A model generated the notes under the pieces. That model worked only from the letters and a program-made list of their open reading frames with translations. It had not been told where the DNA came from and did no database searches. Shown here one piece after another: positions 1 to 64,000 of a DNA stretch of 64,000 bases. This DNA is from an uncultured bacterium. Its GTDB lineage: Bacteria; Acidobacteriota; Thermoanaerobaculia; Multivoradales; JAHZIX01. The position numbers and the translations under genes were made by a program. Location of the stretch: assembly GCA_965368975.1 (NCBI GenBank), contig CBDUPA010000007.1, forward strand, positions 96,001 through 160,000, in the 5' to 3' direction. Each line of letters begins with the position of its first letter. The stretch's first letter is position 1.

Positions 1-269
1 GCACCGTTACCCTGGCCCAGCGGGTTGCCGCCCAGGAAGCCGGCGACATCGTCGAGGATGCTGCCGTCGTGGTCGCGATCGAGAGCGCCGAGTAGCGACT
101 GGGCGCCGTTCGACTTCTGTGTATTCTGGGATAGCGCACCGAGCAGCATCGGCAACGCGCCGGAAACAGCCGACGCGGTGGACTTCTTGTCGGCACCGAT
201 TTGATTGCTGAGTTGACTGAGGACGGTGTCGTCACCTAGTTGTTGGGTGAGGAGGTCAAGAACGGACAT
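1..269 (-). CDS. DUF937 (YidB-like) protein, runs off the window edge
   Basis: Manual translation from ATG at 269: MSVLDLLTQQLGDDTVLSQLSNQIGADKKSTASAVSGALPMLLGAL...LDRDHDGSILDD, typical of DUF937; not in the ORF track. Confidence 0.75.
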   Translation of the reverse strand, partial: MSVLDLLTQQLGDDTVLSQLSNQIGADKKSTASAVSGALPMLLGALSQNTQKSNGAQSLLGALDRDHDGSILDDVAGFLGGNPLGQGNG

Positions 270-424
270 GGATGGTTTCTCCGTTTCTACAGTGCGGGTT
301 GGGGAGCAAGGACACGTGCCGAAAGGCGGCGAGAGTCGTCACCGGTCAGGATCTGTAATTCCCCGCGTGGGCGTGTGTTCGCTGGGGGGGTAGGGCTAGA
401 AGAAAGGTAAAGGATGAGGACAGT

Positions 425-8764
<8,340 letters not shown>

Positions 8765-8920
8765 GGGAGAGTGAGTCTAGCAGGCGTTGGAGGCTGGGAG
8801 GGTCTCCCTCGGCGAAAGCCGAGAGCTTAGGGGTGAGGCCGTTGGCCGAGGGGACCTGGCGAAGGTTCCCTAGCTGACGAAGAATGCACGCTAGAAAACT
8901 GGAAGCGAGCTGACAGGTTT

Positions 8921-10348
8921 CTAGTGTGCGTTGTGCCAGATTCCCGAGCGCACCGTCATCCACAGAATTTTCACATCTAGGAACAGCGACCAGTTCTGGA
9001 TGTAGTACAGATCGTACTGGATGCGCTTCTTGAGCGACGTGTTGCCGCGCCAGCCGTGCACTTGCGCCCAGCCGGTGATGCCGGCCTTGACGCGATGCCG
9101 CATCATGTACTGCGGGATCTTGTGCTTGAACTCCTGCACGAACGCCGGGCGCTCCGGGCGGGGTCCGACGATCGACATATCGCCCTTGAGCACGTTCCAC
9201 AGCTGCGGCAGCTCATCGATCGACCACTCGCGCAAGAACGTGCCGAGACGCGTGCGCCGCGGGTCGCCCTTGACCGCCCACACCGGGCCGGTCGTCGACT
9301 CGGCGTCGATCCGCATCGAGCGGAACTTGTAGATCATGAAGCTCTTGCCATCCAGGCCCATGCGCTCTTGCTTGTAGAACACCGGTCCACGGTCCTCACG
9401 CCAGATCAGGAAGGCGAGCACCGGCAAGAACGGTGATAGGCCGAGAATGGCGGCCGCCGACAACGCCACGTCCATGGCGCGCTTCATCAGGCTGTACCAG
9501 CCTTGCAGCGGCACCTGCGACAGGTTGATCACCGGCGTGCCGTCGAGATTCTCGATCGCCGCGTTGAGCGTCGCGTATTGCAGGACGTCGGGCACGATGC
9601 GCACGTCGACACACTCGCGGCTCACGCGTTCGATGATACGCAGCATCTTCCGGTGCGCTTCCAGCGGCAGTGCGATGAACACCTGGTCGATCGGCTGCTC
9701 GTCCAGCACTCGATCGATCTCCTTGAGACTGCCGAGCACCGGTACGCCATGGAAACGCGCCTGGGACTTGCCAGGATCGTCGTCGACGAAGCCGATCACT
9801 TCGAAGCCGTATTCCTGGTGGTTGAGGATCTTCTGCGTCACTTCCTGGCCCAACTGGCCAGCGCCGACGACCAAGATCCGCTCGACACCCTCACCGCGGC
9901 TTCGCCGGCGGCGCAGCAGGGCACGCACGAAGAGGCGCGCGAGGGCGATCAAGAGCAGGTTCATGACCGCGAAGATGACCAGGAAGGCGCGGCTGAAGGT
10001 GACGTACTCGAGGCTGTCCGGGCCCACCGTCGGCCGGTACCAACCGGTGAACGCGAGCAACATCAGGTTGGCCAGCACCACTGCCGACACGATGCCGAGC
10101 ATTTCGTCCACCCGGCCGCGCGTGCGTCGGTTCTGGTAGAGGCCGTGGAAGTAGAAGACCAGCGGCCAAACCACGACCAGGAACGGCAACAGCATCAGGT
10201 ACGGGCCGATGCTCGGGACGGCTCGCGTGACGGGAATGATCTGCAGGTCGAAGCGTAGCGTCCAGGCGGCGAAAAACGCGGCCACGGTGGCGAGCAGGTC
10301 GGCAATGAGATAGAGAGAGAAGGTCTTCCGATGGCTTTGATGGATCAC
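8921..10348 (-). CDS. Undecaprenyl-phosphate glucose phosphotransferase (WcaJ-type priming glycosyltransferase)
   Basis: N-terminal TM helices, Rossmann-like GAGQLG, KFRSM, DELPQLWNVLKGDMSIVGPRPER, GITGWAQV, YDLYYI. Confidence 0.93.
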   Translation of the reverse strand: MIHQSHRKTFSLYLIADLLATVAAFFAAWTLRFDLQIIPVTRAVPSIGPYLMLLPFLVVVWPLVFYFHGLYQNRRTRGRVDEMLGIVSAVVLANLMLLAFTGWYRPTVGPDSLEYVTFSRAFLVIFAVMNLLLIALARLFVRALLRRRRSRGEGVERILVVGAGQLGQEVTQKILNHQEYGFEVIGFVDDDPGKSQARFHGVPVLGSLKEIDRVLDEQPIDQVFIALPLEAHRKMLRIIERVSRECVDVRIVPDVLQYATLNAAIENLDGTPVINLSQVPLQGWYSLMKRAMDVALSAAAILGLSPFLPVLAFLIWREDRGPVFYKQERMGLDGKSFMIYKFRSMRIDAESTTGPVWAVKGDPRRTRLGTFLREWSIDELPQLWNVLKGDMSIVGPRPERPAFVQEFKHKIPQYMMRHRVKAGITGWAQVHGWRGNTSLKKRIQYDLYYIQNWSLFLDVKILWMTVRSGIWHNAH

Positions 10349-10408
10349 GAAGCGGACCTCTTCCAGGCGGCAGACTCCTGGTCGTTTTGCTCGGTAGCAC
10401 AGCCCGAG

Positions 10409-11653
10409 CTACAGGTTCTGAGCGCGCGACAAACCTTCGGAAATGGATGACCAAATGAGACGACGAAAGCGAGGAGCGGAGAAGTCCTCCGCGCGAGAAC
10501 GAAGGTTCAAGATATTGAACTGGATTTCGCCGAGTTTGTCAATTGCTGCCCTCAGCGCTGCTTCGTGAGCCATCGCGTCTACTTCCGTCGCAGCCGTGCC
10601 GACGTCGTTCCTTGCCGCCTCCGGCGGCGGCTCGTAGAGCACACCGTGGACTCCGGATTTGACGATGTCCAGGACCCCGCCGCGTCCGCGTGCCACCACC
10701 GGCGTGCCGCAGGCCAGCGCCTCCACGGGGGCGATCCCGAAGTCCTCGACCCCCGGCTGCAGCAGGCAGCGCGCGCCCTGGTACAAGCGCCGCAGGTCGT
10801 CCCCATCGACGCGCCCCAGGAACCGCGTGTTCGACCCCGCCAGCCGCCGCAGCCGTGCCTCTTCCGGCCCGGTGCCGACGATGCGTAGCGGCACCCCCAA
10901 GCTCTCGCACGCGCGGATCGCCACGTCGAGCCGCTTGTAGGGTGCCAGCGCCGCGACGATGAGGCAGTAGCTGTTCGCCGCGTCAGGATCTTCCGAGGGT
11001 TGGAAGAAGTCCACGTCCACCGGCGGATGCACCACCTCGGCTTCACGCCGGTAGTAACGGCGCACCCGCTCGGCGACGAAACGCGAGTTCGCCAGGTACA
11101 GATCCACCCGTCGACTCGACGTCACGTCCCACGCCCGCAGCGCGCTCAAGATCAGCGCCCGCACCCGTGCCACCAGGCCCGTGCGGCGCGGAAAGTACTG
11201 CCGTTCCTGATCCCAGGCGTAGCGCATCGGCGTATGGATGTAGCAGGCGTGGAACGATCCGGGGGGCGACAAGACGCCCTTGGCCACGCAGTGGCTGGAG
11301 CTGACCACCAGGTCGTGCCCGTCCTGGTCGGGCCCGACCAGATCGAGATCCTCGGCGGCGGCCGGATAGAAGGGGAGGTAGTGCCGGTACCAGCGCCGCA
11401 GTCCCGGTGCCTTTTGCAGGAAACTCGTGTGGATCGAGTGACGTTCGAGCGTCTCGCTGACGCTGCCCGGGAAATGGAAGAGCGTGTAGATCGGTGCCGT
11501 CGGGAAGAGCACCGCCAGCTCTTCCAACACCTTCTCGCCGCCGCGCATCCCGGTCAGCCAGTCGTGCACCAGCGCCGGTCGTTGGACACCTGCGGCTGCG
11601 AGTCGAGCGAGCGCGTCCGAGTTGGAGTCAGCTGGGGGGGTATCGTTCTTCAA
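10409..11653 (-). CDS. GT4 family glycosyltransferase
   Basis: HDWLTGMRGGEKVL, HTPMRYAWD, EDFGIAPVEALACGTPV. Confidence 0.92.
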   Translation of the reverse strand: MKNDTPPADSNSDALARLAAAGVQRPALVHDWLTGMRGGEKVLEELAVLFPTAPIYTLFHFPGSVSETLERHSIHTSFLQKAPGLRRWYRHYLPFYPAAAEDLDLVGPDQDGHDLVVSSSHCVAKGVLSPPGSFHACYIHTPMRYAWDQERQYFPRRTGLVARVRALILSALRAWDVTSSRRVDLYLANSRFVAERVRRYYRREAEVVHPPVDVDFFQPSEDPDAANSYCLIVAALAPYKRLDVAIRACESLGVPLRIVGTGPEEARLRRLAGSNTRFLGRVDGDDLRRLYQGARCLLQPGVEDFGIAPVEALACGTPVVARGRGGVLDIVKSGVHGVLYEPPPEAARNDVGTAATEVDAMAHEAALRAAIDKLGEIQFNILNLRSRAEDFSAPRFRRLIWSSISEGLSRAQNL

Positions 11654-11754
11654 GGTCGAGGTATTTCAAGAGTGCCGAGAATGGTTCGAAATTTTGGACG
11701 TCCGAATTCAGATTTCCGGATTCGGGCCGAGGCTCTCGTCTTCCGGGGCCGTGC

Positions 11755-12957
11755 TCAGGAGCGCTTTCCCACGCTCGTGATTTCGCGCGCTCGTGCGCCC
11801 CCCGGCGGCCAGTGCAGCGCCTCGATCTTGCCCGGCGTCTTGCCGCGGAGCGCACTCATGTACGTCCGGAGCGTGCGCTCCGCCGTCTTCTCCCAGCGGA
11901 ACTCGTCCGCGCGCCGCAAGCCCATCTCCGCCAGCGACTCCCGGTGCTCCGCATCCGCCATACCCTGCGCGATCGCCTGCGCGATGCCCTGCACGTCGAG
12001 CGGATCAACCAGATGCCCATACCCCTTCGCCATCTCCTTCAGCGCCGACGTATTCGACGTGATCACCGGCACCCCCGACGCCATCGCCTCGATCACCGGC
12101 AGCCCGAAGCCCTCGTACAGCGTCGGGTAGAGGAACATCGTCGCCCCCTGGTACACCGCCGGCAGCGCCTCCTGCGCCACGTGCCCCAGGAGCTGCACCT
12201 TGTCCCCCACGCCCAGCTGCTCCGCGTGGCGCTTGATCCGCGCCTCCGCGTTGCCCCGGTCGCCCACGCACACCAGCGGCGCGTCGAAGCTGTGGATCTG
12301 CCGTGCTCGCGCATACGCTCGCAGCACGTTGTCGAGGTTCTTGTGCGGCTTCGGGTTGCCCACGAAGAGCAAGTACGGCGGCTTGATTCCCAGATTGCGC
12401 TGCCAGCGTGCCAGCTGCTCGTGCGTCAACCGCTCGCGGAAGCTATCGTCGACGCCGTTGTACACCACCTGGATCTTGCGTCCGGTGACGTCGAAGTACT
12501 TCATCAGGTCTTGCTTGGTCGTCTGCGACACCGCGATGATCCGATCACCGCGCGTCAGGGACCGCTTGATCATCGTGCGCGCGTACAGGAACGCCATGCG
12601 GCTGGGCAGGAACTGCGGATACAGCAAGTGGATGATGTCGTGGATCGTCACCACCACCCGCGACACGTTCACTAGCGGCAACACATAGTGCGTCGCGTGG
12701 TAGAGATCCAGCCGCATTCGATACTGCTTCCACGCCAGCTTCACCAACTCCCGCGCCGAATACACCGGCGCCTTCTCCGTCACCACTCGGAAGTTCTCCG
12801 GCAGACCCGCAAACGCGTCCTTCCGCTGCGGCCCAGCGAACAGCACGTACTGGTTTTCCTCGTCGATCTTCGCCAGTCCATGGACGAGGTGCCGGATGTA
12901 CGTCCCAATGCCGAAGTCGTGGACCTTGCGAGCGTCGATGCCGATGGTGTAGGTCAA
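11755..12957 (-). CDS. GT4 family glycosyltransferase
   Basis: GIGTY, TIHD, PHKN, YEGFGLPVIEAMASGVPV. Confidence 0.92.
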   Translation of the reverse strand: MTYTIGIDARKVHDFGIGTYIRHLVHGLAKIDEENQYVLFAGPQRKDAFAGLPENFRVVTEKAPVYSARELVKLAWKQYRMRLDLYHATHYVLPLVNVSRVVVTIHDIIHLLYPQFLPSRMAFLYARTMIKRSLTRGDRIIAVSQTTKQDLMKYFDVTGRKIQVVYNGVDDSFRERLTHEQLARWQRNLGIKPPYLLFVGNPKPHKNLDNVLRAYARARQIHSFDAPLVCVGDRGNAEARIKRHAEQLGVGDKVQLLGHVAQEALPAVYQGATMFLYPTLYEGFGLPVIEAMASGVPVITSNTSALKEMAKGYGHLVDPLDVQGIAQAIAQGMADAEHRESLAEMGLRRADEFRWEKTAERTLRTYMSALRGKTPGKIEALHWPPGGARAREITSVGKRS

Positions 12958-13193
12958 GGGATCTCCCGGGGGTGGGGGTGCGCGGTGGTTGTGTCAGGTG
13001 GATTGTATGACGAAGCGGGGTGTGCTGCGCCCGTAATCATTGGGTGGACTAGAATCATGTCTCTCACCCTGAGAATGATATCTATGAGGCAGCAATCGTG
13101 TTTCCTCGATGGCAACGGTCCGAATTATGACGTCATGGGATGTTTCGGACAGTGTTCTCAAGTTCCCTATGAAAATGGTGTCAGGAGGTTTAA

Positions 13194-14225
13194 GTGATGG
13201 AGCTGCAGATGGCGATTGAAAAATTCATGCATGGCTACTTTTCGACTTGCAGTAGGAGTGACAAGACAATTCGGGCCTATTCAGTCGATTTGCGACAGTT
13301 CATGGAGTTTCGTAATCCAACTACTGTACTGGAGGGTATTTGCTCTGGGGATCTAGAAGACTGGGCCTCCAGCCTGAAAGCAGAAGGATATTCTCCTGCA
13401 TCTATCCGGAGGAAGTTTGCTACGGTTAGGGTATTCTTCAGGTACTGGTTCCGAAAGAGGCAGCTCACAACCTCGCCATGTGTGGGCATTCGTTTAGATT
13501 TGGGGCGAAGAGTGAAGCTGCCGTCAGCTGTTTCCTATGAGTTTCTCTGCGATCTACTAGGCGTTGCCCGAGCTAGCGTCGTCGACACTGAGCTGGAGCA
13601 CCACTCTGGTAGGAGACTGTTCTTGGCAAAAAGAGATCTGTTGATAGTTGAGATTCTGGTAGCAACAGGTATTCGGATTGGTGAGTTAGCCAACATTTTG
13701 GTGGGGGATGTATCGACCCGAGACTTCTCTATAATTATCAATGGAAAAGGAGGACGGCAGCGAAAGGCGCTGTTGGTTAGAGCGCATTCCCGGGCGGCAT
13801 TGTTAGACTATTTGAGCTCAATAGATATGAACTCTGCAGGCCCGCTTTTCCTGAACCACCGAGGTGACGCACTTTCTTCTCAAGGAGCTGCTCAAGTTGT
13901 GACTCGCTTGTCCAGTCGATTGGGAGCAGGGAAGAGGATCACTCCTCATGTGATAAGGCACTCAATTGCGACGATTTTGCTGAGTCGGGGGGCGGATGTG
14001 CGAGTGATTCAGGTTTTTCTTGGGCACTCTTCAATTTTAACTACAGAAAAGTATCTGCATGTGAGTACAGGAGAGCTAGCCAAGCAGCTGGCGAAATATC
14101 AGCCAGAGTTTCCAGTGGATACGACACCGATAACTAGAAATTATCAACTCTGGAGTGTGTCGAGCCATGGATGTAGAGACAGAACTGGGACTGCAGCGAA
14201 TAGTGTTGATTGCCGACTGTGTTGA
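13194..14225 (+). CDS. XerC/D-like tyrosine recombinase
   Basis: N-terminal SAM-like domain (TIRAYSVDLRQF); catalytic residues in TGIRIGEL, GKGGRQR, HVIRH, LGHSS, TEKY; RBS AGGAGG upstream. Confidence 0.92.
   Translation: MMELQMAIEKFMHGYFSTCSRSDKTIRAYSVDLRQFMEFRNPTTVLEGICSGDLEDWASSLKAEGYSPASIRRKFATVRVFFRYWFRKRQLTTSPCVGIRLDLGRRVKLPSAVSYEFLCDLLGVARASVVDTELEHHSGRRLFLAKRDLLIVEILVATGIRIGELANILVGDVSTRDFSIIINGKGGRQRKALLVRAHSRAALLDYLSSIDMNSAGPLFLNHRGDALSSQGAAQVVTRLSSRLGAGKRITPHVIRHSIATILLSRGADVRVIQVFLGHSSILTTEKYLHVSTGELAKQLAKYQPEFPVDTTPITRNYQLWSVSSHGCRDRTGTAANSVDCRLC
14129..14145 (+). repeat. Putative recombination site, left copy: GATAACTAGAAATTATC
   Basis: Palindromic arms GATAA/TTATC around a 7-bp asymmetric core; exact reverse complement at 19795-19811. 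Confidence 0.8.
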
Positions 14226-15177
14226 AGTTGAGCCTGACCAGACTTCAAGTTTCTCGTCAGCCCTAGATCAGACAAGGTTGAGCGAGAATCTTGAGCTAAA
14301 GGAGGGATTGGAGGAACTTGGCGCGGATGTCATCGTAATCGAGGACCCAGGAGATTTTGCGCTCGCGCTTGACCAGTTTTCTGACTGGCTAGTTTTCCCG
14401 AACTGGATGGGAGAGCGATCGAGAAGTCGTGCAGGTCTGATACCGGCTATCTGTGAGGCAACGGGTACAAGGTATGTGGGAGCTGACGCCTACACGAGGA
14501 TCGTTTGCGGGGACAAGGTGCTGTCTAGAGTTCTGGCGAAGCAAGCTGGCTTCACTCTCCCAAAGCACTGCGTCTGCGCCTTGGGTATGACGATTGGGCC
14601 TTTATTTGACATCGAGCCACCGTATGTAGTGAAACCTTCTAGGCAGAATAGCTCGATTGGCATATCCACGAGAAGTCTCTGCTCTTCGGAGGAGTCTTGC
14701 AGAGAAGTGGTCGCAACTCTTCAGGAAGAGTTTCAGGAGCCCATACTGGTTGAGAAGTTCATTCCAGGGAAGGAGGTCAGTATAAGCATGACTGGGAATC
14801 CTTCGGGCACCACTTCGCTCGCTGCTTGTGAGCGTTACGTCATCGATGATGAGTTGTACTTTGAGTCAGCTTTGTTCTCGCTTGAGCTGAAGAAGTATAA
14901 GATGTTGGAAACTAGACTTAAGCCCAGGCCAGATCTATTGACTCCAGACACTGTCGCAGCGTGTGAGCGACTATTCCGCCTTCTAGGGTGCCCATCAATT
15001 CTGAGAATTGATGGCAGAGCGCCAACCGCGGATCAGTTAACTTTAATCGAAATATCTCCCAATCCGCTCATGACCATGAGTTCTGAGTATCTCGGTGCCT
15101 TCCTTCTCGACGGGAGAGCTCGCATTGATATCCTGCACGAGATCCTCTCTAATTCTCTGACCCGGTGGAGGCGCTGA
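14167..15177 (+). CDS. ATP-grasp ligase, D-Ala-D-Ala ligase-like (divergent)
   Basis: CGDKVLSR, VVKPSRQNSSIGIS, LVEKFIPGKEVS, RIDGR, LIEISPNP; start taken at ATG 14167 (ORF track starts at 14155). Confidence 0.8.
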   Translation: MDVETELGLQRIVLIADCVEVEPDQTSSFSSALDQTRLSENLELKEGLEELGADVIVIEDPGDFALALDQFSDWLVFPNWMGERSRSRAGLIPAICEATGTRYVGADAYTRIVCGDKVLSRVLAKQAGFTLPKHCVCALGMTIGPLFDIEPPYVVKPSRQNSSIGISTRSLCSSEESCREVVATLQEEFQEPILVEKFIPGKEVSISMTGNPSGTTSLAACERYVIDDELYFESALFSLELKKYKMLETRLKPRPDLLTPDTVAACERLFRLLGCPSILRIDGRAPTADQLTLIEISPNPLMTMSSEYLGAFLLDGRARIDILHEILSNSLTRWRR

Positions 15178-16679
15178 TGTGCGGAATTGCGGCCGTTTAT
15201 CCATCATGCAGGGAACTGATAGATGAGGTGCTCCCGCGACTTCGGGAGCGTGGCCCTGATCAGGACGCTGTATCTGATACAACTTTGGCTTCTCTTGGAG
15301 CCTCACGGTTAAAAATTACGGATATGGAAAGGGGAGATCAACCACTAGTAACTAGCTCGGGTAGCACGGTTATTATCTTCAATGGTGCCATTTATAATGC
15401 TTTCTATTTGAGGGAGGCTTTTAATCTTCAGACCCTGACTCAAAATGACGCCGAGGTAGTCGCTTGCTTGTATGAGGTGCTCGGAGATGAAGTAGTGAAC
15501 TACTTGGATGGTATGTATGCATTTATCATAGCTGATCTCAGGAGACAGCGGCTTGTTGCTGCAAATGATTCTTTTGGTATTAAACCCTTGCATTGGGCCC
15601 GGGCGGAGGGGCATCTGCTGTTCTCAAGTACTGTTAGCTCGTTGCCAGTCAATTTTCAGAAGACTGTAAGGCGCTTCCCTTCTGGTGTGCTTTGGGCGTC
15701 AGATGGCACAGTACGCAAGGTGGTGCCGTACCATGGCCAGAGTTGTGGTGAGCTAGTCGAAGAACTGCGACGAGCAGTTCGGTCGCAAGTACCAGCGGAG
15801 GTACCTTGGGGTTGCATGTTGAGTGGCGGTGTCGATAGTGCTTTGGTGACAGCAATGTGCACAGAGTTGCGAGGCTCCTCTGTGATTGCGTATACCGCTG
15901 GGACGCTGAAGAGCGATGACTTCAACGTAGCACGCAGGTTTGCGAAGTTTGTTGACTTGGATCATCGCCCTATTGTGATTGATCGTATGATGGTTGAGCA
16001 GGCAGTGGTTCAAGTCATAGAGGCCACTGCCAACTACGATCCACTAACTGTAATGAGTGGAGTTGGTACCCTACTCGTAGCGGATCAAGCGCGGCGAGAT
16101 GGCGTTAAGGTTCTGCTCTCGGGAGAGGGTGCTGATGAACTCTTTGGTGGCTACGATGTATATCAGAAGATTCCTACTAGAGATCTGAATAGTACTCTCT
16201 TGAGAGATCAGAGCGAGTTGGGAGCTACGGAGTGTCTTAGACTTGATCGTTGCACCGGCGCGTGTGGCATTGAGGCTCGCGTTCCATTCCTTTCTGCCGG
16301 AGTTGTTCAACTGTCTCGATCAATTGGTCCCCTAGATAAGATCTTGCCTACTGCGGATCGGCGGACCTTCAACAAAATTGCTTTGCGACGAGCCGCAGAA
16401 CTGTGTCTGCCCAACTGGGTTGCACACAGAGAGAAGGTGCCGTTCTTCGAAGGAGCAGGTCTATCGGGAATGGTTGCCGAGGTTGCTGAAAGTTGGCTTG
16501 AAAGAAGCAGCATTTCTAGATCTCAGGATGAACTCCGATGCTTTGGAGTTCACTCAACTGTGGCGAGATATCTCTTTGAACTCTGGTTCGAGAGGTTCGG
16601 GGAGATCACGACGAGTTTCGAAGACTTATGTATCCGTGGTCTAACGAGGAGGAATTACTTTCGGCCGAATGGCTTATGA
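15177..16679 (+). CDS. Asparagine synthetase B-like glutamine amidotransferase
   Basis: MCGI Ntn-nucleophile start, RGPD, FNGAIYN, GIKPL, LSGGVDS, SGEGADELFGGY, EARVPFL; TGATG overlap with the ATP-grasp stop. Confidence 0.9.
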   Translation: MCGIAAVYPSCRELIDEVLPRLRERGPDQDAVSDTTLASLGASRLKITDMERGDQPLVTSSGSTVIIFNGAIYNAFYLREAFNLQTLTQNDAEVVACLYEVLGDEVVNYLDGMYAFIIADLRRQRLVAANDSFGIKPLHWARAEGHLLFSSTVSSLPVNFQKTVRRFPSGVLWASDGTVRKVVPYHGQSCGELVEELRRAVRSQVPAEVPWGCMLSGGVDSALVTAMCTELRGSSVIAYTAGTLKSDDFNVARRFAKFVDLDHRPIVIDRMMVEQAVVQVIEATANYDPLTVMSGVGTLLVADQARRDGVKVLLSGEGADELFGGYDVYQKIPTRDLNSTLLRDQSELGATECLRLDRCTGACGIEARVPFLSAGVVQLSRSIGPLDKILPTADRRTFNKIALRRAAELCLPNWVAHREKVPFFEGAGLSGMVAEVAESWLERSSISRSQDELRCFGVHSTVARYLFELWFERFGEITTSFEDLCIRGLTRRNYFRPNGL

Positions 16680-19600
16680 AGGCGGGGGCGTCAGGCCGAT
16701 TGTCCAATAGCAGAGAAATGTAGGCTCAAACTGCGCAGGTACTTCATGGTGATAGCTGCTGTTGACGAAGTTATCTGAGTACAAGCGGTCATTCCATTCT
16801 TGTGACCAGAAGTTGATATCGATCTGCTGAGCGGCTCGCAGATTCTTCGCGGCCACTGCCTTGCTGTTCCTGAGTGAATAATATAAATAAAGATTATAAT
16901 GAGCGATGCGTCGAATTTCGAGGTCTTGTGGGTCTCTATCTGCCAAGATTCGCTCGATTACTGCCACCATTTCAGTCGCAGCTCTGTATCTCTCGCTTAT
17001 AGTGAAGAGGATTAGAGAATTCATGCTGATAATCAGGCGTGAGAACATGTCGGTTGCCGTCCGTCGAGCAGAGCGAAGCAGCGCTATTGCAGACTCTGGC
17101 TCTGATCCCATGTAGATAGCAATGGCTGCACGATTATTAAGAATGCAGTGTTCTTCGGATGGCAGCTCTTTCATGAGTCGCTCTGCTGTGTCTAGCTCGG
17201 CAAGGGCTTCTTGATGTTTGCCCATCTTGGATAGCTGTAGTGTTATGGAGACTCGGGTTCTGGCTTCTTCAAGTTGATCGCCGAGCTCATGGAAGATTTG
17301 AATGCTCTGACGCATGCATTCCGTAATCTCAGCATTACACCTTGTTGTGAGCTGCGCATTGCGTAGAAGGTGGGCATAGCTCCTGCAGTGGTGTATTCGA
17401 GGGTCTTCTCTGAGTTCCTTGAACAGGTCATCACAGTCAGCGTGGCTGTTTGTGCAACGGTACGCTGACAGAACAACGAGTTTGAGCCGGAGGTATAACT
17501 CTGGATCGTCTTCGATCTTGGGGAGATAGAGATCACAGAACTCGATGGCTTCTTGATGCCTGTGATCCCATACCAACAGGGCTGCGCGGTATTCTAGATA
17601 CCAGGAGGCTCTCAATTTGTCGAGGTCTGTGGCTACTCGCAGAGCCTCTTGGTATTGTCCAGCCATGAAATAAAGATATATGCAGAGACGATCCAGAGTT
17701 GTTTTCTGGTTCTCGGTTGCGGTCTGATAGGCGGTGTTACGGATCTTCTCGAGGTAAGTACAAAGTTGCCGAATAGAACGGTTAGCTAGTGCAAGTCTTG
17801 TGAGTTCATTAAGCAGCGGCAGAGCACGATATTCCTGGCCTAGGTTCATCAAGCAGACTAGAAGCATGACGATCTTGTCGGCGCGAGTTTGAAAAGAGAA
17901 CCTCTCTTCTTGCAGTTCTTGTTCGTAGATCTTCTTCCAGTGATCAAATGCAATTATTAGGTGACGGGAGAAGTCGTCACTGTCACGAGCATGCTGTAAG
18001 AGTTGATCTTGTGCAATCGAAACCTCAGTTCCATCATCAGACACAAGCCTCCGCTTCTGAAGTGTCAGAATTGTATCTTCTACATCTAGAATCTCGACCG
18101 CAGTACCTTCTAGGTCTTCGTATAGGGTGTTTAGGTGAGACCAAGGTACGATGCCACCGTGTGAGACAATCAAGGCGAATAAGAACTTTTGCTGCTCTGA
18201 TAGCGTAGTGAGGTTATCAAGAGTGATTGCCTCGAAGGATTGTTCGGCAAGTCCACGGACGTAGTCTGTATCGGGCGCGCCTCGCAGCTCTAAGGCAACT
18301 TCGAGATCTATGAATGGCCTCAGGTTTCCCTCTGACTCCTGATAAGATCTTCGCACGAACAAGTCGATGGCACCTTCCCTCTTGCGGAGGATTTTCATCG
18401 CGTGATCCACCTGGAGCTTGCCGAGCTTGAGCGTTTGCACTATTACTGAGGCGACCGCGAAGGCTGATTCTAACTGTGTTAAATCCCAGCCATTCGGATC
18501 ATCTTCTGTCAGCTCTAATAGAAGATAGATTCCTCTAGGAGATTGGAGGAGCCGTGAAAAGAAATCAAGTGAGTAGTCATCTAGGTTCTGTGCGTTCTCC
18601 ACGCAGATGACCATCGGGAGTTTACCGGAGCAATGCAGAATGTAACTCTCAAGAAGGGGGAGATCACGTTCTCCAAGTCTGGCAAGTTCATGCCAGAAGG
18701 TGGAGGGCGTAAACTCTGCGGGCTGAGGGAAATCCTGTCGCTGCGAGAGTCTTCTACTTGCGATGTGTGACTGAAAGGAAGGAATCTGTCCAGGAAAAGT
18801 TGCGGCCGAGAGGTGAATTCGGTGTGCGAGAACACGCATGTAGAAAGATTCTTCCCGGTAGTCCCGGGCATGCTGCGGGATTGCCAATCGAACATAGAGT
18901 TGCTGAGGTGAATGTTGGCGATTCTTGAGTTCGCTAAAAACCCTCTCTGTTAGCGCACTCTTACCCACGCCGCTCGGAGCATGTAGAAGCAGAGCTTTGT
19001 TTTGGTATTCTGTAGCGAGTATATCTGTGCACAAGGCTGAGATCTCTGCTGACCGATTTACGAAGTGTGATGCTTTAACTGAAGCAGGCACCTGCCGTTG
19101 GTCGACATCTTTGGGTAAATACGTGAACTCGCGATATTCATCATGGTCCCGAGGGGCTTGATCCGACTTATCTAAGTCACTTGAAGCGAGAACTTCATCC
19201 GCATGAACCGGTCCGGTGTCGAATCGCCTCTGGAATAGAACTGGTGTATGTTGTGCCGGTGAGTGCTCCATATGCAGTGCATTACAGGCGATACTGTAAG
19301 AGTCTGGAATGCTCTCGCCTGCACCGACAGCATCATAGAATGCAACGGAGAAGGTTATTGCAGCAGAGTCCGGAATCTCTTTGCCCATTCCGATGACAAA
19401 ATCTACATGTTTCGCTAGATACTCTGCCTGAATGCGAGAGAAGCAAGCGTTGAGGAGAATGCACTGGATTGATTTAGAAGTGATTCTAAAAAAATGGCCT
19501 AGAGCGTGATTATCTACAGGACGAGAGTGCCCTTTACCGTCGAGAAGATGTAACCCTCCTTTGCCAGAACCGTGGCCAGAGAAATGGATGAAATGAGGAC

Positions 19601-19790
19601 GGAACCTCAGGACTAGCCGCCGAAGGTCCCTTATTTGTGTGGCTGGGTGATGCTCGATAATAAACGAGTGCTGACTAGCGGAAAGGCCGGTTCGGATCTC
19701 TTCAGCTTCCTGAGCAAGTTGAAGACTCGCAGAATCTATTGCATTTGCTGCGAGGATTAGGAGGCGCCGAGATTCTGCGGGCCCGTTCAC
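16674..19790 (-). CDS. CHAT (caspase-like) protease + P-loop NTPase (STAND-like) + helical/TPR-like protein
   Basis: HFSGHG and LNACFS (His/Cys dyad); Walker A APSGVGKS; Walker B-like ICVENAQ; long helical C-terminus; GTG start. Confidence 0.8.
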   Translation of the reverse strand: MNGPAESRRLLILAANAIDSASLQLAQEAEEIRTGLSASQHSFIIEHHPATQIRDLRRLVLRFRPHFIHFSGHGSGKGGLHLLDGKGHSRPVDNHALGHFFRITSKSIQCILLNACFSRIQAEYLAKHVDFVIGMGKEIPDSAAITFSVAFYDAVGAGESIPDSYSIACNALHMEHSPAQHTPVLFQRRFDTGPVHADEVLASSDLDKSDQAPRDHDEYREFTYLPKDVDQRQVPASVKASHFVNRSAEISALCTDILATEYQNKALLLHAPSGVGKSALTERVFSELKNRQHSPQQLYVRLAIPQHARDYREESFYMRVLAHRIHLSAATFPGQIPSFQSHIASRRLSQRQDFPQPAEFTPSTFWHELARLGERDLPLLESYILHCSGKLPMVICVENAQNLDDYSLDFFSRLLQSPRGIYLLLELTEDDPNGWDLTQLESAFAVASVIVQTLKLGKLQVDHAMKILRKREGAIDLFVRRSYQESEGNLRPFIDLEVALELRGAPDTDYVRGLAEQSFEAITLDNLTTLSEQQKFLFALIVSHGGIVPWSHLNTLYEDLEGTAVEILDVEDTILTLQKRRLVSDDGTEVSIAQDQLLQHARDSDDFSRHLIIAFDHWKKIYEQELQEERFSFQTRADKIVMLLVCLMNLGQEYRALPLLNELTRLALANRSIRQLCTYLEKIRNTAYQTATENQKTTLDRLCIYLYFMAGQYQEALRVATDLDKLRASWYLEYRAALLVWDHRHQEAIEFCDLYLPKIEDDPELYLRLKLVVLSAYRCTNSHADCDDLFKELREDPRIHHCRSYAHLLRNAQLTTRCNAEITECMRQSIQIFHELGDQLEEARTRVSITLQLSKMGKHQEALAELDTAERLMKELPSEEHCILNNRAAIAIYMGSEPESAIALLRSARRTATDMFSRLIISMNSLILFTISERYRAATEMVAVIERILADRDPQDLEIRRIAHYNLYLYYSLRNSKAVAAKNLRAAQQIDINFWSQEWNDRLYSDNFVNSSYHHEVPAQFEPTFLCYWTIGLTPPPS

Positions 19791-19794
19791 TATC

Positions 19795-19811
19795 GATAAT
19801 TTCTAGTTATC
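19795..19811 (-). repeat. Putative recombination site, right (inverted) copy
   Basis: GATAATTTCTAGTTATC is the exact reverse complement of 14129-14145; lies 4 bp upstream of the CHAT gene GTG. Confidence 0.8.
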
Positions 19812-19824
19812 ATTGCTGCCTGGT

Positions 19825-19854
19825 AGGCTAGCATGGTGGTAATGGGTAGTGCAA
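19825..19854 (-). promoter_or_regulatory. Putative sigma70-type promoter pointing into the invertible segment
   Basis: Minus strand TTGCAC-N18-TAGCCT with an extended -10 TG; imperfect match found by eye. Confidence 0.35.
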
Positions 19855-20045
19855 CTGCGGATTTGCCACAGGTTCTTTACTTCCTTTTCCTGCAGAGAAA
19901 TTTTGTCCCAGGCGGTTCAAGATTCCCAGCCACCAGGCATCCTTTGAGTTGCCGCTAACGTATCCTAAATTCGACCCCTGTCGCGACGCCCACCCGCGTC
20001 GCGACACCAACCAAGGCTGGCCACCACCGTCTAGGAGCCGACCCG

Positions 20046-21533
20046 ATGCCCACGACCCCAACCCGCCTCACCTTCTTCCTTCTCCTGATCCTCTCCCTCT
20101 TCCTCCCAATCCCCACCCCCGCTCAATCTCCGGACACCCACCCCGACCCCCGTCTCGGTGAGCTGATCGTCTTCACCCAGCCTGACGACACCCCGCGCCA
20201 CCAACACTTCCTCGACGCCGACCTCCCCCAGATCCACACTGTCGCCGCCAAGGCTCACGTCCCCGTGCGCGTCATCGACGTGACCGAAGAGGGCGCACCG
20301 CCCGAGATCAGGACGACGCCGGTGTTGGTCTACCAGAACTTCCAGGGACGCTCGATCTTCCAAGGCCGCTACGCCTCCGGTCCAGCGGTTCGCAACTTCC
20401 TGCGCACCGCGCGCGCCGTACCGCAAGGGGGGGAGAAGGAGGTCAAGGACAGCATCTATCGCAAGGTCGAAGGCCGGGCGCAGGTCATGGTGCGACCGAA
20501 GATCACGGAGCTTGCAGGGGAGATTCCGGACGACTTCGATGCAAGAGAGTTCGCCATCCTGATGGACGCAGGGGTCTCGATGGGCTTGTCGGAGTACGGG
20601 TACTTCCGCATGGGAGACGTGACGGTGGAGCGGTCGGACCGGGTGTTCTACTACGACTTCTATCCCTACCGTTCCGACGACGGCAAGCTCTTCATCTCAG
20701 TGGCTCTGTTCTCGCCGTTCAACTGCATCGAGCCCGTGTTCACGCGCTTCGACGATCCGGTTTCCGGGCCTTGGGAGGACCGGGTTCAGGTCTTTGCGCG
20801 GGCGGCGAGGGTGCTGGAGGTGGCGGCGCGGCAGGTAATGGCGACGTCTGAGTTGGGCGACGGATTCGCGACGATAGCGGACTCTGTGCCGACGGTGAGC
20901 TGGGCGGATCTGGGTTTGACCTTGCCCGAGCGGCCGCAGGGAGTTTCAGCAGTGGCGGCGGGTGTGGAACTCGGAACGAAGTGGGTGTTGCCGCCGGCAC
21001 AGGACGGAGACGCGCCGCGGGTGCAGTTCCACTTTGCGGCGCCGCTGGATCGCTATGCGGGCGAAGCTTCGGAAGTGAGTGGCGAGTTCGTGCTCAGTGA
21101 GACGGAAGACGGCCCATCCCTCGACGACATGGACGGTTGGGTGGAGGTGCAGACGGCCTCCGTGACGATGGGGTTGCCGGCGTTGGATGCGGCGGTGCAC
21201 GGCAAGATGTTGAAAGTGGCGGACTACCCGACAGCACGGTTTGAACTGTCGTCGATGACGGCGGAACCCGCGACGCTACGGTTCGGCACGTCCTCGCAAG
21301 CGGTGGCGCAGGGCACGTTCTCGCTGCTGAAGGTCGACATCCCGCTGGCCGTGCGGGCGCAGATCGAACCGGTGGTGGGGGACGACGGACAGCCGCGGTT
21401 GTGGGTGCGGGCGCAGGCGCAGTTGCGTATCGGGCAGGCGTTCGGGCTCGAGGGACCGGACGGACCGGCGCCGGCGCGCGATACGGTGGTGCTGGTGCTC
21501 GACTTCGAAATGGTGCCGGCGGACGCCGACTGA
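20046..21533 (+). CDS. Secreted protein with C-terminal YceI domain
   Basis: Signal peptide; C-terminal ASVTMG..LDAAVHGKMLKVADYPTARF resembles YceI; adjacent to a YceI paralog. Confidence 0.6.
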   Translation: MPTTPTRLTFFLLLILSLFLPIPTPAQSPDTHPDPRLGELIVFTQPDDTPRHQHFLDADLPQIHTVAAKAHVPVRVIDVTEEGAPPEIRTTPVLVYQNFQGRSIFQGRYASGPAVRNFLRTARAVPQGGEKEVKDSIYRKVEGRAQVMVRPKITELAGEIPDDFDAREFAILMDAGVSMGLSEYGYFRMGDVTVERSDRVFYYDFYPYRSDDGKLFISVALFSPFNCIEPVFTRFDDPVSGPWEDRVQVFARAARVLEVAARQVMATSELGDGFATIADSVPTVSWADLGLTLPERPQGVSAVAAGVELGTKWVLPPAQDGDAPRVQFHFAAPLDRYAGEASEVSGEFVLSETEDGPSLDDMDGWVEVQTASVTMGLPALDAAVHGKMLKVADYPTARFELSSMTAEPATLRFGTSSQAVAQGTFSLLKVDIPLAVRAQIEPVVGDDGQPRLWVRAQAQLRIGQAFGLEGPDGPAPARDTVVLVLDFEMVPADAD

Positions 21534-21676
21534 GGCACCCCGAGCCGTGCTAGTAAAGCGGCAGCGAAGATGATGTATCCTTAGCGCGCTGCACGGGCGG
21601 GACGCCAGCCCGCGCGCACTCATTCGACGGGCTCCCGTCGGACTCAAACCCCAAGACCAAGACAGGAGGACAACGT

Positions 21677-22225
21677 ATGCGTACGTTCAAGCTGCTCTCC
21701 ATTTTCGCTCTCGCCGCGCTCGTCTCGCTCGCCGTGCCGGCGGCGGCCGACGACAACGAGCTGTCGTTCAAGGCCAACAACCAGGTGTACAACGCCAATG
21801 GCACGTTCAAGAACTTCGAGTTCACCAGTGTCGACATCCCGGGCGGTGACCTGACCCAGGGCACGGTCGAGATGAAGATTGACCTCAACTCGGTGGACGA
21901 GAAGAGCCCGGATCTGGCCGAGCATCTGCGCCAGCCGGACTTCTTCGACGTGGTCAAGTTCCCGGCCGCGACGGTGAAGGTGCACGGCATCACCAAGACC
22001 GGGGACAACACCTATGACGCCACCGCGACGGTCAACTTCATGGGTACCTCCAACGACGTGCCGGTGAGCTTCACCGTGGTGTCCGAGGATCCGTTGCGCA
22101 TTGAGGGCAGTGGCACCATGAATCGCCTGGACTTCGGCCTGGGGCAGGCCCACGACCCCGAGAACAAGTACTCGATCGTGCCGCAGGTCGAGATCAGCCT
22201 GAAGGCGACTCTCCCGACGAGCTGA
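21677..22225 (+). CDS. YceI family lipid/polyisoprenoid-binding protein
   Basis: Signal peptide, IDLNSVD, HLRQPDFFDVVKFP, NRLDFGLG. Confidence 0.88.
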   Translation: MRTFKLLSIFALAALVSLAVPAAADDNELSFKANNQVYNANGTFKNFEFTSVDIPGGDLTQGTVEMKIDLNSVDEKSPDLAEHLRQPDFFDVVKFPAATVKVHGITKTGDNTYDATATVNFMGTSNDVPVSFTVVSEDPLRIEGSGTMNRLDFGLGQAHDPENKYSIVPQVEISLKATLPTS

Positions 22226-22231
22226 GGCGAC

Positions 22232-22287
22232 GGCGCTTCTGACGAGGCGCTTCTGAAGAGGCACTTCTGACGAGGCGCTTCTGAAGA
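22232..22287. repeat. Four 14-bp tandem repeats GGC(G/A)CTTCTGA(C/A)GA
   Basis: Read directly between the YceI stop and the terminator. Confidence 0.85.
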
Positions 22288-22291
22288 CTAG

Positions 22292-22324
22292 AACGGCCGG
22301 TCCTGCGGGGCTCGGCCGTTTTTT
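22292..22324 (+). terminator. Rho-independent terminator
   Basis: AACGGCCG...CGGCCGTT hairpin followed by a T run. Confidence 0.75.
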
Positions 22325-22381
22325 CATGTCTGGATTTCGGATGAGGAGTTTTGTTGTCGATGCTGGCTGTGTCCAAAGGGC

Positions 22382-24772
22382 ATGGACAGCAAGAATGACC
22401 TCCCGAAAACGCCGGCCGTTTCCCTTTGGGGAACTCTCTGGCGCGACCCCCGCCATTATCAGATCACCATCCTCGGGACCCTCAGTCTCTACGGCTTGGG
22501 CAGTCTGGGTTTCGTCGTGCCGCCGGCGCAGGCGTTGACGCTGATCGTGACGGCCTTGGTGACGCAGTGGGCCTTCTCACGCTGGCGCGGTATCGCGCTG
22601 GATGTCCGCAGTCCGCTGATCTCGTCACTGTCGCTGTGTCTGCTGTTGCGCAGTCCGTCCATGACGCTGGCGGCGCTGGCGGCGTTCGTCACGATCGCGG
22701 GCAAGTTCTTGATCCGGCGGCGAGGCAAGCACGTCTTCAATCCGACCAATCTCGGTCTGGTGGTGATGCTCGGCGCGGCGTTGCTGCTGCGCGCGTGGTG
22801 GCCATCGCTGGGTGGCGTCTGGGTGTCGCCGGGGCAGTGGGGCAGTACCGCCTTTGTGGGCTTCTTCCTGGCCTGTCTGGGTGCGCTGGTGCTCTACCGA
22901 GCGGCGCGCGCGGACGTCAGCCTGGGCTTTCTCGGCGCGTATGCGGCGCTGTGCTGTGGCCGCGCGCTGTGGTTGGGCGATCCGTGGTCGATTCCGCTGC
23001 ACCAGCTACAGAACGGCTCACTGCTGATCTTCACCTTCTTCATGATCTCGGACCCCAAGACGACGCCCGACTCGCGCGCCGGCCGGCTGCTGTTCGCAGC
23101 GCTGGTGGCGGTGGGGGCTGCTTGGGTGCAGTTCGGGCTGTACCAGCCCAACGGACCGCTGTGGGCGCTGGCCGCGCTGGCGCCGACGGTGCCGTTGCTC
23201 GACCGTCTACTGCCGGGGCAGCGCTACCGCTGGCCCGGCCTACCAGCAACCACTCCGTCTCGACTCACTCTGACTGGACTCACTCAGAACCAAGGAGGAC
23301 AGACTATGTCTTCTCTCTCGTCTCCGCGATGCCGCTTGCGCCGTTCCGCCCTGCAGGGCGGAGTCCCGCGTCTCTTTCTCGCCTTGCTGCTGCCGCTGCT
23401 CCTGGTGTCGCTGCTGTTGCCTGCGGGCTCGGCGTCCGCCTTCTGCGGCTTCTACGTCGCCAAGGCGGACACGAAGCTGTTCAACCGAGCCTCGAAGGTC
23501 GTACTGGTACGCGACGGTGATCGCACGGTGATGACGATGGCCAATGACTACCAGGGCGACCTGTCCGAGTTCGCGGTCGTGATCCCGGTGCCGACGTTCC
23601 TCGAACGCGAGCAGATCCACGTTGCCGACAACGCGTTGATCGAACACCTGGACGCCTACACGGCGCCGCGCCTGGTCGAGTACTTCGACGACAACCCTTG
23701 CGGCCGCTACGAGATGGAGGCGGCGATGCCGTCTGCGGTGATGCGCCAGGACATGGCTGCCGAGGGCAAATCGCTCGAAAGGGCGCGCAGCCTGGGCGTG
23801 ACGATCGAGGCACAGTACGACGTCGGTGAGTACGACATCCTGATCCTGTCGGCCGAGGAGAGCACCGGCTTGGTGACCTGGCTGACCGAGAGTGGTTACC
23901 GTTTGCCTGAGGGTGCTGAGCCGGTGGTCGGCAGTTACTTGAAGCAGGGCGTTCGTTTCTTCGTCGCCAAGGTCGACTTGAGTGAGCAGGCGAAGCTGGG
24001 GTACAGCTACCTGCGGCCGCTGCAGGTAGCCTTCGAGACGCCCAAGTTCATGCTGCCGATCCGCCTGGGGACGGTGAACGCTGAGGGCCCGCAGGAGCTC
24101 TTCGTCTTCGCGCTGACCCGCCGCGGTCGGGTGGAGACGACGAACTACCGTACGGTGCGCCTACCGACAGGGCAGGAGATCCCGACCTATGTCAAGAATG
24201 ACTTCGGCGACTTCTACCGCGACATGTTTAGCCAGCAAGTGGAGAAGGAGAACATGCGCGCGGTGTTCTTGGAGTACGCCTGGGACATGGCCTGGTGCGA
24301 TCCCTGCGCCGCCGATCCGCTGAGCCAGAGCGAGCTGCGCGAGCTGGGTGTCTTCTGGCTCGACGGTGGTCCGACTGTGGGCCCAACTGGGGGCCCGACT
24401 GTGGGCCCAACTGGGGGCCGGCAGGTGCAGCCCTCGGGGCCGCAGAACGTCTTCGTGACGCGGCTGCACGTGCGCTACGACGCTGCGCACTTCCCGGAGG
24501 ATCTGTTCTTCCAGCAGACGGGGGACAGGACCAACTTCCAGGGCCGTTATGTGCTACGCCATGCTTGGACCGGCAACGATCGCTGCCCGGCGGCGCAGGA
24601 GTACTTCCGGCAACTCGCCGATCGTCGCGAGCAGGAGGCCAAGACGCTGGCCAGCCTGACCGGCTGGAATGTCAATGACATTCGCGGACGGATGGGGGAG
24701 GTGCCGGGTGCTGGCAGTCCCGAGCCGGCGGCGGACGAAGTGCCGTGGTGGAAGCGGATCTGGCCGGGCTGA
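22382..24772 (+). CDS. RnfD/NqrB-like membrane domain in frame with a DUF2330-like protein (internal RBS and ATG at 23306)
   Basis: RDPRHYQI, KHVFNPTN, FFMISDPKTTP; then signal peptide + AFCGFYVAKAD, PRLVEYFD, EYAWD..WCDPC. Confidence 0.75.
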   Translation: MDSKNDLPKTPAVSLWGTLWRDPRHYQITILGTLSLYGLGSLGFVVPPAQALTLIVTALVTQWAFSRWRGIALDVRSPLISSLSLCLLLRSPSMTLAALAAFVTIAGKFLIRRRGKHVFNPTNLGLVVMLGAALLLRAWWPSLGGVWVSPGQWGSTAFVGFFLACLGALVLYRAARADVSLGFLGAYAALCCGRALWLGDPWSIPLHQLQNGSLLIFTFFMISDPKTTPDSRAGRLLFAALVAVGAAWVQFGLYQPNGPLWALAALAPTVPLLDRLLPGQRYRWPGLPATTPSRLTLTGLTQNQGGQTMSSLSSPRCRLRRSALQGGVPRLFLALLLPLLLVSLLLPAGSASAFCGFYVAKADTKLFNRASKVVLVRDGDRTVMTMANDYQGDLSEFAVVIPVPTFLEREQIHVADNALIEHLDAYTAPRLVEYFDDNPCGRYEMEAAMPSAVMRQDMAAEGKSLERARSLGVTIEAQYDVGEYDILILSAEESTGLVTWLTESGYRLPEGAEPVVGSYLKQGVRFFVAKVDLSEQAKLGYSYLRPLQVAFETPKFMLPIRLGTVNAEGPQELFVFALTRRGRVETTNYRTVRLPTGQEIPTYVKNDFGDFYRDMFSQQVEKENMRAVFLEYAWDMAWCDPCAADPLSQSELRELGVFWLDGGPTVGPTGGPTVGPTGGRQVQPSGPQNVFVTRLHVRYDAAHFPEDLFFQQTGDRTNFQGRYVLRHAWTGNDRCPAAQEYFRQLADRREQEAKTLASLTGWNVNDIRGRMGEVPGAGSPEPAADEVPWWKRIWPG
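24365..24418 (+). repeat. 24-bp in-frame tandem duplication (GGPTVGPT x2)
   Basis: ccgactgtgggcccaactggggg occurs twice. Confidence 0.75.
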
Positions 24773-24803
24773 GGGGGGCCGGACCACAGACGCCATTTTC
24801 TGG

Positions 24804-24903
24804 GTAGGGGCACCCCCATGTGGGTGCCCTGCGGCGGAACGCCGCATCCGGAATCCAGACCACCCGCACCCCGCCCAGGGCGGCCACACGGGGCCGCCCC
24901 TAC
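24804..24903. repeat. REP doublet (REPIN-like), GTAG family
   Basis: GTAGGGGCACCC..GGGTGCCCT and inverted AGGGCGGCC..GGCCGCCCCTAC between convergent genes. Confidence 0.7.
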
Positions 24904-24919
24904 CCAGAAGGAAGCCGGA

Positions 24920-27061
24920 TTACTCGCCCTCTCCCGTGTACTTCTCCAGCCAGCCGAATACCTCGCTCCACCAGAGCATCGCCGCGTCCCGCTGCAGGAT
25001 CCAGTGGTTCTCGTTCGGGAAGATGACGATACGGGTGGGCACGCCCATGGCTTGCAGCACGCCGTACTGGTTGATGCCCTGCGTCACTGGCACGCGGTAG
25101 TCGAGTTCGCCATGCAGGATCAGTGTCGGGGTCTCGAAGTTCTTGGCGTAGCGGCTCGGGGAGTAGAGGTCGATGCGGTCGGGGTCGGTCCATGGTGAGG
25201 CGCCGTAGTTGTGGTTGCGGCCCCAGGTGGCGTCGGAGGCGAATTGGGCCATCAGGTCGTAGACGCCGGCATGGTTGATCAGCGCGGCGAACCGATCGGT
25301 GTGACCGAGGATCCAGCTCACCATGTAGCCACCGTAGGAACCGCCCGCGGCGGCCATGCGCTTCTCGTCGATGTAGCCGGTGTCGATCATCGCGTCGGTG
25401 GCTTTCATGATGTCTTCGAACGGCAGGTCGGCATGGTTGCCCAGGATCGACTCGGAGAAGGCCTGGCCGTAGCCGGTGGAGCCGTGGAAGTTGACCATCA
25501 CCGCGACGTGGCCCTTGGAGGCGAAGAGCGCCGGGTTCCAACGGTAGTGGAAGGAGTCCTGGAAGGAGCCGTGCGGGCCGCCGTGGATCAGGTGCAGGAG
25601 CGGCCACTTCTTGGAGGCATCGAAGCCCGGCGGCTTGATGATCACCGCGTGCACGGAGTCACCGGCAGCGCCGACGAAGTCCATGTCTTCGAGCGAACCG
25701 AAGTCGATCTTGGCCAGGCGTTCGGCATTCGGATCGGCGAGGGTCGCATAGTCGCTCTCCTGGCCGAGGATGCCGCCGTGCAGCTTGAAGGGGGTGTTGT
25801 GGGCCTGACGGCGGTAAACGAAGCGTACGCCGTCGTCGGTGTTTGCCGTATCGGCCGAGGACGCGACACCGCCGCGCGCCACGATCTGGGGTTCACCGCC
25901 GTCGATGGGCATTGAGAAGATGTGGGTGCGGGCTCGCTCTTGGGCCTGGAAGAGGACGGTCTTGCCGTCCGGCGTGGTGCTCCAATTGCTCGGTTCCGCA
26001 TCCCAGTCGGCCGTCAGCTCGACGAATTCACCGCTCGTGCGATCGTAGCGCGCCAGGCGGGTGAAGTCGGGATGGATCTCGGGACGGTCGGTGCGGCCGA
26101 ACAGGATGTAGCGGCCGTCCGGAGTGTAGTAGGGGCTGCTGTCGCCCGCCACGTTGGCCTGCGTCAGGTTGCGTGGCTCGGCCGGCTCGCCACCGTCGAG
26201 GTAGGCGCTGAGATCGATGGTGAAGATGTCGACGTTGAGGCTGCGGAAGGGCGGCGCGGTCGAGTTGCCGGACATCGCCAGTTCCTTGCCGTCCGGGCTC
26301 AGGTCCCAGCCGCCGCCCCAGCCGCTCCAGGCGTCCCAGCCGGGCGTCAGGTCCTTGACACTGCCGTCTTCCAACTCGACGGCGAAAACGTGGCTGACGC
26401 TGCCGTCGGTGGTGTAGTGATCCCAGTAGCGCAGTGTGCGGTTTTCGGTCGACTTGGCCTGGACCTTGTCTTCCTTCTGCTCGTCTCGGCGCTTCTTGAC
26501 CGCTTCGAAGTCGTCGTTCAAGTCTGGCCAGGTGGTGGCGCTGAAAGCGATACGGCTGCCGTCGCCGAACCATTGCGGACCGCCGACGCCGATCGGCAGC
26601 TCGGTGACCGGCTCGGCCTCGCCCGGACGATCCATGGGCAGGATGTAGAGCTGTGGTGGGCTGTCGCCCCGCTTGGAGGTGAAGGCCAGGCGGGTACCGT
26701 CGGGACTCCAGGTGGGGGAGCCGTCGCTACCCGTGTTGAAGGTCAGCTGGCGCGGCTCGCTGCTGCCGTCGGCGGCGACCAGCCACAGGTCGCTGTTGCC
26801 CTTGCCCTTGTCGTCGTAGACGGTCACCGGGTAGACCACCCACGCGCCGTCTGGCGACAGCGCCGGCTCGCCGATGCGGTGCATGGCCCACAGATCCTCG
26901 GGCGTGATGGCGCGCGGGCCTGTGGCCGTTTCTTCGCCGGCCGCAGGTGCGGCTGCTTCCGGTGCCTCTTGGCCGAGCACGGTCGTCGGCGTCAGGAGTA
27001 GGGCGGTGGTGAGCCACAGCAGGCAGGTGGCGAGCAGGACTGAGCAGCGAACTGGAAGCAT
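24920..27061 (-). CDS. S9 family prolyl oligopeptidase / dipeptidyl aminopeptidase
   Basis: PD40-like propeller repeats (WSPDG), HGGPH, GGSYGG nucleophile, HGELDYRVP, ENHW; start chosen at MLPVRC before the signal peptide. Confidence 0.92.
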   Translation of the reverse strand: MLPVRCSVLLATCLLWLTTALLLTPTTVLGQEAPEAAAPAAGEETATGPRAITPEDLWAMHRIGEPALSPDGAWVVYPVTVYDDKGKGNSDLWLVAADGSSEPRQLTFNTGSDGSPTWSPDGTRLAFTSKRGDSPPQLYILPMDRPGEAEPVTELPIGVGGPQWFGDGSRIAFSATTWPDLNDDFEAVKKRRDEQKEDKVQAKSTENRTLRYWDHYTTDGSVSHVFAVELEDGSVKDLTPGWDAWSGWGGGWDLSPDGKELAMSGNSTAPPFRSLNVDIFTIDLSAYLDGGEPAEPRNLTQANVAGDSSPYYTPDGRYILFGRTDRPEIHPDFTRLARYDRTSGEFVELTADWDAEPSNWSTTPDGKTVLFQAQERARTHIFSMPIDGGEPQIVARGGVASSADTANTDDGVRFVYRRQAHNTPFKLHGGILGQESDYATLADPNAERLAKIDFGSLEDMDFVGAAGDSVHAVIIKPPGFDASKKWPLLHLIHGGPHGSFQDSFHYRWNPALFASKGHVAVMVNFHGSTGYGQAFSESILGNHADLPFEDIMKATDAMIDTGYIDEKRMAAAGGSYGGYMVSWILGHTDRFAALINHAGVYDLMAQFASDATWGRNHNYGASPWTDPDRIDLYSPSRYAKNFETPTLILHGELDYRVPVTQGINQYGVLQAMGVPTRIVIFPNENHWILQRDAAMLWWSEVFGWLEKYTGEGE

Positions 27062-27186
27062 GCGGGGAATCCTCCGGAAGGGGTTCTCAGAACTGGTGTA
27101 GGGAATACAATGTGCCGGTGGGAGGCGGCCCTGCGCAGGGCTGTCGGCCGGCCTGGCTATTCGAAACTTGGAGGCATTACCGTACC

Positions 27187-28302
27187 ATGAGAGATCCTCG
27201 CATCCGCAAAGTCGCGGACGTTCTGGTGCACCACTCGACCCGCTTGCAGGCGGGGGAGAAGGTGCTGATCGAAGCCATCGACGCTCCCGAACCGGTGGTC
27301 CTGGCCTTGGTCGAAGCGGCGACTGACGCGGGCGCACATCCCGTGGTCCTGCTCAAGAACTACCGTATCTTCCGCCACCTGCTGCAGCGGGCCAGCGTCG
27401 AGGCGCTGGAACTCACCGCCGCCGCCGAGACGAGGCTCATGGACGGTGTCGACGCCTACATCGCGGTGCGTGGGAGCGACAACATCTCTGAGCTCGCGGA
27501 CGTGCCGACCGACCGTCTGCGCTTGTATGAGCAGCACGTCTGGAAGCCGGTGCATTTGGAGCGGCGCCTGCCGTCGACCAAGTGGGTCTTGCTGCGCTGG
27601 CCGACCCCCGGCATGGCGCAGCTGGCGCGCCAGTCGACCGAGAGTTTCGAGGACTACTTTTTCGACGTCTGCACGCTCGACTACGGCAAGATGTCGCGTG
27701 CCATGCAGCCACTCAAGGAGCGCATGGAAGCCACCAACCGTGTGCGCCTGGTGGCACCGGGCACTGATCTCAGCTTCAGCATTGAGGGTATCCCCGCCGT
27801 CGCCTGTGACGGTCGGCGCAACATCCCGGACGGCGAGGTCTACACCGCGCCGGTGCGCGATAGTGCCGAGGGCGTGATCACGTACAACACCCCCAGCCTC
27901 TACCGTGGTGTCATCCACGAGAACGTTCGCTTCCGCTTCGAGGCGGGCAAGATCGTCGAGGCCAGCAGTACGCATACCGGGCACCTCGAGGAAGTCCTCG
28001 ACACCGACGGTGGTGCCCGCTACATCGGTGAGTTCGCCATCGGCTTCAACCCCTACATCACGCGTCCGATTCAAGACGGTCTGTTCGACGAGAAGATCGC
28101 CGGCAGCATCCACCTGACTCCCGGCAACGCCTACGACACGGCTTTCAACGGCAACCGTAGTCAGATCCATTGGGACCTGGTGTTGCAGATGGATGCCGAG
28201 CGCGGCGGCGGCGAGATCTGGTTCGACGACACCTTGGTGCGCAAGGACGGCTTGTTCGTGGTCGAGGATCTCGTGGGGCTGAATCCCGAGAATTTGCTGT
28301 AG
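27187..28302 (+). CDS. M29 family aminopeptidase (AmpS/PepS-like)
   Basis: NIPDGEVYTAP, IGEFAIG, FDEKIAGSIHLTPGNAY, SQIHWDLV. Confidence 0.92.
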   Translation: MRDPRIRKVADVLVHHSTRLQAGEKVLIEAIDAPEPVVLALVEAATDAGAHPVVLLKNYRIFRHLLQRASVEALELTAAAETRLMDGVDAYIAVRGSDNISELADVPTDRLRLYEQHVWKPVHLERRLPSTKWVLLRWPTPGMAQLARQSTESFEDYFFDVCTLDYGKMSRAMQPLKERMEATNRVRLVAPGTDLSFSIEGIPAVACDGRRNIPDGEVYTAPVRDSAEGVITYNTPSLYRGVIHENVRFRFEAGKIVEASSTHTGHLEEVLDTDGGARYIGEFAIGFNPYITRPIQDGLFDEKIAGSIHLTPGNAYDTAFNGNRSQIHWDLVLQMDAERGGGEIWFDDTLVRKDGLFVVEDLVGLNPENLL

Positions 28303-28410
28303 GACAAGCCCGTACGCGAGCGCACGATCACGGAAACCCTGTTTTGGGTTGCATGGCCGATCCTCTAGAATCCGGGAACCTTGAACCCTTCCTTTCTTGG
28401 AGGAGACACC

Positions 28411-28584
28411 ATGAAGAAGCAGACCTTCCGCAAGTTGCAGCTCAAGCGCGAGACGCTGAACGTCGAACTGCTCGAACTTGCCTTCGGTGGCGCCGACACC
28501 GTCCTGGAGCCGGGCGAGGGCCCCGCCGAGCCGGAACCGCAGCCGCTGTCCGCTGGCCCGAGCTGGTGCGGCTGCGCTGCCTGA
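28411..28584 (+). CDS. Putative RiPP precursor with double-Gly leader (57 aa)
   Basis: RBS GGAGG; MKKQTFRKLQLKRETLNVELLELAFGG-ADTVLEPGEGPAEPEPQPLSAGPSWCGCAA. Confidence 0.8.
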   Translation: MKKQTFRKLQLKRETLNVELLELAFGGADTVLEPGEGPAEPEPQPLSAGPSWCGCAA

Positions 28585-28622
28585 CGTCGTTTTTCCACCC
28601 TAACCTCTCGAGGAGAATCCCC

Positions 28623-28775
28623 ATGAAGAAGACCCAGAGCCGGAAGCTGATCCTGCAGCGTGAAACCCTGCGTGCCGAACTCGAACTCGTCCGCGGCGGC
28701 CTGCCGGAGGGTGGTGAAGAGCAGTTCAAGGACCCGCAGCCCTTGAGTGCTGGTCCCAGCTGGTGCGGCTGCTGA
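28623..28775 (+). CDS. Putative RiPP precursor paralog (50 aa)
   Basis: RBS AGGAG; MKKTQSRKLILQRETLRAELELVRGG-LPEGGEEQFKDPQPLSAGPSWCGC. Confidence 0.8.
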   Translation: MKKTQSRKLILQRETLRAELELVRGGLPEGGEEQFKDPQPLSAGPSWCGC

Positions 28776-28795
28776 GAAATCCGTAGAAGGGACAG

Positions 28796-28826
28796 GGCGT
28801 CAGGGGGTCGATCGGCCCCTGACGCC
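28796..28826. terminator. Strong hairpin after the peptide genes
   Basis: GGCGTCAGGGG...CCCCTGACGCC between convergent genes. Confidence 0.6.
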
Positions 28827-28839
28827 TCCTCTTGCTGGC

Positions 28840-30237
28840 TCACGTACTCTCTGTGGTTGCCGCCAACGCCTCTACTTCTCGATAGATCTCTCGTCTCAGT
28901 TGTTGCAGCTCCGTCGCTGTGCGGTCGCGTGTTCGCAACTGCAGATACGCGCGAACCTCGGCCAGGAAGCGGCGACGCTGCTCGTGGAATCGCAGCGCGA
29001 TCCAACCGGACAGCGGAGCCAGCAGACCGAGGCTCAAACCGACCCAGCCGTTGCTGGTCGCCAGGCCGCTGGCGAGCGCCAGCAGGAGCCAGGTGGTCGG
29101 GAAGAGGAAGAGGCCGGAGAACAGTTTGTAGGTCGCTGGTTGTTCGGGCTCGTCGGCGAAGCGGTCAGCGCACCAGCCGCTGAGGCGATAGGGTAGGTAG
29201 TTGAGCACTGTGCCAATCGCTGCGACGGGAAGGTGGAAGAGCAGCAGCGCGACGCTGCGCAACAGGTAGCGCAGGACCAGCGTCAGCGGATAGCGCGCAC
29301 CAACCTGATCGTCGCGCAGCCCGGTGGCGTCGAGCAGGGCGTCGTAGGCACGCACCCGCTCCGCCAGAGCTTCGATCTGCGCCGGCTGCGTCTCGCGCAG
29401 CTGCTGGTAGCCGGCGACGAGCTGCTGGCTCAGCACGCCACGCTCGGCGAGCGGTGTTTCTCCCGGGGCTTCGCGGTGCAGGCGGGCTGTCAGATCGGCG
29501 GCGCGACGAATCAGGCGCGCCTGCTCCCAGGTCTCGGTGTTGACTGTCACCTCGCGCAGCGCCGCCTCGATGTCGGCGGTCAGCTGGCGTACCGTCTCGA
29601 AGCCGTGCTCGGCGTAGGCGGCCTGGTACCTCGAGGCTCGCAGTGGCGTGCCGATGCGGACCAAGGCGCGTGAACGGAAGCGGGTCTTCTCCTCGAAGTC
29701 GAGTCCCATGGGGATGATGCGGACGTCGAGCCCCCCGGGTGTGTCTTGGGCAAAGCGCTCTCCGGCTTCCAGGGCGATGCGCGCGGCGCCCGTCTTGAGT
29801 GGTTGCAGCTGGGGTTCGTCGTGGCTGATCCCCTCGGGGAACAGGCTCATGACGCCACCGTCGCGCAGCAGTTCGTGGCAGCGCGCGAACATCTGCTGGT
29901 TCTGCGAGGTGTCGACGTCGTCCTGCCTGCGGTAAACCGGGATCACCGCCGCCAGCTCCAACCAGGGGCGCAGGCTCGGCTTCTTCCACAGCGTGCTCTT
30001 GGCCAGCATGCGCGGCATGCGCGGCAGTGCGCCGATCACCAGGAGCGGGTCGATCAGGCTGTTGCCATGGTTGGCGACGACGATCCATGGTTGCAGGGAT
30101 CCGCCCGGCAGATTCTCCCGTCCGACCACTTCCAGGCGACGGAAGAAAATGTGTAGCACCAGCCGGCACAGAGCCAGCAGCAGGCGATCGAGCCGATGCC
30201 GCACCTCAGTGACCTCCGCTGACGGGCTCGTTCTCAA
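28840..30237 (-). CDS. PlsC-like glycerolipid acyltransferase with C-terminal TM helices
   Basis: NHGNSLID, IPVYR, FPEGISH, LKTGAAR. Confidence 0.88.
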   Translation of the reverse strand: MRTSPSAEVTEVRHRLDRLLLALCRLVLHIFFRRLEVVGRENLPGGSLQPWIVVANHGNSLIDPLLVIGALPRMPRMLAKSTLWKKPSLRPWLELAAVIPVYRRQDDVDTSQNQQMFARCHELLRDGGVMSLFPEGISHDEPQLQPLKTGAARIALEAGERFAQDTPGGLDVRIIPMGLDFEEKTRFRSRALVRIGTPLRASRYQAAYAEHGFETVRQLTADIEAALREVTVNTETWEQARLIRRAADLTARLHREAPGETPLAERGVLSQQLVAGYQQLRETQPAQIEALAERVRAYDALLDATGLRDDQVGARYPLTLVLRYLLRSVALLLFHLPVAAIGTVLNYLPYRLSGWCADRFADEPEQPATYKLFSGLFLFPTTWLLLALASGLATSNGWVGLSLGLLAPLSGWIALRFHEQRRRFLAEVRAYLQLRTRDRTATELQQLRREIYREVEALAATTEST

Positions 30238-31558
30238 GTTCCGGAATCGGCCGTGTGCGTGTGTGCCACGCCGCGGCCTCCCGCTGGCCGCGCCCCTCGT
30301 CGACGAACTGCATGCCGATCAGGCCGAGCAGGAACAGGCCGCTAGTGGCCAGGATCGCGATGCGCTGCGATCCGCTGGCAGCCGACAGCAAGCCGAAGAG
30401 CATCGGGCCGAAGGCGTAAGCACCCTTGCCCGCAAGGCCCCAGAAACCGAAGAACTCGCCGCTCTTCTCGGGCGGTGAGAACAGGCCCACCATCGCGCGC
30501 GACGCCGACTGTAGCGAGCCGATGCCGAGGCCGGCGATCAGCGCGATGGCCCAGAACTGGCCCTTGCTCTGGCAGAAGTAGGAACCGACGCAGACCCCGA
30601 TCCACAACACCAATGTCATACGGATGGTCAGGCGCCCGCCGAGACGATCCTGGACGAAGCCGAAGATCCACGCCCCGATGGCTGACGACAGTTGCAAGAG
30701 CAGAAACAGGCCGATCAGCTCACTGGCGGTGAAGTGCAGAGTACGCTCGGCGAAGATGCCGGCGAAGGCGATCACGGTGGTCAGGCCGGCCTGGTAGAAG
30801 AAGAACACCCCAAGGAAGCGCAGCAGTTCGGAGAAGTGCCGGATCTCCTTGGCCGTCGTTGCCAGGCGCCGGAAGCCGACCGCCGCGTACTCCACGATAC
30901 CGCGCTTCGGGCCACGCGGTGCTCGTTCCCGCAGCAGTGCGAAAGTCGGGATGCCGGCGAGCAGGAAGAACAGGGCCGTGCCCACCCAGACCAGGCGCAA
31001 GTCGGTGTACGTACCCAGGTTCTCCGGTGCTAGCAGTTGCTCTGTCGGCCAGTGCAAGCCGTCCATCAGCGGCCGCAGTAGCAGCAGGCAGATCAGCCCG
31101 CCCAGATAGCCGATGCCCCAGCCGAAGGCCGAGATGCGTCCGATGTTTTGCGGTGTCGAGATCTCGGGCAGGAAGGCGCCGGCGAAGTTCTCGCCGAAGG
31201 AAAAGGCGACGTTGGAGATCACCAGCAGCACCAGGGCGAAGACGATTTCCCCGGGTACCGCGAAGTACAGCGCTGCCGTCCCGAGCACGCACACCAGGTA
31301 GCTGGTGAACAGGAACGCCTTCTTGCGTCCCGAATCGTCCGCTACTGCCCCGACGATCGGCGACAGCGCCATCACCAGCAGGTTGGTGATCGTCAAGCCG
31401 AGGGCCCAGTGCGCGTCGGCACTCGGGCCGCCATCGACGACCTTGGTGAAGTAGACGCCGAAGGCGACGGTGATGATCAGCGTCGTGTAGCTGGAGTTGG
31501 CGAAGTCGAACATCGCCCAGCCGAAAATCTCTCGGCGCCGGACGGGGAGTGTGGGCAT
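30206..31558 (-). CDS. MFS transporter (UMF1/Atg22-like)
   Basis: WAMFDFANSSY, GAVADDSGRKK, GWGIGYLGG, about 12 TM segments. Confidence 0.9.
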   Translation of the reverse strand: MPTLPVRRREIFGWAMFDFANSSYTTLIITVAFGVYFTKVVDGGPSADAHWALGLTITNLLVMALSPIVGAVADDSGRKKAFLFTSYLVCVLGTAALYFAVPGEIVFALVLLVISNVAFSFGENFAGAFLPEISTPQNIGRISAFGWGIGYLGGLICLLLLRPLMDGLHWPTEQLLAPENLGTYTDLRLVWVGTALFFLLAGIPTFALLRERAPRGPKRGIVEYAAVGFRRLATTAKEIRHFSELLRFLGVFFFYQAGLTTVIAFAGIFAERTLHFTASELIGLFLLLQLSSAIGAWIFGFVQDRLGGRLTIRMTLVLWIGVCVGSYFCQSKGQFWAIALIAGLGIGSLQSASRAMVGLFSPPEKSGEFFGFWGLAGKGAYAFGPMLFGLLSAASGSQRIAILATSGLFLLGLIGMQFVDEGRGQREAAAWHTRTRPIPELENEPVSGGH

Positions 31559-31639
31559 GCAAGTCTCCTGGTGTGGACTTGATAGGTGTCAGACTCGGTC
31601 GGGAGACTTCACATTGTATCCCCAACGGGGAGAAGCGAA

Positions 31640-31936
31640 TCAGCTGACCTGGACCAGCGGTTCTGGCAACTGGAGATCTCGCGATGCATGGAAAAGGTCC
31701 ACGGCCTTCTGGGCATTGAGCCAGAACTCTGGAGTCGTCCGCAAGGCGGCAGCCAGCTTGAGTGCCATCTCCGCAGTGACGCCGGAGCGTCCATTGACGA
31801 TGCGGTTGATCACCTTGACATCGCAGCGTAGGTGATCTGCTAGCTGCTTCTGCGTCAAGTGTAGGGGGGCGAGGTATTCCTCGCGCAGGATCTCACCTGG
31901 CGGGGTAGGTTCGCGGGTAAGGTTCCAGGTGGGCAT
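31640..31936 (-). CDS. higA: HigA family antitoxin
   Basis: PPGEILREEYL, HTH, VTAEMALKLA, TTPEFWLNAQ. Confidence 0.92.
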   Translation of the reverse strand: MPTWNLTREPTPPGEILREEYLAPLHLTQKQLADHLRCDVKVINRIVNGRSGVTAEMALKLAAALRTTPEFWLNAQKAVDLFHASRDLQLPEPLVQVS

Positions 31937-31950
31937 GTGGTTTCCTCTCT

Positions 31951-32241
31951 TCAATGGTAATCGACGATATCGACATCAGCTGGTCCGTCCGGAGTCCAGC
32001 GGAAGACTAGCCGCCACTGGCTATTGACCCGGATGCTGTGGAGTCCTTCCAAACCGCCGCGTAGGCCTTCGAGGCGATTACCCGGTGGTGATCGAAGGTC
32101 GATCAAGTCGTGGGAATAGTGCAGCATGTCGAGCTTGCGCCGAGCGACTTTGGAGACTCCGAACCAGCGGACGCGAGGGCCCAGGCGACCGTGAACGAAG
32201 AAGGTCTCGACATTTGGGCAACTGAAGCTCTGGATCGCCAT
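31951..32241 (-). CDS. higB: HigB (RelE/ParE family) toxin
   Basis: ARRKLDML, DLRSPPGNRLEGL, HSIRVNSQWRLVF, IVDYH; upstream of the antitoxin. Confidence 0.92.
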   Translation of the reverse strand: MAIQSFSCPNVETFFVHGRLGPRVRWFGVSKVARRKLDMLHYSHDLIDLRSPPGNRLEGLRGGLEGLHSIRVNSQWRLVFRWTPDGPADVDIVDYH

Positions 32242-32329
32242 CCTCCGATAGTACCTTGAATGGGTATACCTTGTCGAGGTATTAACCTCCTTGGGGCTGG
32301 CGCACTGCTGGTGCTACCATTCCGGGGTC

Positions 32330-32668
32330 ATGCCCAACCTCGACGCTCGCTCTGACGATCTCCCTTCCGGCCTCGTCTTTTTCCGCCCGAGCACTCCCGC
32401 AGCCGTGCGGCGCCGCCGCTGGACCCTCGTGGCGGTGTTGGTGACGGCGGCGATCGCCTTGACGTGGCCGGTCTACAGCTTCTTCAGCGTCGCGACGCCG
32501 CTGATCCTGGGCCTGCCGTTGTCGTTGGCCTGGGGAGTCTTGTGGGCCTTGGTGATCTTCGTCTCCCTGGCCTGGCTGTTCTGGTTCGGCGACGAAGAGG
32601 GGGCGCCGTTTCCGGATGATGAACCCTCTGCTGGCGAAGACAACGAGACTGCAGGGGGGGAAGGTTGA
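32330..32668 (+). CDS. Small two-TM membrane partner of the solute symporter
   Basis: Two TM helices with PLILGLP; TGATG-coupled to the symporter gene. Confidence 0.7.
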   Translation: MPNLDARSDDLPSGLVFFRPSTPAAVRRRRWTLVAVLVTAAIALTWPVYSFFSVATPLILGLPLSLAWGVLWALVIFVSLAWLFWFGDEEGAPFPDDEPSAGEDNETAGGEG

Positions 32669-34158
32669 TGGACGTCGGCACGACGGCACTGGTGATCTGC
32701 AGCATCTACCTGGCGATCACGCTGGCCATGGGCGTGATCCCGGGGCTCAAGGTCTCCAAGAGTGTGACCGGCTACGTGGCCGGTGACCGGGCGATGGGCG
32801 CGCTGGTGCTCTACTTCGTGATCGGCGCTTCGGTGTTTTCGTCGTTCGCGTTCTTGGGCGCGCCGGGCTGGGCGTACTCGCGCGGCATGGCGGCGATGTA
32901 CATCATCGCGTATGGCACCTTGGGCATGGTGCCGCTCTACTTCATGGGACCGCGGGCGCGGCGAGTCGGGGCGAAGTTCGGCTTCGTGACGCAGGCGGAG
33001 ATGCTGGCACACCGTTTCGACAGCCGGGCACTGTCGGTGATCTTGGCGGTGCTCAGTGTGGTGGTCTTCGTGCCCTACCTGGTGCTGCAGATGAAGGGGG
33101 CTGGCCTGATCGTCACGACGCTCAGCGACGGTCGCATCAGTGCCGCGACCGGGGCGGCGGTGGTCTATGGCGTGGTGCTGATCTACGTGCTGGCCAGCGG
33201 CGTCATGGGGGTGGGCTGGACCAACACCTTCCAGGGCATGTTCATGATGGTCGTCGCCTGGGGACTCGGTCTCTATCTGCCCTACAAGTTGCACGGTGGC
33301 ATCGGGCCGATGTTCGAGAAGATTCTGGCCTCGGACGCTGCCGCCTTGCTCGAAGCTCCGGGGGTAACGGGTGCCGGAGACCCTTGGAGTTGGGGGGCCT
33401 ACAGCTCGGCAGTGCTGGTGTCGGCAGTGGGCTTCTCGGTGTGGCCGCACTACTTCATGAAGAGCTTCGCCGCTGGCTCGGAGCGTACGCTGCGTCTGAC
33501 CATCGTCCTCTATCCGACGTTCCAGCTCTTCCTGGTACCGATCCTGCTGATCGGCTTCTCGGCCATCCTCGCCTACCCCGGCGTGACGCCTTCGGACACG
33601 ATCCTGCCGTACATTTTGACGCAGGTGGAACTGCCGGCGTTGCTGATCGGCCTGGTGTGCGCGGGGGTGCTGGCGGCGTCGATGTCGTCGGGTGACGCGA
33701 TCTTGCACGCAGCGGCTTGTATCGGCGTGTGTGACGGCGTGGCCAAGCTGGGCCGGCCGGAGCGTGGCTGGAAGCTCGACGATCGGCGCCAGCGGCTGTA
33801 CATCCGCATCTTCGTGGTGGCCTTGAGCCTGGTGTCGTACTACTTCGCGGTGATCTCGAACATCGACATCGTCAGTCTCTTGCTCGGCGCCTACGGTGGC
33901 GTGGCGCAGATCTTCCCGCTGGTCTTCGCCTGCTTCTACTGGCCACGGGCCAACGGCACCGGGGCCTTGGCAGGCTTGCTGGCGGGCATCGGCACCAATA
34001 CCTTCTTCCTGCTGCTGCCACAGCTCAAGCCGTGGCCCCTGCACGAGGGGATCTACGGTTTGGCGGCCAATCTGCTGGCCCTTGTTTGTGTCTCGCTGCG
34101 GACCGCACCGCCGTCCGCGCAGCGCGTGCGCCCCTACCTAGACGCCGGCTCGACCTGA
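32668..34158 (+). CDS. Sodium:solute symporter family protein
   Basis: YVAGDR, FSSFAFLGAPG, GVGWTNTFQG, AASMSS; about 13 TM segments. Confidence 0.9.
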   Translation: MDVGTTALVICSIYLAITLAMGVIPGLKVSKSVTGYVAGDRAMGALVLYFVIGASVFSSFAFLGAPGWAYSRGMAAMYIIAYGTLGMVPLYFMGPRARRVGAKFGFVTQAEMLAHRFDSRALSVILAVLSVVVFVPYLVLQMKGAGLIVTTLSDGRISAATGAAVVYGVVLIYVLASGVMGVGWTNTFQGMFMMVVAWGLGLYLPYKLHGGIGPMFEKILASDAAALLEAPGVTGAGDPWSWGAYSSAVLVSAVGFSVWPHYFMKSFAAGSERTLRLTIVLYPTFQLFLVPILLIGFSAILAYPGVTPSDTILPYILTQVELPALLIGLVCAGVLAASMSSGDAILHAAACIGVCDGVAKLGRPERGWKLDDRRQRLYIRIFVVALSLVSYYFAVISNIDIVSLLLGAYGGVAQIFPLVFACFYWPRANGTGALAGLLAGIGTNTFFLLLPQLKPWPLHEGIYGLAANLLALVCVSLRTAPPSAQRVRPYLDAGST

Positions 34159-34198
34159 GCGGATCGGCTCGACCAGCGACGCGAGACAAGTCTGGAGG

Positions 34199-34888
34199 CT
34201 ATTCCGGCGTCGGTTCCGGCACCAGCCGGTGGCGGACGGCGTAGCTGACCGCCTGGGCTCGGCTGTGCAGGTGCAGCTTCTCGAGGATGTTGCGGACGTG
34301 GAACTTGGCCGTGTTCTCGCTCACGCCGAGCCGGCGGGCGAGCTGGCGGTTGGAGGTCACGCCGTCGACCAGCAGCTGCAGCACTTCCTGTTCGCGGTCG
34401 GTGAGTGCGGTCGGGTCTTTGCGCCCGCCGCCCTCCCTTGGGCCACCGCCGCGGGCGAACTCGCGCAGCACCTTGCGCGCCAGGCTGGGCGTCAGCGCCG
34501 GCTCGCCACGGGTCGAGTTCTCCAGCAGCTCGAAGAATTCTTCGGCTTCCAAGTTCTTCAGCAGGTATCCTTGGGCGCCGGCCTTGAGGGCTTCGAAGAG
34601 GTCGTCGTCGCTGTCCGAGGACGTGAGGACCAAGACGCGCACATTCGGCAGTTCATCGGTCAGCCGACGTGTGGCTTCGAGACCGTCCATTTCCGGCATG
34701 CGCAGGTCCATCAGGACCACATCCGGCTGGCACTCGTGCGCCAGGCGGACGGCCTCACGGCCGTTCTCGGCTTCCCCGACAACATCAATGCCGCGCGCTT
34801 CTAGCAGGCCTTTGAGGCTGTCGCGCAGCAGCGCGTGGTCGTCAGCGATGAGGAGCCTCATGGCTGGTTGTTCGGTCGATTCCGGCAT
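34199..34888 (-). CDS. NarL/LuxR family response regulator
   Basis: IADDH, LMDLRMP, GYLLK, LTDREQEVL...HVRNILEKL. Confidence 0.93.
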   Translation of the reverse strand: MPESTEQPAMRLLIADDHALLRDSLKGLLEARGIDVVGEAENGREAVRLAHECQPDVVLMDLRMPEMDGLEATRRLTDELPNVRVLVLTSSDSDDDLFEALKAGAQGYLLKNLEAEEFFELLENSTRGEPALTPSLARKVLREFARGGGPREGGGRKDPTALTDREQEVLQLLVDGVTSNRQLARRLGVSENTAKFHVRNILEKLHLHSRAQAVSYAVRHRLVPEPTPE

Positions 34889-35250
34889 ATCTCTCCAGGT
34901 GGTTCTTTCTTGGATCACGGACGTAGGCGGAACAACAAGTGCTGTAACGGTACCACGAGGAGCCGATGGAAAAGTACCAGCCAGCTCGATGTGCAGTTTA
35001 TGCGTTAGCTCGTATTTTTGCTGGTACGACCATGCGGCCGTTTCACCATTCGAGTATGCGACTAGGTCTTTGACCTTGCGCGAATTCTGAAGTCATGCTA
35101 GCTTTTGACTCATGTAATGACCGGCGTGTTTCACGCCGGATCTTCTGAGCTAGCTTGCCGTGCTCTCGCACGGACCGCTGCCTATGCGCGGCTCTGAGTC
35201 TTGCCCTTACGTCTACCTGATTTGTCTCTCGACCTAAGGGGGTCCATGAA

Positions 35251-36438
35251 ATGGGAACTCGTTTCCTTGCAGTATCCTTGTGCCTTGCGCTGGCTTTCGC
35301 CGGCAGTGTCTGTCAAGCAGCAGACTGGACGGATCGACTCACGATCAACGGTTTTGGTGACTGGAGCTACGGGCAGATGTCCGGAGAAAACAGCTTCGTC
35401 AGTGCAACACCCGAGGGGGCGTGGGACTTCGTTGACTTCTCACTCAGCCTGAGAGCCTCGCTGAGCGAGACGGTCAGCGCTGCCGTTCAGCTGAACTGGA
35501 ACACCTCCGAGCAGCTGTTGGGTGAAGAAGAGGAAGAGGACACAGTGGGATTGGAACTGGCGTTTGTCGCTTGGGATGTGACGCCGAACACCACGCTCCG
35601 ATTTGGCCGTGCCCGGATGCCGTTCGGGAATTACTCTGAGTACTTGCACGCGGGCGTCGTGCGGCCCTTTGTCTACCTGCCGCAGTCGATCTATGGTGCT
35701 TCACAGCTGGTGTCACAGTCTTTCGACGGCCTGGGCTTGACGGGTGGTGTCGAGTTCGAGAGTGGCTGGAGTCTTGGCTACGATGCGTTTGCCGGTGAAA
35801 TCGACTTTCCGCGACTCGAGCCACACGAGTGTCTAGAGGAGGCCGAGGAAGGCGAGATCATCGATGGCTGTGGGGAAGAGGCGGAGTTGGGAGACACAGT
35901 AGGTGGTCGACTGCTACTGAGCACTCCTGGAGGCCTCCGCTTTGGCGGCAGCTTCTATACCGGAGATCAGGCGAGCCTGGACGCAGACGATGACGAGTCT
36001 CAGCGTCTGGATGTGTTTGGCGTTCAGGCTGACTACGAGAGTAACCACTTCCAGGTTCGTGCCGAGTGGGCCCGCACCGAGAACGACGGAGAGAACGAGG
36101 TCGTCAACGCCGGGTACCTGGAGGTGGTCTACCGTTTGACGGAGCAGTGGCAGCTCGCGGTGCGCTACGACATGCTGGAGCAGACCCTCGACGACGAGGA
36201 AGAGGACGAACTCGCTGAGGTCTTCGAGGACTACCAGACCTTGCTCGAGCACGACGAGCTGGCTTTCGGGATCAACTACTGGGTCAATCCAAATTTCGTT
36301 CTGAAGGCGTCGTTCCACCGTATCGAGGGGAACCACCTCTCGCTGCCCGAGGACTTCCTGGAAGACGCCACAGAAGGCGAACTGGAGTTGGAGACCGAGA
36401 GCGACATGTTCCTGCTCGGGGCGAGTTTCACCTTCTGA
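35251..36438 (+). CDS. Outer-membrane beta-barrel / porin-like protein, very acidic
   Basis: Signal peptide, alternating beta strands, GRARMPFG, C-terminal Phe (ASFTF). Confidence 0.75.
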   Translation: MGTRFLAVSLCLALAFAGSVCQAADWTDRLTINGFGDWSYGQMSGENSFVSATPEGAWDFVDFSLSLRASLSETVSAAVQLNWNTSEQLLGEEEEEDTVGLELAFVAWDVTPNTTLRFGRARMPFGNYSEYLHAGVVRPFVYLPQSIYGASQLVSQSFDGLGLTGGVEFESGWSLGYDAFAGEIDFPRLEPHECLEEAEEGEIIDGCGEEAELGDTVGGRLLLSTPGGLRFGGSFYTGDQASLDADDDESQRLDVFGVQADYESNHFQVRAEWARTENDGENEVVNAGYLEVVYRLTEQWQLAVRYDMLEQTLDDEEEDELAEVFEDYQTLLEHDELAFGINYWVNPNFVLKASFHRIEGNHLSLPEDFLEDATEGELELETESDMFLLGASFTF

Positions 36439-36613
36439 GGAGCCGCTCGGCTCATTCTGCCCTTAGTTGTGAACGCTTCGGTGGACCTTCTTGTGTTCCA
36501 GTGATTGCGCCGCTGTTTGTTGCATCAGCAAGGCTTTGGCGTGAGAATTGATAGGTATCTTCCTGATACGGGTGGGACTGTCCCCAGCCCGTATGTGAAA
36601 CAAGGAGAATGCC

Positions 36614-36760
36614 ATGAAGAAGCGCCCCAAGACCGAGAAGAAGCCTTTCTTCGCTCGCTTCCTGGAAGCAGAGCAGTTGGACAAGGCCACCGGCGGTCGC
36701 CCGCCGTTCGTCACTCTGAAGTGGCCCTCTGACGATGACGAAGGCGGTGTGGAGATCTAG
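36614..36760 (+). CDS. Microviridin/marinostatin-type graspetide precursor 1
   Basis: Manual translation MKKRPKTEKKPFFARFLEAEQLDKATGG-RPPFVTLKWPSDDDEGGVEI; RBS AAGGAG. Confidence 0.9.
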   Translation: MKKRPKTEKKPFFARFLEAEQLDKATGGRPPFVTLKWPSDDDEGGVEI

Positions 36761-37003
36761 GCACCGCTAGGAGTCATGGTGCGCCGAGTTGCTAGACCAC
36801 GATTTGGCTTTAGAGCGCGGTGCGCCATGATCCCCTTGTGACTGGGTGGGTTGACTTCACTTGTTAATGCCAGTTGAGCCGGATGCGTACAAGGAGTATG
36901 AGGACGAAAAGCAAAGCGACCAGCCACTGAGAATCAGCCGCTAGTCGTCCAGGCAGCCTCAGAAACGCTCTTCTAATTATCAGGTTCAAAAGGAGTTAAG
37001 GCC

Positions 37004-37156
37004 ATGAAGAAGAAGTTTTCGGCAAAGAGTCAGCAAGAAACCAAGCAGCAGCCCTTCTTCGCCCGTTTCTTGGAGAATCAGGAACTGGCCGAGAGCAGTG
37101 GTGGCAACTGGCATACCACCAAGTACCCGTCTGACAACGATGAGTGGTGGCCGTGA
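37004..37156 (+). CDS. Microviridin-type precursor 2
   Basis: MKKKFSAKSQQETKQQPFFARFLENQELAESSGG-NWHTTKYPSDNDEWWP; RBS AAGGAG. Confidence 0.92.
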   Translation: MKKKFSAKSQQETKQQPFFARFLENQELAESSGGNWHTTKYPSDNDEWWP

Positions 37157-37287
37157 TGAAGAAGAAGGTACAGCCTGAGAAGAAGCCCTTCTTCAGCCGC
37201 TTTCTCGAGCAGCAAGAGCTGGCGCAGAGTACCGGCGGCAAGCCGGATCAGACGATGAAGTACCCGTCTGACAACGACGAGTGGTGA
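37156..37287 (+). CDS. Microviridin-type precursor 3
   Basis: MKKKVQPEKKPFFSRFLEQQELAQSTGG-KPDQTMKYPSDNDEW; TGATG-coupled to precursor 2. Confidence 0.92.
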   Translation: MKKKVQPEKKPFFSRFLEQQELAQSTGGKPDQTMKYPSDNDEW

Positions 37288-37378
37288 TGGCTGAGCTGAG
37301 TTGAAGCCTCCCCTGGGCGCCGCCGTGAGGATCATGGCGGCGTTCGTCGTTTGAAGGCCCGTTATTCCGGGAGATCCG

Positions 37379-38359
37379 ATGTCTGCCGCCCCGGCTATCC
37401 TGCTGATTACACACAGCCGCGATGTCTTCACCATCGACCGGGTCGTGGATGCCCTGAGCGCGTCTGGTGCTCGGCCGCTACGCCTGGACACCGACCGCTT
37501 TCCCGAGCAGGTGGGATTGTCCTATCTGGACGGTACCGCCTACCTCGATCTCGGTGGGGTGCGCGTCGACGGCAGTGAGATCCGTGCGGTATGGACGCGC
37601 AGCTACTGGCCGCCGGCCGGGTCTGAGCAGTGGGAACCGGCCTATCGTGAGGCTAGCCTGCACGCTACCCGCTTGGCACTGGACGGCGTGCTCGACAGTC
37701 TCGGCGGTGGTGCCGAGCCGGCGGTCTGGATCAGTCCACGGCCGGCCGTCGATCGTGCCCACAACAAGCTGGTGCAGTTCCGCGCAGCCACCGCCTGCGG
37801 GCTGGCGCAGCCACCGACCCTGGTGACCAACGAACCGGACGCCGTACGCCGCTTCTTCGATGCGTGTGAGGGCGACGTGGTGACCAAGATGTTGGTGCCG
37901 CTCTCCATGTCGATGGATCGTTCGGGTGCCTTCATGCCCACGAGCGACCTCGGGCGCTGCGACCTGGAGCACCTGGACAGCTTACGCCTGTGCCCGATGA
38001 TCTTTCAGCGCAAGGTGCCCAAAGAGGTTGAGCTGAGGGTGGCCTATGTCGACGGCGAGTGTTTCACCGGCGCCATTCGGGTGCCCGAGCGCACTGACTG
38101 GCGCACCTCCGAGGCCGTGGAAGCTCGCTGGGAGTTCCATCAACTCGCCTCCGATATCCGCGACGGTCTGCGCCGTTTGATGCAGCGCCTGGGGCTGACC
38201 TACGGCGCCCTGGACCTGATCGTCACACCAGAAGGCGAGCACGTCTTTCTCGAAGTCAACCCTCTCGGCGAGTGGGGCATGCTGGAGCGAGACTTGGAGT
38301 TGCCGATCTCCGCCGCCATTTCCCGTGCGCTACTGACCGCCGCGCAAGCGGCCGGCTAG
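37379..38359 (+). CDS. Graspetide ATP-grasp ligase, MvdC/MdnB-like (macrolactam-forming)
   Basis: LLITHSRDVFTIDRV, RLDTDRFP, NKLVQ, CPMIFQ, FLEVNPLGEWGMLE. Confidence 0.88.
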   Translation: MSAAPAILLITHSRDVFTIDRVVDALSASGARPLRLDTDRFPEQVGLSYLDGTAYLDLGGVRVDGSEIRAVWTRSYWPPAGSEQWEPAYREASLHATRLALDGVLDSLGGGAEPAVWISPRPAVDRAHNKLVQFRAATACGLAQPPTLVTNEPDAVRRFFDACEGDVVTKMLVPLSMSMDRSGAFMPTSDLGRCDLEHLDSLRLCPMIFQRKVPKEVELRVAYVDGECFTGAIRVPERTDWRTSEAVEARWEFHQLASDIRDGLRRLMQRLGLTYGALDLIVTPEGEHVFLEVNPLGEWGMLERDLELPISAAISRALLTAAQAAG

Positions 38360-38370
38360 AGGTACAAGCC

Positions 38371-39378
38371 ATGAGTATTCTGATCCTCACCTATAGCGAA
38401 GACCACGAAGGTCTCGATGTTCTGAGCAGCCGCCTCCAAAATCTGGGGCAGGAGGTCGTGCGGCTGAATACCGACGAATTCCCCACCTCCGTGCGTCTCA
38501 GCGTCGGCTACGGCGATGAGGCCGACACGCTGCGCTTGGTGCCAGCAGAGGGAGGCGAGCCCGCCGATCTGCGCAAAGTGACGGCGATCTGGAATCGTCG
38601 CTATTTCACCGGCCGGCAGATCCCCGACGATCTCGATCCACAGCTGCGGGAGCCGTCGGTCGAAGAGAGTCGTCGCACGGTGACGGGGTTCGTGGCGGCA
38701 CTGGAAGCCGAGGGAGTGTTTGCGCTCGACCCACTGCGCGCCGCCGGGCATGCGCGCCAGAAACCCTTGCAACTGGCGCTGGCCCGCGAGCTCGGCCTCG
38801 AGCTGCCGCGCACCTTGATCAGCAACGACCCGGACGAGGCACGTGCCTTTGCCGGTCGCTGCAAGCAAGGAGTGGTCACCAAGATGATGACGTCCTTTGC
38901 GGTCTACGATGGTGATGGGCGCGAGAACGTGGTGTTCACCAATGCGCTCGGCGCCGAGGATCTGGCCGCACTCGACGACGGTCTCGACCTGTGTCCGATG
39001 ACCTTCCAGGAGGCGATCCCCAAGAAGTTGGAGATCCGCACCACGATTATCGGACACGAGGTGTTCTCCGGTGCCATCGACTCGCAGTCCAGTGATCGGG
39101 CGCAGCATGACTGGCGTCGTGATGGTGCCGGCATGATCGAGCAGTGGCGGCCCTACGAGTTGCCAGCGGATGTGGCCGACAAGTTGCTGCGTCTGCACGA
39201 TCGCCTGGGGTTGAATTACGGTGCCTCGGATCTGATCCTGACTCCGGACGGCCGTCATGTCTTCCTGGAGGTGAACCCGGTGGGGGAGTTCTACTGGTTG
39301 GAGCGTCACGCCGGTCTGCCGCTGATGCGAGCCCTGGCGGATGTGTTGGTCAAGCCGGAGAAGCGGCGGCTTCCCTGA
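38371..39378 (+). CDS. Graspetide ATP-grasp ligase, MvdD/MdnC-like (macrolactone-forming)
   Basis: KPLQLALARELGL, VTKMMTSFAVY, ENVVFT, CPMTFQEAIPKKLE, DWRR, FLEVNPVGEF. Confidence 0.88.
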   Translation: MSILILTYSEDHEGLDVLSSRLQNLGQEVVRLNTDEFPTSVRLSVGYGDEADTLRLVPAEGGEPADLRKVTAIWNRRYFTGRQIPDDLDPQLREPSVEESRRTVTGFVAALEAEGVFALDPLRAAGHARQKPLQLALARELGLELPRTLISNDPDEARAFAGRCKQGVVTKMMTSFAVYDGDGRENVVFTNALGAEDLAALDDGLDLCPMTFQEAIPKKLEIRTTIIGHEVFSGAIDSQSSDRAQHDWRRDGAGMIEQWRPYELPADVADKLLRLHDRLGLNYGASDLILTPDGRHVFLEVNPVGEFYWLERHAGLPLMRALADVLVKPEKRRLP

Positions 39379-39456
39379 TCCAGCTCCTGCTCTGTTGTCG
39401 GAGCAGTGAGAGCCTGGGGATGCTAGTCAGAGTCGTGCCAAGTAGAGCGGTGCCAG

Positions 39457-40656
39457 TCAGGGCGGTGCGCAACGTGGCAGCATCACGCTGAACGTGCTGC
39501 CACGGCCACGCTCAGACTCGCACCACACGCGTCCACCGCAGCGTCGGACCATGGTGCGTACGTAGGTCAGGCCGACGCCTTCCCCCTCGACGCTTTGTCG
39601 CCCCAGTCGACGGAACATCTCGAACGCCCGCTCGACCTGCTCTGCCGACATGCCTCGGCCGTTGTCGTGCACCCGGAAGATGAATGCCTCGTCGCCGAGC
39701 TCCGCTCGGATGTGGATCTCTCCGGGCCGGCTCGCCGATAGGTAGTTGACAGCGTTGCTCAGCAGGTTGGCGAAGATCAACTCCAGCGCCGTGCGATCAC
39801 CCACGATGGTCGGCAGCTCGTCGAGCGTCACACTGCAGCCGCGCTGTTCGATCTGGTGATGCAGGGTGTCCAGCAGGTCGAGGACCAGCCTGTTCATGTC
39901 GATTGGCTCCAGCGCCAGCTCGGCGCGCCCCAAGCGGGCCAGGCGTAGTAGTGCCGAGGTCAGCTGCGCCATGCGGTGGGTGGCGGAGCGGATGAAACCA
40001 ACGGCGTCGGGGACGTCTTCGTGCAGCGCGGTCAGCACTTCGTGACGCAGACCATCCCGCAGCTGCGGCAACAGTGATTCTGTCGCCCCGGCTACCAGCG
40101 CCAGGGCTTCTTCCAACTCGCTGACGAAGCCCTGGAGGTTGACCAGCGGTGCTCGCAGATCGTGGGACACGACGTGGGCGAAGCGGCGCAGCTCTTCGTT
40201 GGCCCGTTCCAACTCTTCGGTGCGCTCCAGGACACGTTGTTCGAGGGACGTGCGGGCCTCCTGTAGGTCGGACGCGGTCTGCTTGAGCAGGGTGATGTCC
40301 TGCAGGTTGGCAATGATGTAGCTCGGCCGACCCTCGGCGTCGCGGACCAGGGTCAGGCAGAGTAGTCCCCAGAGCACGCTGCCGTCTTTGCGAATGTAGC
40401 GGCGCTCCTCTTCCAGATAGGGGATATCGCCGTTGAGCAACTCGTGGTGGTGTTCGACCGTCGCGGCCAGGTCTTCCGGGTGATTGACCGCGGTGAATTC
40501 CAGTTGTAGCAGTTCCTGACGGGAGTACCCGAGCATGCGACACAGAGCCGGGTTGACCTCGCGCAAGGAGCCGTCAGCACCCAGCAGGGCAATGCCGGTC
40601 AGTGAATGTTCGAAGGTACTGCGGTAGACGTCTGGGGGACGGTGGTCTCGGCTCAT
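39457..40656 (-). CDS. Cytoplasmic PAS sensor histidine kinase
   Basis: PAS (HPEDL, RKDG), H-box SHDLRAPL, NLLSNA, DNGRG, GVGL. Confidence 0.92.
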   Translation of the reverse strand: MSRDHRPPDVYRSTFEHSLTGIALLGADGSLREVNPALCRMLGYSRQELLQLEFTAVNHPEDLAATVEHHHELLNGDIPYLEEERRYIRKDGSVLWGLLCLTLVRDAEGRPSYIIANLQDITLLKQTASDLQEARTSLEQRVLERTEELERANEELRRFAHVVSHDLRAPLVNLQGFVSELEEALALVAGATESLLPQLRDGLRHEVLTALHEDVPDAVGFIRSATHRMAQLTSALLRLARLGRAELALEPIDMNRLVLDLLDTLHHQIEQRGCSVTLDELPTIVGDRTALELIFANLLSNAVNYLSASRPGEIHIRAELGDEAFIFRVHDNGRGMSAEQVERAFEMFRRLGRQSVEGEGVGLTYVRTMVRRCGGRVWCESERGRGSTFSVMLPRCAPP

Positions 40657-40859
40657 GCTCGCTTGGTGAGAGACAGGGTTCGAATCTGCGCTCAGCTGGG
40701 GAGGGCCGAGGGTCCAAGGCAGGACGCTGGTTCGGAGAAGAAGCATTCTCTTCGAGATCTATTATGCACCAAGAGGCTTCGGCAAGCACTCTTGATCTTG
40801 AGGTGCCGTCGACATTCTTGTTTCGTTTGCTGAAAGGAGGGCAGCCGATCCGGCGCGGC

Positions 40860-42167
40860 TCACGTCCCCAGCGTTCCGTCGAGACGAGATGTCTCGTTCC
40901 GGCTCGGCAACACGACGCGGAAGGTGCTGCCGCGGCCTGGCTCGGAACGGCACTCGATCCGGCCGCCGCAGCGACCCACGATGGTGCGTACAAAGGCCAA
41001 CCCCACGCCTTCGCCCTCGGCGCAATCGGGGGCGACTCGCCGGAACATCTCGAAGGCGCGGTCAATCTGCTCCTTGGTCATTCCACGGCCATTGTCACGG
41101 ACGTAGAAGGACACCTCGGCCTCACCAGGCTCGCCCCAGATCTCGATTTCGCCCGGCCGTTGCGGGTCCAGGTAGTTGATCGCATTGCTCAACAGGTTGG
41201 CGAAAATCAGCTCGATGGCTGTGCGGTCAGCCACGATGTCGGGCAAGTCGCCGGTGGTCGCATGCGCCGTGTGCTGCTCGAGTTGGTGGCTCAGCGAGTG
41301 CAAGAGATTCTGGACGAGAAGACGGGTGTCGATACGTTCCGGACACAGCTCGGCGTGTCCGAGGCGCGCCCAGCGGAGCAAGGCCGAGGTCAGCTTTCCC
41401 ATGCGATGGGTGGCGGAGCGGATGAAGCCGAGAGCGTCCGGTACCTCTTCGTGCAGGACGGCGCTGAGCTGCTGTCCGCGTTCCGCCGGTAGTTGCTGCA
41501 AGAGATCCGCGACGCCGGAAGTGATAGTGGTGATGGCCTCTTCCAGTTCACAGACGAACCCTTCGAGGTTGACCAGCGGCGCCCTCAGATCGTGGGAGAT
41601 GATGTGGGCGAAGCGTCGTAGCTCCGCATTGGCCTGTTCCAGTTCCACTGTCCGAGCGTGCACCCGCTGCTCCAGGGTGTCGTGTGCGCGCTGCAGTTCT
41701 TCTGCCGCTTGCCGCCCTTCGGTGATGTCGAGGACGGTACCCTGGATCGCGTGGTGGCCATCGAAGTTGATGTGGCCGCTCTGGATCATCAGCCAACGGG
41801 TCTCGCCGCTGCGGGTACGGATGCGGAACTCGTAGCGTCGCTGAGCGTCTTGTCGATCCGCGAGTTTGCGGCGCAACTGGTCGAGCATGAACTCCTGGTC
41901 CAAGGGATTGACCAGCGTCTGAACCAGACCCGGCATGCCCATCGAGAACAACTCTTCGCGCGAATAGCCGGTGGTTTCGGCGATCTGCTCGTTGACGTAG
42001 ATCACCTCTTTGGCGTCGAGAATCATGACGCCCTGCAGACTCTGTTCCGCCAGCGCCTGAAACATCGCCTGATCGTTGCGATGAAGCAGCGTGGACCGAG
42101 TTGGAGCCACGCGTTTCCGCGTGGTCGAGGTCACGGCAGCGAACGCTTCGGGAGTTGTGTGTTTCAT
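40860..42167 (-). CDS. Cytoplasmic PAS sensor histidine kinase (tandem paralog)
   Basis: PAS domain, SHDLRAPL, NLLSNA, DNGRG; kinase half closely matches its neighbour. Confidence 0.92.
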   Translation of the reverse strand: MKHTTPEAFAAVTSTTRKRVAPTRSTLLHRNDQAMFQALAEQSLQGVMILDAKEVIYVNEQIAETTGYSREELFSMGMPGLVQTLVNPLDQEFMLDQLRRKLADRQDAQRRYEFRIRTRSGETRWLMIQSGHINFDGHHAIQGTVLDITEGRQAAEELQRAHDTLEQRVHARTVELEQANAELRRFAHIISHDLRAPLVNLEGFVCELEEAITTITSGVADLLQQLPAERGQQLSAVLHEEVPDALGFIRSATHRMGKLTSALLRWARLGHAELCPERIDTRLLVQNLLHSLSHQLEQHTAHATTGDLPDIVADRTAIELIFANLLSNAINYLDPQRPGEIEIWGEPGEAEVSFYVRDNGRGMTKEQIDRAFEMFRRVAPDCAEGEGVGLAFVRTIVGRCGGRIECRSEPGRGSTFRVVLPSRNETSRLDGTLGT

Positions 42168-42185
42168 CCCAATGGGTCCAACTCA

Positions 42186-42244
42186 ACGGCTTGGTAACAC
42201 GGCTTGGTAACTGAGAGATCTTGAGTCGTTACATTGAGTGTAAC
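42186..42244. promoter_or_regulatory. 13-bp direct repeat ACGGCTTGGTAAC x2 plus palindrome GTTACA-N5-TGTAAC upstream of the kinase
   Basis: Seen at 42186-42211 and 42228-42244. Confidence 0.4.
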
Positions 42245-42370
42245 AACATTGATCCTCTCTGTCCGCATTCCGTCGGACGGTCTAGAAGGATGAGAGTCCT
42301 GCAGCTGTGTCTAGCGTGGTGAGGAAGCAGGGCTGCCGGCGGGGAGATCGATGCCGGCAGGGAGGTGGGT

Positions 42371-42446
42371 TGGTGGGCCGTGAGGGGCTCGAACCCCCGA
42401 CCTACTGGTTAAAAGCCAGCAGCTCTACCAACTGAGCTAACGGCCC
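42371..42446 (-). tRNA. tRNA-Lys(UUU)
   Basis: GGGCCGTTAGCTCAGTTGGTAGAGCTGCTGGCTTTTAACCAGTAGGTCGGGGGTTCGAGCCCCTCACGGCCCACCA; cloverleaf, TTT anticodon, encoded CCA. Confidence 0.97.
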
Positions 42447-42604
42447 ACCGCAGTGTAACGCATCGGCCCCATCGGATTCCAGGGGGACAACGCCTCGATC
42501 TCGTCGCTGCTGTGTAGATGTCTGCTGGGACTCCAGAGTTTGGTAGCTCTGCTAGACTTTGGGGCCTCGATCACAGACGCACTCAACCATGAGGAGTTCC
42601 ACCG

Positions 42605-43612
42605 ATGTCCATACTCGCCGGATGTATCTTCGGCTTCCTGGCCTGGTTCTTGGTCCGCTACCTGATCTTCGGTTTCTTTACCGTCGACCAGAATGAGCGC
42701 GCAGTCAAGACGGTGTTTGGGCGTGCACAGCGTTTGACGCCGGGGCTGCTGCAGGCGGGCTCGCCGGGCGACGACCTCGACGACGACGAGCGCGAGCGCT
42801 ACAACTTCCCGCAGCTGCGTGTCTACGAGCCGGGGGGGCCGTATTTCAAGATGCCATGGGAGCGGATCTACAAGGTGTCGATCGCCACCGAGACGGTGAG
42901 CATGGCCTACGACCCCGAGAGCGCGACGGCGAACTCCGGCGGCACCATCCTCGAAGCGGTGACCAAGGATCAGCTCAACACCGGCTTGACGGGGCAGATT
43001 CGCTACCGTGTCTCCGAGCGCAACCTCTACGCTTACCTCTTCGGCGTCAAGAACCCGCTGGCGCACGTCATGGGCTACTTCATCTCGGTGCTGCGCGAGC
43101 GCATCGCGACCTTCGAGGCACCGAATCCGATTCCACTGATTCCCGAGGGGCAAGACGGCTTACCGGCGGCGGTGGAGGAGACCATGGTCGAAGGGATCTC
43201 GATCAACGACCTGCGCAAGAACCTACGCGACATCAATGAACACATGCAGCGGGAGTGCAAGACCTCCGAGGCGCGCTACGGCATCATGCTCGATGCATCG
43301 CTGATCACCGGTATCGATCCACCGGAAGATGTGGATTCGGCGCTGGCGGCGATCAACACGGCGCACAATCACGTGTCGTCCGAGGTCAGCTTGGCGCGGG
43401 CCAAGGCCGACCAGCGTTTGGTGCAGTCCAAGCGCGCGGTGGAGATCGAAACGCACAATGCGCACGCCGAGGTCGAGCCGCTCAACGCGCTGGCGGCGCA
43501 GTTGACCGAGCTGAAGAACAGCGGAGGCGGGGCGCTCGCCGCGTACCTGCGCAACGTGCGGCTGGGGCTCTTCGAGCGCGCCCAGCGGGTGTTCCTGGAG
43601 GCGCGGTCATGA
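42605..43612 (+). CDS. SPFH/band-7 domain protein
   Basis: N-terminal TM, TVDQNERAVKTVFG, PGGPYFKMPW, AVTKDQ, coiled tail. Confidence 0.85.
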   Translation: MSILAGCIFGFLAWFLVRYLIFGFFTVDQNERAVKTVFGRAQRLTPGLLQAGSPGDDLDDDERERYNFPQLRVYEPGGPYFKMPWERIYKVSIATETVSMAYDPESATANSGGTILEAVTKDQLNTGLTGQIRYRVSERNLYAYLFGVKNPLAHVMGYFISVLRERIATFEAPNPIPLIPEGQDGLPAAVEETMVEGISINDLRKNLRDINEHMQRECKTSEARYGIMLDASLITGIDPPEDVDSALAAINTAHNHVSSEVSLARAKADQRLVQSKRAVEIETHNAHAEVEPLNALAAQLTELKNSGGGALAAYLRNVRLGLFERAQRVFLEARS

Positions 43613-44511
43613 ACTTCGTCATCGCAGCGGTCGTCACGTTCTTCGCCAGTTTCATCCTGGTGCCGCTCTTCTTGCTCCTGGTGCGCATGTTCGGCGTCTA
43701 CGCCATCGTGCAGGAGCGCAGGTGTCTCGTCTACGTGCTGTTCGGCAAAGTCGTGCTGGTGCTCAACGAGCCCGGTCTGCACCTGCTGTGGCTCAAGATG
43801 GGCCCCAAGGCCTTGTTCGTGCGCTGGTTCGGTCAGTGCTACACGCTCGACATGCGGCTCGACCAGGTGTACTTGCGCAGCCAGCCGGTCAATTCCGAAG
43901 AAGGCGCGCCGATGGGCATCGGCATGTGGTACGAGATGTACATCAGCGATCCGGTGGCCTTCCTGTTCAAGAACACCGACCCGCGCGGCTCGCTGGCCGC
44001 CAACGTCAGCAACGCGACAGTGCGCTGCTTGAGCAACATGGAACTCGACACCATGCTCACCAGTCGTCACGGTATGAGCCGGTCGGTGCGCCAGGAGGTG
44101 TCGCCGATGTCGCACGAGTGGGGGTACAAGCTCGGCTCGGTGTACATCCGCAAGGTGCATTTCCGTGATCGCGACATGATCCGGCAGATCGAGGAGAAGG
44201 TGGTCAACCGCTTGCGCCAGGTGACCTCGGCGATCTTGCAGGACGGCGAGAACCAGGTCAACGTGATCACCAGTACCGCCGAGCGCAAGGCGGCGATCGA
44301 GTTCGCCAAAGCGGCGGCGTTGCGGCCCAAGATCGTCGGCGCGGCGTTGCAGAAGATTGCGCAGGATCCGGAGGTGGAGGCGGCGATGTTCGAGGTTCTG
44401 GAGCTGCAACGACTGGTCGAGGGCGAGAAGTCGCTGACGCTGGTGCCACGGGGGGCCGGTGACGGGGGCAGTGGTGTGTTGACCGAACTGTTAGCGGCGA
44501 AGGAGGGGTGA
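43609..44511 (+). CDS. SPFH/band-7 domain protein (second subunit)
   Basis: ATGA overlap with the upstream gene; TM, LFGKV..EPGLH, coiled tail. Confidence 0.82.
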   Translation: MNFVIAAVVTFFASFILVPLFLLLVRMFGVYAIVQERRCLVYVLFGKVVLVLNEPGLHLLWLKMGPKALFVRWFGQCYTLDMRLDQVYLRSQPVNSEEGAPMGIGMWYEMYISDPVAFLFKNTDPRGSLAANVSNATVRCLSNMELDTMLTSRHGMSRSVRQEVSPMSHEWGYKLGSVYIRKVHFRDRDMIRQIEEKVVNRLRQVTSAILQDGENQVNVITSTAERKAAIEFAKAAALRPKIVGAALQKIAQDPEVEAAMFEVLELQRLVEGEKSLTLVPRGAGDGGSGVLTELLAAKEG

Positions 44512-44555
44512 TGGGCTTTCGAAGCAGCGCATGGATGCCGTATCCTTGCGGCGTT

Positions 44556-45071
44556 ATGAACATCCAATGCTCGCGACCCTTGAAAAGCCTTCTCGTCCTC
44601 CTCGCTGTCACCACGCTCGGCGGGCTCACCGCCTGCGGTGGCGGCGAAGTAGCCCCCGGCGAACGCCAGCGCGCGCCGGCCTTCGAACTGCCCAGCCTCG
44701 ACGGCGACAGCGTCAGCTTGCAAGGGCTGTCCGGCCAGGTCGTGCTGATCGACTTCTGGGCTACCTGGTGTGTGCCGTGCCACAAGCAGCAGGAGATCAT
44801 GGAGCCGCTGTACCCTGAGTTCAAGGACCGCGGCGTCGAGTTCTTGTCCATCGACGTCGAAGAATCCGAGGACGCGGTACGCGCTTTCGTCGAGCAGCAC
44901 CCGTTCCCGAACCCGGTGCTGCTGGACGAGAACGGCGAAGTGCAAGCGGACTTCGACGTCTTCGGCCTGCCGACGCTGGTGCTGGTCGACCAGCAGGGGC
45001 GCATTGCCTTTCAGCGTACCTCTGTGACCGATGAGGCGACTCTACGCCGCCTCATCGAGCAAGAGCTGTAA
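44556..45071 (+). CDS. TlpA/ResA-like thioredoxin lipoprotein
   Basis: LTAC lipobox, APAFEL, DFWATWCVPC, GLPTLVLVD. Confidence 0.9.
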   Translation: MNIQCSRPLKSLLVLLAVTTLGGLTACGGGEVAPGERQRAPAFELPSLDGDSVSLQGLSGQVVLIDFWATWCVPCHKQQEIMEPLYPEFKDRGVEFLSIDVEESEDAVRAFVEQHPFPNPVLLDENGEVQADFDVFGLPTLVLVDQQGRIAFQRTSVTDEATLRRLIEQEL

Positions 45072-45084
45072 GAGGCAGCAGCGC

Positions 45085-45795
45085 CTACTTCAGGACCACC
45101 AGCACCACACGTCGGTTCTGCGCCCGGCCGTCGGCGGTCCCGTTGTCGGCGACGGGGGCGCTCTCGCCGTAGGAGATCACCGAGATGCGGTGTAGCGGGA
45201 AGCCGTGGCGCAGGCTCAGGTGCCGGCGCACGGACTCGGCGCGCTTGAGGCCGAGTTCGTAGTTGTAGGCGTCGGCACCGGAGGCGTCCGTGTGGCCCTG
45301 GATCTCGATGTAGAGGTCTGTGTTCTCGCGCTTGATCTCTTCGGCGAACTGGTCGATCACCGCCTGTGCCGAGTCGGAGAGCACGGCATCGTCGAGGCCG
45401 AACTGGACCTGCGAGTCGTTGAAGCTGGTTTCGTAGAGGAACTGGCCCTCCGCCAGCTTACCGGCGGCTTCGGCCCGGGCCATGGCTTCACGGGCGGTGT
45501 CGGACGCCTCGGCCAGGCGCTGCTCGTTGGCCTCGATCTTCGCTTGCTGTTCGGTCAAGCGCTGATCCTGGACGTCGAGTTCGCTCTGGTTGGCTTCGAC
45601 CTGGCTCTCGATACTCTCCATCCGTTGATCGGTCTGGACACCTGAGGTACGGATTTGCTCCTGGACGTACTGCTTGGTGGCGCAGCCACTGGTGAGCACG
45701 GCGAGGGAACCGACCAGGAGGGTCGCGACCGGCAGCCGCCGGGGACGAAGAGAGCGAGTGTGAGCGGGTTGGGAACTGCGTGCAAGGGATTGCAT
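45085..45795 (-). CDS. OmpA-family lipoprotein with coiled coil
   Basis: TSGC lipobox, IQGHTDASG, NYELGLKRA, ISYGE, NRRV. Confidence 0.9.
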   Translation of the reverse strand: MQSLARSSQPAHTRSLRPRRLPVATLLVGSLAVLTSGCATKQYVQEQIRTSGVQTDQRMESIESQVEANQSELDVQDQRLTEQQAKIEANEQRLAEASDTAREAMARAEAAGKLAEGQFLYETSFNDSQVQFGLDDAVLSDSAQAVIDQFAEEIKRENTDLYIEIQGHTDASGADAYNYELGLKRAESVRRHLSLRHGFPLHRISVISYGESAPVADNGTADGRAQNRRVVLVVLK

Positions 45796-45895
45796 GGTGG
45801 GTGCCTCCTTGGGATTGTATGGATGAAAATATAGCATGTTATCTATATTCGGGTCTCGGCCTAGCTTATCGCCGGCTCGCAGACGGTGGAAGAGT

Positions 45896-46933
45896 TCACC
45901 GTGGGGTCTCGGCTGGCGCCGGTGGGGCTCCCTGGTAGCGCTGGCGGAAACGCACGCTGCCGGCACGCCGATGCTCGACCTCGACCAGCAATTCATGCTC
46001 ACGATCCTCCGTTCCCGTGCCGGTGCGACGACTGCCGCTGGTGGGGAAGGCGAGCACGTATTGGTGACGCAACTCGTCGCCGAGCCGGCGGCATACCGCC
46101 GCGACGTCCGCGGGACCGTCGACACGCTGGTAGCGGCCGCCGCTGTCGTAGGCCAGGCGCACCAGCACGTCCTCTGGGGCCGGGCGTTGCCACTGGCCGT
46201 CCGGACCGCGCTCGAGGGGGCCGGAGCCGAGAATGGGCAGGCCGAGATCGATAGGGTAGACGGCGACCTTGGCGTCGCGAACTCGCTGGCGGGCTTCACC
46301 GGCGGTCGAGCGGCTGGCGTTGTCGGCACCGTCGGTGACCAGAATGGCGGCACGGCGGTGATGGCGCATGCCTTCGAGCAGCCACGGGAGACGCCCGACC
46401 GCGTCGTGTAGGGCAGTGACGCCGCGGGCTCGCCACTGCTCGGCGTCAGCTTCGAGCAGCGTCTTGTTGCGAGTGAAGGGCAAGCGCAGCCGTACCTCTT
46501 GGTTGCCGAAGCCGACGACCGAGATCTCGTGTGTCGTGCCCGGTACTAGCAGCGTGTCCCGCAGGCAGGCGAGCAACTCGCGACCGGTCTCCAGTCTCCC
46601 ATCGTTGCTCATGCTGCCACTCAGGTCTTGCAGGAAGAGCAAGGACACGGGTGCTTCGTCGTCACCCTCGAAGCTGGCGATCGGCACGCGCTGGTCGTCG
46701 ACGAAGAGCCGGAAATCGTCAACCGTCAGGTCGGTGAGGTAGCCGCCCTGGCGGTCCTGCACCACCACGGGCACCAGTACCCACGTGACTTGCACGGTGT
46801 CGCCAAACTCTTGGGACTGGTGGCTCGCCTGGTCGGTCGATTGGGCGCTGCGGGTCGGCAAGAGCAGCAGCACGGTCAGCAGCGCTGCCGCGAACTTTAC
46901 TCGGCGCTGCGAAACGGCTAGCCTGCGCACCAT
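45896..46933 (-). CDS. VWA domain protein (acidobacterial VWFA-related type)
   Basis: VLVPVVVQD..G, MIDAS motif DLSGSM, TALHDA, LVTDGAD, LRHQYVL; start uncertain. Confidence 0.82.
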   Translation of the reverse strand: MVRRLAVSQRRVKFAAALLTVLLLLPTRSAQSTDQASHQSQEFGDTVQVTWVLVPVVVQDRQGGYLTDLTVDDFRLFVDDQRVPIASFEGDDEAPVSLLFLQDLSGSMSNDGRLETGRELLACLRDTLLVPGTTHEISVVGFGNQEVRLRLPFTRNKTLLEADAEQWRARGVTALHDAVGRLPWLLEGMRHHRRAAILVTDGADNASRSTAGEARQRVRDAKVAVYPIDLGLPILGSGPLERGPDGQWQRPAPEDVLVRLAYDSGGRYQRVDGPADVAAVCRRLGDELRHQYVLAFPTSGSRRTGTGTEDREHELLVEVEHRRAGSVRFRQRYQGAPPAPAETPR

Positions 46934-47318
46934 GAGCGAGAACGCCCCGACGGATGTCCCTGCCGCGCCGGATACCGCCGCCGAGCAGCTCGAGCCAGCC
47001 AGCGACGACGGAACCCTCTTCGGAATGACCGAAGACCAGGTCGCCGAGAATTTCAGTCCGATCAACATCCGTAACGTCTCCATCAAGTGCGGTCGCTGCC
47101 AAAGCTACCAGACCTTGAGCGCCTTCGAGCGTCGGGGTACCTGGAACGTCTACACCTACGAGTGTGAGGACCAGGTGTGTGAACCGTCGCACAGCCGAAC
47201 GCTGATCGAGGTGCCGGCGGTACTCGACGAGTTCGCCAACCGAGACCCCAACTGGCGCGGTGGCAAGCGGCATGCGGGAGCGGATCCGGCGGGTGGCTCG
47301 GAGGATCACGGAGACTGA
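46932..47318 (+). CDS. Hypothetical protein, possible zinc-binding (CGRC...CEDQVC)
   Basis: Coding-like codon usage; two Cys pairs. Confidence 0.6.
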   Translation: MSENAPTDVPAAPDTAAEQLEPASDDGTLFGMTEDQVAENFSPINIRNVSIKCGRCQSYQTLSAFERRGTWNVYTYECEDQVCEPSHSRTLIEVPAVLDEFANRDPNWRGGKRHAGADPAGGSEDHGD

Positions 47319-47451
47319 CCGCATCGGCCGCCGGTGCGATAAGATGGGCCGTCTCTGCTCGCCGATGCGCTCCTGTGTCGGCAACACGACTCTACCAACC
47401 AAGACTCTCCAGCAACCCCCAGTCTCCGTTCGGGCAGGAAAGGGAAATCCG

Positions 47452-48516
47452 ATGAAGAATACCGTTCATATCGTGGGCACCGGTACGATCGGCGAGCCGT
47501 TGATCGGTCTGTTCGCCGACTTCGGCAAGAAGATGGGCGTCGACGAAGTCACGTTTCACAAGCGCACCCCACTGTCTGACGATCGTGCCAAGATCGGGCA
47601 CTTGATGGACCGGGGCGCCAAGCTGGCCGTCGACCCGGATCGGGTCGAAGCCTTCGAGAAGCTCGGGCACAAGGTCAGTTTCGAGGCTGGTGAAGCCCTC
47701 GACCGCGCCAGCGTGATCATCGACTGCACGCCTGCCGGCAACGAGAACAAAGAGAAGTACTACAAGCACCTCTCGGGGCCCAAAGGATTTCTGGCGCAGG
47801 GTAGTGAGTTCGGTTTCGGCAAGCCGTACGCTCGCGGGGTCAACGACGAGGTGCTCGATCCGGACAAGGACCGATTCCTGCAGGTGGTGTCGTGCAACAC
47901 TCACAACATCACCACGCTGATCCGCACGATCGCCTCCGACTCGGTGGACGACTGCTACCTGGAGAGCGGTGACTTCGTCTGCATGCGGCGCGCCAACGAC
48001 ATTACGCAGGCCGCTTCCTTCATCCCGGCGCCGCAGGTCGGCAACCACAGTGACGCGGAGTTCGGCACGCACCATGCGCGCGACGCCAATAGCTTGTTCC
48101 AGACCATGGGGCACGATCTCGATCTGTTCTCGTCGGCGGTCAAGCTCAACAGTCAGTACATGCACTCGATCCGTTTCAACCTGCGCTTGACTCGCGACAT
48201 CACGCTCGACGAGGTCAAGCGCCGCCTGCGCGACAACCACCGTGTCGCGATGACGGACAAGAACCTGGCCAACCTGATCTTCAGCTTCGGTCGCGACCAT
48301 GGCTATTACGGTCGCATCCTGTCGCAGACGGTGATCGTCGAGCCGACGCTGACGGTACGCCATGGCCGCGAGGTCTACGGTTTCTGCTTCACGCCGCAGG
48401 ATGGCAATTCGCTGCTGTCGTCGGTGGCCGCGGCGCTGTGGTTGATCGATCCAAACCAAGACAGTGTGCGCGAGCGTCTGACGCCGATCCGCCGCTGGCT
48501 GTATCGGGAGATCTGA
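47452..48516 (+). CDS. Archaeal-type (type II) GAPDH-like dehydrogenase
   Basis: IVGTGTIG Rossmann motif, DCTP, VVSCNTH catalytic Cys, RRAND, HHARDA. Confidence 0.7.
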   Translation: MKNTVHIVGTGTIGEPLIGLFADFGKKMGVDEVTFHKRTPLSDDRAKIGHLMDRGAKLAVDPDRVEAFEKLGHKVSFEAGEALDRASVIIDCTPAGNENKEKYYKHLSGPKGFLAQGSEFGFGKPYARGVNDEVLDPDKDRFLQVVSCNTHNITTLIRTIASDSVDDCYLESGDFVCMRRANDITQAASFIPAPQVGNHSDAEFGTHHARDANSLFQTMGHDLDLFSSAVKLNSQYMHSIRFNLRLTRDITLDEVKRRLRDNHRVAMTDKNLANLIFSFGRDHGYYGRILSQTVIVEPTLTVRHGREVYGFCFTPQDGNSLLSSVAAALWLIDPNQDSVRERLTPIRRWLYREI

Positions 48517-50225
48517 TGGCTGAAGATGGAGGACGCCGGTCCGGCCGCGGAGGTGCAGAGAAGGGTGGTGGTGCGGGCAAAGGGCGTCCTCCGGGACGTG
48601 GGGGGCCACCCCGTGGCGGCCCACCCCGTGGCGGCCCACCCCGTGGCGGCCCATCTCGTGGCGGCCCGCCGCGCGGCTCGAAGGAGGGAGGCTCCCAGGA
48701 GCGCGGTCCCCGTCCCGGGGGTCCCCGCCCGGGGGGACCACGATCGGGCGGTCCACGTCCAGACGGTCCGCGTCCTGGTGGCCCACGATCAGGCGGTCCG
48801 CGTCCTGGTGGCCCACGATCAGGCGGTCCGCGTTCAGGTGGTCCACGACCGGGCGGCCCACGACCGGGTGGTCCACGACGTGGTGGCCCGCCGCGTTCCG
48901 ATCGCCCCCGTTCCGATCGACCCCATGCTGATCGGTCCCACACGGGCGACGCGCCGCCACGGCCCGAAGTGCCGACGGTACTGTCGCCTACCGCGCAGAA
49001 GCTGGCGGCACTCGACGAACTGGAGCTGACCATTGATCAGCTGGTCGCCGGGGGGGACGGCCTGGGCCGCTACGAGGGCATTCCCATCTTCGTGCCCCGC
49101 TCGGCTCCCGGCGATCGCCTGCGCGTGCGCCTGACCGAGCGGCGCCCCGACTACGGTCGTGCCGAGATCGTCGATGTGCTCGAAGCCGGTCCGGGTCGCC
49201 GCGAGCCCCCGTGCCCCTTCTTCGCACAATGTGGTGGTTGTGACCTCCAGCACCTGGACGACACGCTGCAGACCCAGCTCAAAGTCCAGGCCCTGGCCGA
49301 CACCCTGCGCCGTCTCGGCCGACTCGACGGTCTGCCCGAGATCCAGCTGCGAACCGGTGACGCCTGGGGTTATCGTTTGCGCACGCAGTTGCAGGTCGAG
49401 GCGACGGACGAACGTGCCCGCATCGGCTACTTCGCGCGCCGCAGCCACGAACTGGTGGCGATCGACCGCTGTCCGATCCTGGTACCCGAGCTGGAAGCTC
49501 AACTGACCCAGCTGCCCAAGCCGCTGCGCGACCTCCAGGCCACGGGGCGTGTGCCGCGGCGCCTCGACTTGTGCGCCGGCAACGATGGCCGCCTGAGCAG
49601 CGCTCCGGTGGTCGAGGGATTGCCGCAAGGCGAAGTGATGCTGACCTTCGAGGACAAGGCCGGTACGGCAGCCACGGGGTCGACTTTCGGCCCGCTCGAA
49701 TACATCTACGATGCCCGCAGCTTCTTCCAGGCCCACCGCGGCCTGCTCGCCACCCTGGTCGGCGAAGCGGTCGGCCCGTGGCAGGGTGGCACCGCCATTG
49801 ACCTGTACGCTGGCGTTGGTCTCTTCGCAATGCCGCTGGCGCGTCGCTATCAGAAGGTCATCGCCGTCGAAGCCGAGCGCGTCTCCGCGCGCTTCGCCCG
49901 TCGGAACGCCCGGCGCAACGACGTGCAAAGCAAGGTCGAAGTCGTCGGCCAGGCGGTCGAGACGTGGATCCCAGAGATCCCAGAAGGCGTCGACCGGGTG
50001 CTCGTCGATCCCCCGCGAGCCGGCCTCGCTGGTCGCGTGCGCGGTGTCCTGCTGCAACGCTTGCCGCCGCGCATCACCTACGTCTCCTGCCACCCCGCCA
50101 CCCTCGCCCGTGACCTGCGTCACCTGAGCAAGAACTACAGCGTCGAGAGCATTACGGCGCTCGACATGTTCCCGCAGACGGGACACTTGGAAACGGTTGT
50201 GCAGTTGCTGCGAAACGAAGGCTGA
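48516..50225 (+). CDS. RNA (uracil-5)-methyltransferase RlmD/TrmA family with low-complexity N-terminus
   Basis: TRAM domain, CPFFAQCGGC Fe-S motif, SFFQ, DLYAGVGLF, DPPRAG, YVSC, DMFPQTGHLE. Confidence 0.9.
   Translation: MAEDGGRRSGRGGAEKGGGAGKGRPPGRGGPPRGGPPRGGPPRGGPSRGGPPRGSKEGGSQERGPRPGGPRPGGPRSGGPRPDGPRPGGPRSGGPRPGGPRSGGPRSGGPRPGGPRPGGPRRGGPPRSDRPRSDRPHADRSHTGDAPPRPEVPTVLSPTAQKLAALDELELTIDQLVAGGDGLGRYEGIPIFVPRSAPGDRLRVRLTERRPDYGRAEIVDVLEAGPGRREPPCPFFAQCGGCDLQHLDDTLQTQLKVQALADTLRRLGRLDGLPEIQLRTGDAWGYRLRTQLQVEATDERARIGYFARRSHELVAIDRCPILVPELEAQLTQLPKPLRDLQATGRVPRRLDLCAGNDGRLSSAPVVEGLPQGEVMLTFEDKAGTAATGSTFGPLEYIYDARSFFQAHRGLLATLVGEAVGPWQGGTAIDLYAGVGLFAMPLARRYQKVIAVEAERVSARFARRNARRNDVQSKVEVVGQAVETWIPEIPEGVDRVLVDPPRAGLAGRVRGVLLQRLPPRITYVSCHPATLARDLRHLSKNYSVESITALDMFPQTGHLETVVQLLRNEG
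48597..48892 (+). repeat. 15-bp-unit coding repeats (RGGPP / GGPRP / GGPRS)
   Basis: Many tandem pentapeptide units in the translation. Confidence 0.85.
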
Positions 50226-50345
50226 ATCGCCGGTCTTGCTTCTCCTCTCCGAGTTCGTATGATGGTCCCGCTTGTTTTTGGCACGGCTGTGTTTGGCCGA
50301 TAGGGCCCCCAGCCAAGATGACTTGATTTACGGAGGAGAAGCAGC

Positions 50346-51491
50346 ATGTTGGAGAAACTGAACCCGGGGGCGCGGGGCGCCCAACAATCGATGATCCGGC
50401 GTCTGACCGCCGAGGTCGTCAAGAGTGGTGGCGTCGACCTGAGTCAGGGCCTTTGTACCTTCCTGCCCGACCAGCGCATTCTCGACGGCGCTGTCCGTGC
50501 CGTGCTGGCGGGCAAGAACACCTATAGCCCCAACGTCGGCACGCAGGACCTGCGGCAGCAGTTGGCGGACAAGTACCGTCGGCGCAACGGCCTCGACGTC
50601 ACGATCGACAACGTCATGGTGACCTCCGGTGCCACCGGAGCGTTCGAGAGCATCTGCAAGGCTTTCCTGGAACCCGGCGACGAAGTCGTGATGGTGCAGC
50701 CGTTCTACGGGTACCACATTCGTCAGGTCCAGGATCGCGGAGCCATTCCCCGCTTCGTCTCGCTGCATCCTCCGGATTGGCACTTCGACCGCGACGAGTT
50801 CGAGAACGCACTGACCGACAAGACCAAGTTCGTCGTCTTCTCCAACCCGAGCAACCCGACAGGCAAGGTGTTCACGCGCGACGAACTCGAGTTCATCGGC
50901 CAAGCTTGTCGCAGCCGGGATATTCTGACAGTGGTCGACGAGGTCTACGAGTACATCCTCGCCAACGACAAGGAGCACGTCTCGATGGCGTCGCTGCCGG
51001 GCATGTTCGAGTCGACGCTGACCATGTCGTCCGCGAGCAAGACGCTGTGCGTGACCGGCTGGCGTATCGGTTGGCTGGTAGCTCCCGCCGAGGTGATCCC
51101 GGCTCTCGGGGTCAAGTTCGACGACGCCTTCATGTGCGCGCCGCGCCCTTTCCAGCACGCGGTCGCCGACGTCTTCGCCCTGGGTGATGACATCTTCGAG
51201 CAGATTCGCCAGACTTTCTGCAGCAAGCGCGACACGATGGCTGCCGCACTGCGTGGTTTTGGCCTCGACGTCTACGGCGGCGAAGGCGCCTGTTACCTGA
51301 TCGCTGGCTACGAGAAGCTGGGCTTCAAGGACGATATGGCGGCCATCTGGAGTCTGCTGGAAAACCAGAACGTCGCCGGCTTGCCGGGCAGTTCCTTCTA
51401 TCCTGGCGAGAGAAACTCCGGCTTCGTGCGCTTCTGCTTCGCGGTCAGTGACGAAGACCTCGGACGCGTGACGGAGGCTCTGGCTCGCTAG
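50346..51491 (+). CDS. PLP-dependent aminotransferase class I/II
   Basis: DLSQG, TSGATGA, NPSNPTG, DEVYE, SASKTLCVTGWRIG, VRFCFA. Confidence 0.92.
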   Translation: MLEKLNPGARGAQQSMIRRLTAEVVKSGGVDLSQGLCTFLPDQRILDGAVRAVLAGKNTYSPNVGTQDLRQQLADKYRRRNGLDVTIDNVMVTSGATGAFESICKAFLEPGDEVVMVQPFYGYHIRQVQDRGAIPRFVSLHPPDWHFDRDEFENALTDKTKFVVFSNPSNPTGKVFTRDELEFIGQACRSRDILTVVDEVYEYILANDKEHVSMASLPGMFESTLTMSSASKTLCVTGWRIGWLVAPAEVIPALGVKFDDAFMCAPRPFQHAVADVFALGDDIFEQIRQTFCSKRDTMAAALRGFGLDVYGGEGACYLIAGYEKLGFKDDMAAIWSLLENQNVAGLPGSSFYPGERNSGFVRFCFAVSDEDLGRVTEALAR

Positions 51492-51521
51492 TCTGGATTC
51501 TGGCCAACAAGCGGAGGCTGT

Positions 51522-51809
51522 GTGCGGTTCGAGTGGGATGACCAAAAGAGCGTAGCCAACGTCAGGAAGCATGGTTTCAGCCTTGCCGATGCCCACCTTG
51601 CTTTTTCGCAGCCGATGGTGGTCCGAGAAGACGCGCGAGGAGCTTATGGAGAGCGGCGCTGGGTAGGGGTTGGACAGGTCCTTGGCCGGGCTGTCGTTGT
51701 TGTCTGGACCGAACCCGACGAGGAGACGATTCGTATCATCTCCATGAGACGAGCCCTGAAACATGAGAGACTGGGATATGAGCGAGAGATCACAGACCGA
51801 TTGGGCTAG
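51522..51809 (+). CDS. brnT: BrnT family toxin
   Basis: FEWDDQK..NVRKHG, YGERR, IRIISMRRA. Confidence 0.9.
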   Translation: MRFEWDDQKSVANVRKHGFSLADAHLAFSQPMVVREDARGAYGERRWVGVGQVLGRAVVVVWTEPDEETIRIISMRRALKHERLGYEREITDRLG

Positions 51810-52038
51810 GGTGGACGTACTCGGCGACGAGGACATCGACACCTCCGACATTCCGCCCTTGGACGAAGCGTTCTTCTCGACCGCCAACTTGCGTATGCCC
51901 GATGGCTCCACGTCCGTAGCTGTGAAATTGGACCCGGAGACCTACAGTTGGTTCAAGTCATTGGGAGCTGAGGCAGAGGAGCGGATGCGGGCTGCCTTGC
52001 GTTTGTACGCGGAATCACACAAGGCGTTTAGTCACTGA
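51778..52038 (+). CDS. brnA: BrnA family antitoxin
   Basis: TDWARV, DIDTSDIPPL, LDPETYSWFK, MRAALRLY. Confidence 0.85.
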   Translation: MSERSQTDWARVDVLGDEDIDTSDIPPLDEAFFSTANLRMPDGSTSVAVKLDPETYSWFKSLGAEAEERMRAALRLYAESHKAFSH

Positions 52039-52067
52039 CTGAGCCCAGAGTTCGGGTGGGGCGAGCG

Positions 52068-52532
52068 ATGAGCAAGACGTGGAATGTCTATCTGAGCGGT
52101 GAGATCCATACGGATTGGCGTGACGTGATCCGTGAGGGGTGCGAGCAGGCGGGGCTGCCCGTCGTGTTCAGTGCGCCCGTCACCGATCATCCTGCCAGCG
52201 ACAATTGTGGTGTCGCCATTCTGGGCGAGGAAGCGCAGGACTTCTGGAAGGACCACAAGGGTGCCAAAGTCAACGCCATTCGCACACGCACACTGATCGC
52301 GGCCGCGGACATCGTGGTGGTGCGCTTCGGTGACAAGTATCGGCAGTGGAACGCTGCCTTCGACGCTGGCTACACGGCAGCCCTGGGCAAGGCACTGATC
52401 GTGCTACACCCGCCGGAGCATACGCATGCGCTCAAGGAAGTCGACGGTGCGGCACTGGCCGTGGCGCAGGAGCCGGGACAGGTGGTGGAGATCCTGAACT
52501 ACGTGATCCGTGGGGAACTCGCCTCAGCGTAG
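52068..52532 (+). CDS. YtoQ family protein
   Basis: VYLSGEIHTDWR, INAIRT-like VNAIRT, RFGDKYRQWNAAFDAG, HALKEVD. Confidence 0.88.
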   Translation: MSKTWNVYLSGEIHTDWRDVIREGCEQAGLPVVFSAPVTDHPASDNCGVAILGEEAQDFWKDHKGAKVNAIRTRTLIAAADIVVVRFGDKYRQWNAAFDAGYTAALGKALIVLHPPEHTHALKEVDGAALAVAQEPGQVVEILNYVIRGELASA

Positions 52533-52659
52533 CCTCTCCGACTGTCGGGCGATGTTACCGGCGCGACGTTGTCAGGAAAAGCAACTCCGTGTAGAAGTCC
52601 ATCAAGAACGTCGAGCGTTCGGCGGACTCGGAGGGCGGAAGTTGCTAGAATCCCTGGCG

Positions 52660-53349
52660 ATGTCTCAGCTTGCACCGAGGTCGACTGGGCGCGCGGCACG
52701 ATCCGATGGTCCGTCAGATGGGAACAGTCCGTTGCGCGGACCCCTGCCCGCCGATGCGTGGGATTTGGGGACCGTAGCGCAGGCGGCGGCAGGGGAAGAA
52801 CCCTGGCCGTCGCGACTGATCGACACGCTGACGCCGGTGATCCAAAGCAGAGTTGCGAGGGTTTTGCTGCGCGGGCAGCAGCGGCATCCGGGCCGTATCC
52901 GACCCTTGGTGGAAGATTTGACCCAGGAGGTGTTCATGGTGCTGTTCGCTCGCGGAGGCCGCGTGCTGCGGGATTGGCAGCCGGACCGGGGCTTGTCCCT
53001 GGCCAATTTTGTCGGCCTGGTGGCGGAACGCCAGACAGTGTCGTTCCTGCGATCCGGTCGCCGTAGCGGCTGGCGCGAGGATCCGACGCTCACCGACACC
53101 TTCGACACCGCCACCGCCGCTCCCAGCCCGGAGCGCTGGACGGCGTCGCGCCAGCAGATGGAACGGTTGTTGGAGCGTCTCACCGAGGAACTGAGTCCGT
53201 TGGGGCGCCAGCTCTTCCGCCTGCTCTATCTCGAAGAGCGGGGAGTGGAAGAGGTGGAAGGTCTGACGGGCATGAGCAGTGATGCTGTCTACGCTTGGCG
53301 CAGCCGGCTGCGCCGGCGGGCTCGACGCGTGCTACAGGAGGAATCCTGA
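52660..53349 (+). CDS. ECF-type sigma-70 factor
   Basis: Region 2 EDLTQEVF; region 4 HTH GMSSDAVYAWRSRL. Confidence 0.82.
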   Translation: MSQLAPRSTGRAARSDGPSDGNSPLRGPLPADAWDLGTVAQAAAGEEPWPSRLIDTLTPVIQSRVARVLLRGQQRHPGRIRPLVEDLTQEVFMVLFARGGRVLRDWQPDRGLSLANFVGLVAERQTVSFLRSGRRSGWREDPTLTDTFDTATAAPSPERWTASRQQMERLLERLTEELSPLGRQLFRLLYLEERGVEEVEGLTGMSSDAVYAWRSRLRRRARRVLQEES

Positions 53350-54332
53350 TGACTACCGAATCCTCTTCGCCTGAAACCGCGTCTGCTCCTACGTCTGCCA
53401 CCGCATCGCCGCTGGATGTAGTGTTGACCGAGGTCGCGGCGTTGGGTGAGTCGCGTGCCGCTGCCGAAGAGGCACGGCTGGCTGGGCTGTTGGGCTCATT
53501 GCCGGCCGACAGCTGGGATCGTCTGGCTGCGGACGTGCTGGGTGCCAGCGAGGAAGCGACGTTGCGCGCCAGCGCAGAGGCCTCTGCGGAGTCAAGTGAC
53601 GAAGCTCGACGTGCGCTGGAGGCGTTCACGCCGCTGGAGGAAAGCTTTCGGCAGCGCGTGGCGCTGGCCGTTTCGGAGCAGCGTGAGCGAGAGCGCGAGC
53701 ATTCGGCCGACGTCGAGTCACTCGACGCCCGGCGCTCGCTCTGGCGTCGGCGTTCGGTGTGGGCGATGGCGGCTACGGTTGTCCTGGCGGTGACGGTAGC
53801 GCTGCTGCTGCGCGGCAACCTGGCATCGAGCGGCGATGTGACGTTGGCGCTGCCGATTCCCGACTATGCGGTGCAGGTGGACGGTGGCGCGGCGGCTGAG
53901 CGCTCGGCGCCGGAGCTGGCAGCTACGCCTGCGATCGATGAGGTGACAGCACTGGGACTCGGCGAGCGCCTGCGGCTGACCCTGCGGCCGGCGACAGCGG
54001 TGGACGGTGCGGTGACGGTGCGGACCTTTGTCGCACCGCGTGCCGGTGTCGGCGAGCCAGCCAGCGAGACACAGTCGGCCGCCTGGCGAATCTGGGACGG
54101 CACGACCGAAGTCGCCACCAGTGGCGCAGTGCGTCTGAGCGCGGTGATCGGTGAGCAACTGGACGTGGCGGCCGGCAGCTATACGCTGGCTGTGGTCGTG
54201 GGACGCCCGGAGCACTTGCCAGCGGTCACCGATCTGCCACAGCCGTCGAGGTGTAGCGCCCTGGAGCAGGACGCGGACGCCTGTTGGCGCCTATACTGCA
54301 TGCATGTCGACATTCGGGACGGCGACACATGA
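53349..54332 (+). CDS. Putative single-TM anti-sigma factor
   Basis: TGATG-coupled to the sigma gene; RRR followed by a TM helix and an extracytoplasmic beta domain. Confidence 0.6.
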   Translation: MTTESSSPETASAPTSATASPLDVVLTEVAALGESRAAAEEARLAGLLGSLPADSWDRLAADVLGASEEATLRASAEASAESSDEARRALEAFTPLEESFRQRVALAVSEQREREREHSADVESLDARRSLWRRRSVWAMAATVVLAVTVALLLRGNLASSGDVTLALPIPDYAVQVDGGAAAERSAPELAATPAIDEVTALGLGERLRLTLRPATAVDGAVTVRTFVAPRAGVGEPASETQSAAWRIWDGTTEVATSGAVRLSAVIGEQLDVAAGSYTLAVVVGRPEHLPAVTDLPQPSRCSALEQDADACWRLYCMHVDIRDGDT

Positions 54333-57198
54333 AGGCGCGCTCTCGCGATGGCGTTCAGCGTGCGGACTCGTTGGCTGGATACTGTGTGCGCTGGGCACGT
54401 GGGCCTGTGGCATTGTGCCCGAGACGGCGGACGACTCGTCGGCAAAGGCCCTACGGGTGAGCTACGGTGGTTGCCACGAGGTCCGGATGCCCGGGCCGGT
54501 GTGCAGCCTCGAGCCTCAAGACGCGCTGGCTCTCTGGTTACCGGTGGCGACCACTGCCGAAGTCGAGGTGAACCTCGACGGTCAGCCGTTGGACTCGCAG
54601 CAGGTCTCGACCGAGCGGGTCGGTGACGGCTGGCGCTGGCGGTTGCGCCAAGTGCCGCTACCGGCGCGGTTGGACGTGCGCACCTCGGAGCAGTCCTGGA
54701 CGTTACAGCTCGAGCCGTGGCGGACTCCCGACTGGCTCGCCGCGCTGACGGAGCGGCTGCGGGCGGGTGACTTCGCGGCAGCGCGCGGCCTGCTCGAGGT
54801 GCGGCTAGCCGAGGCTCCCGACGATGGGGCCGCGTTGTCGATGCAAGGGCGCTTCGCGCAGCAGCGAGACGGGGACTTGGAGGCGGCACTCGCCAGCTTC
54901 GATGCCGCCGTCGCCGACCACGGCCGCCGCGGCAAGCGTCTGTCGCAGGTCGTCGACGGGACGCGGGCCGTGTACCTGCTCCTGGAGCTGGGAGAGTACC
55001 GCTTCGCCGAGGCCCGCAGACGGCTGCAAGAGCTCGGTGTCCAGGACCGGGATCCGGCGGAGGCGAGTTACTACCTGGAGTACTACCGAGGTGTCTTGGC
55101 GCAACGGATCGGTGATCTGCGCTCGGCGCTCGAGTTCCTGTCGGCCGCGGCCTCGACGGCCGAGCGTACGGGCTTGCTCGCCGAACAGCGCCTGGCGCAG
55201 CAGGTGCGTGGCAGCGTGCTGGCGGAACTTGGCCGCTCGGAGGACGCCGCGGCCCTGTACGAGCATCTGCAAGAGTCTCCGGAGCCGGACGAGCAGCCGG
55301 CCAAGAGCTGCTTCCGCGTGCAGCAGCTGAACAACCAGGCCTGGGCGTCGTTGCTCACGCTCGAAGCCGGCGGTGTACCACGGCACGCTCCAGAGGCTCT
55401 GCTGCGCCAGGCGCTCGACGATCTGCGGGGTGGTGCCGGCCTGCTGTGCATGGACGCCCAAGCCGAGGAAGCCAACCTGCAGCTCAATCTGGCCCTGGCA
55501 TCTCTGCACCAGGGCGATACCGAGGCGGCACGGCGCAGCCTGGAGACCTATGGGCGGCAAGCCCCGGAAGCCGCCGCGCTGCCTCCGTTGCAGCGGCTGT
55601 GGCACCAGGAGCTGCAGGCCCGGCTGGCGCTCGAAGAAGGGCAGCCGTCCCGCGCTCTGGAACTCTACGACCGACTCGCCGCGGCTGATCCCGCGGCCTT
55701 TCCGGCTGCGCGCTGGCGGGCTCAGGTCGGTCGCGGCCGGGCCTTGCGGGTCTTGGGGCGACCGGGGGACGCGCTGGTGGCACTCGAACAGGCCGAGCGT
55801 CTGCTCGACGCCGAGAGCCTGGGGGTGCCTGTCCACGCCGGCCGAGATACCTTCCTCAGTGGACGTGAAGCGGCGGCGCGCCTGCAAGTGCGGCTATTGC
55901 TCGACGCCGGTCGAATCGACGACGCGCTGGCCACTGCCCGCCGCAACCGGGCTCGATTGCTGCTCGGTCTGCGCTGGGCAGATCGCCTGGCACGCCTGAC
56001 GCCCGCCGAGCAGGCGCGCTGGGATGAGACGCTGGCCGCCTATCAGCGCCAGCGCGCCCAACTGGACGCGGAGGCTGCTGATGACTGGCGGCTGCCGGCC
56101 GATCAGCTGGCCGTGGTGCGAGCGGCCCGCTCTCGCCAGGGGCAGGAGCTGGCCGGTCTGCTCGATCGTGCCCTGTCGGTCTTGGGCACCGCGGCACCGA
56201 CGCTGGCACCCTTGCGTGCGGGGGAACTGGTCCTGCTCTATCACCCGGTGGCCGGGGACCCGCCCAACGCGCAGCGTCGAGAAGGAAGCGACGCCGAGCA
56301 CGGAGACCGCTGGGTCGGCTTCGCGGCGACGCCGGACGGTGTCAGCATCCACTGGCTAGCGGATCCTGGAACGCTGCTGTCTCAGCCGCGGCGACTCGCC
56401 GAGGCTCTGTTCACGCCCGTCGCGGCACAGATCCACGCGGCGCGGCGGGTACGCTTCCTGCCCTACGGGCAACTGCGTGGGGTCGACCTGCACGCTCTGC
56501 CGTTCGACGCAGAGATCCTGCTGGCCGCTGTTCCCGTGACCTACGGTCTCGATCTCGAGGCGGTGAGTGGCGGCCGAGCCGAGTCGGCGCGGGCACTGCT
56601 GGTGGCTGATCCGCTGGAGGACTTGCCGGCCGCCCGGGCCGAAGTTGCGGTGATCGCTGACTTGCTGCGGGCCAGTGAGCCAGGCTGGGAGCTGCGCCGG
56701 CTCGAAGGGGCTGCGGCCGAAGCCGGCACGGTGCGTGCGCTGCTCGAAGAGGTGGCGCTCTTCCACTATGCCGGGCATGGGCGTTTCGCCGGCTGGAGCA
56801 GCGCCCTGCCGCTGGCGGGAGGAGGTCGGCTGACGGTGGGCGACATCCTGGCGTTGCAGCGCGCACCGGCCCAAGTCGTCTTGTCGGGCTGCGAGACCGG
56901 CCGCGCCGCCAGCAGCAGTGCGGTCGAGAGTATCGGACTGGCGCAGGCGTTTCTGGCAGCCGGCAGCCGACGTGTGCTGGCAGCGGTGCGGCCGGTGCGG
57001 GACCGAGCTGCCGCTGATCTGGTGACAGCCTGGTACCGTCGCCGCCCCGACAAAACCTCTCTTGCCGTTTTCGATCCCGCAGCCGGTCCGGCCGCGGTGA
57101 GCGAAGATCCGGCCGCCGTGCTGCGCCGTGTCCAGCTTGCCTGGCGCGCGCGCGAACCTTCGGCGGACTGGGCTAGTTTCCGTCTATTCGAACCGTAG
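54304..57198 (+). CDS. TPR + CHAT caspase-like protease, probably exported
   Basis: Hydrophobic N-terminus with WACG, TPR-like helices, FHYAGHG and LSGCETG dyad, GLAQAFLAAG, WASF; start uncertain. Confidence 0.85.
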   Translation: MSTFGTATHEGALSRWRSACGLVGWILCALGTWACGIVPETADDSSAKALRVSYGGCHEVRMPGPVCSLEPQDALALWLPVATTAEVEVNLDGQPLDSQQVSTERVGDGWRWRLRQVPLPARLDVRTSEQSWTLQLEPWRTPDWLAALTERLRAGDFAAARGLLEVRLAEAPDDGAALSMQGRFAQQRDGDLEAALASFDAAVADHGRRGKRLSQVVDGTRAVYLLLELGEYRFAEARRRLQELGVQDRDPAEASYYLEYYRGVLAQRIGDLRSALEFLSAAASTAERTGLLAEQRLAQQVRGSVLAELGRSEDAAALYEHLQESPEPDEQPAKSCFRVQQLNNQAWASLLTLEAGGVPRHAPEALLRQALDDLRGGAGLLCMDAQAEEANLQLNLALASLHQGDTEAARRSLETYGRQAPEAAALPPLQRLWHQELQARLALEEGQPSRALELYDRLAAADPAAFPAARWRAQVGRGRALRVLGRPGDALVALEQAERLLDAESLGVPVHAGRDTFLSGREAAARLQVRLLLDAGRIDDALATARRNRARLLLGLRWADRLARLTPAEQARWDETLAAYQRQRAQLDAEAADDWRLPADQLAVVRAARSRQGQELAGLLDRALSVLGTAAPTLAPLRAGELVLLYHPVAGDPPNAQRREGSDAEHGDRWVGFAATPDGVSIHWLADPGTLLSQPRRLAEALFTPVAAQIHAARRVRFLPYGQLRGVDLHALPFDAEILLAAVPVTYGLDLEAVSGGRAESARALLVADPLEDLPAARAEVAVIADLLRASEPGWELRRLEGAAAEAGTVRALLEEVALFHYAGHGRFAGWSSALPLAGGGRLTVGDILALQRAPAQVVLSGCETGRAASSSAVESIGLAQAFLAAGSRRVLAAVRPVRDRAAADLVTAWYRRRPDKTSLAVFDPAAGPAAVSEDPAAVLRRVQLAWRAREPSADWASFRLFEP

Positions 57199-57218
57199 GT
57201 TCCGTTCACCAAGGAGGT

Positions 57219-59354
57219 ATGTCGATGCGATCGAATGTCCACTCTACGCAGTCCGCTGGGCGCGGCAGGTTGCGCTCTTGCGTGGGACTCGCTGCGCTGG
57301 GTCTGGTTCTGGGCTGCGCTCAGACCGGCAACGTCGTCGCTGGCCCCGCACACGCTGCCCCCGCACACGCTGCCCCCGCACACGCTGCCCCCCCAGCTAG
57401 TGCCGTTCCCGGAGACTCTGGCGGGCAGCCGGCGGCGCCGCAGGCTCAAGCCCCGACCCTCGACCCGCAGGCCGCGTGCGCCAACTGGCGCTGGATCGGT
57501 GTGCAGGAAGATTCCGCCAGCTCGTGTCCGCCACCGCGGTTGGCCAACTGGACATCGCGCGATCTGTTCTCGCCCGATCTCACCGACAAGACCACCACCG
57601 GCAGGCTGCAGCGGACGCTGGCGCCGTTCTGCGTCTACGAGTCGCGCGGAGCTGTCGACGATGTTTCCGCGCGCGACATCGTCGACCTGGGGCAGTTCGA
57701 GAGTTTCGATCGGGACTGTCTCGGCCTGTCGTCCAGTGCCGCTCCCACGGTCGCCGGCCAGATGTGGAAGGATCTGCGAGAGCGTTTCAGCGATCAGGTT
57801 GGCGAGGTCGATCTGCCCAAGCCGGAACGGGCGCGCGTCCGGCAGCCGGTCCGGCTCGCTCTGCTCGACACCGCCGCCACGCGCCAAGAGTCCGGCCGCG
57901 ACCATCCAGCGGATCATCCCGGCAACTCGCCGCACGGGTATACCCTGGCCAATCTGGCTCGTGACCTGGTGGACGAGAACGTACGCATCACCACCCGGTT
58001 GGCCTTGCCTTGGGTGCGCTTCGATGCCAACGATCCGTCGCGGTCCGTGCGCGACGAGGTCAACGGCGGTCACGCCGGCTTGCTCAGCGATCTGGCGACG
58101 GCGATTCTCGGCGAAGTCGCCGACTGGCAGCGGGACGATCCCGAGCGTCGGCTGGTGATCAACCTGAGCTTGGGCTGGGATCCGGACCTCTACGGTGGTG
58201 TTCTCACGGGCGATGCAAAGCGGGGGGAGGCGGCCAAGGAGCCCGCGTCGGTACGCGCGGTGCGCACCGCCCTCGAGATCGCGGCGGCACACGGTGCGGT
58301 GATCGTTGCGGCGTCCGGCAATCTGCTCGGCCTGCCGTCCGACGACCAGGACGCACTGCTACCGGCCGCCTGGGAACGCCTCACGGCTCCGTCGACCGCG
58401 CGTTGTGAACAGCTTCTTGGAGCTGGCGCGACGGTGTGCCAACGGCTCGAGGACGAGCGGACCTCGAGCCGCGAGACGCGGGCCTATCGACCGTTGCTGC
58501 ACGCCGCGGGCGGTCTGCATGGTCACGGCGGCACGATCGCCAACGCCCGTCCCGGCAGCCTGCCGCGGCTGATGGCCTATGCTGCCGGCGCTGTCACCGT
58601 CGATGGCGGCGGCCGTCCTACCACCACTTTGGTCGGCAGCTCGGTCGCGGCGTTGATCGTATCCTCGACCGTCGCCGCGGTCTGGTCGTTGGACCCCAAG
58701 CTGTCCGGCCACCGGGCCGTCCAGTGGACCTACGAGAGTGGTCGCGGCCTGGGAGAGGCTGCCGAACTCCACCTCGGGGCGACAGCGCCCGAGCGCAACC
58801 GCATCGAGTTGTGCGCGGCGCTGCGGGCCGCTTGCAGCCGGGGGCTGTGCGAGCCGCCGGTCTGTCGTGAACGGCCACGCCGGCTGCCGCCGCCGGAGGT
58901 TACCTTGGCCGAGCACCTGAGCCATGCCGGGCCTATGGCGACTCCCGTCTTGCCCGTGCCGGCGGAATGTGGCGCCAACTACAAGTTGTTCCACAACGGT
59001 AGCGGTCCGCCGATGTGGATGTGCCCGTTCGCGCAGTTGCCCGGGGTCGCCCATCACACGGTGGTTGGGCCACAGCCGCAGTCGACACCGTGTCCGAACT
59101 GCAGCCTGATCCCCGATCCCACCGGCAATCGCCTGCTGATCGAGGTCGATCCCAGCTTTGGTGCCTCGGTGAGCCAGCCCGTGCTGCACATCAACGGTAT
59201 CTCGCTGGCGCTGCCGGTCGCGACGCTGGGTCCCGGCGAGTGTGCCGAGGTCACTGACCTGCCGACGCCCAACAATGGCGAAGCCGTGAGCATCACCTTC
59301 ATGGTGGGCCATGACGACGGGGCAGCGCACAGTCCCGTGATGGTGCTTCCCTGA
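57219..59354 (+). CDS. Divergent Cys-rich S8 subtilase-like lipoprotein
   Basis: VLGC lipobox; LLDTA (Asp), SPHG (His), VINLSLG, AASGN, GSSVAA (Ser); PAHAA x3 repeat. Confidence 0.72.
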   Translation: MSMRSNVHSTQSAGRGRLRSCVGLAALGLVLGCAQTGNVVAGPAHAAPAHAAPAHAAPPASAVPGDSGGQPAAPQAQAPTLDPQAACANWRWIGVQEDSASSCPPPRLANWTSRDLFSPDLTDKTTTGRLQRTLAPFCVYESRGAVDDVSARDIVDLGQFESFDRDCLGLSSSAAPTVAGQMWKDLRERFSDQVGEVDLPKPERARVRQPVRLALLDTAATRQESGRDHPADHPGNSPHGYTLANLARDLVDENVRITTRLALPWVRFDANDPSRSVRDEVNGGHAGLLSDLATAILGEVADWQRDDPERRLVINLSLGWDPDLYGGVLTGDAKRGEAAKEPASVRAVRTALEIAAAHGAVIVAASGNLLGLPSDDQDALLPAAWERLTAPSTARCEQLLGAGATVCQRLEDERTSSRETRAYRPLLHAAGGLHGHGGTIANARPGSLPRLMAYAAGAVTVDGGGRPTTTLVGSSVAALIVSSTVAAVWSLDPKLSGHRAVQWTYESGRGLGEAAELHLGATAPERNRIELCAALRAACSRGLCEPPVCRERPRRLPPPEVTLAEHLSHAGPMATPVLPVPAECGANYKLFHNGSGPPMWMCPFAQLPGVAHHTVVGPQPQSTPCPNCSLIPDPTGNRLLIEVDPSFGASVSQPVLHINGISLALPVATLGPGECAEVTDLPTPNNGEAVSITFMVGHDDGAAHSPVMVLP

Positions 59355-59451
59355 GTCCTGGCACTGTCCTGAAGAGGGCAGCCTGATTCTGAGAAGACTG
59401 GCGGCGTGAAGTGGTTTCTTCGCGCCGCCGTCCTGTGTCCAAGAAGGTGAG

Positions 59452-60093
59452 ATGCATGCGATGACTCTTCGATCCGTTCCCGATGCAAGCGCCGATCCGG
59501 CGCCGTCCGGGCTTTCCTCGGAGCTGGATCTGGTCGAAGAGCGCCGTTTGCTGACGGCGGTGGGAGCTGGTGACCGCGACGCTGCCGAGCGGTTGGTGCA
59601 GGCCACGTACGGCACCATCTACGCTGCTCTGGTGCGCATGTGCGGTAATCCCGACACCGCCGCTGACCTGACCCAGGACACCTACCGCAGGGCCTGGAAG
59701 GCGCTAGACGGGTTCGAAGGGCGCAGCCGCTTTTCCACCTGGCTGTACCGCATTGCCTACACCACGTTCCTCAACCACGTTCGCCGACCACGCCGCTTGC
59801 TGCCGATGGAGGAGGGGATCGACCCCGAGGATCCGTCGCCGGGGCCGGAGGCACGCGCCGGTGACGACGCACGCACTCGTCGGCTGCGGCGTGCGGTGCT
59901 CGCCTTGCCCGACGAAGAACGCTACCTGGTCAGCGCGCACTTCTGGGGCGAGCGGACCCTGACCTCGCTGGCGCAGCAGGCCGGGATCACGCCTCCGGGG
60001 CTGCGCAAGCGTCTGCACAAGGCGCTAGGCCGTTTGGCGGTGATGTTGGAAGACGAATCAGATCTGCTGTCGCTGAAGGAGGAGGGGCCATGA
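59452..60093 (+). CDS. ECF sigma-70 factor
   Basis: GDRDAAERL, AADLTQDTY, FSTWLYRIA, region 4 HTH. Confidence 0.9.
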   Translation: MHAMTLRSVPDASADPAPSGLSSELDLVEERRLLTAVGAGDRDAAERLVQATYGTIYAALVRMCGNPDTAADLTQDTYRRAWKALDGFEGRSRFSTWLYRIAYTTFLNHVRRPRRLLPMEEGIDPEDPSPGPEARAGDDARTRRLRRAVLALPDEERYLVSAHFWGERTLTSLAQQAGITPPGLRKRLHKALGRLAVMLEDESDLLSLKEEGP

Positions 60094-61505
60094 ACCGTCC
60101 CGAACTCGAAACCACCGAAGAACAGCTGCGGCAGGAACTGCGACACATGCCCGCGCCGCCGCCACCACCTGATCTTCTGGCTCGGCTGCATGCCGACATC
60201 CCCGAGGAGCTGCCGCGGGTCGCTCTGCCGATTCTCGACGAGCGGCTACGTCGCGACGATCCGCCGAGGACCGAGTCGCCGCTGGTGGACCCTCCGGCTC
60301 CGGACAATGTCGTCGCTGGCCCTTGGTATCGCAACCGGACCATGTGGGCTGCCGCCTCCATCGTGCTGACCGTCAGCGCTGGCTTGTGGATGTGGCGTCT
60401 GGCCGAGAAGGGACAGCTGGAAACGCTGCCACAGACGTCGGTGCCAGCTGCTCAGGAAGCCGCGTCGCCGATGGCGCCGGAGATGACGAGAGGATCCCTG
60501 CCCCAGGAGTCGACCCTCGAGTCACGCCTCAGGACTCGGCAGGCGTCGATGGCTTCGGCCGACCAGATCGAAGCTGCGAATGCAGAGTCGGTGGACAAAC
60601 AGCGGGTTTCGGCGGAGAGTCCGGTAGCCGAGTCCGCCGACGACATCCGGCTCGATGCACCCGCTAGCGGGCCGGTCGAGAAGGACCAAGAGGCAGAGCC
60701 ATTCGTCGACGAGGACGTGGCTGAGCAGAGTTTCCTTGGTCATCTCGCCAGTGAAGAGCTTGCCAGGGAAGAGCTTGCCAGTGAAGAGATAGCCAGTGAA
60801 GAGACTGCCAGTGAGAGATTCGATGCTGGTCAGGTGGGGTCGATACTCGCCCCGCCGGCCCCGGTCTCACCGCCAACAGCACCGGCGCCCTCCGCCAAGG
60901 TGATGGAATTGGAAGAGGTGCGCGCTGGTGTGCTGGAGGTCGCCGAAACGTCCCCCGAAGACCGCCGTTCCACGCCGGAGAATCCCGTCCGCCTGGAAGA
61001 GCCCGACACCGCCAAGCGGGAGCGAAGCTCCGCGAGTGGTCGAGACGGGATGCGCCGTCTCGACGAAGGGTTTGCCAGCGAACCGAGCGCCACAGCGGGA
61101 ACCACACGCGAAGCCGAGCGGGCTCCACGACGGCCGACCTCGCGCATCCAGGGCCACTACGGCACTCGGGCCACGCGGCCGCCCCTGCTCGGTATCCGTG
61201 CCGCGCTCGACGCCGGAACCTGGCCGGTGGAGGCCTGGCTGGAAGATCTGGTCGTGACGGTCTGTGCCGGAGTGGAGCGGTCCGCCCGGGTTGAACTGGA
61301 AGGCATCACTTGGGACCTGGTCGATCTGCTGCGCGCCGGCCGCCAGGGGAGCGCCACTCTCGAGCAGGTCGATGCGCTCGACGCCCGCCTCGGCGCCTGG
61401 ATCGAGCAGCAGAAGCCCTCTGCACCGCACTCGACCGCGGTGCAAGTGCGCAGCTGGCTACCCAAGATCCGGGCACTGATCGAAGCACCGGCGACGTCAC
61501 CCTGA
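60090..61505 (+). CDS. Putative anti-sigma factor with TM and long acidic linker
   Basis: ATGA-coupled to the sigma gene; PPPDLLARL, WAAASIVL TM helix, LASEE-type repeats. Confidence 0.65.
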   Translation: MNRPELETTEEQLRQELRHMPAPPPPPDLLARLHADIPEELPRVALPILDERLRRDDPPRTESPLVDPPAPDNVVAGPWYRNRTMWAAASIVLTVSAGLWMWRLAEKGQLETLPQTSVPAAQEAASPMAPEMTRGSLPQESTLESRLRTRQASMASADQIEAANAESVDKQRVSAESPVAESADDIRLDAPASGPVEKDQEAEPFVDEDVAEQSFLGHLASEELAREELASEEIASEETASERFDAGQVGSILAPPAPVSPPTAPAPSAKVMELEEVRAGVLEVAETSPEDRRSTPENPVRLEEPDTAKRERSSASGRDGMRRLDEGFASEPSATAGTTREAERAPRRPTSRIQGHYGTRATRPPLLGIRAALDAGTWPVEAWLEDLVVTVCAGVERSARVELEGITWDLVDLLRAGRQGSATLEQVDALDARLGAWIEQQKPSAPHSTAVQVRSWLPKIRALIEAPATSP

Positions 61506-61523
61506 GACGTCAATTCTGAAGGC

Positions 61524-61557
61524 GGCACCAGGCGCCGGTATCGCAGCGCCTGATGCC
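61524..61557. terminator. Hairpin between convergent genes
   Basis: GGCACCAGGCGC...GCGCCTGATGCC. Confidence 0.5.
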
Positions 61558-61599
61558 ACTTGAGGCCGAGTGTTCCGGGTCGAGACTCGGACCTGGAGT

Positions 61600-61764
61600 C
61601 TAGACCTCACCCTCACACAGGCGCGGGTCGACCAGGCTCGGTCCGCAATACGGGCTGTTCGGTTCGACCGCGCCGCCCCCCTCGGCCTGGTTCAGCGTGT
61701 CGCGGTTCAGCTGCCGCAGGGTCTCCTTGGTCAGGCGCAAACGCCGGGTGTGTTTCTTCTTCAT
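61600..61764 (-). CDS. Putative RiPP precursor with double-Gly leader (54 aa)
   Basis: RBS GGAGG; MKKKHTRRLRLTKETLRQLNRDTLNQAEGG-GAVEPNSPYCGPSLVDPRLCEGEV. Confidence 0.78.
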   Translation of the reverse strand: MKKKHTRRLRLTKETLRQLNRDTLNQAEGGGAVEPNSPYCGPSLVDPRLCEGEV

Positions 61765-61848
61765 TGCTTCCTCCTTTGTCGGACAGGTGATGAGGTGAGG
61801 GGCTGTCCTGTTGTCGTCCCAGTATACGGAGACTGGGCAGCACGGTGA

Positions 61849-61900
61849 GATGTCCGGGACATCTAGGGGTAGTCCCGGACATCCGGGAGATGTCCGGGAC
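61849..61900. promoter_or_regulatory. Three copies of GATGTCCGGGAC (direct, inverted, direct): putative operator array
   Basis: 61849-61860 (+), 61872-61883 (reverse complement), 61889-61900 (+), in a divergent intergenic region. Confidence 0.55.
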
Positions 61901-62066
61901 AGGTTGCGCGGGTACCGTTGGCTCGTCCTGGTCTCTTCCTTAAGATGTTTTTCCCCAGTAGTTTGCGTCATGTCTGTCGGCCTGGCACCGGCCTTGCTCT
62001 ACCTCGTCACTGAGTCCGTCTCCGTACGACGGCTTCGCGTGACCACGACAAGGAGGACAGAGCATC

Positions 62067-63305
62067 ATGGCAACCAAGCCGCAGCTGAAGTTACAACTCT
62101 CCCCGTTGACCGGCGAGGGTTTCCCGACCCGCGACGACAAGGTATTTCGCTCTTTGCTCCAGCAGGCGACCTCGGGTGGCGCGGGCACGGCGAACTACTT
62201 GGGACACATGCAGAAGTTCGCCGACTTCGCGAGCTACCTGAACCGAGTCGGCGACGCGGCCTTCACCTACGAAGAGGGCCCCAAAGGTAGCCACCAGTCG
62301 CGCGCCACGGACGGTGTGACGACGCTGCGCATCAACGTGCAGCTGCACGAGGAAGCCCGGCTACAGGAGACATTCCAGGCGGCCAAGACGGCGCCGCAAC
62401 AGGGGCCGCTGGTCTTCGGCGTGGCCACGGTCAGCTTGCGGCTGCCGTCGCCGGAATCCATCGACAAGATCGTCAACTTGGCCATCGGCCTGGCCGAGAT
62501 TCCAGCCGGCATCGCGGTCGGCAAGGCGCTGCTCGACGTGCTGATCAAGCCGCTGGTGCAGAAGATCTCCCGCTTCCTCAAGAGCGCGCTCGACAAGTGG
62601 GCCGACACCGAACTGGGCGACGATCTCGATGCCGCGGGGGAGGCCCTGGAGGAAGGTGCGTCCGAGGCGGCCGAGGAGATCGGCGAAGAGGCCGTGGAAG
62701 TGGCGGTCGAAGAGGTGGCGGCCGAAGTCGTCCTGGATCTGGCCGCCGCCGTGCCACCGCTGGCGATTCTAGGGGCGCTGATCGCCATCCCGTTGCTCAT
62801 CCGCTTCCTGGAAAAGAAGTTCATCCTGCACCTGGAGGTCGACAACCTGACGGACTACGACCTCGACTGGTCCATCCCCTACATGGACGAGGGCACCATG
62901 ACCGCGCAGCCGAAGGCGAAGCGCATCCCCAAGGTCGGCAAGGCGCGGGACGTCTGGGGCGACGAGACGAACGTGCCGGTGGTCTACCAGGGCAACTACG
63001 CCTCGATGAACAAGAGCGGCTTCTCCGGCATCGGCCTGCTGCTGCACCTGCGCCCCCAAAGCGCCGGCGCCGAGACGGAGGTCGCCGCCGTCATCTCGAT
63101 CCCGTGGTCGGCCGACAACACCCTCTGGCTGGGCGACGTGCCCGCGCATCCGGACTGGCGGGCGATCTACCAGCAGGGAGCGGGTGCCGAGAGTCGGCTC
63201 GCCGTTCAGCACAGCAATGCCCAGTTCAACGTCGAGCTGGCGATCAACGCTCTCGTCGGCCATCACGACGAGTACTCCTGCATCCTCAAAATCGAAGCCT
63301 TCTGA
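62067..63305 (+). CDS. Hypothetical protein, possible pore-forming toxin-like
   Basis: RBS AAGGAGG; central amphipathic, acidic and hydrophobic helices; beta-rich C-terminus (DNLTDYDL...ISIPWSADN). Confidence 0.6.
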   Translation: MATKPQLKLQLSPLTGEGFPTRDDKVFRSLLQQATSGGAGTANYLGHMQKFADFASYLNRVGDAAFTYEEGPKGSHQSRATDGVTTLRINVQLHEEARLQETFQAAKTAPQQGPLVFGVATVSLRLPSPESIDKIVNLAIGLAEIPAGIAVGKALLDVLIKPLVQKISRFLKSALDKWADTELGDDLDAAGEALEEGASEAAEEIGEEAVEVAVEEVAAEVVLDLAAAVPPLAILGALIAIPLLIRFLEKKFILHLEVDNLTDYDLDWSIPYMDEGTMTAQPKAKRIPKVGKARDVWGDETNVPVVYQGNYASMNKSGFSGIGLLLHLRPQSAGAETEVAAVISIPWSADNTLWLGDVPAHPDWRAIYQQGAGAESRLAVQHSNAQFNVELAINALVGHHDEYSCILKIEAF

Positions 63306-63386
63306 AGTCACGGGTCGTTGCCGTTACGGGGTCTGCCGCGCGTACAGCAAGTTTCCCACCATCCACATCCAAGAATGGAGTCAACC

Positions 63387-64000
63387 ATGCCACAAGCAAC
63401 CAACGCCCAGAAGTCTCATCCGGCTAGCACATCGGCTAGCACATCGGCCAGTAGATCGGCCAGCGAGCCAGCACCCGTCGTCACCACGTTCAAGGTCGGC
63501 AAGTCCAAGAAAGCCAGTAAGCCGACCGATGCCAACACGCTCAAGCTAGTGGCGAAGCCGATCACTCAGGGCGGGGTCCCGAATGTGGTCAACGATAACT
63601 TCGAACGCGCGATCGCTTCCGCCAAGCAGGGCGGTGAGCCTCTCCAGGGCTACTTCGACGCGATGAACAAGACCGCCGATTTCTGGGGCTTCATGGCCAA
63701 GAATACGGGCGAACATCAGAATCCCTTCGTGCCGGGGACGGACGCCCAGGGCAACCCGATCATGATGGCCTCCAGCGGCAACGTCGACATGCGCTACGGC
63801 GCTTTCTACCGGGGACCGGAGAAAGCCCAGGCTGCCGAGGGTGACGATGTACCGGTGGTCGGCATTGCCACGCTGCAGACGGGTGAAACCACATATGGCC
63901 TGACGAAGACCCTGTCGTTCGGATTGGAAATCGCCGGTATACCTCCGGGCTTGATCTTGGGCAGCAAGCTCTTCAAGTCCTTGATCCAGCCGCTCTACAA
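63387..64000 (+). CDS. Paralog of the 62067 protein, runs off the window edge
   Basis: Manual translation MPQATNAQK...VVGIATLQT...GLEIAGIPPGLILGSKLFKSLIQPLY aligns by eye with VFGVATVSL...GLAEIPAGIAVGKALLDVLIKPLV. Confidence 0.7.
   Translation, partial: MPQATNAQKSHPASTSASTSASRSASEPAPVVTTFKVGKSKKASKPTDANTLKLVAKPITQGGVPNVVNDNFERAIASAKQGGEPLQGYFDAMNKTADFWGFMAKNTGEHQNPFVPGTDAQGNPIMMASSGNVDMRYGAFYRGPEKAQAAEGDDVPVVGIATLQTGETTYGLTKTLSFGLEIAGIPPGLILGSKLFKSLIQPLY

Follow-up and report, generated by a model that had tools for sequence, protein, structure and literature searches.

The window, which is the whole 64,000-nucleotide stretch of bacterial DNA that was analysed, carries a tyrosine recombinase gene followed by two convergent gene units, with the same short sequence facing inward at either end of the pair. 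What does the recombinase do with these two sites and with the genes between them? When the window was searched with up to two mismatches allowed, the 17-mer GATAACTAGAAATTATC gave exactly two matches, a proximal site at positions 14129–14145 on the + strand and a distal site at positions 19795–19811 on the − strand, while all 100 dinucleotide shuffles of the window gave 0 matches. A repeat search of the window returned the pair as an inverted repeat of 17 nt that is 100% complementary, with 5649 nt between the arms. In the whole genome (7,125,974 bases), the 17-mer occurs at just these two places with up to three mismatches allowed, and identity between the two copies ends exactly at the 17-mer edges. 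An earlier sequence-only reading had proposed that the 17-mer and its reverse complement flank ~5.65 kb of DNA that holds two convergent cargo units, each beginning at a site. All of its positions were confirmed, and the units were found to start 4 to 21 nt inside the sites.

Both sites point into the cassette. The proximal site, GATAAC-TAGAAA-TTAT(C), follows the consensus of the family described below, and the distal site is its exact reverse complement, so that the two have an identical, purine-rich centre, TAGAAA. The arms form a short imperfect palindrome, with conserved arms of just 5 to 6 bp on the inner side; arms of this length are short for the binding elements of tyrosine recombinases. 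The proximal site lies within the recombinase open reading frame (13194–14225), 24 nt past the last conserved residue, P304. The conserved core of the protein ends at this residue (about position 14105), and its final ~39 residues are an unconserved tail that crosses the site. On the cassette side, an ATG at 14167 follows the proximal site by 21 nt, with an alternative GTG at 14155 that follows it by 9 nt, and the GTG at 19790 that starts the gene for the CHAT protein is 4 nt inside the end of the distal site.

Genes and flanks of the module

The recombinase gene (13194–14225, + strand) encodes an XerD-like protein of 343 amino acids that starts at GTG 13194 or ATG 13197. The protein contains the Phage_integrase catalytic domain and the N-terminal SAM-like domain of the tyrosine recombinase superfamily, with Pfam scores of 107.4 bits for PF00589 (cut-off 27.1) and 49.9 bits for PF02899 (cut-off 22.3). 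Residues R161, K185, H252, R255, H278, and Y287, which we take to be the catalytic residues from established knowledge of the family, are intact and are invariant in an alignment of 38 sequences that includes the window recombinase. Among solved structures, E. coli XerD is the closest (1a0p, E 2.6e-25), and the protein falls below the XerC/XerD equivalog cut-offs (TIGR02224, 191.1 versus 335.15; TIGR02225, 190.7 versus 329.6). It also falls below the cut-offs of the models for integron integrases (TIGR02249, 74.9 bits versus 265) and for FimB/FimE-type invertases (NF007370, 45.4 versus 221; NF007371, 42.5 versus 222). The intergenic region upstream of the gene (12958–13193) marks the left edge of a low-GC island, with GC dropping from about 0.62 to 0.46–0.50 near position 13000, and has an AGGAGG Shine-Dalgarno sequence at 13177–13182. 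This region presumably contains the recombinase promoter, which is unmapped; no sigma-70-like match was found in it.

Unit A starts with a gene for an ATP-grasp enzyme (14155–15177, + strand, starting at GTG 14155 or ATG 14167), which has a D-Ala-D-Ala-ligase-like C-terminal domain (PF07478, 56.4 bits versus a cut-off of 24). Assignment as a D-alanine–D-alanine ligase is not supported, with the NCBIfam Ddl models far under their cut-offs (72.7 versus 245.65). The second gene (15165–16679, + strand) encodes an AsnB-family glutamine-dependent amidotransferase of the asparagine-synthase type (PF00733, 180.3 bits; PF13537, 104.1 bits), which passes the model for glutamine-hydrolysing asparagine synthase (TIGR01536, 285.1 versus a cut-off of 267.1) and fails the AsnB equivalog NF006949 (309.2 versus 499). 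Its true start is likely to be ATG 15177, which gives a protein beginning MCG with an N-terminal catalytic Cys, and the overlap of the start with the ATP-grasp stop suggests translational coupling. Unit B (16674–19790, − strand) is a single gene for a protein of 1038 amino acids with an N-terminal CHAT domain, a STAND-type P-loop NTPase, and C-terminal TPR-like repeats. The matches are AAA_16 at 37.9 bits, TPR_12 at 19.2 bits, and CHAT at 22.9 bits, the last slightly under the cut-off of 24; a PDB chain with a CHAT domain, 8tl0, matches residues 8–185 with an E of 5e-13. CHAT is a caspase-like domain. This CHAT-STAND-TPR architecture is like that of antiviral STAND proteins at the domain level alone, and none of the four module proteins matched a family in the anti-phage defence models of PADLOC. 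All open reading frames of the module are intact.

Beyond the distal site, a 234-nt intergenic region (19812–20045), with low GC until about 19900, precedes a divergent YceI-like gene. We infer that the unit next to this distal flank, whichever it is at the time, would obtain its promoter and 5′ leader from it. A promoter scan limited to the sigma-70 consensus found no match in the distal flank reading towards the cassette, and no sigma-70-like promoter was found in either flank of the cassette.

Related loci and their rearrangements

The layout is not confined to the window. Scored with a profile of its clade, the window recombinase reaches 405.9 bits and the recombinases of three other genomes of the phylum reach 375 to 394 bits, compared with at most 263 bits for ordinary Xer proteins, and inward-facing site pairs adjoin the recombinase gene in all three of these genomes. 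The window protein is 45% identical to the recombinase of genome G006, which has the same 3′ arrangement. In a set of metagenome loci, the best 80 retained from 548 relatives, a total of 635,930 nt contains 80 matches to the pattern GATAAC-N6-TTAT, compared with 0, 1, and 1 matches to three control patterns equal to it in composition. Counting a site as adjacent if it lies no more than 500 nt from the 5′ end or 300 nt from the 3′ end of the recombinase gene, we found the pattern beside the recombinase in 40 of the 49 loci with enough flank; the other nine have no site under this strict pattern. A site like the 17-mer beside homologous recombinases is what the sequence-only reading had proposed to look for, together with variation of the cargo between sites, which was also found, with cassettes flipped or replaced in relatives.

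The centres of the sites distinguish one locus from another. Among 93 sites there are 35 distinct centres, which vary between loci, yet every consecutive inward-facing pair (22/22) has an identical 6-nt centre, where a random pair of sites shares one with P = 0.057. In directly repeated pairs the two centres always differ, and there are arrays in which each of two cassettes has a centre of its own. An inward open reading frame (at least 60 amino acids, within 60 nt) follows 51 of 52 site ends, and 40 of these 51 frames begin −3 to +10 nt from the site end. The pairing of ATP-grasp and STAND NTPase genes recurs in at least five loci, across platforms, and in most cases the distal flank is an intergenic gap of 100 to 450 nt, which could hold a promoter, beside a divergent neighbour. 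The window locus belongs to this recurring GATAAC-N6-TTAT platform family, with the clade recombinase, the same-centre pair, and the convergent units all present.

Inversion at the sites is seen directly in one pair of loci. L068 and L069 are 99.87 to 99.97% identical, their outer flanks match at 100/100 positions on both sides, and they differ solely by a cassette that is exactly reversed between the sites, with the breakpoints in the sites. This comparison shows an exact inversion event; its rate and reversibility are not shown, each record being fixed in one orientation. Homologous cassettes also occur in opposite orientations relative to the recombinase in L106/L111 and L075/L080. Furthermore, four contig ends join the distal end of a cassette to the reverse-complemented proximal flank (L062, 39/40; L063, 44/45; L084, 53/53; G369:C430, 21/21), a result that could possibly reflect longer inverted repeats at those loci instead, and five contigs end exactly at a site. 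The core claim of the sequence-only reading, inversion of the DNA between two inverted sites by a tyrosine recombinase, is thus strongly supported by the site pairs found in dozens of loci of the clade, their same centres, and L068/L069. For the window genome itself, flipping is inferred from these homologues.

Other comparisons indicate that cassettes are replaced, which that reading had overlooked along with the Shine-Dalgarno region carried by the site. L089 and L090 have in common the recombinase and a proximal flank with 79% identity starting at the site, as well as a distal neighbour at 64 to 70%, while their cassettes are unrelated; L096/L097 resemble them, with a syntenic platform and homology that ends at the site. 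Conversely, the cargo proteins of L106 and L111 are 86 to 88% identical versus 64% for their recombinases, and the same cassette type is found with recombinases just 30% identical and in differing arrangements. In G006, GC is 0.541 in the cassette versus 0.647 in the recombinase gene and 0.652 in the flanks, with the steps in GC near the sites. No donor form, whether a plasmid or a circle with two sites, was seen.

Proposed mechanism and alternatives

The locus is likely a module for inversion and cassette exchange by a tyrosine recombinase, with sites that give a ribosome-binding site to cassette ends that apparently lack promoters. In this model, the XerD-like recombinase would act on two inverted sites of 16 to 17 bp, GATAAC-N6-TTAT(C), in which the 6-nt purine-rich centre is the probable crossover region and may double as the Shine-Dalgarno sequence for the gene starting a few bases further inward. 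Recombination of one site with the other would invert the 5.65-kb cassette, so that the convergent units A (ATP-grasp and AsnB) and B (the CHAT-STAND-TPR NTPase), both apparently promoterless, would swap their fixed upstream contexts: read-through from the recombinase gene on one side and the 234-bp distal intergenic region on the other. Over evolutionary time, the same sites would allow replacement of the whole cassette, a natural double-site cassette exchange. Catalysis by the window recombinase, the position of cleavage, and the effect of a flip on expression are all inferred. The proposal in the sequence-only reading that a flip chooses which cargo is expressed remains unproven. The recurrence of ATP-grasp and STAND genes as a pair suggests that the two units may be needed jointly, and either/or expression is hard to reconcile with this.

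The alternative that survives best, and which remains possible, is that the main role of the module is gene capture and exchange, as a two-ended counterpart of an integron. The platform would provide two inward promoters and the ribosome-binding site, both units would be expressed either way, and inversion would be a neutral by-product. This explanation is favoured by the unrelated cassettes on syntenic platforms with homology stopping at the site, by the single cassette type on recombinases 30% identical in varied arrangements, by the GC steps in G006, by distal gaps that could contain a promoter, and by the retention of ATP-grasp and STAND pairs across platforms, which a need to express both units would predict. 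However, the two inward promoters that it requires remain unmapped, the absence of any observed two-site plasmid or circle counts against it, an inverted pair cannot excise the cassette, which leaves the route of transfer unexplained, and the exact inversion in L068/L069 shows that flipping in place occurs.

It is less probable that the module in the window genome is an inert recent import, with sites that are identical through youth and no recombination in this host. The recombinase, cassette, and ~100 nt of distal flank are at ~49% GC in a genome at 65.4%; the module may be a recent import that is silent in its host. Neither the recombinase nor the CHAT gene has a close relative in 40 related genomes, the neighbouring YceI-like gene has none in the five other genomes of the family, and the flanks lack a promoter-like match. 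Against this explanation, the open reading frames and catalytic residues are intact, both sites are perfect, and the promoter scan covered the sigma-70 consensus alone. Least credible is a reading of the 17-mers as palindromic operators or translation-control elements of two co-regulated units, merely bound by a recombinase-like protein or another factor: the palindromic arms, as in many operators, and the position of each site directly 5′ of a start codon with a Shine-Dalgarno-like purine run speak for it, but an operator needs no identity of centres within 22 of 22 pairs while centres differ between loci, L068/L069 are exactly inverted between the sites, the sites are where homology between loci stops, the partner protein retains every catalytic residue, and the 17-mer has no stable fold as RNA (MFE 0.0 kcal/mol).

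A bolder version of the inversion and exchange model, which we consider as apt to prove wrong as right, is that the family is a widespread, undescribed two-ended cassette platform of soil-type bacteria. Its dedicated Xer-like recombinase would both flip and swap promoterless bidirectional cassettes at sites that include the ribosome-binding site, in a natural form of recombinase-mediated cassette exchange. The 6-nt centre would be an address that keeps neighbouring cassettes orthogonal, and the cargo would make up an integron-like library in which STAND-NTPase immune genes have enzymes for small-molecule tailoring as partners.

Relation to known systems

As far as the literature that was searched shows, the window locus and its relatives appear to be DNA switches of a family not yet described, in which immune-type genes and genes for enzymes are shuffled. 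The search found no description of such a system, in agreement with the sequence-only reading, which knew of none with this layout. A systematic survey of inversions used a repeat threshold of 22 bp (PMC9881135), and repeats of 16 to 17 bp fall under it, which would explain how the family went unnoticed. If the model is correct, it represents a new and apparently common way for bacteria to vary and trade gene sets: very short sites, which are ribosome-binding sites as well, let an entire two-sided cassette be inverted in place or give way to another. The model would also connect programmed DNA rearrangement with STAND/NLR-like immune proteins (CHAT, SIR2, Mrr, NACHT) and the tailoring enzymes paired with them, a link for which no report was found in the defence literature searched.

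In the mba locus and UU172 element of Ureaplasma parvum, XerC-mediated inversion at short inverted repeats between opposed genes leads to alternate expression (PMC3599477). The Xer-type recombinase, the inversion at short inverted repeats, and the two oppositely oriented genes resemble the window family. However, the Ureaplasma repeats are at least 24 bp, differ in sequence, and lie in or near 5′ coding parts. The genes there encode surface antigens, no dedicated recombinase is reported next to them, cassette replacement is not in evidence, and the site does not contain a Shine-Dalgarno sequence. Tyrosine recombinases also adjoin inverted repeats and flip DNA to vary expression or the 3′ ends of genes in the SusC/SusD and capsule regions of Bacteroides, vsa and hsd of Mycoplasma pulmonis, the R64 shufflon (Rci), and fim of E. 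coli (FimB/FimE). Those systems flip promoters or swap gene segments, whereas the window family flips whole convergent operons, start codon to start codon.

Integrons (IntI, attI/attC) are alike in that a recombinase platform gives expression signals to promoterless, exchangeable cassettes with highly variable cargo. An integron cassette, though, has one folded attC, is excised as a circle, and stacks in one direction, while cassettes of the window type have two inverted duplex sites, no excision, and two convergent units. In engineered recombinase-mediated cassette exchange with inverted lox or FRT sites, DNA flips or swaps with matching sites, and the spacer sets compatibility. That is a laboratory design of which the window family may be the natural counterpart, with exchange inferred from comparative data alone; if so, the recombinase and site sets, whose centres vary widely in nature, could be a toolbox for orthogonal inversion or cassette exchange. 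The closest sequence family is XerC/XerD-dif of chromosome dimer resolution (about 191 bits for TIGR02224/TIGR02225), which likewise has palindromic arms around a 6-nt centre. It differs in using a single dif with 11-bp arms, in contrast with the inverted pairs around cargo and the GATAAC/TTATC arms of the window family.

Site pair and low-GC island

The 17-mer GATAACTAGAAATTATC occurs at 14129-14145 (+) and 19795-19811 (-), and the identity of its two copies ends at the limits of the 17-mer. A repeat search of the window retrieves the pair as a 17-nt perfect inverted repeat with 5649 nt separating the arms. No match to GATAACTAGAAATTATC appeared in 100 dinucleotide shuffles, and no further place with ≤3 mismatches from it was found in the whole 7.13-Mb, 65.4%-GC genome. 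The sequence-only reading had proposed that the 14129-19811 segment is inverted by the adjacent recombinase, and its 17-mer pair held: by match counts, dinucleotide shuffles, and the whole-genome scan, the pair is real and beyond chance.

The copy at 14129-14145 (the proximal site) lies within the ORF of a 343-aa tyrosine recombinase (13194-14225; PF00589, 107.4 bits; PF02899, 49.9 bits), in its unconserved C-terminal tail and 24 nt past the last conserved residue. The cassette between the sites begins with unit A, consisting of an ATP-grasp gene that runs from 14155 or 14167 to 15177 and, downstream, a gene for an AsnB-type amidotransferase whose MCG start at 15177 overlaps the ATP-grasp stop. 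Convergent with unit A, on the opposite strand, is unit B (16674-19790), which encodes a 1038-aa CHAT-STAND-TPR protein. The distal site (19795-19811) is 4 nt ahead of the GTG of unit B, and is followed by a 234-nt intergenic flank and a divergent YceI-like gene. No PADLOC defense model matched any of the four proteins (recombinase, ATP-grasp, AsnB, and CHAT-STAND-TPR).

From ~13000 to ~19900 the GC content is about 0.46-0.53, compared with 0.62-0.70 in the surroundings. Because the recombinase, the cassette, and ~100 nt of the distal flank together make up an island of 49% GC within a 65.4%-GC genome, we infer that the whole platform was imported here, while in G006, another genome of the same order, low GC is confined to the cassette. 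There was no close CHAT-STAND homolog in 40 relatives of the window genome, and the YceI-like neighbor was not found in the five other genomes of the family, so that neither the exact ends of the island nor an empty insertion site can be defined. The 10-mer AGGCAGCAAT (13087-13096) precedes the recombinase start by ~100 nt and recurs, as its reverse complement, at 19812-19821, the 10 nt abutting the outer side of the distal site. The expected number of such 10-mer matches for the two 300-nt regions is about 0.17, and the pair could be an outer half-site relic or a trace of the island's arrival. The genes to the left of the island encode a sugar transferase (Bac_transf) and two group-1 glycosyltransferases (8921-12957, -), so that the island borders a locus for polysaccharide synthesis; farther left is one very long ORF (2779 aa; 425-8764, -). 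To the right, a 14-nt unit (GGCGCTTCTGACGA and variants) is present in four tandem copies at 22232-22287, shortly before the start codon (ATG, 22382) of a 796-aa ORF and partly within a minus-strand ORF of 270 aa (21644-22456).

The recombinase clade and its sites

The window recombinase has no close paralog in its own genome, where the best of 13 further tyrosine-recombinase matches is 35% identical. Its nearest relatives are 40-48% identical, 310-330 aa long, and end shortly past the conserved HP motif. A clade profile built from 38 relatives gave 405.9 bits for the window gene and, in a search of 400 other genomes of the same phylum, 375-394 bits for genes in three of them, with ordinary Xer proteins at ≤263 bits. 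Two unpublished genomes, G189 and G088, were counted in this tally of scores alone, and no claim is built on either. All three high-scoring genomes carry inward-facing GATAAC-N6-TTAT pairs beside the gene, each pair surrounding convergent genes, and further site pairs were found in five more genomes. One of these is G006, where a recombinase 45% identical to the window's is followed by a site, enzymes, a convergent CHAT protein, and a second site, as in the window. An AsnB-type gene also lies just upstream of the recombinase in G006 (locus L124, on G006:C15; 4643-6331), outside the cassette, and its product is 29% identical to the window AsnB, which is encoded inside the cassette.

A metagenome scan yielded 548 recombinase relatives, and the best 80 loci were retained and examined. 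In their 635,930 nt, GATAAC-N6-TTAT occurs 80 times, compared with 0, 1, and 1 occurrences of three control patterns. Among the 49 loci with flanks of ≥450 nt (upstream) and ≥250 nt (downstream), sites were present only 5′ of the recombinase in 23, only 3′ in 14, on both sides in three, and on neither in nine; the search pattern is strict, and these counts mean at least that many sites. The recombinase-site design appears in DNA from ~31% GC (L097) to ~65% GC (the window and L124, with hosts at 62-65%), a spread that suggests a wide host range. L009, the sole partial match from a genome-contig scan with a single recombinase (46% over 61 residues), was set aside as irrelevant.

Within the sites, positions 1-6 (GATAAC, at times GATAAT) and 13-16 (TTAT) are fixed, in part because the search pattern imposes this. 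Positions 7-12, the center, are variable and purine-rich (e.g., TAGGAA, AGAGAA, AAGGAG, and TAGAAA). The six bases outer to the site show weak conservation and the inner bases none. Where cassettes could be compared in both orientations, position 17 travels with the cassette gene and position 1 remains with the outer flank, and exchange therefore occurs within the 16-mer. Inward ORFs of ≥60 aa begin within 60 nt of the site end in 51 of 52 cases, 40 of them at -3 to +10 nt. Because inward ORFs start right at the site ends, we infer from the spacing that the purine-rich center occupies the Shine-Dalgarno position. In locus L052, the inverted repeat (1420-1448 and 3782-3810) reaches 12 nt into both cassette genes, and thus the first four codons are the same in both.

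Inversion between sites in homologous loci

One line of evidence for inversion is a pair of metagenome loci, L068 and L069, that are 99.87-99.97% identical over ~13 kb, with outer flanks matching at 100/100 each. Between the sites, a 3.8-kb cassette is exactly reversed, the inner left sequence of one locus matching the inner right of the other at 100/100 both ways. This cassette lies 3′ of the recombinase, like that of the window, and has an O-methyltransferase gene at one end and, at the other, genes for a NACHT NTPase and an FGE-like enzyme. Loci L106 and L111 contain homologous cassettes in opposite orientation to the recombinase, with 82% nucleotide identity over 3617 nt that ends at the sites, and the homologous cassettes of L075 and L080 are likewise opposed relative to the recombinase.

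The centers point the same way. Tyrosine recombinases require identical overlap regions, whereas operators do not. In an unbiased listing, consecutive inward-facing sites 0.8-8 kb apart had identical centers in 22 of 22 pairs, compared with a probability of 0.057 that two random sites from the set share a center. The other 12 consecutive pairs either span the recombinase or neighboring cassettes, or are inverted, with a single arm mismatch or an orientation that is ambiguous, and none of the 12 is a direct repeat with a common center.

At four contig ends (L062, 39/40; L063, 44/45; L084, 53/53; and G369:C430, 21/21), the distal cassette end continues into the proximal flank in reverse complement. 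We read these chimeric ends as flipped junctions, the alternative being longer repeats at those four loci. In five further contigs (L053, L077, L086, L101, and G198:C16), the sequence breaks off precisely at a site. Three other readings of the site pair were rejected. An excisable island bounded by attL and attR was set aside because the sites are inverted, the recombinase is outside them, and there is no shared direct repeat (none of ≥9 nt is common to the boundary regions). A chance origin was rejected on the shuffles, the genome-wide scan, and the control-pattern and center statistics. An RNA hairpin was rejected on the minimum free energy of the window 17-mer, 0.0 kcal/mol.

The inversion that the sequence-only reading had assigned to the neighboring recombinase is thus supported via homologs: flipping is shown in those loci, and for the window it is inferred. 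The recombinase is itself a putative catalyst, assigned from its adjacency and intact catalytic residues. Most likely, it would bind both sites, pair them, and exchange strands across the 6-nt center, which would flip the cassette. In the window, a flip would swap the two units: the ATP-grasp/AsnB operon, now behind the recombinase gene, would come to lie at the distal flank, the CHAT-STAND gene would take its place behind the recombinase, and the unconserved recombinase tail would become shorter. The consequence could be alternate expression, an altered ratio, or no change; the effect on expression is untested and we favor none of these. A promoter and terminator scan was uninformative, with four promoter-like matches compared with 6.2 expected and none usefully placed, and inspection of the proximal flanks revealed no common motif that could serve as a promoter. 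Loci L089 and L090 do share a TTGACA-17-TAACAA element ~140 nt from the site.

Inferred cassette replacement, known systems, and cargo

Loci L089 and L090 also share the recombinase and proximal flank (79% identity, beginning exactly at the site) and the gene past the distal flank (64-70%), with unrelated cassettes between. Similarly, L096 and L097 are 89% identical as far as the site and unrelated beyond it. In L106 and L111 the cargo proteins are 86-88% identical compared with 64% for the recombinases, and the cassettes are equal in GC (0.552 and 0.557) while the recombinases differ (0.513 and 0.611). L046 holds the same cargo type in the other arrangement, with a recombinase only 30% identical. 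In the other pairs compared, cargo similarity was no higher than recombinase similarity, and exchange is therefore occasional. The cassette of G006 has a GC content of 0.541, compared with 0.647 for its recombinase and 0.652 for the flanks, with a step that is abrupt at the proximal site and more gradual ~250 nt past the distal site. Cassettes also form arrays: two with different centers lie side by side at G415:C31 48378-54545 (L040 and L128), and cassettes flank the recombinase on both sides in L049, L052, L060, L090, and L109. The different centers suggest that the center keeps arrayed cassettes independent.

XerC and XerD are nearest to the window recombinase in sequence, yet its scores fall short of their equivalog cut-offs and of those for integron integrases and FimB/FimE-type invertases. 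Natural comparators are the Bacteroides, Mycoplasma, shufflon, and fim switches, and integrons; engineered inverted-site cassette exchange is another. Nearest in logic, of the described cases examined, is the Ureaplasma mba locus, with XerC-driven inversion between two opposed genes (PMC3599477). No account of this recombinase-site-cassette family turned up in the full-text literature searched, with supplementary files outside its scope. A systematic survey of gene-altering inversions (PMC9881135) considered only repeats of ≥22 bp with one copy inside a CDS, and sites of 16-17 bp would escape its length filter. In a study of NTP-dependent conflict systems (PMC7159879), the terms 'inversion', 'inverted repeat', and 'integrase' are absent and 'recombinase' appears once, in the reference list. 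Programmed inversion by a tyrosine recombinase is known; natural double-site cassette exchange is possibly a new property.

One cassette end usually encodes tailoring enzymes, including an ATP-grasp enzyme in seven loci and also AsnB, carbamoyltransferase, sulfotransferase, aminotransferases, methyltransferases, a TauD-type dioxygenase, GNAT, UbiA, CDP-alcohol phosphatidyltransferase, KAS III, and radical SAM enzymes. The opposite end encodes a STAND NTPase that combines TPR or WD40 repeats with a CHAT, SIR2, Mrr-like, or NACHT module or, in other loci, a ~315-350-aa protein without a Pfam match or a pentapeptide-repeat protein. The recurrence of pairs of an enzyme and a STAND protein speaks for a joint role of the two units. 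A link to defense is inferred from domain content, and the function of the pairs is not known. For two of the Pfam-less proteins, a protein atlas returned only unnamed clusters besides a weak RcgA lead, which was dropped (rank 23, 20% of members, with the RcgA papers concerning rhizobial plasmid transfer). Genes for such proteins lie at L065 8889-9836, L075 1241-2269, L050 2786-3805, L115 11620-12627, and L066 650-1708, among others, and the Pfam-less protein of L128 has a hydrophobic stretch at its N terminus.

Follow-up and report, generated by a model that had tools for sequence, protein, structure and literature searches.

A putative two-sided invertible cassette with dif-like sites beside an Xer-like recombinase gene in an uncultured Acidobacteriota bacterium

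Inversion switches are known from both phages and bacteria. For the G segment of phage Mu and the C segment of P1 the inverting enzymes, Gin and Cin, are serine recombinases that need an enhancer, and the alternatives are paralogous tail-fibre genes with a common constant 5′ part. In the E. coli fim switch, the gene fimE is directly upstream of the invertible element, whose orientation sets the 3′ end of the mRNA and its expression. The Mycoplasma vpma genes with Xer1, and the Bacteroides susC/D shufflons, are gene-swapping programmed inversions. Such inversions, with Xer-type recombinases, are also described for the mba and UU172 loci of Ureaplasma in the portions of the reports drawn on here (PMC3599477, PMC3047005). 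Programmed inversions have been surveyed by Milman et al., and in the part of the survey used here the predicted targets are enriched in tyrosine recombinase genes, with an odds ratio of 2.7 (PMC9881135). A further, Xer-dependent arrangement is the dif module of Acinetobacter Rep_3/OrfX plasmids, which is bounded by pdif sites and served by host XerC/XerD (PMC13141974). As the cited sections of that report have it, pdif sites are 28 bp long, the XerC arm being distinct from the XerD arm and the spacer being of 6 bp, and modules are inverted or replaced only between sites of the same spacer and are shuffled among replicons (PMC13141974).

The locus considered here lies within a window, the whole 64,000-nt stretch of DNA analysed, and forms a low-GC island in a genome of 65% GC (Table 1). 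The repeat at its left-hand site, GATAACTAGAAATTATC, is complementary at 17/17 positions to its counterpart at the right-hand site. With up to 3 mismatches allowed the window has no match beyond this pair (shuffles expect 0.01), and with up to 2 the whole 7.1-Mb genome has no further copy; the generalised motif ATAAC-N5-ATTAT likewise occurs genome-wide only at these two sites. The 5.65-kb segment between them is thus bounded by an inverted repeat pair with a recombinase gene adjoining, as in programmed inversion switches.

Table 1. Features of the element in the window (positions of the whole stretch)
Feature	Position	Strand	Remarks
Left edge of low-GC island and recombinase 5′ region	12990..13193	+	AGGAGG at 13183-13188; GC from ~0.65 to ~0.50
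Xer-like tyrosine recombinase gene	13194..14225	+	Pfam Phage_integrase and Phage_int_SAM_1; last 26 codons within the invertible segment
IR-L, predicted left recombination site, inside the recombinase ORF	14129..14145	+	Arms GATAAC/ATTATC, spacer TAGAA
Putative invertible cassette, 5649 nt	14146..19794	.	Perfect inverted repeat at both ends; family-level evidence for inversion and exchange
ATP-grasp (D-Ala-D-Ala-ligase-like) gene	14167..15177	+	Pfam Dala_Dala_lig_C 3.8e-15; alternative start GTG 14155
AsnB-like glutamine amidotransferase/asparagine synthase gene	15177..16679	+	Pfam Asn_synthase 1.1e-52, GATase_7
Gene for 1038-aa CHAT-like caspase-fold, STAND (AAA_16) NTPase and TPR protein	16674..19790	-	GTG start; domains from Pfam
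IR-R, predicted right recombination site	19795..19811	-	4 nt upstream of the CHAT GTG
Right island flank	19812..19990	.	GC still below host; no promoter recognised

Within the segment the ATP-grasp and AsnB-like genes form a unit that is convergent with the CHAT-STAND-TPR gene, the two units overlapping by 6 nts at their tails. The ATG of the AsnB-like gene overlaps the stop codon of the ATP-grasp gene (TGATG) and has GGAGG 5 nts upstream; the ATP-grasp ATG at 14167 has GGAG 11 nts upstream. The AsnB-like protein scores 285 bits against TIGR01536 of NCBIfam (cut-off 267), and the NCBIfam matches of the ATP-grasp protein are all below their cut-offs. For the 1038-aa protein, Pfam gives AAA_16 (3.4e-9), TPR_12 and CHAT (6.9e-5; at 22.9 bits, below the cut-off of 24), and the CHAT-like domain has the His and Cys motifs SGHG (residue 71) and NAC (residue 114). 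A homologue at the locus L022, 33% identical over the N-terminal 200 residues, matches PADLOC's 'chat' model (1.6e-6). The four proteins of the window itself had no PADLOC match, and Rfam gave none within 12700-20300. Sequences at 13082-13096 and 19812-19826 were considered as terminal repeats of the island, their inverted match being 13/15 with a shuffle maximum of 12, and were set aside, as they recur at none of the 15 further loci with this layout. Comparison with an empty site by way of the right-hand neighbour gene gave no match in 5 family genomes.

The recombinase has the catalytic domain of tyrosine recombinases (Pfam PF00589, Phage_integrase, 9e-31) together with an N-terminal SAM-like DNA-binding domain (PF02899, Phage_int_SAM_1, 3.8e-13), and its AF2 model has a mean pLDDT of 82. 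Its alignment with solved XerD covers residues 6-295, and that with solved XerA extends as far as residue 304. Six residues, R160, K184, H251, R254, H277 and Y286 in the numbering of the 342-aa form, are invariant in a 12-sequence alignment and correspond to the Arg, Lys, His, Arg and His of the active site with its Tyr nucleophile. The scores against the NCBIfam equivalogs for XerC (191.1 bits, cut-off 335) and XerD (190.7 bits, cut-off 330) place it in neither, and the same genome has two further Xer-like genes. The protein has a long branch in the tree, and no other recorded protein exceeds 48% identity to it: among 5.8 billion proteins it is represented by its 342-aa form only, from one contig, with the next match at 48%. 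A metagenome scan with this recombinase alone as query yielded 144 pattern matches and no relative. A second scan, with an alignment as query, returned mostly generic Xer genes, the usable new loci being L106, L111 and L170. Viral contigs gave one relative, 40% identical and without a site; going by the sequences compared, the family is not notably viral.

The genome collection contains 80 homologous loci, and at 56 of them a perfect dif-like inverted pair is present beside the recombinase gene; most of the other 24 are cut short by a contig end on the side that matters. The segment is downstream of the recombinase gene, as in the window, at 16 loci and upstream at 40. The arms, ATAAC/ATTAT, hardly vary across 63 segments, and the 5-nt spacer, found in 24 forms, is specific to the locus and identical within each pair, perfect inverted copies with the spacer included being the criterion by which partner sites were detected. 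The cargo is strictly convergent, with a coding density near 1, in 51/59 segments. Its start codons lie a median of 4-5 nts from the site core, about two thirds of them within 12 nts; a Shine Dalgarno-like spacer was considered as the cause of this closeness and rejected, the medians with and without one being 4 and 5 nts. Cargo differs among the loci and includes STAND/CHAT/SIR2-type proteins, while the two units of a given cassette type stay paired from locus to locus; such pairing could mean that they work together instead of being alternatives. The hosts are mostly Acidobacteriota, with Planctomycetota and Pseudomonadota also represented, and the contigs are chromosomal and up to Mb size.

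Since the recombinase is Xer-like and the inner arm ends of the site are ATAA...TTAT as in dif-type sites (PMC13141974, Table 1 of that report), the repeats might be thought to serve chromosome-dimer resolution at the replication terminus, with neither a switch nor a cassette involved. Such a role for the locus is extremely improbable. The element is a low-GC island, and what the sites enclose changes from locus to locus. At least four metagenome-assembled genomes have two separate loci with different spacers (L031/L035, L032/L101, L070/L089 and L072/L079), and arrays occur, L064 and L065 each having two tandem cassettes of differing spacers. The two further Xer-like genes of the window genome also speak against it, as does, as a weak point, the cumulative GC skew, which does not turn at the locus over the 18 kb profiled.

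Comparison of orthologous loci points to inversion at the sites. The loci L040 and L081 are co-linear in their left flank (77% identity) and recombinase gene (68%), and a 1580-nt segment, 75.6% identical, is inverted between them and ends at the sites. L068 and L074, and L044 and L068, likewise have opposite orientations with their breakpoints at the sites. In addition, 6 of 45 contig ends in the 80 loci fall within 40 nts of a site, where 0.25 are expected, and 5 of these 6 are no more than 5 nts away. The first 111 nts of the L074 contig repeat the recombinase-side flank and site perfectly in inverted orientation, so that this contig contains both junctions. The contig breaks at sites and this hairpin-like end are suggestive of both orientations being present in populations. 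The 5.65-kb segment of the window is very probably a real inversion substrate, the evidence for this being at the level of the family and not from this genome, whose assembly has the segment in a single orientation; a search for public sequencing runs containing the island listed none.

That single orientation, the divergence of the recombinase on its long branch, and the loss from its ORF of the usual stop codon before the site (see below) would also suit a relic, the sites and recombinase being remnants of a once mobile cassette that no longer recombines in this genome. The two 17-nt copies are still identical, the conserved active-site columns have all been kept and all four ORFs are intact, which makes a relic very improbable.

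The segments also appear to be exchanged. L088 and L065 are 89.6% identical from one site to the other and nowhere beyond; the flanks are unrelated and the recombinases only 68% identical. At L043 and L045, which share their chromosomal setting, the recombinases are 92% identical and the downstream cargo is different, and at several loci the GC content of the recombinase gene is host-like and that of the cargo lower. Together with the retention of gene pairs within cassette types, these observations would accord with a system mainly for transfer, in which paired sites move cassettes by double crossover, a mechanism put forward for dif modules, inversion is tolerated without regulatory meaning and the units provide for their own expression. 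The arrangement of the cassettes makes this rather unlikely. There is no room for a promoter of the cassette's own because start codons abut or overlap the sites, and there is no terminator between the units because they overlap tail to tail. Moreover, a promoter-like motif, TTGNNN-N16-18-NATAAT, reads into the segment from the recombinase-side flank at 19/40 of the loci with an upstream segment, ending 40-52 nts from the site in 16 of the 19, and is found on the far flank at 1/40. Given this one-sidedness, at a fixed distance outside the site, the most likely arrangement is a mobile cassette that doubles as a two-state expression switch.

For the layout seen in the window the corresponding searches gave little. 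The motif is present on the near flank at 0/16 loci and on the far flank at 1/16, and no clear promoter was found upstream of the recombinase genes of these 16 loci. A scan of the window flanks for sigma70-like promoters gave none above shuffles (the best on the right flank being 7/12), and a scan of the window for terminator consensus did no better than shuffles. By analogy with the other layout, and since recombinase gene and site leave no room between them, expression of the window's element would be driven from the recombinase side.

Taken together, the repeats are probably dif-like targets of the adjacent Xer-like recombinase, and the 5.65 kb an invertible two-sided cassette that acts as an expression switch and is also mobile. 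A flip would swap which unit faces the fixed flank on the recombinase side. In the present state the ATP-grasp/AsnB unit would be co-transcribed with the recombinase gene, and the CHAT-STAND-TPR gene would be silent or weak because it lacks a Shine Dalgarno sequence and is antisense to read-through transcription. A flip would bring the CHAT gene directly behind the recombinase gene, where its translation by termination-reinitiation at TAGTG may be possible. The same paired sites would let cassettes move between platforms.

The sequence-only reading had proposed such coupling, and its premises about the CHAT gene stand. The GTG at 19790 is the only usable start: no other in-frame ATG, GTG or TTG comes before codon 135, well past the motifs at residues 71 and 114, and the N-terminus that it gives lines up with that of the L022 homologue. 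None of GGAG, GAGG, AGGA, GGGG or AAGG is present in the 40 nts upstream. Positions -5 to -21 before the GTG are the repeat itself, so the region where a Shine Dalgarno sequence would act is the same in both orientations and a flip cannot supply one. With the flip performed in silico, by reverse-complementing 14146-19794, the TAG of the recombinase gene shares its G with the GTG, as that reading had it: the 1-nt overlap, TAGTG, is a junction like the TGATG that joins the ATP-grasp and AsnB-like genes of the same element, and a stop-start overlap of the sort associated with translational coupling arises for the CHAT gene in the flipped state only. On this sequence arrangement, coupling of the recombinase gene to the Shine Dalgarno-less CHAT gene in that state is plausible. 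The 4-nt fit between the CHAT start and the repeat is, judged against the other loci, the family norm and not a special adaptation for coupling. A search of 400 genomes of the class with the CHAT protein gave 47% as its best match, to the N-terminal domain only, and these genomes yielded no orthologue of the cassette in the window; a dif-like site is just upstream of the match in 2 of 4 non-self matches to CHAT alone.

The flip also changes the recombinase. In the present state the protein is of 342 aa from ATG 13197 (343 aa from GTG 13194), its gene ends at 14225 and its tail reads ...PITRNYQLWSVSSHGCRDRTGTAANSVDCRLC; in the flipped state it is of 317 aa (318 aa) with the tail ...PITRNYR, a form not found among the 5.8 billion proteins. 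The rewriting of the C-terminus is therefore borne out in silico. Orientation sets the last 26 residues now, and the last 1 when flipped, because the recombinase gene has no stop codon before the site, which it enters in the one frame of three that crosses the site without a stop. The 26 added aa come from the start of the ATP-grasp gene, translated in another frame; the overlap of the two genes, which had been given as 59 nts, has that length if ATG 14167 is the ATP-grasp start, and is 71 nts if the start is GTG 14155.

It had been suggested that the two isoforms differ in activity, so that the rate of flipping would be self-regulated and the coupling to the CHAT gene selected. Both isoforms do exist in silico, the flipped one with its TAGTG overlap, and the C-terminal segment of a tyrosine recombinase can control catalysis. 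Among 60 homologues the tail after a conserved His-Pro is of 4-42 aa, with a median of 13.5; the flipped tail, of 14 aa, is close to that median, and the present one, of 39 aa, is exceeded in only one of them. A recombinase gene that is itself altered by inversion also recalls the enrichment of such genes (odds ratio 2.7) among predicted targets in the surveyed inversions, as given in the cited part of that work (PMC9881135). Nevertheless, a feedback device of this sort is improbable. Of the 56 loci with a site pair, the window's is the only one at which the recombinase ORF reads through into the site; in 15 of the 16 loci of the same layout the site begins 3-122 nts past the recombinase stop codon. 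Read-through by chance would not be rare, as one frame in three crosses the site without a stop, and the added residues are the ATP-grasp 5′ end read out of frame. Alignment of the 60 homologues, which was to have revealed endings shortly after ...NY, gave no conserved NY motif, nor any other in the tails, whose sequences are unrelated. The variable part begins 13 residues beyond the point at which the fold of solved XerA ends, and in the model it comes out as coil with pLDDT <50, although the 11 other rows of the alignment used there have no such tail. Rarity of read-through and a variable, predicted disordered tail beyond the fold make isoform feedback unlikely as a designed device. The change of tail on flipping, real in silico yet accidental-looking, is probably a locus-specific by-product, incidental and not regulatory, and the feedback reading is to be corrected in this sense.

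For that proposal the nearest precedent is fimE of the fim switch, a recombinase gene directly upstream of its invertible element. There the coding sequence is unchanged and the mRNA is affected, whereas in the present case it is the final codons of the recombinase that a flip would alter, and at this one locus of the family only. Like the Mu G segment with Gin and the P1 C segment with Cin, the segment adjoins its recombinase gene, has convergent alternatives and would be served by a fixed promoter outside it; unlike Gin and Cin, the recombinase is of the tyrosine type. It shares with the Ureaplasma, Mycoplasma and Bacteroides inversions a tyrosine recombinase beside short inverted repeats and, as proposed here, a flip that places a silent gene behind a fixed expression site. 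In those systems, in the parts of the reports drawn on, paralogous genes for surface or specificity functions trade places, wholly or in part, whereas the units exchanged here are unrelated, small-molecule enzymes on one side and a sensor/effector-type protein on the other, and the whole cassette is also exchanged horizontally.

Likeness to the dif modules, as the cited sections describe them, is in the bracketing of genes by inversely oriented sites with the inner arm ends ATAA...TTAT, in a spacer common to partner sites (here a detection criterion) and in exchange as units, for which L088 and L065 are the example (PMC13141974). The differences from those sections are several. The family site is of 15-17 nts with 7 nts between ATAA and TTAT; each platform has a single Xer-like gene of its own adjoining the site; the loci are chromosomal; each cassette has two convergent units starting at the sites; and the promoter-like motif is outside one site only. 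Assignment to the Acinetobacter type, with its 28-bp site, host XerC/XerD and Rep_3/OrfX plasmid, is accordingly rejected within the scope of that description. An integron, with its IntI-type integrase, attI and attC sites and co-oriented cassettes, was also considered and rejected: the recombinase scores 74.9 bits against the integron integrase model (cut-off 265), and each cassette lies between inverted copies of a single site, with its genes convergent. Switches by inversion, and dif modules that depend on Xer, have both been described before, and this large family is apparently an undescribed combination of the two; a literature search found no system that combines a private Xer-like recombinase, minimal dif-like sites, strictly two-sided cassettes without room for a promoter, an outside promoter, and both exchange and arrays.

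More tentatively, the family may possibly be an undescribed, integron-like platform system that is widespread among Acidobacteriota: a dedicated Xer-like recombinase, one or more slots with a fixed outward promoter, and horizontally swappable cassettes between inverted dif-like sites, each with its own spacer and carrying an either/or pair, with the recombinase itself rewritten at the present locus. The pair would set envelope or small-molecule enzymes against a sensor-type protein with STAND, CHAT, WD40 or pentapeptide features. A clonal population would then hedge between two exclusive states, possibly two anti-phage strategies.

The site of about 17 nts with its single recombinase could be useful as an orthogonal tool for flipping and exchange. 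The design is common in abundant, poorly studied soil phyla, and since its cargo includes immunity-type STAND/CHAT/SIR2 proteins, the family may be a general means of phase-varying costly defence or envelope functions.

The element lies in an island of ~50% GC, roughly 7 kb long (~12990–19990 in the GC profile), within a genome of ~65% GC. The 17-nt inverted repeat (Table) has no further copy in the window at up to 3 mismatches (0.01 expected), nor in the 7.1-Mb genome at up to 2, and genome-wide the relaxed motif ATAAC-N5-ATTAT occurs at the two repeat positions only. The AsnB-like protein probably starts at ATG 15177 and not at the ORF caller's GTG 15165, because the ATP-grasp stop and this start overlap as TGATG (15167–15179) with GGAGG 5 nt upstream, and the protein then begins Met-Cys-Gly. 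A 13-of-15 inverted match between 13082–13096, ~100 nt ahead of where the recombinase starts, and 19812–19826, directly outside IR-R, is slightly above shuffles (maximum 12) and has no counterpart in the other 15 loci of the same layout. Just left of the island, a host glycosyltransferase (11755–12957, minus strand) has a weak Pfam GT4-conflict match (1.4e-10). The same model matches cargo glycosyltransferases of two homologous loci (L076 and L057; L-numbers denote loci from other genomes or metagenomes, each with its own coordinates), probably through mere shared GT4 ancestry.

Table. Inverted repeat and genes of the island (window coordinates)
Feature	Position	Strand	Remark
Perfect 17-nt inverted repeat (IR-L, IR-R)	14129–14145 and 19795–19811		inverted pair
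Tyrosine recombinase	13194–14225	+	island gene 1 of four
ATP-grasp gene	14167–15177	+	island gene 2
AsnB-like amidotransferase	15177–16679	+	island gene 3
1038-aa protein (CHAT-like domain, STAND NTPase, TPR repeats)	16674–19790	−	island gene 4

Inversion simulated by script, as the reverse complement of 14146–19794, reproduces the orientation-dependent recombinase C-terminus described in the sequence-only reading. At present the protein has 342 aa (from ATG) and the tail ...PITRNYQLWSV...CRLC; flipped in silico it would have 317 aa, with the tail ...PITRNYR. The reported 59-nt overlap with the ATP-grasp gene is correct for the ATG at 14167, and in the simulated flip the recombinase TAG does have one base in common with the CHAT GTG. 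Of the three frames through 14129–14145, two contain TAA or TAG, and the recombinase is in the sole open one; ORFs entering the site from outside in either stop-bearing frame terminate inside it.

The proposal that the two isoforms differ in activity, giving feedback control, is unlikely, because the recombinase ORF reaches the site in the window alone (1 of 56 loci), homologue tails are unrelated in sequence, the tail is a low-pLDDT stretch past the fold and its extra 26 aa are the 5′ start of the ATP-grasp gene read out of frame. Beyond the conserved His-Pro the window's tail has 39 aa at present and 14 if flipped; in 60 homologues it has 4–42 aa (median 13.5), and these tails have no NY motif in common. 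Solved XerD and XerA can be aligned to the recombinase as far as residues 295 and 304, respectively. In an AF2 model the last helix finishes at residue 301 and residues 320–342 have pLDDT under 50 (the other alignment rows lack the tail).

Apart from its GTG, the CHAT gene has no in-frame ATG, GTG or TTG ahead of codon 135, and both putative catalytic residues, the His of SGHG (residue 71) and the Cys of NAC (residue 114), come before that codon. Its N-terminus aligns with the beginning of a homologue encoded at another locus. No Shine Dalgarno-like tetramer occurs within 40 nt upstream of the GTG. The gene was correctly said to have no Shine Dalgarno sequence, but this is not specific to the present orientation, as the repeat itself occupies positions −5 to −21 ahead of the GTG and the region is thus the same both ways. 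Translational coupling of recombinase to CHAT gene at TAGTG is plausible, given that the element itself joins its ATP-grasp and AsnB genes through TGATG and that the CHAT gene lacks a Shine Dalgarno sequence. The 4-nt gap from site to start is the norm across the family and no special feature.

Recombinase homologues in related genomes also lie in low-GC islands with a perfect inverted pair. A survey restricted to one genome per species gave 80 loci, in 56 of which one or more perfect dif-like inverted pairs adjoin the recombinase gene; among the other 24, most are truncated because the contig stops on the relevant side, and five (L043, L047, L056, L058 and L104) have no site pair despite 10 kb on both sides. 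The segment is downstream of the recombinase gene in 16 loci (the window, twelve from a genome scan, L022 from a relative, and L106 and L111 from metagenomes) and upstream, 85–540 nt before its start, in 40. In a quick recombinase tree (76 rows, 5 of 81 being excluded for length or internal stops) all upstream-layout loci present sit in a single 55-row clade (SH-aLRT 96), with the downstream-layout loci outside. L043 and L045 (10001–10975 and downstream) have recombinase DNA 92% identical and upstream chromosomal context in common, while their downstream content is wholly different, with a site pair and a 2.3-kb cassette in L045 against no recognisable site in L043. A viral-classed contig, L192, with a recombinase 34% identical, has a dif-like site (8964–8978) 100 nt beyond the recombinase match and ends 11 nt after the site.

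The arms ATAAC and ATTAT are near-invariant in the 63 segments compared, usually with G before and C after, and an outer-side T and A at −5 and −4 are conserved too. The 5-nt spacer between them takes 24 forms across loci; its identity within a locus was a detection criterion, site pairs having been sought as perfect inverted repeats, spacer included. Conserved arms around a variable spacer common to partner sites are the pattern of a tyrosine-recombinase crossover region, and by sequence the family's sites fit it. For Acinetobacter pdif sites a matching-spacer rule between partners has been demonstrated (PMC13141974); the inner arm ends ATAA...TTAT agree with Table 1 of that paper, but the gap between them is 7 nt in the present family and 6 in those sites. 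GG or GAG occurs in 41 of the 63 spacers (TAGGA alone 17 times), 6–12 nt ahead of start codons, which raises the possibility that the crossover region also serves for ribosome binding. Segments with Shine Dalgarno-like spacers do not differ from the others in start distance.

The cargo is strictly convergent in 51 of 59 segments, with coding density near 1 and the two units mostly overlapping tail-to-tail or 1–2 nt apart. Start codons are a median 4–5 nt from the site core, and in at least 10 segments the ATG is built on its final two bases. The products of one side are typically enzymes (ATP-grasp, AsnB, PLP-dependent enzymes, 2OG/PhyH/TauD oxygenases, methyl-, glycosyl-, carbamoyl- and prenyl-transferases, CDP-alcohol phosphatidyltransferase). 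On the opposite side is a gene for a large protein of sensor type (AAA_16 or NACHT STAND with TPR, WD40, CHAT or SIR2), for a pentapeptide-repeat protein or for one without Pfam match. Pair types recur: L060 and L170, for instance, both have PhyH and an aminotransferase opposite a pentapeptide protein (53% and 46% identity). A search with the CHAT protein alone, independent of the recombinase, gave four non-self matches, two of them preceded by a dif-like site; its best CHAT-domain homologues, in L188 (site 1455–1469) and L189 (1457–1471), are 47% and 44% identical and start ~30 nt past the site. That the sites represent the replication-terminus dif locus is unlikely, as cargo varies between loci, the element forms an island, and two loci with different spacers are present in each of at least 4 MAGs.

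Opposite-orientation orthologues make inversion of the cassette very likely. Between L040 and L081 the left flank (77%) and recombinase (68%) are co-linear and the 1580-nt segment between sites is inverted (75.6%); likewise in L068/L074 and L044/L068 an inverted segment has co-linear surroundings. Three of four multi-member cassette groups show both orientations relative to the recombinase. Of 45 contig ends in the 80 loci, 6 are no more than 40 nt from a site (0.25 expected), five of these no more than 5 nt. The L074 contig opens with a perfect inverted copy, 111 nt long (1–111 versus 1853–1963), of the recombinase-side flank and site, so that one flank adjoins both ends of the segment and the assembly contains both junctions. 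This is suggestive of mixed orientations within samples, though assemblers can also err at repeats. Two k141 contigs (L080:130, L084:126) end 125–129 nt into the segment past the site, about the tip length that a minority orientation would be expected to leave at k=141.

Cassettes also appear in unrelated settings. L088 and L065 are 89.6% identical across exactly the between-site interval, with unrelated flanks and recombinases only 68% identical; in L065 the cassette in question takes the outer position of a two-cassette array. Two cassettes, each with its own spacer, are present in L064 (5719–9745), L065 (4821–9505) and L077. Less probably, the role of the sites is purely one of mobility; mobility may also coexist with a switch.

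In the upstream layout, 19 of 40 loci have a sigma70-like motif (TTGNNN, 16–18 nt, NATAAT) on the recombinase-side flank that is directed into the segment, and in 16 of the 19 it ends 40–52 nt from the site. The far flank has the motif in 1 of 40. The 124-nt gap between the two cassettes of L064 carries the same motif, reading into the outer cassette 37 nt from its site. A second recurrent promoter-like motif of this layout, TTGAAA-N17-TA(G/A/C)ACT, lies between IR-R and the recombinase start, ending ~78–106 nt upstream of the latter (L032, L038, L057, L064, L069, L078, L081, L085, L088, L092, L097, L100, L101 and others); presumably it is the recombinase's own promoter, divergent from the segment-directed one. 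The one-sided motif, the start codons at the site and the lack of terminator space between convergent units suggest a toggle, in which the unit facing the fixed flank would be expressed and that facing away would be silent and transcribed antisense. Of the 16 loci with the window's layout, none has the motif on the near flank and one has it on the far flank, and scans of the window gave no promoter standing out. With the site only 3–122 nt past the recombinase stop in the other 15 downstream-layout loci, and within the ORF here, the simplest reading is that the facing unit would be co-transcribed with the recombinase.

A literature search found no description of the cassette family; the supplements of PMC9881135 may list similar loci. 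PMC7159879 has no occurrence of inversion and mentions recombinases once, in a XerC/XerD reference. The observation made in the sequence-only reading is confirmed and its interpretation is partly supported; the family of cassettes is a more interesting result than the change in the recombinase tail.
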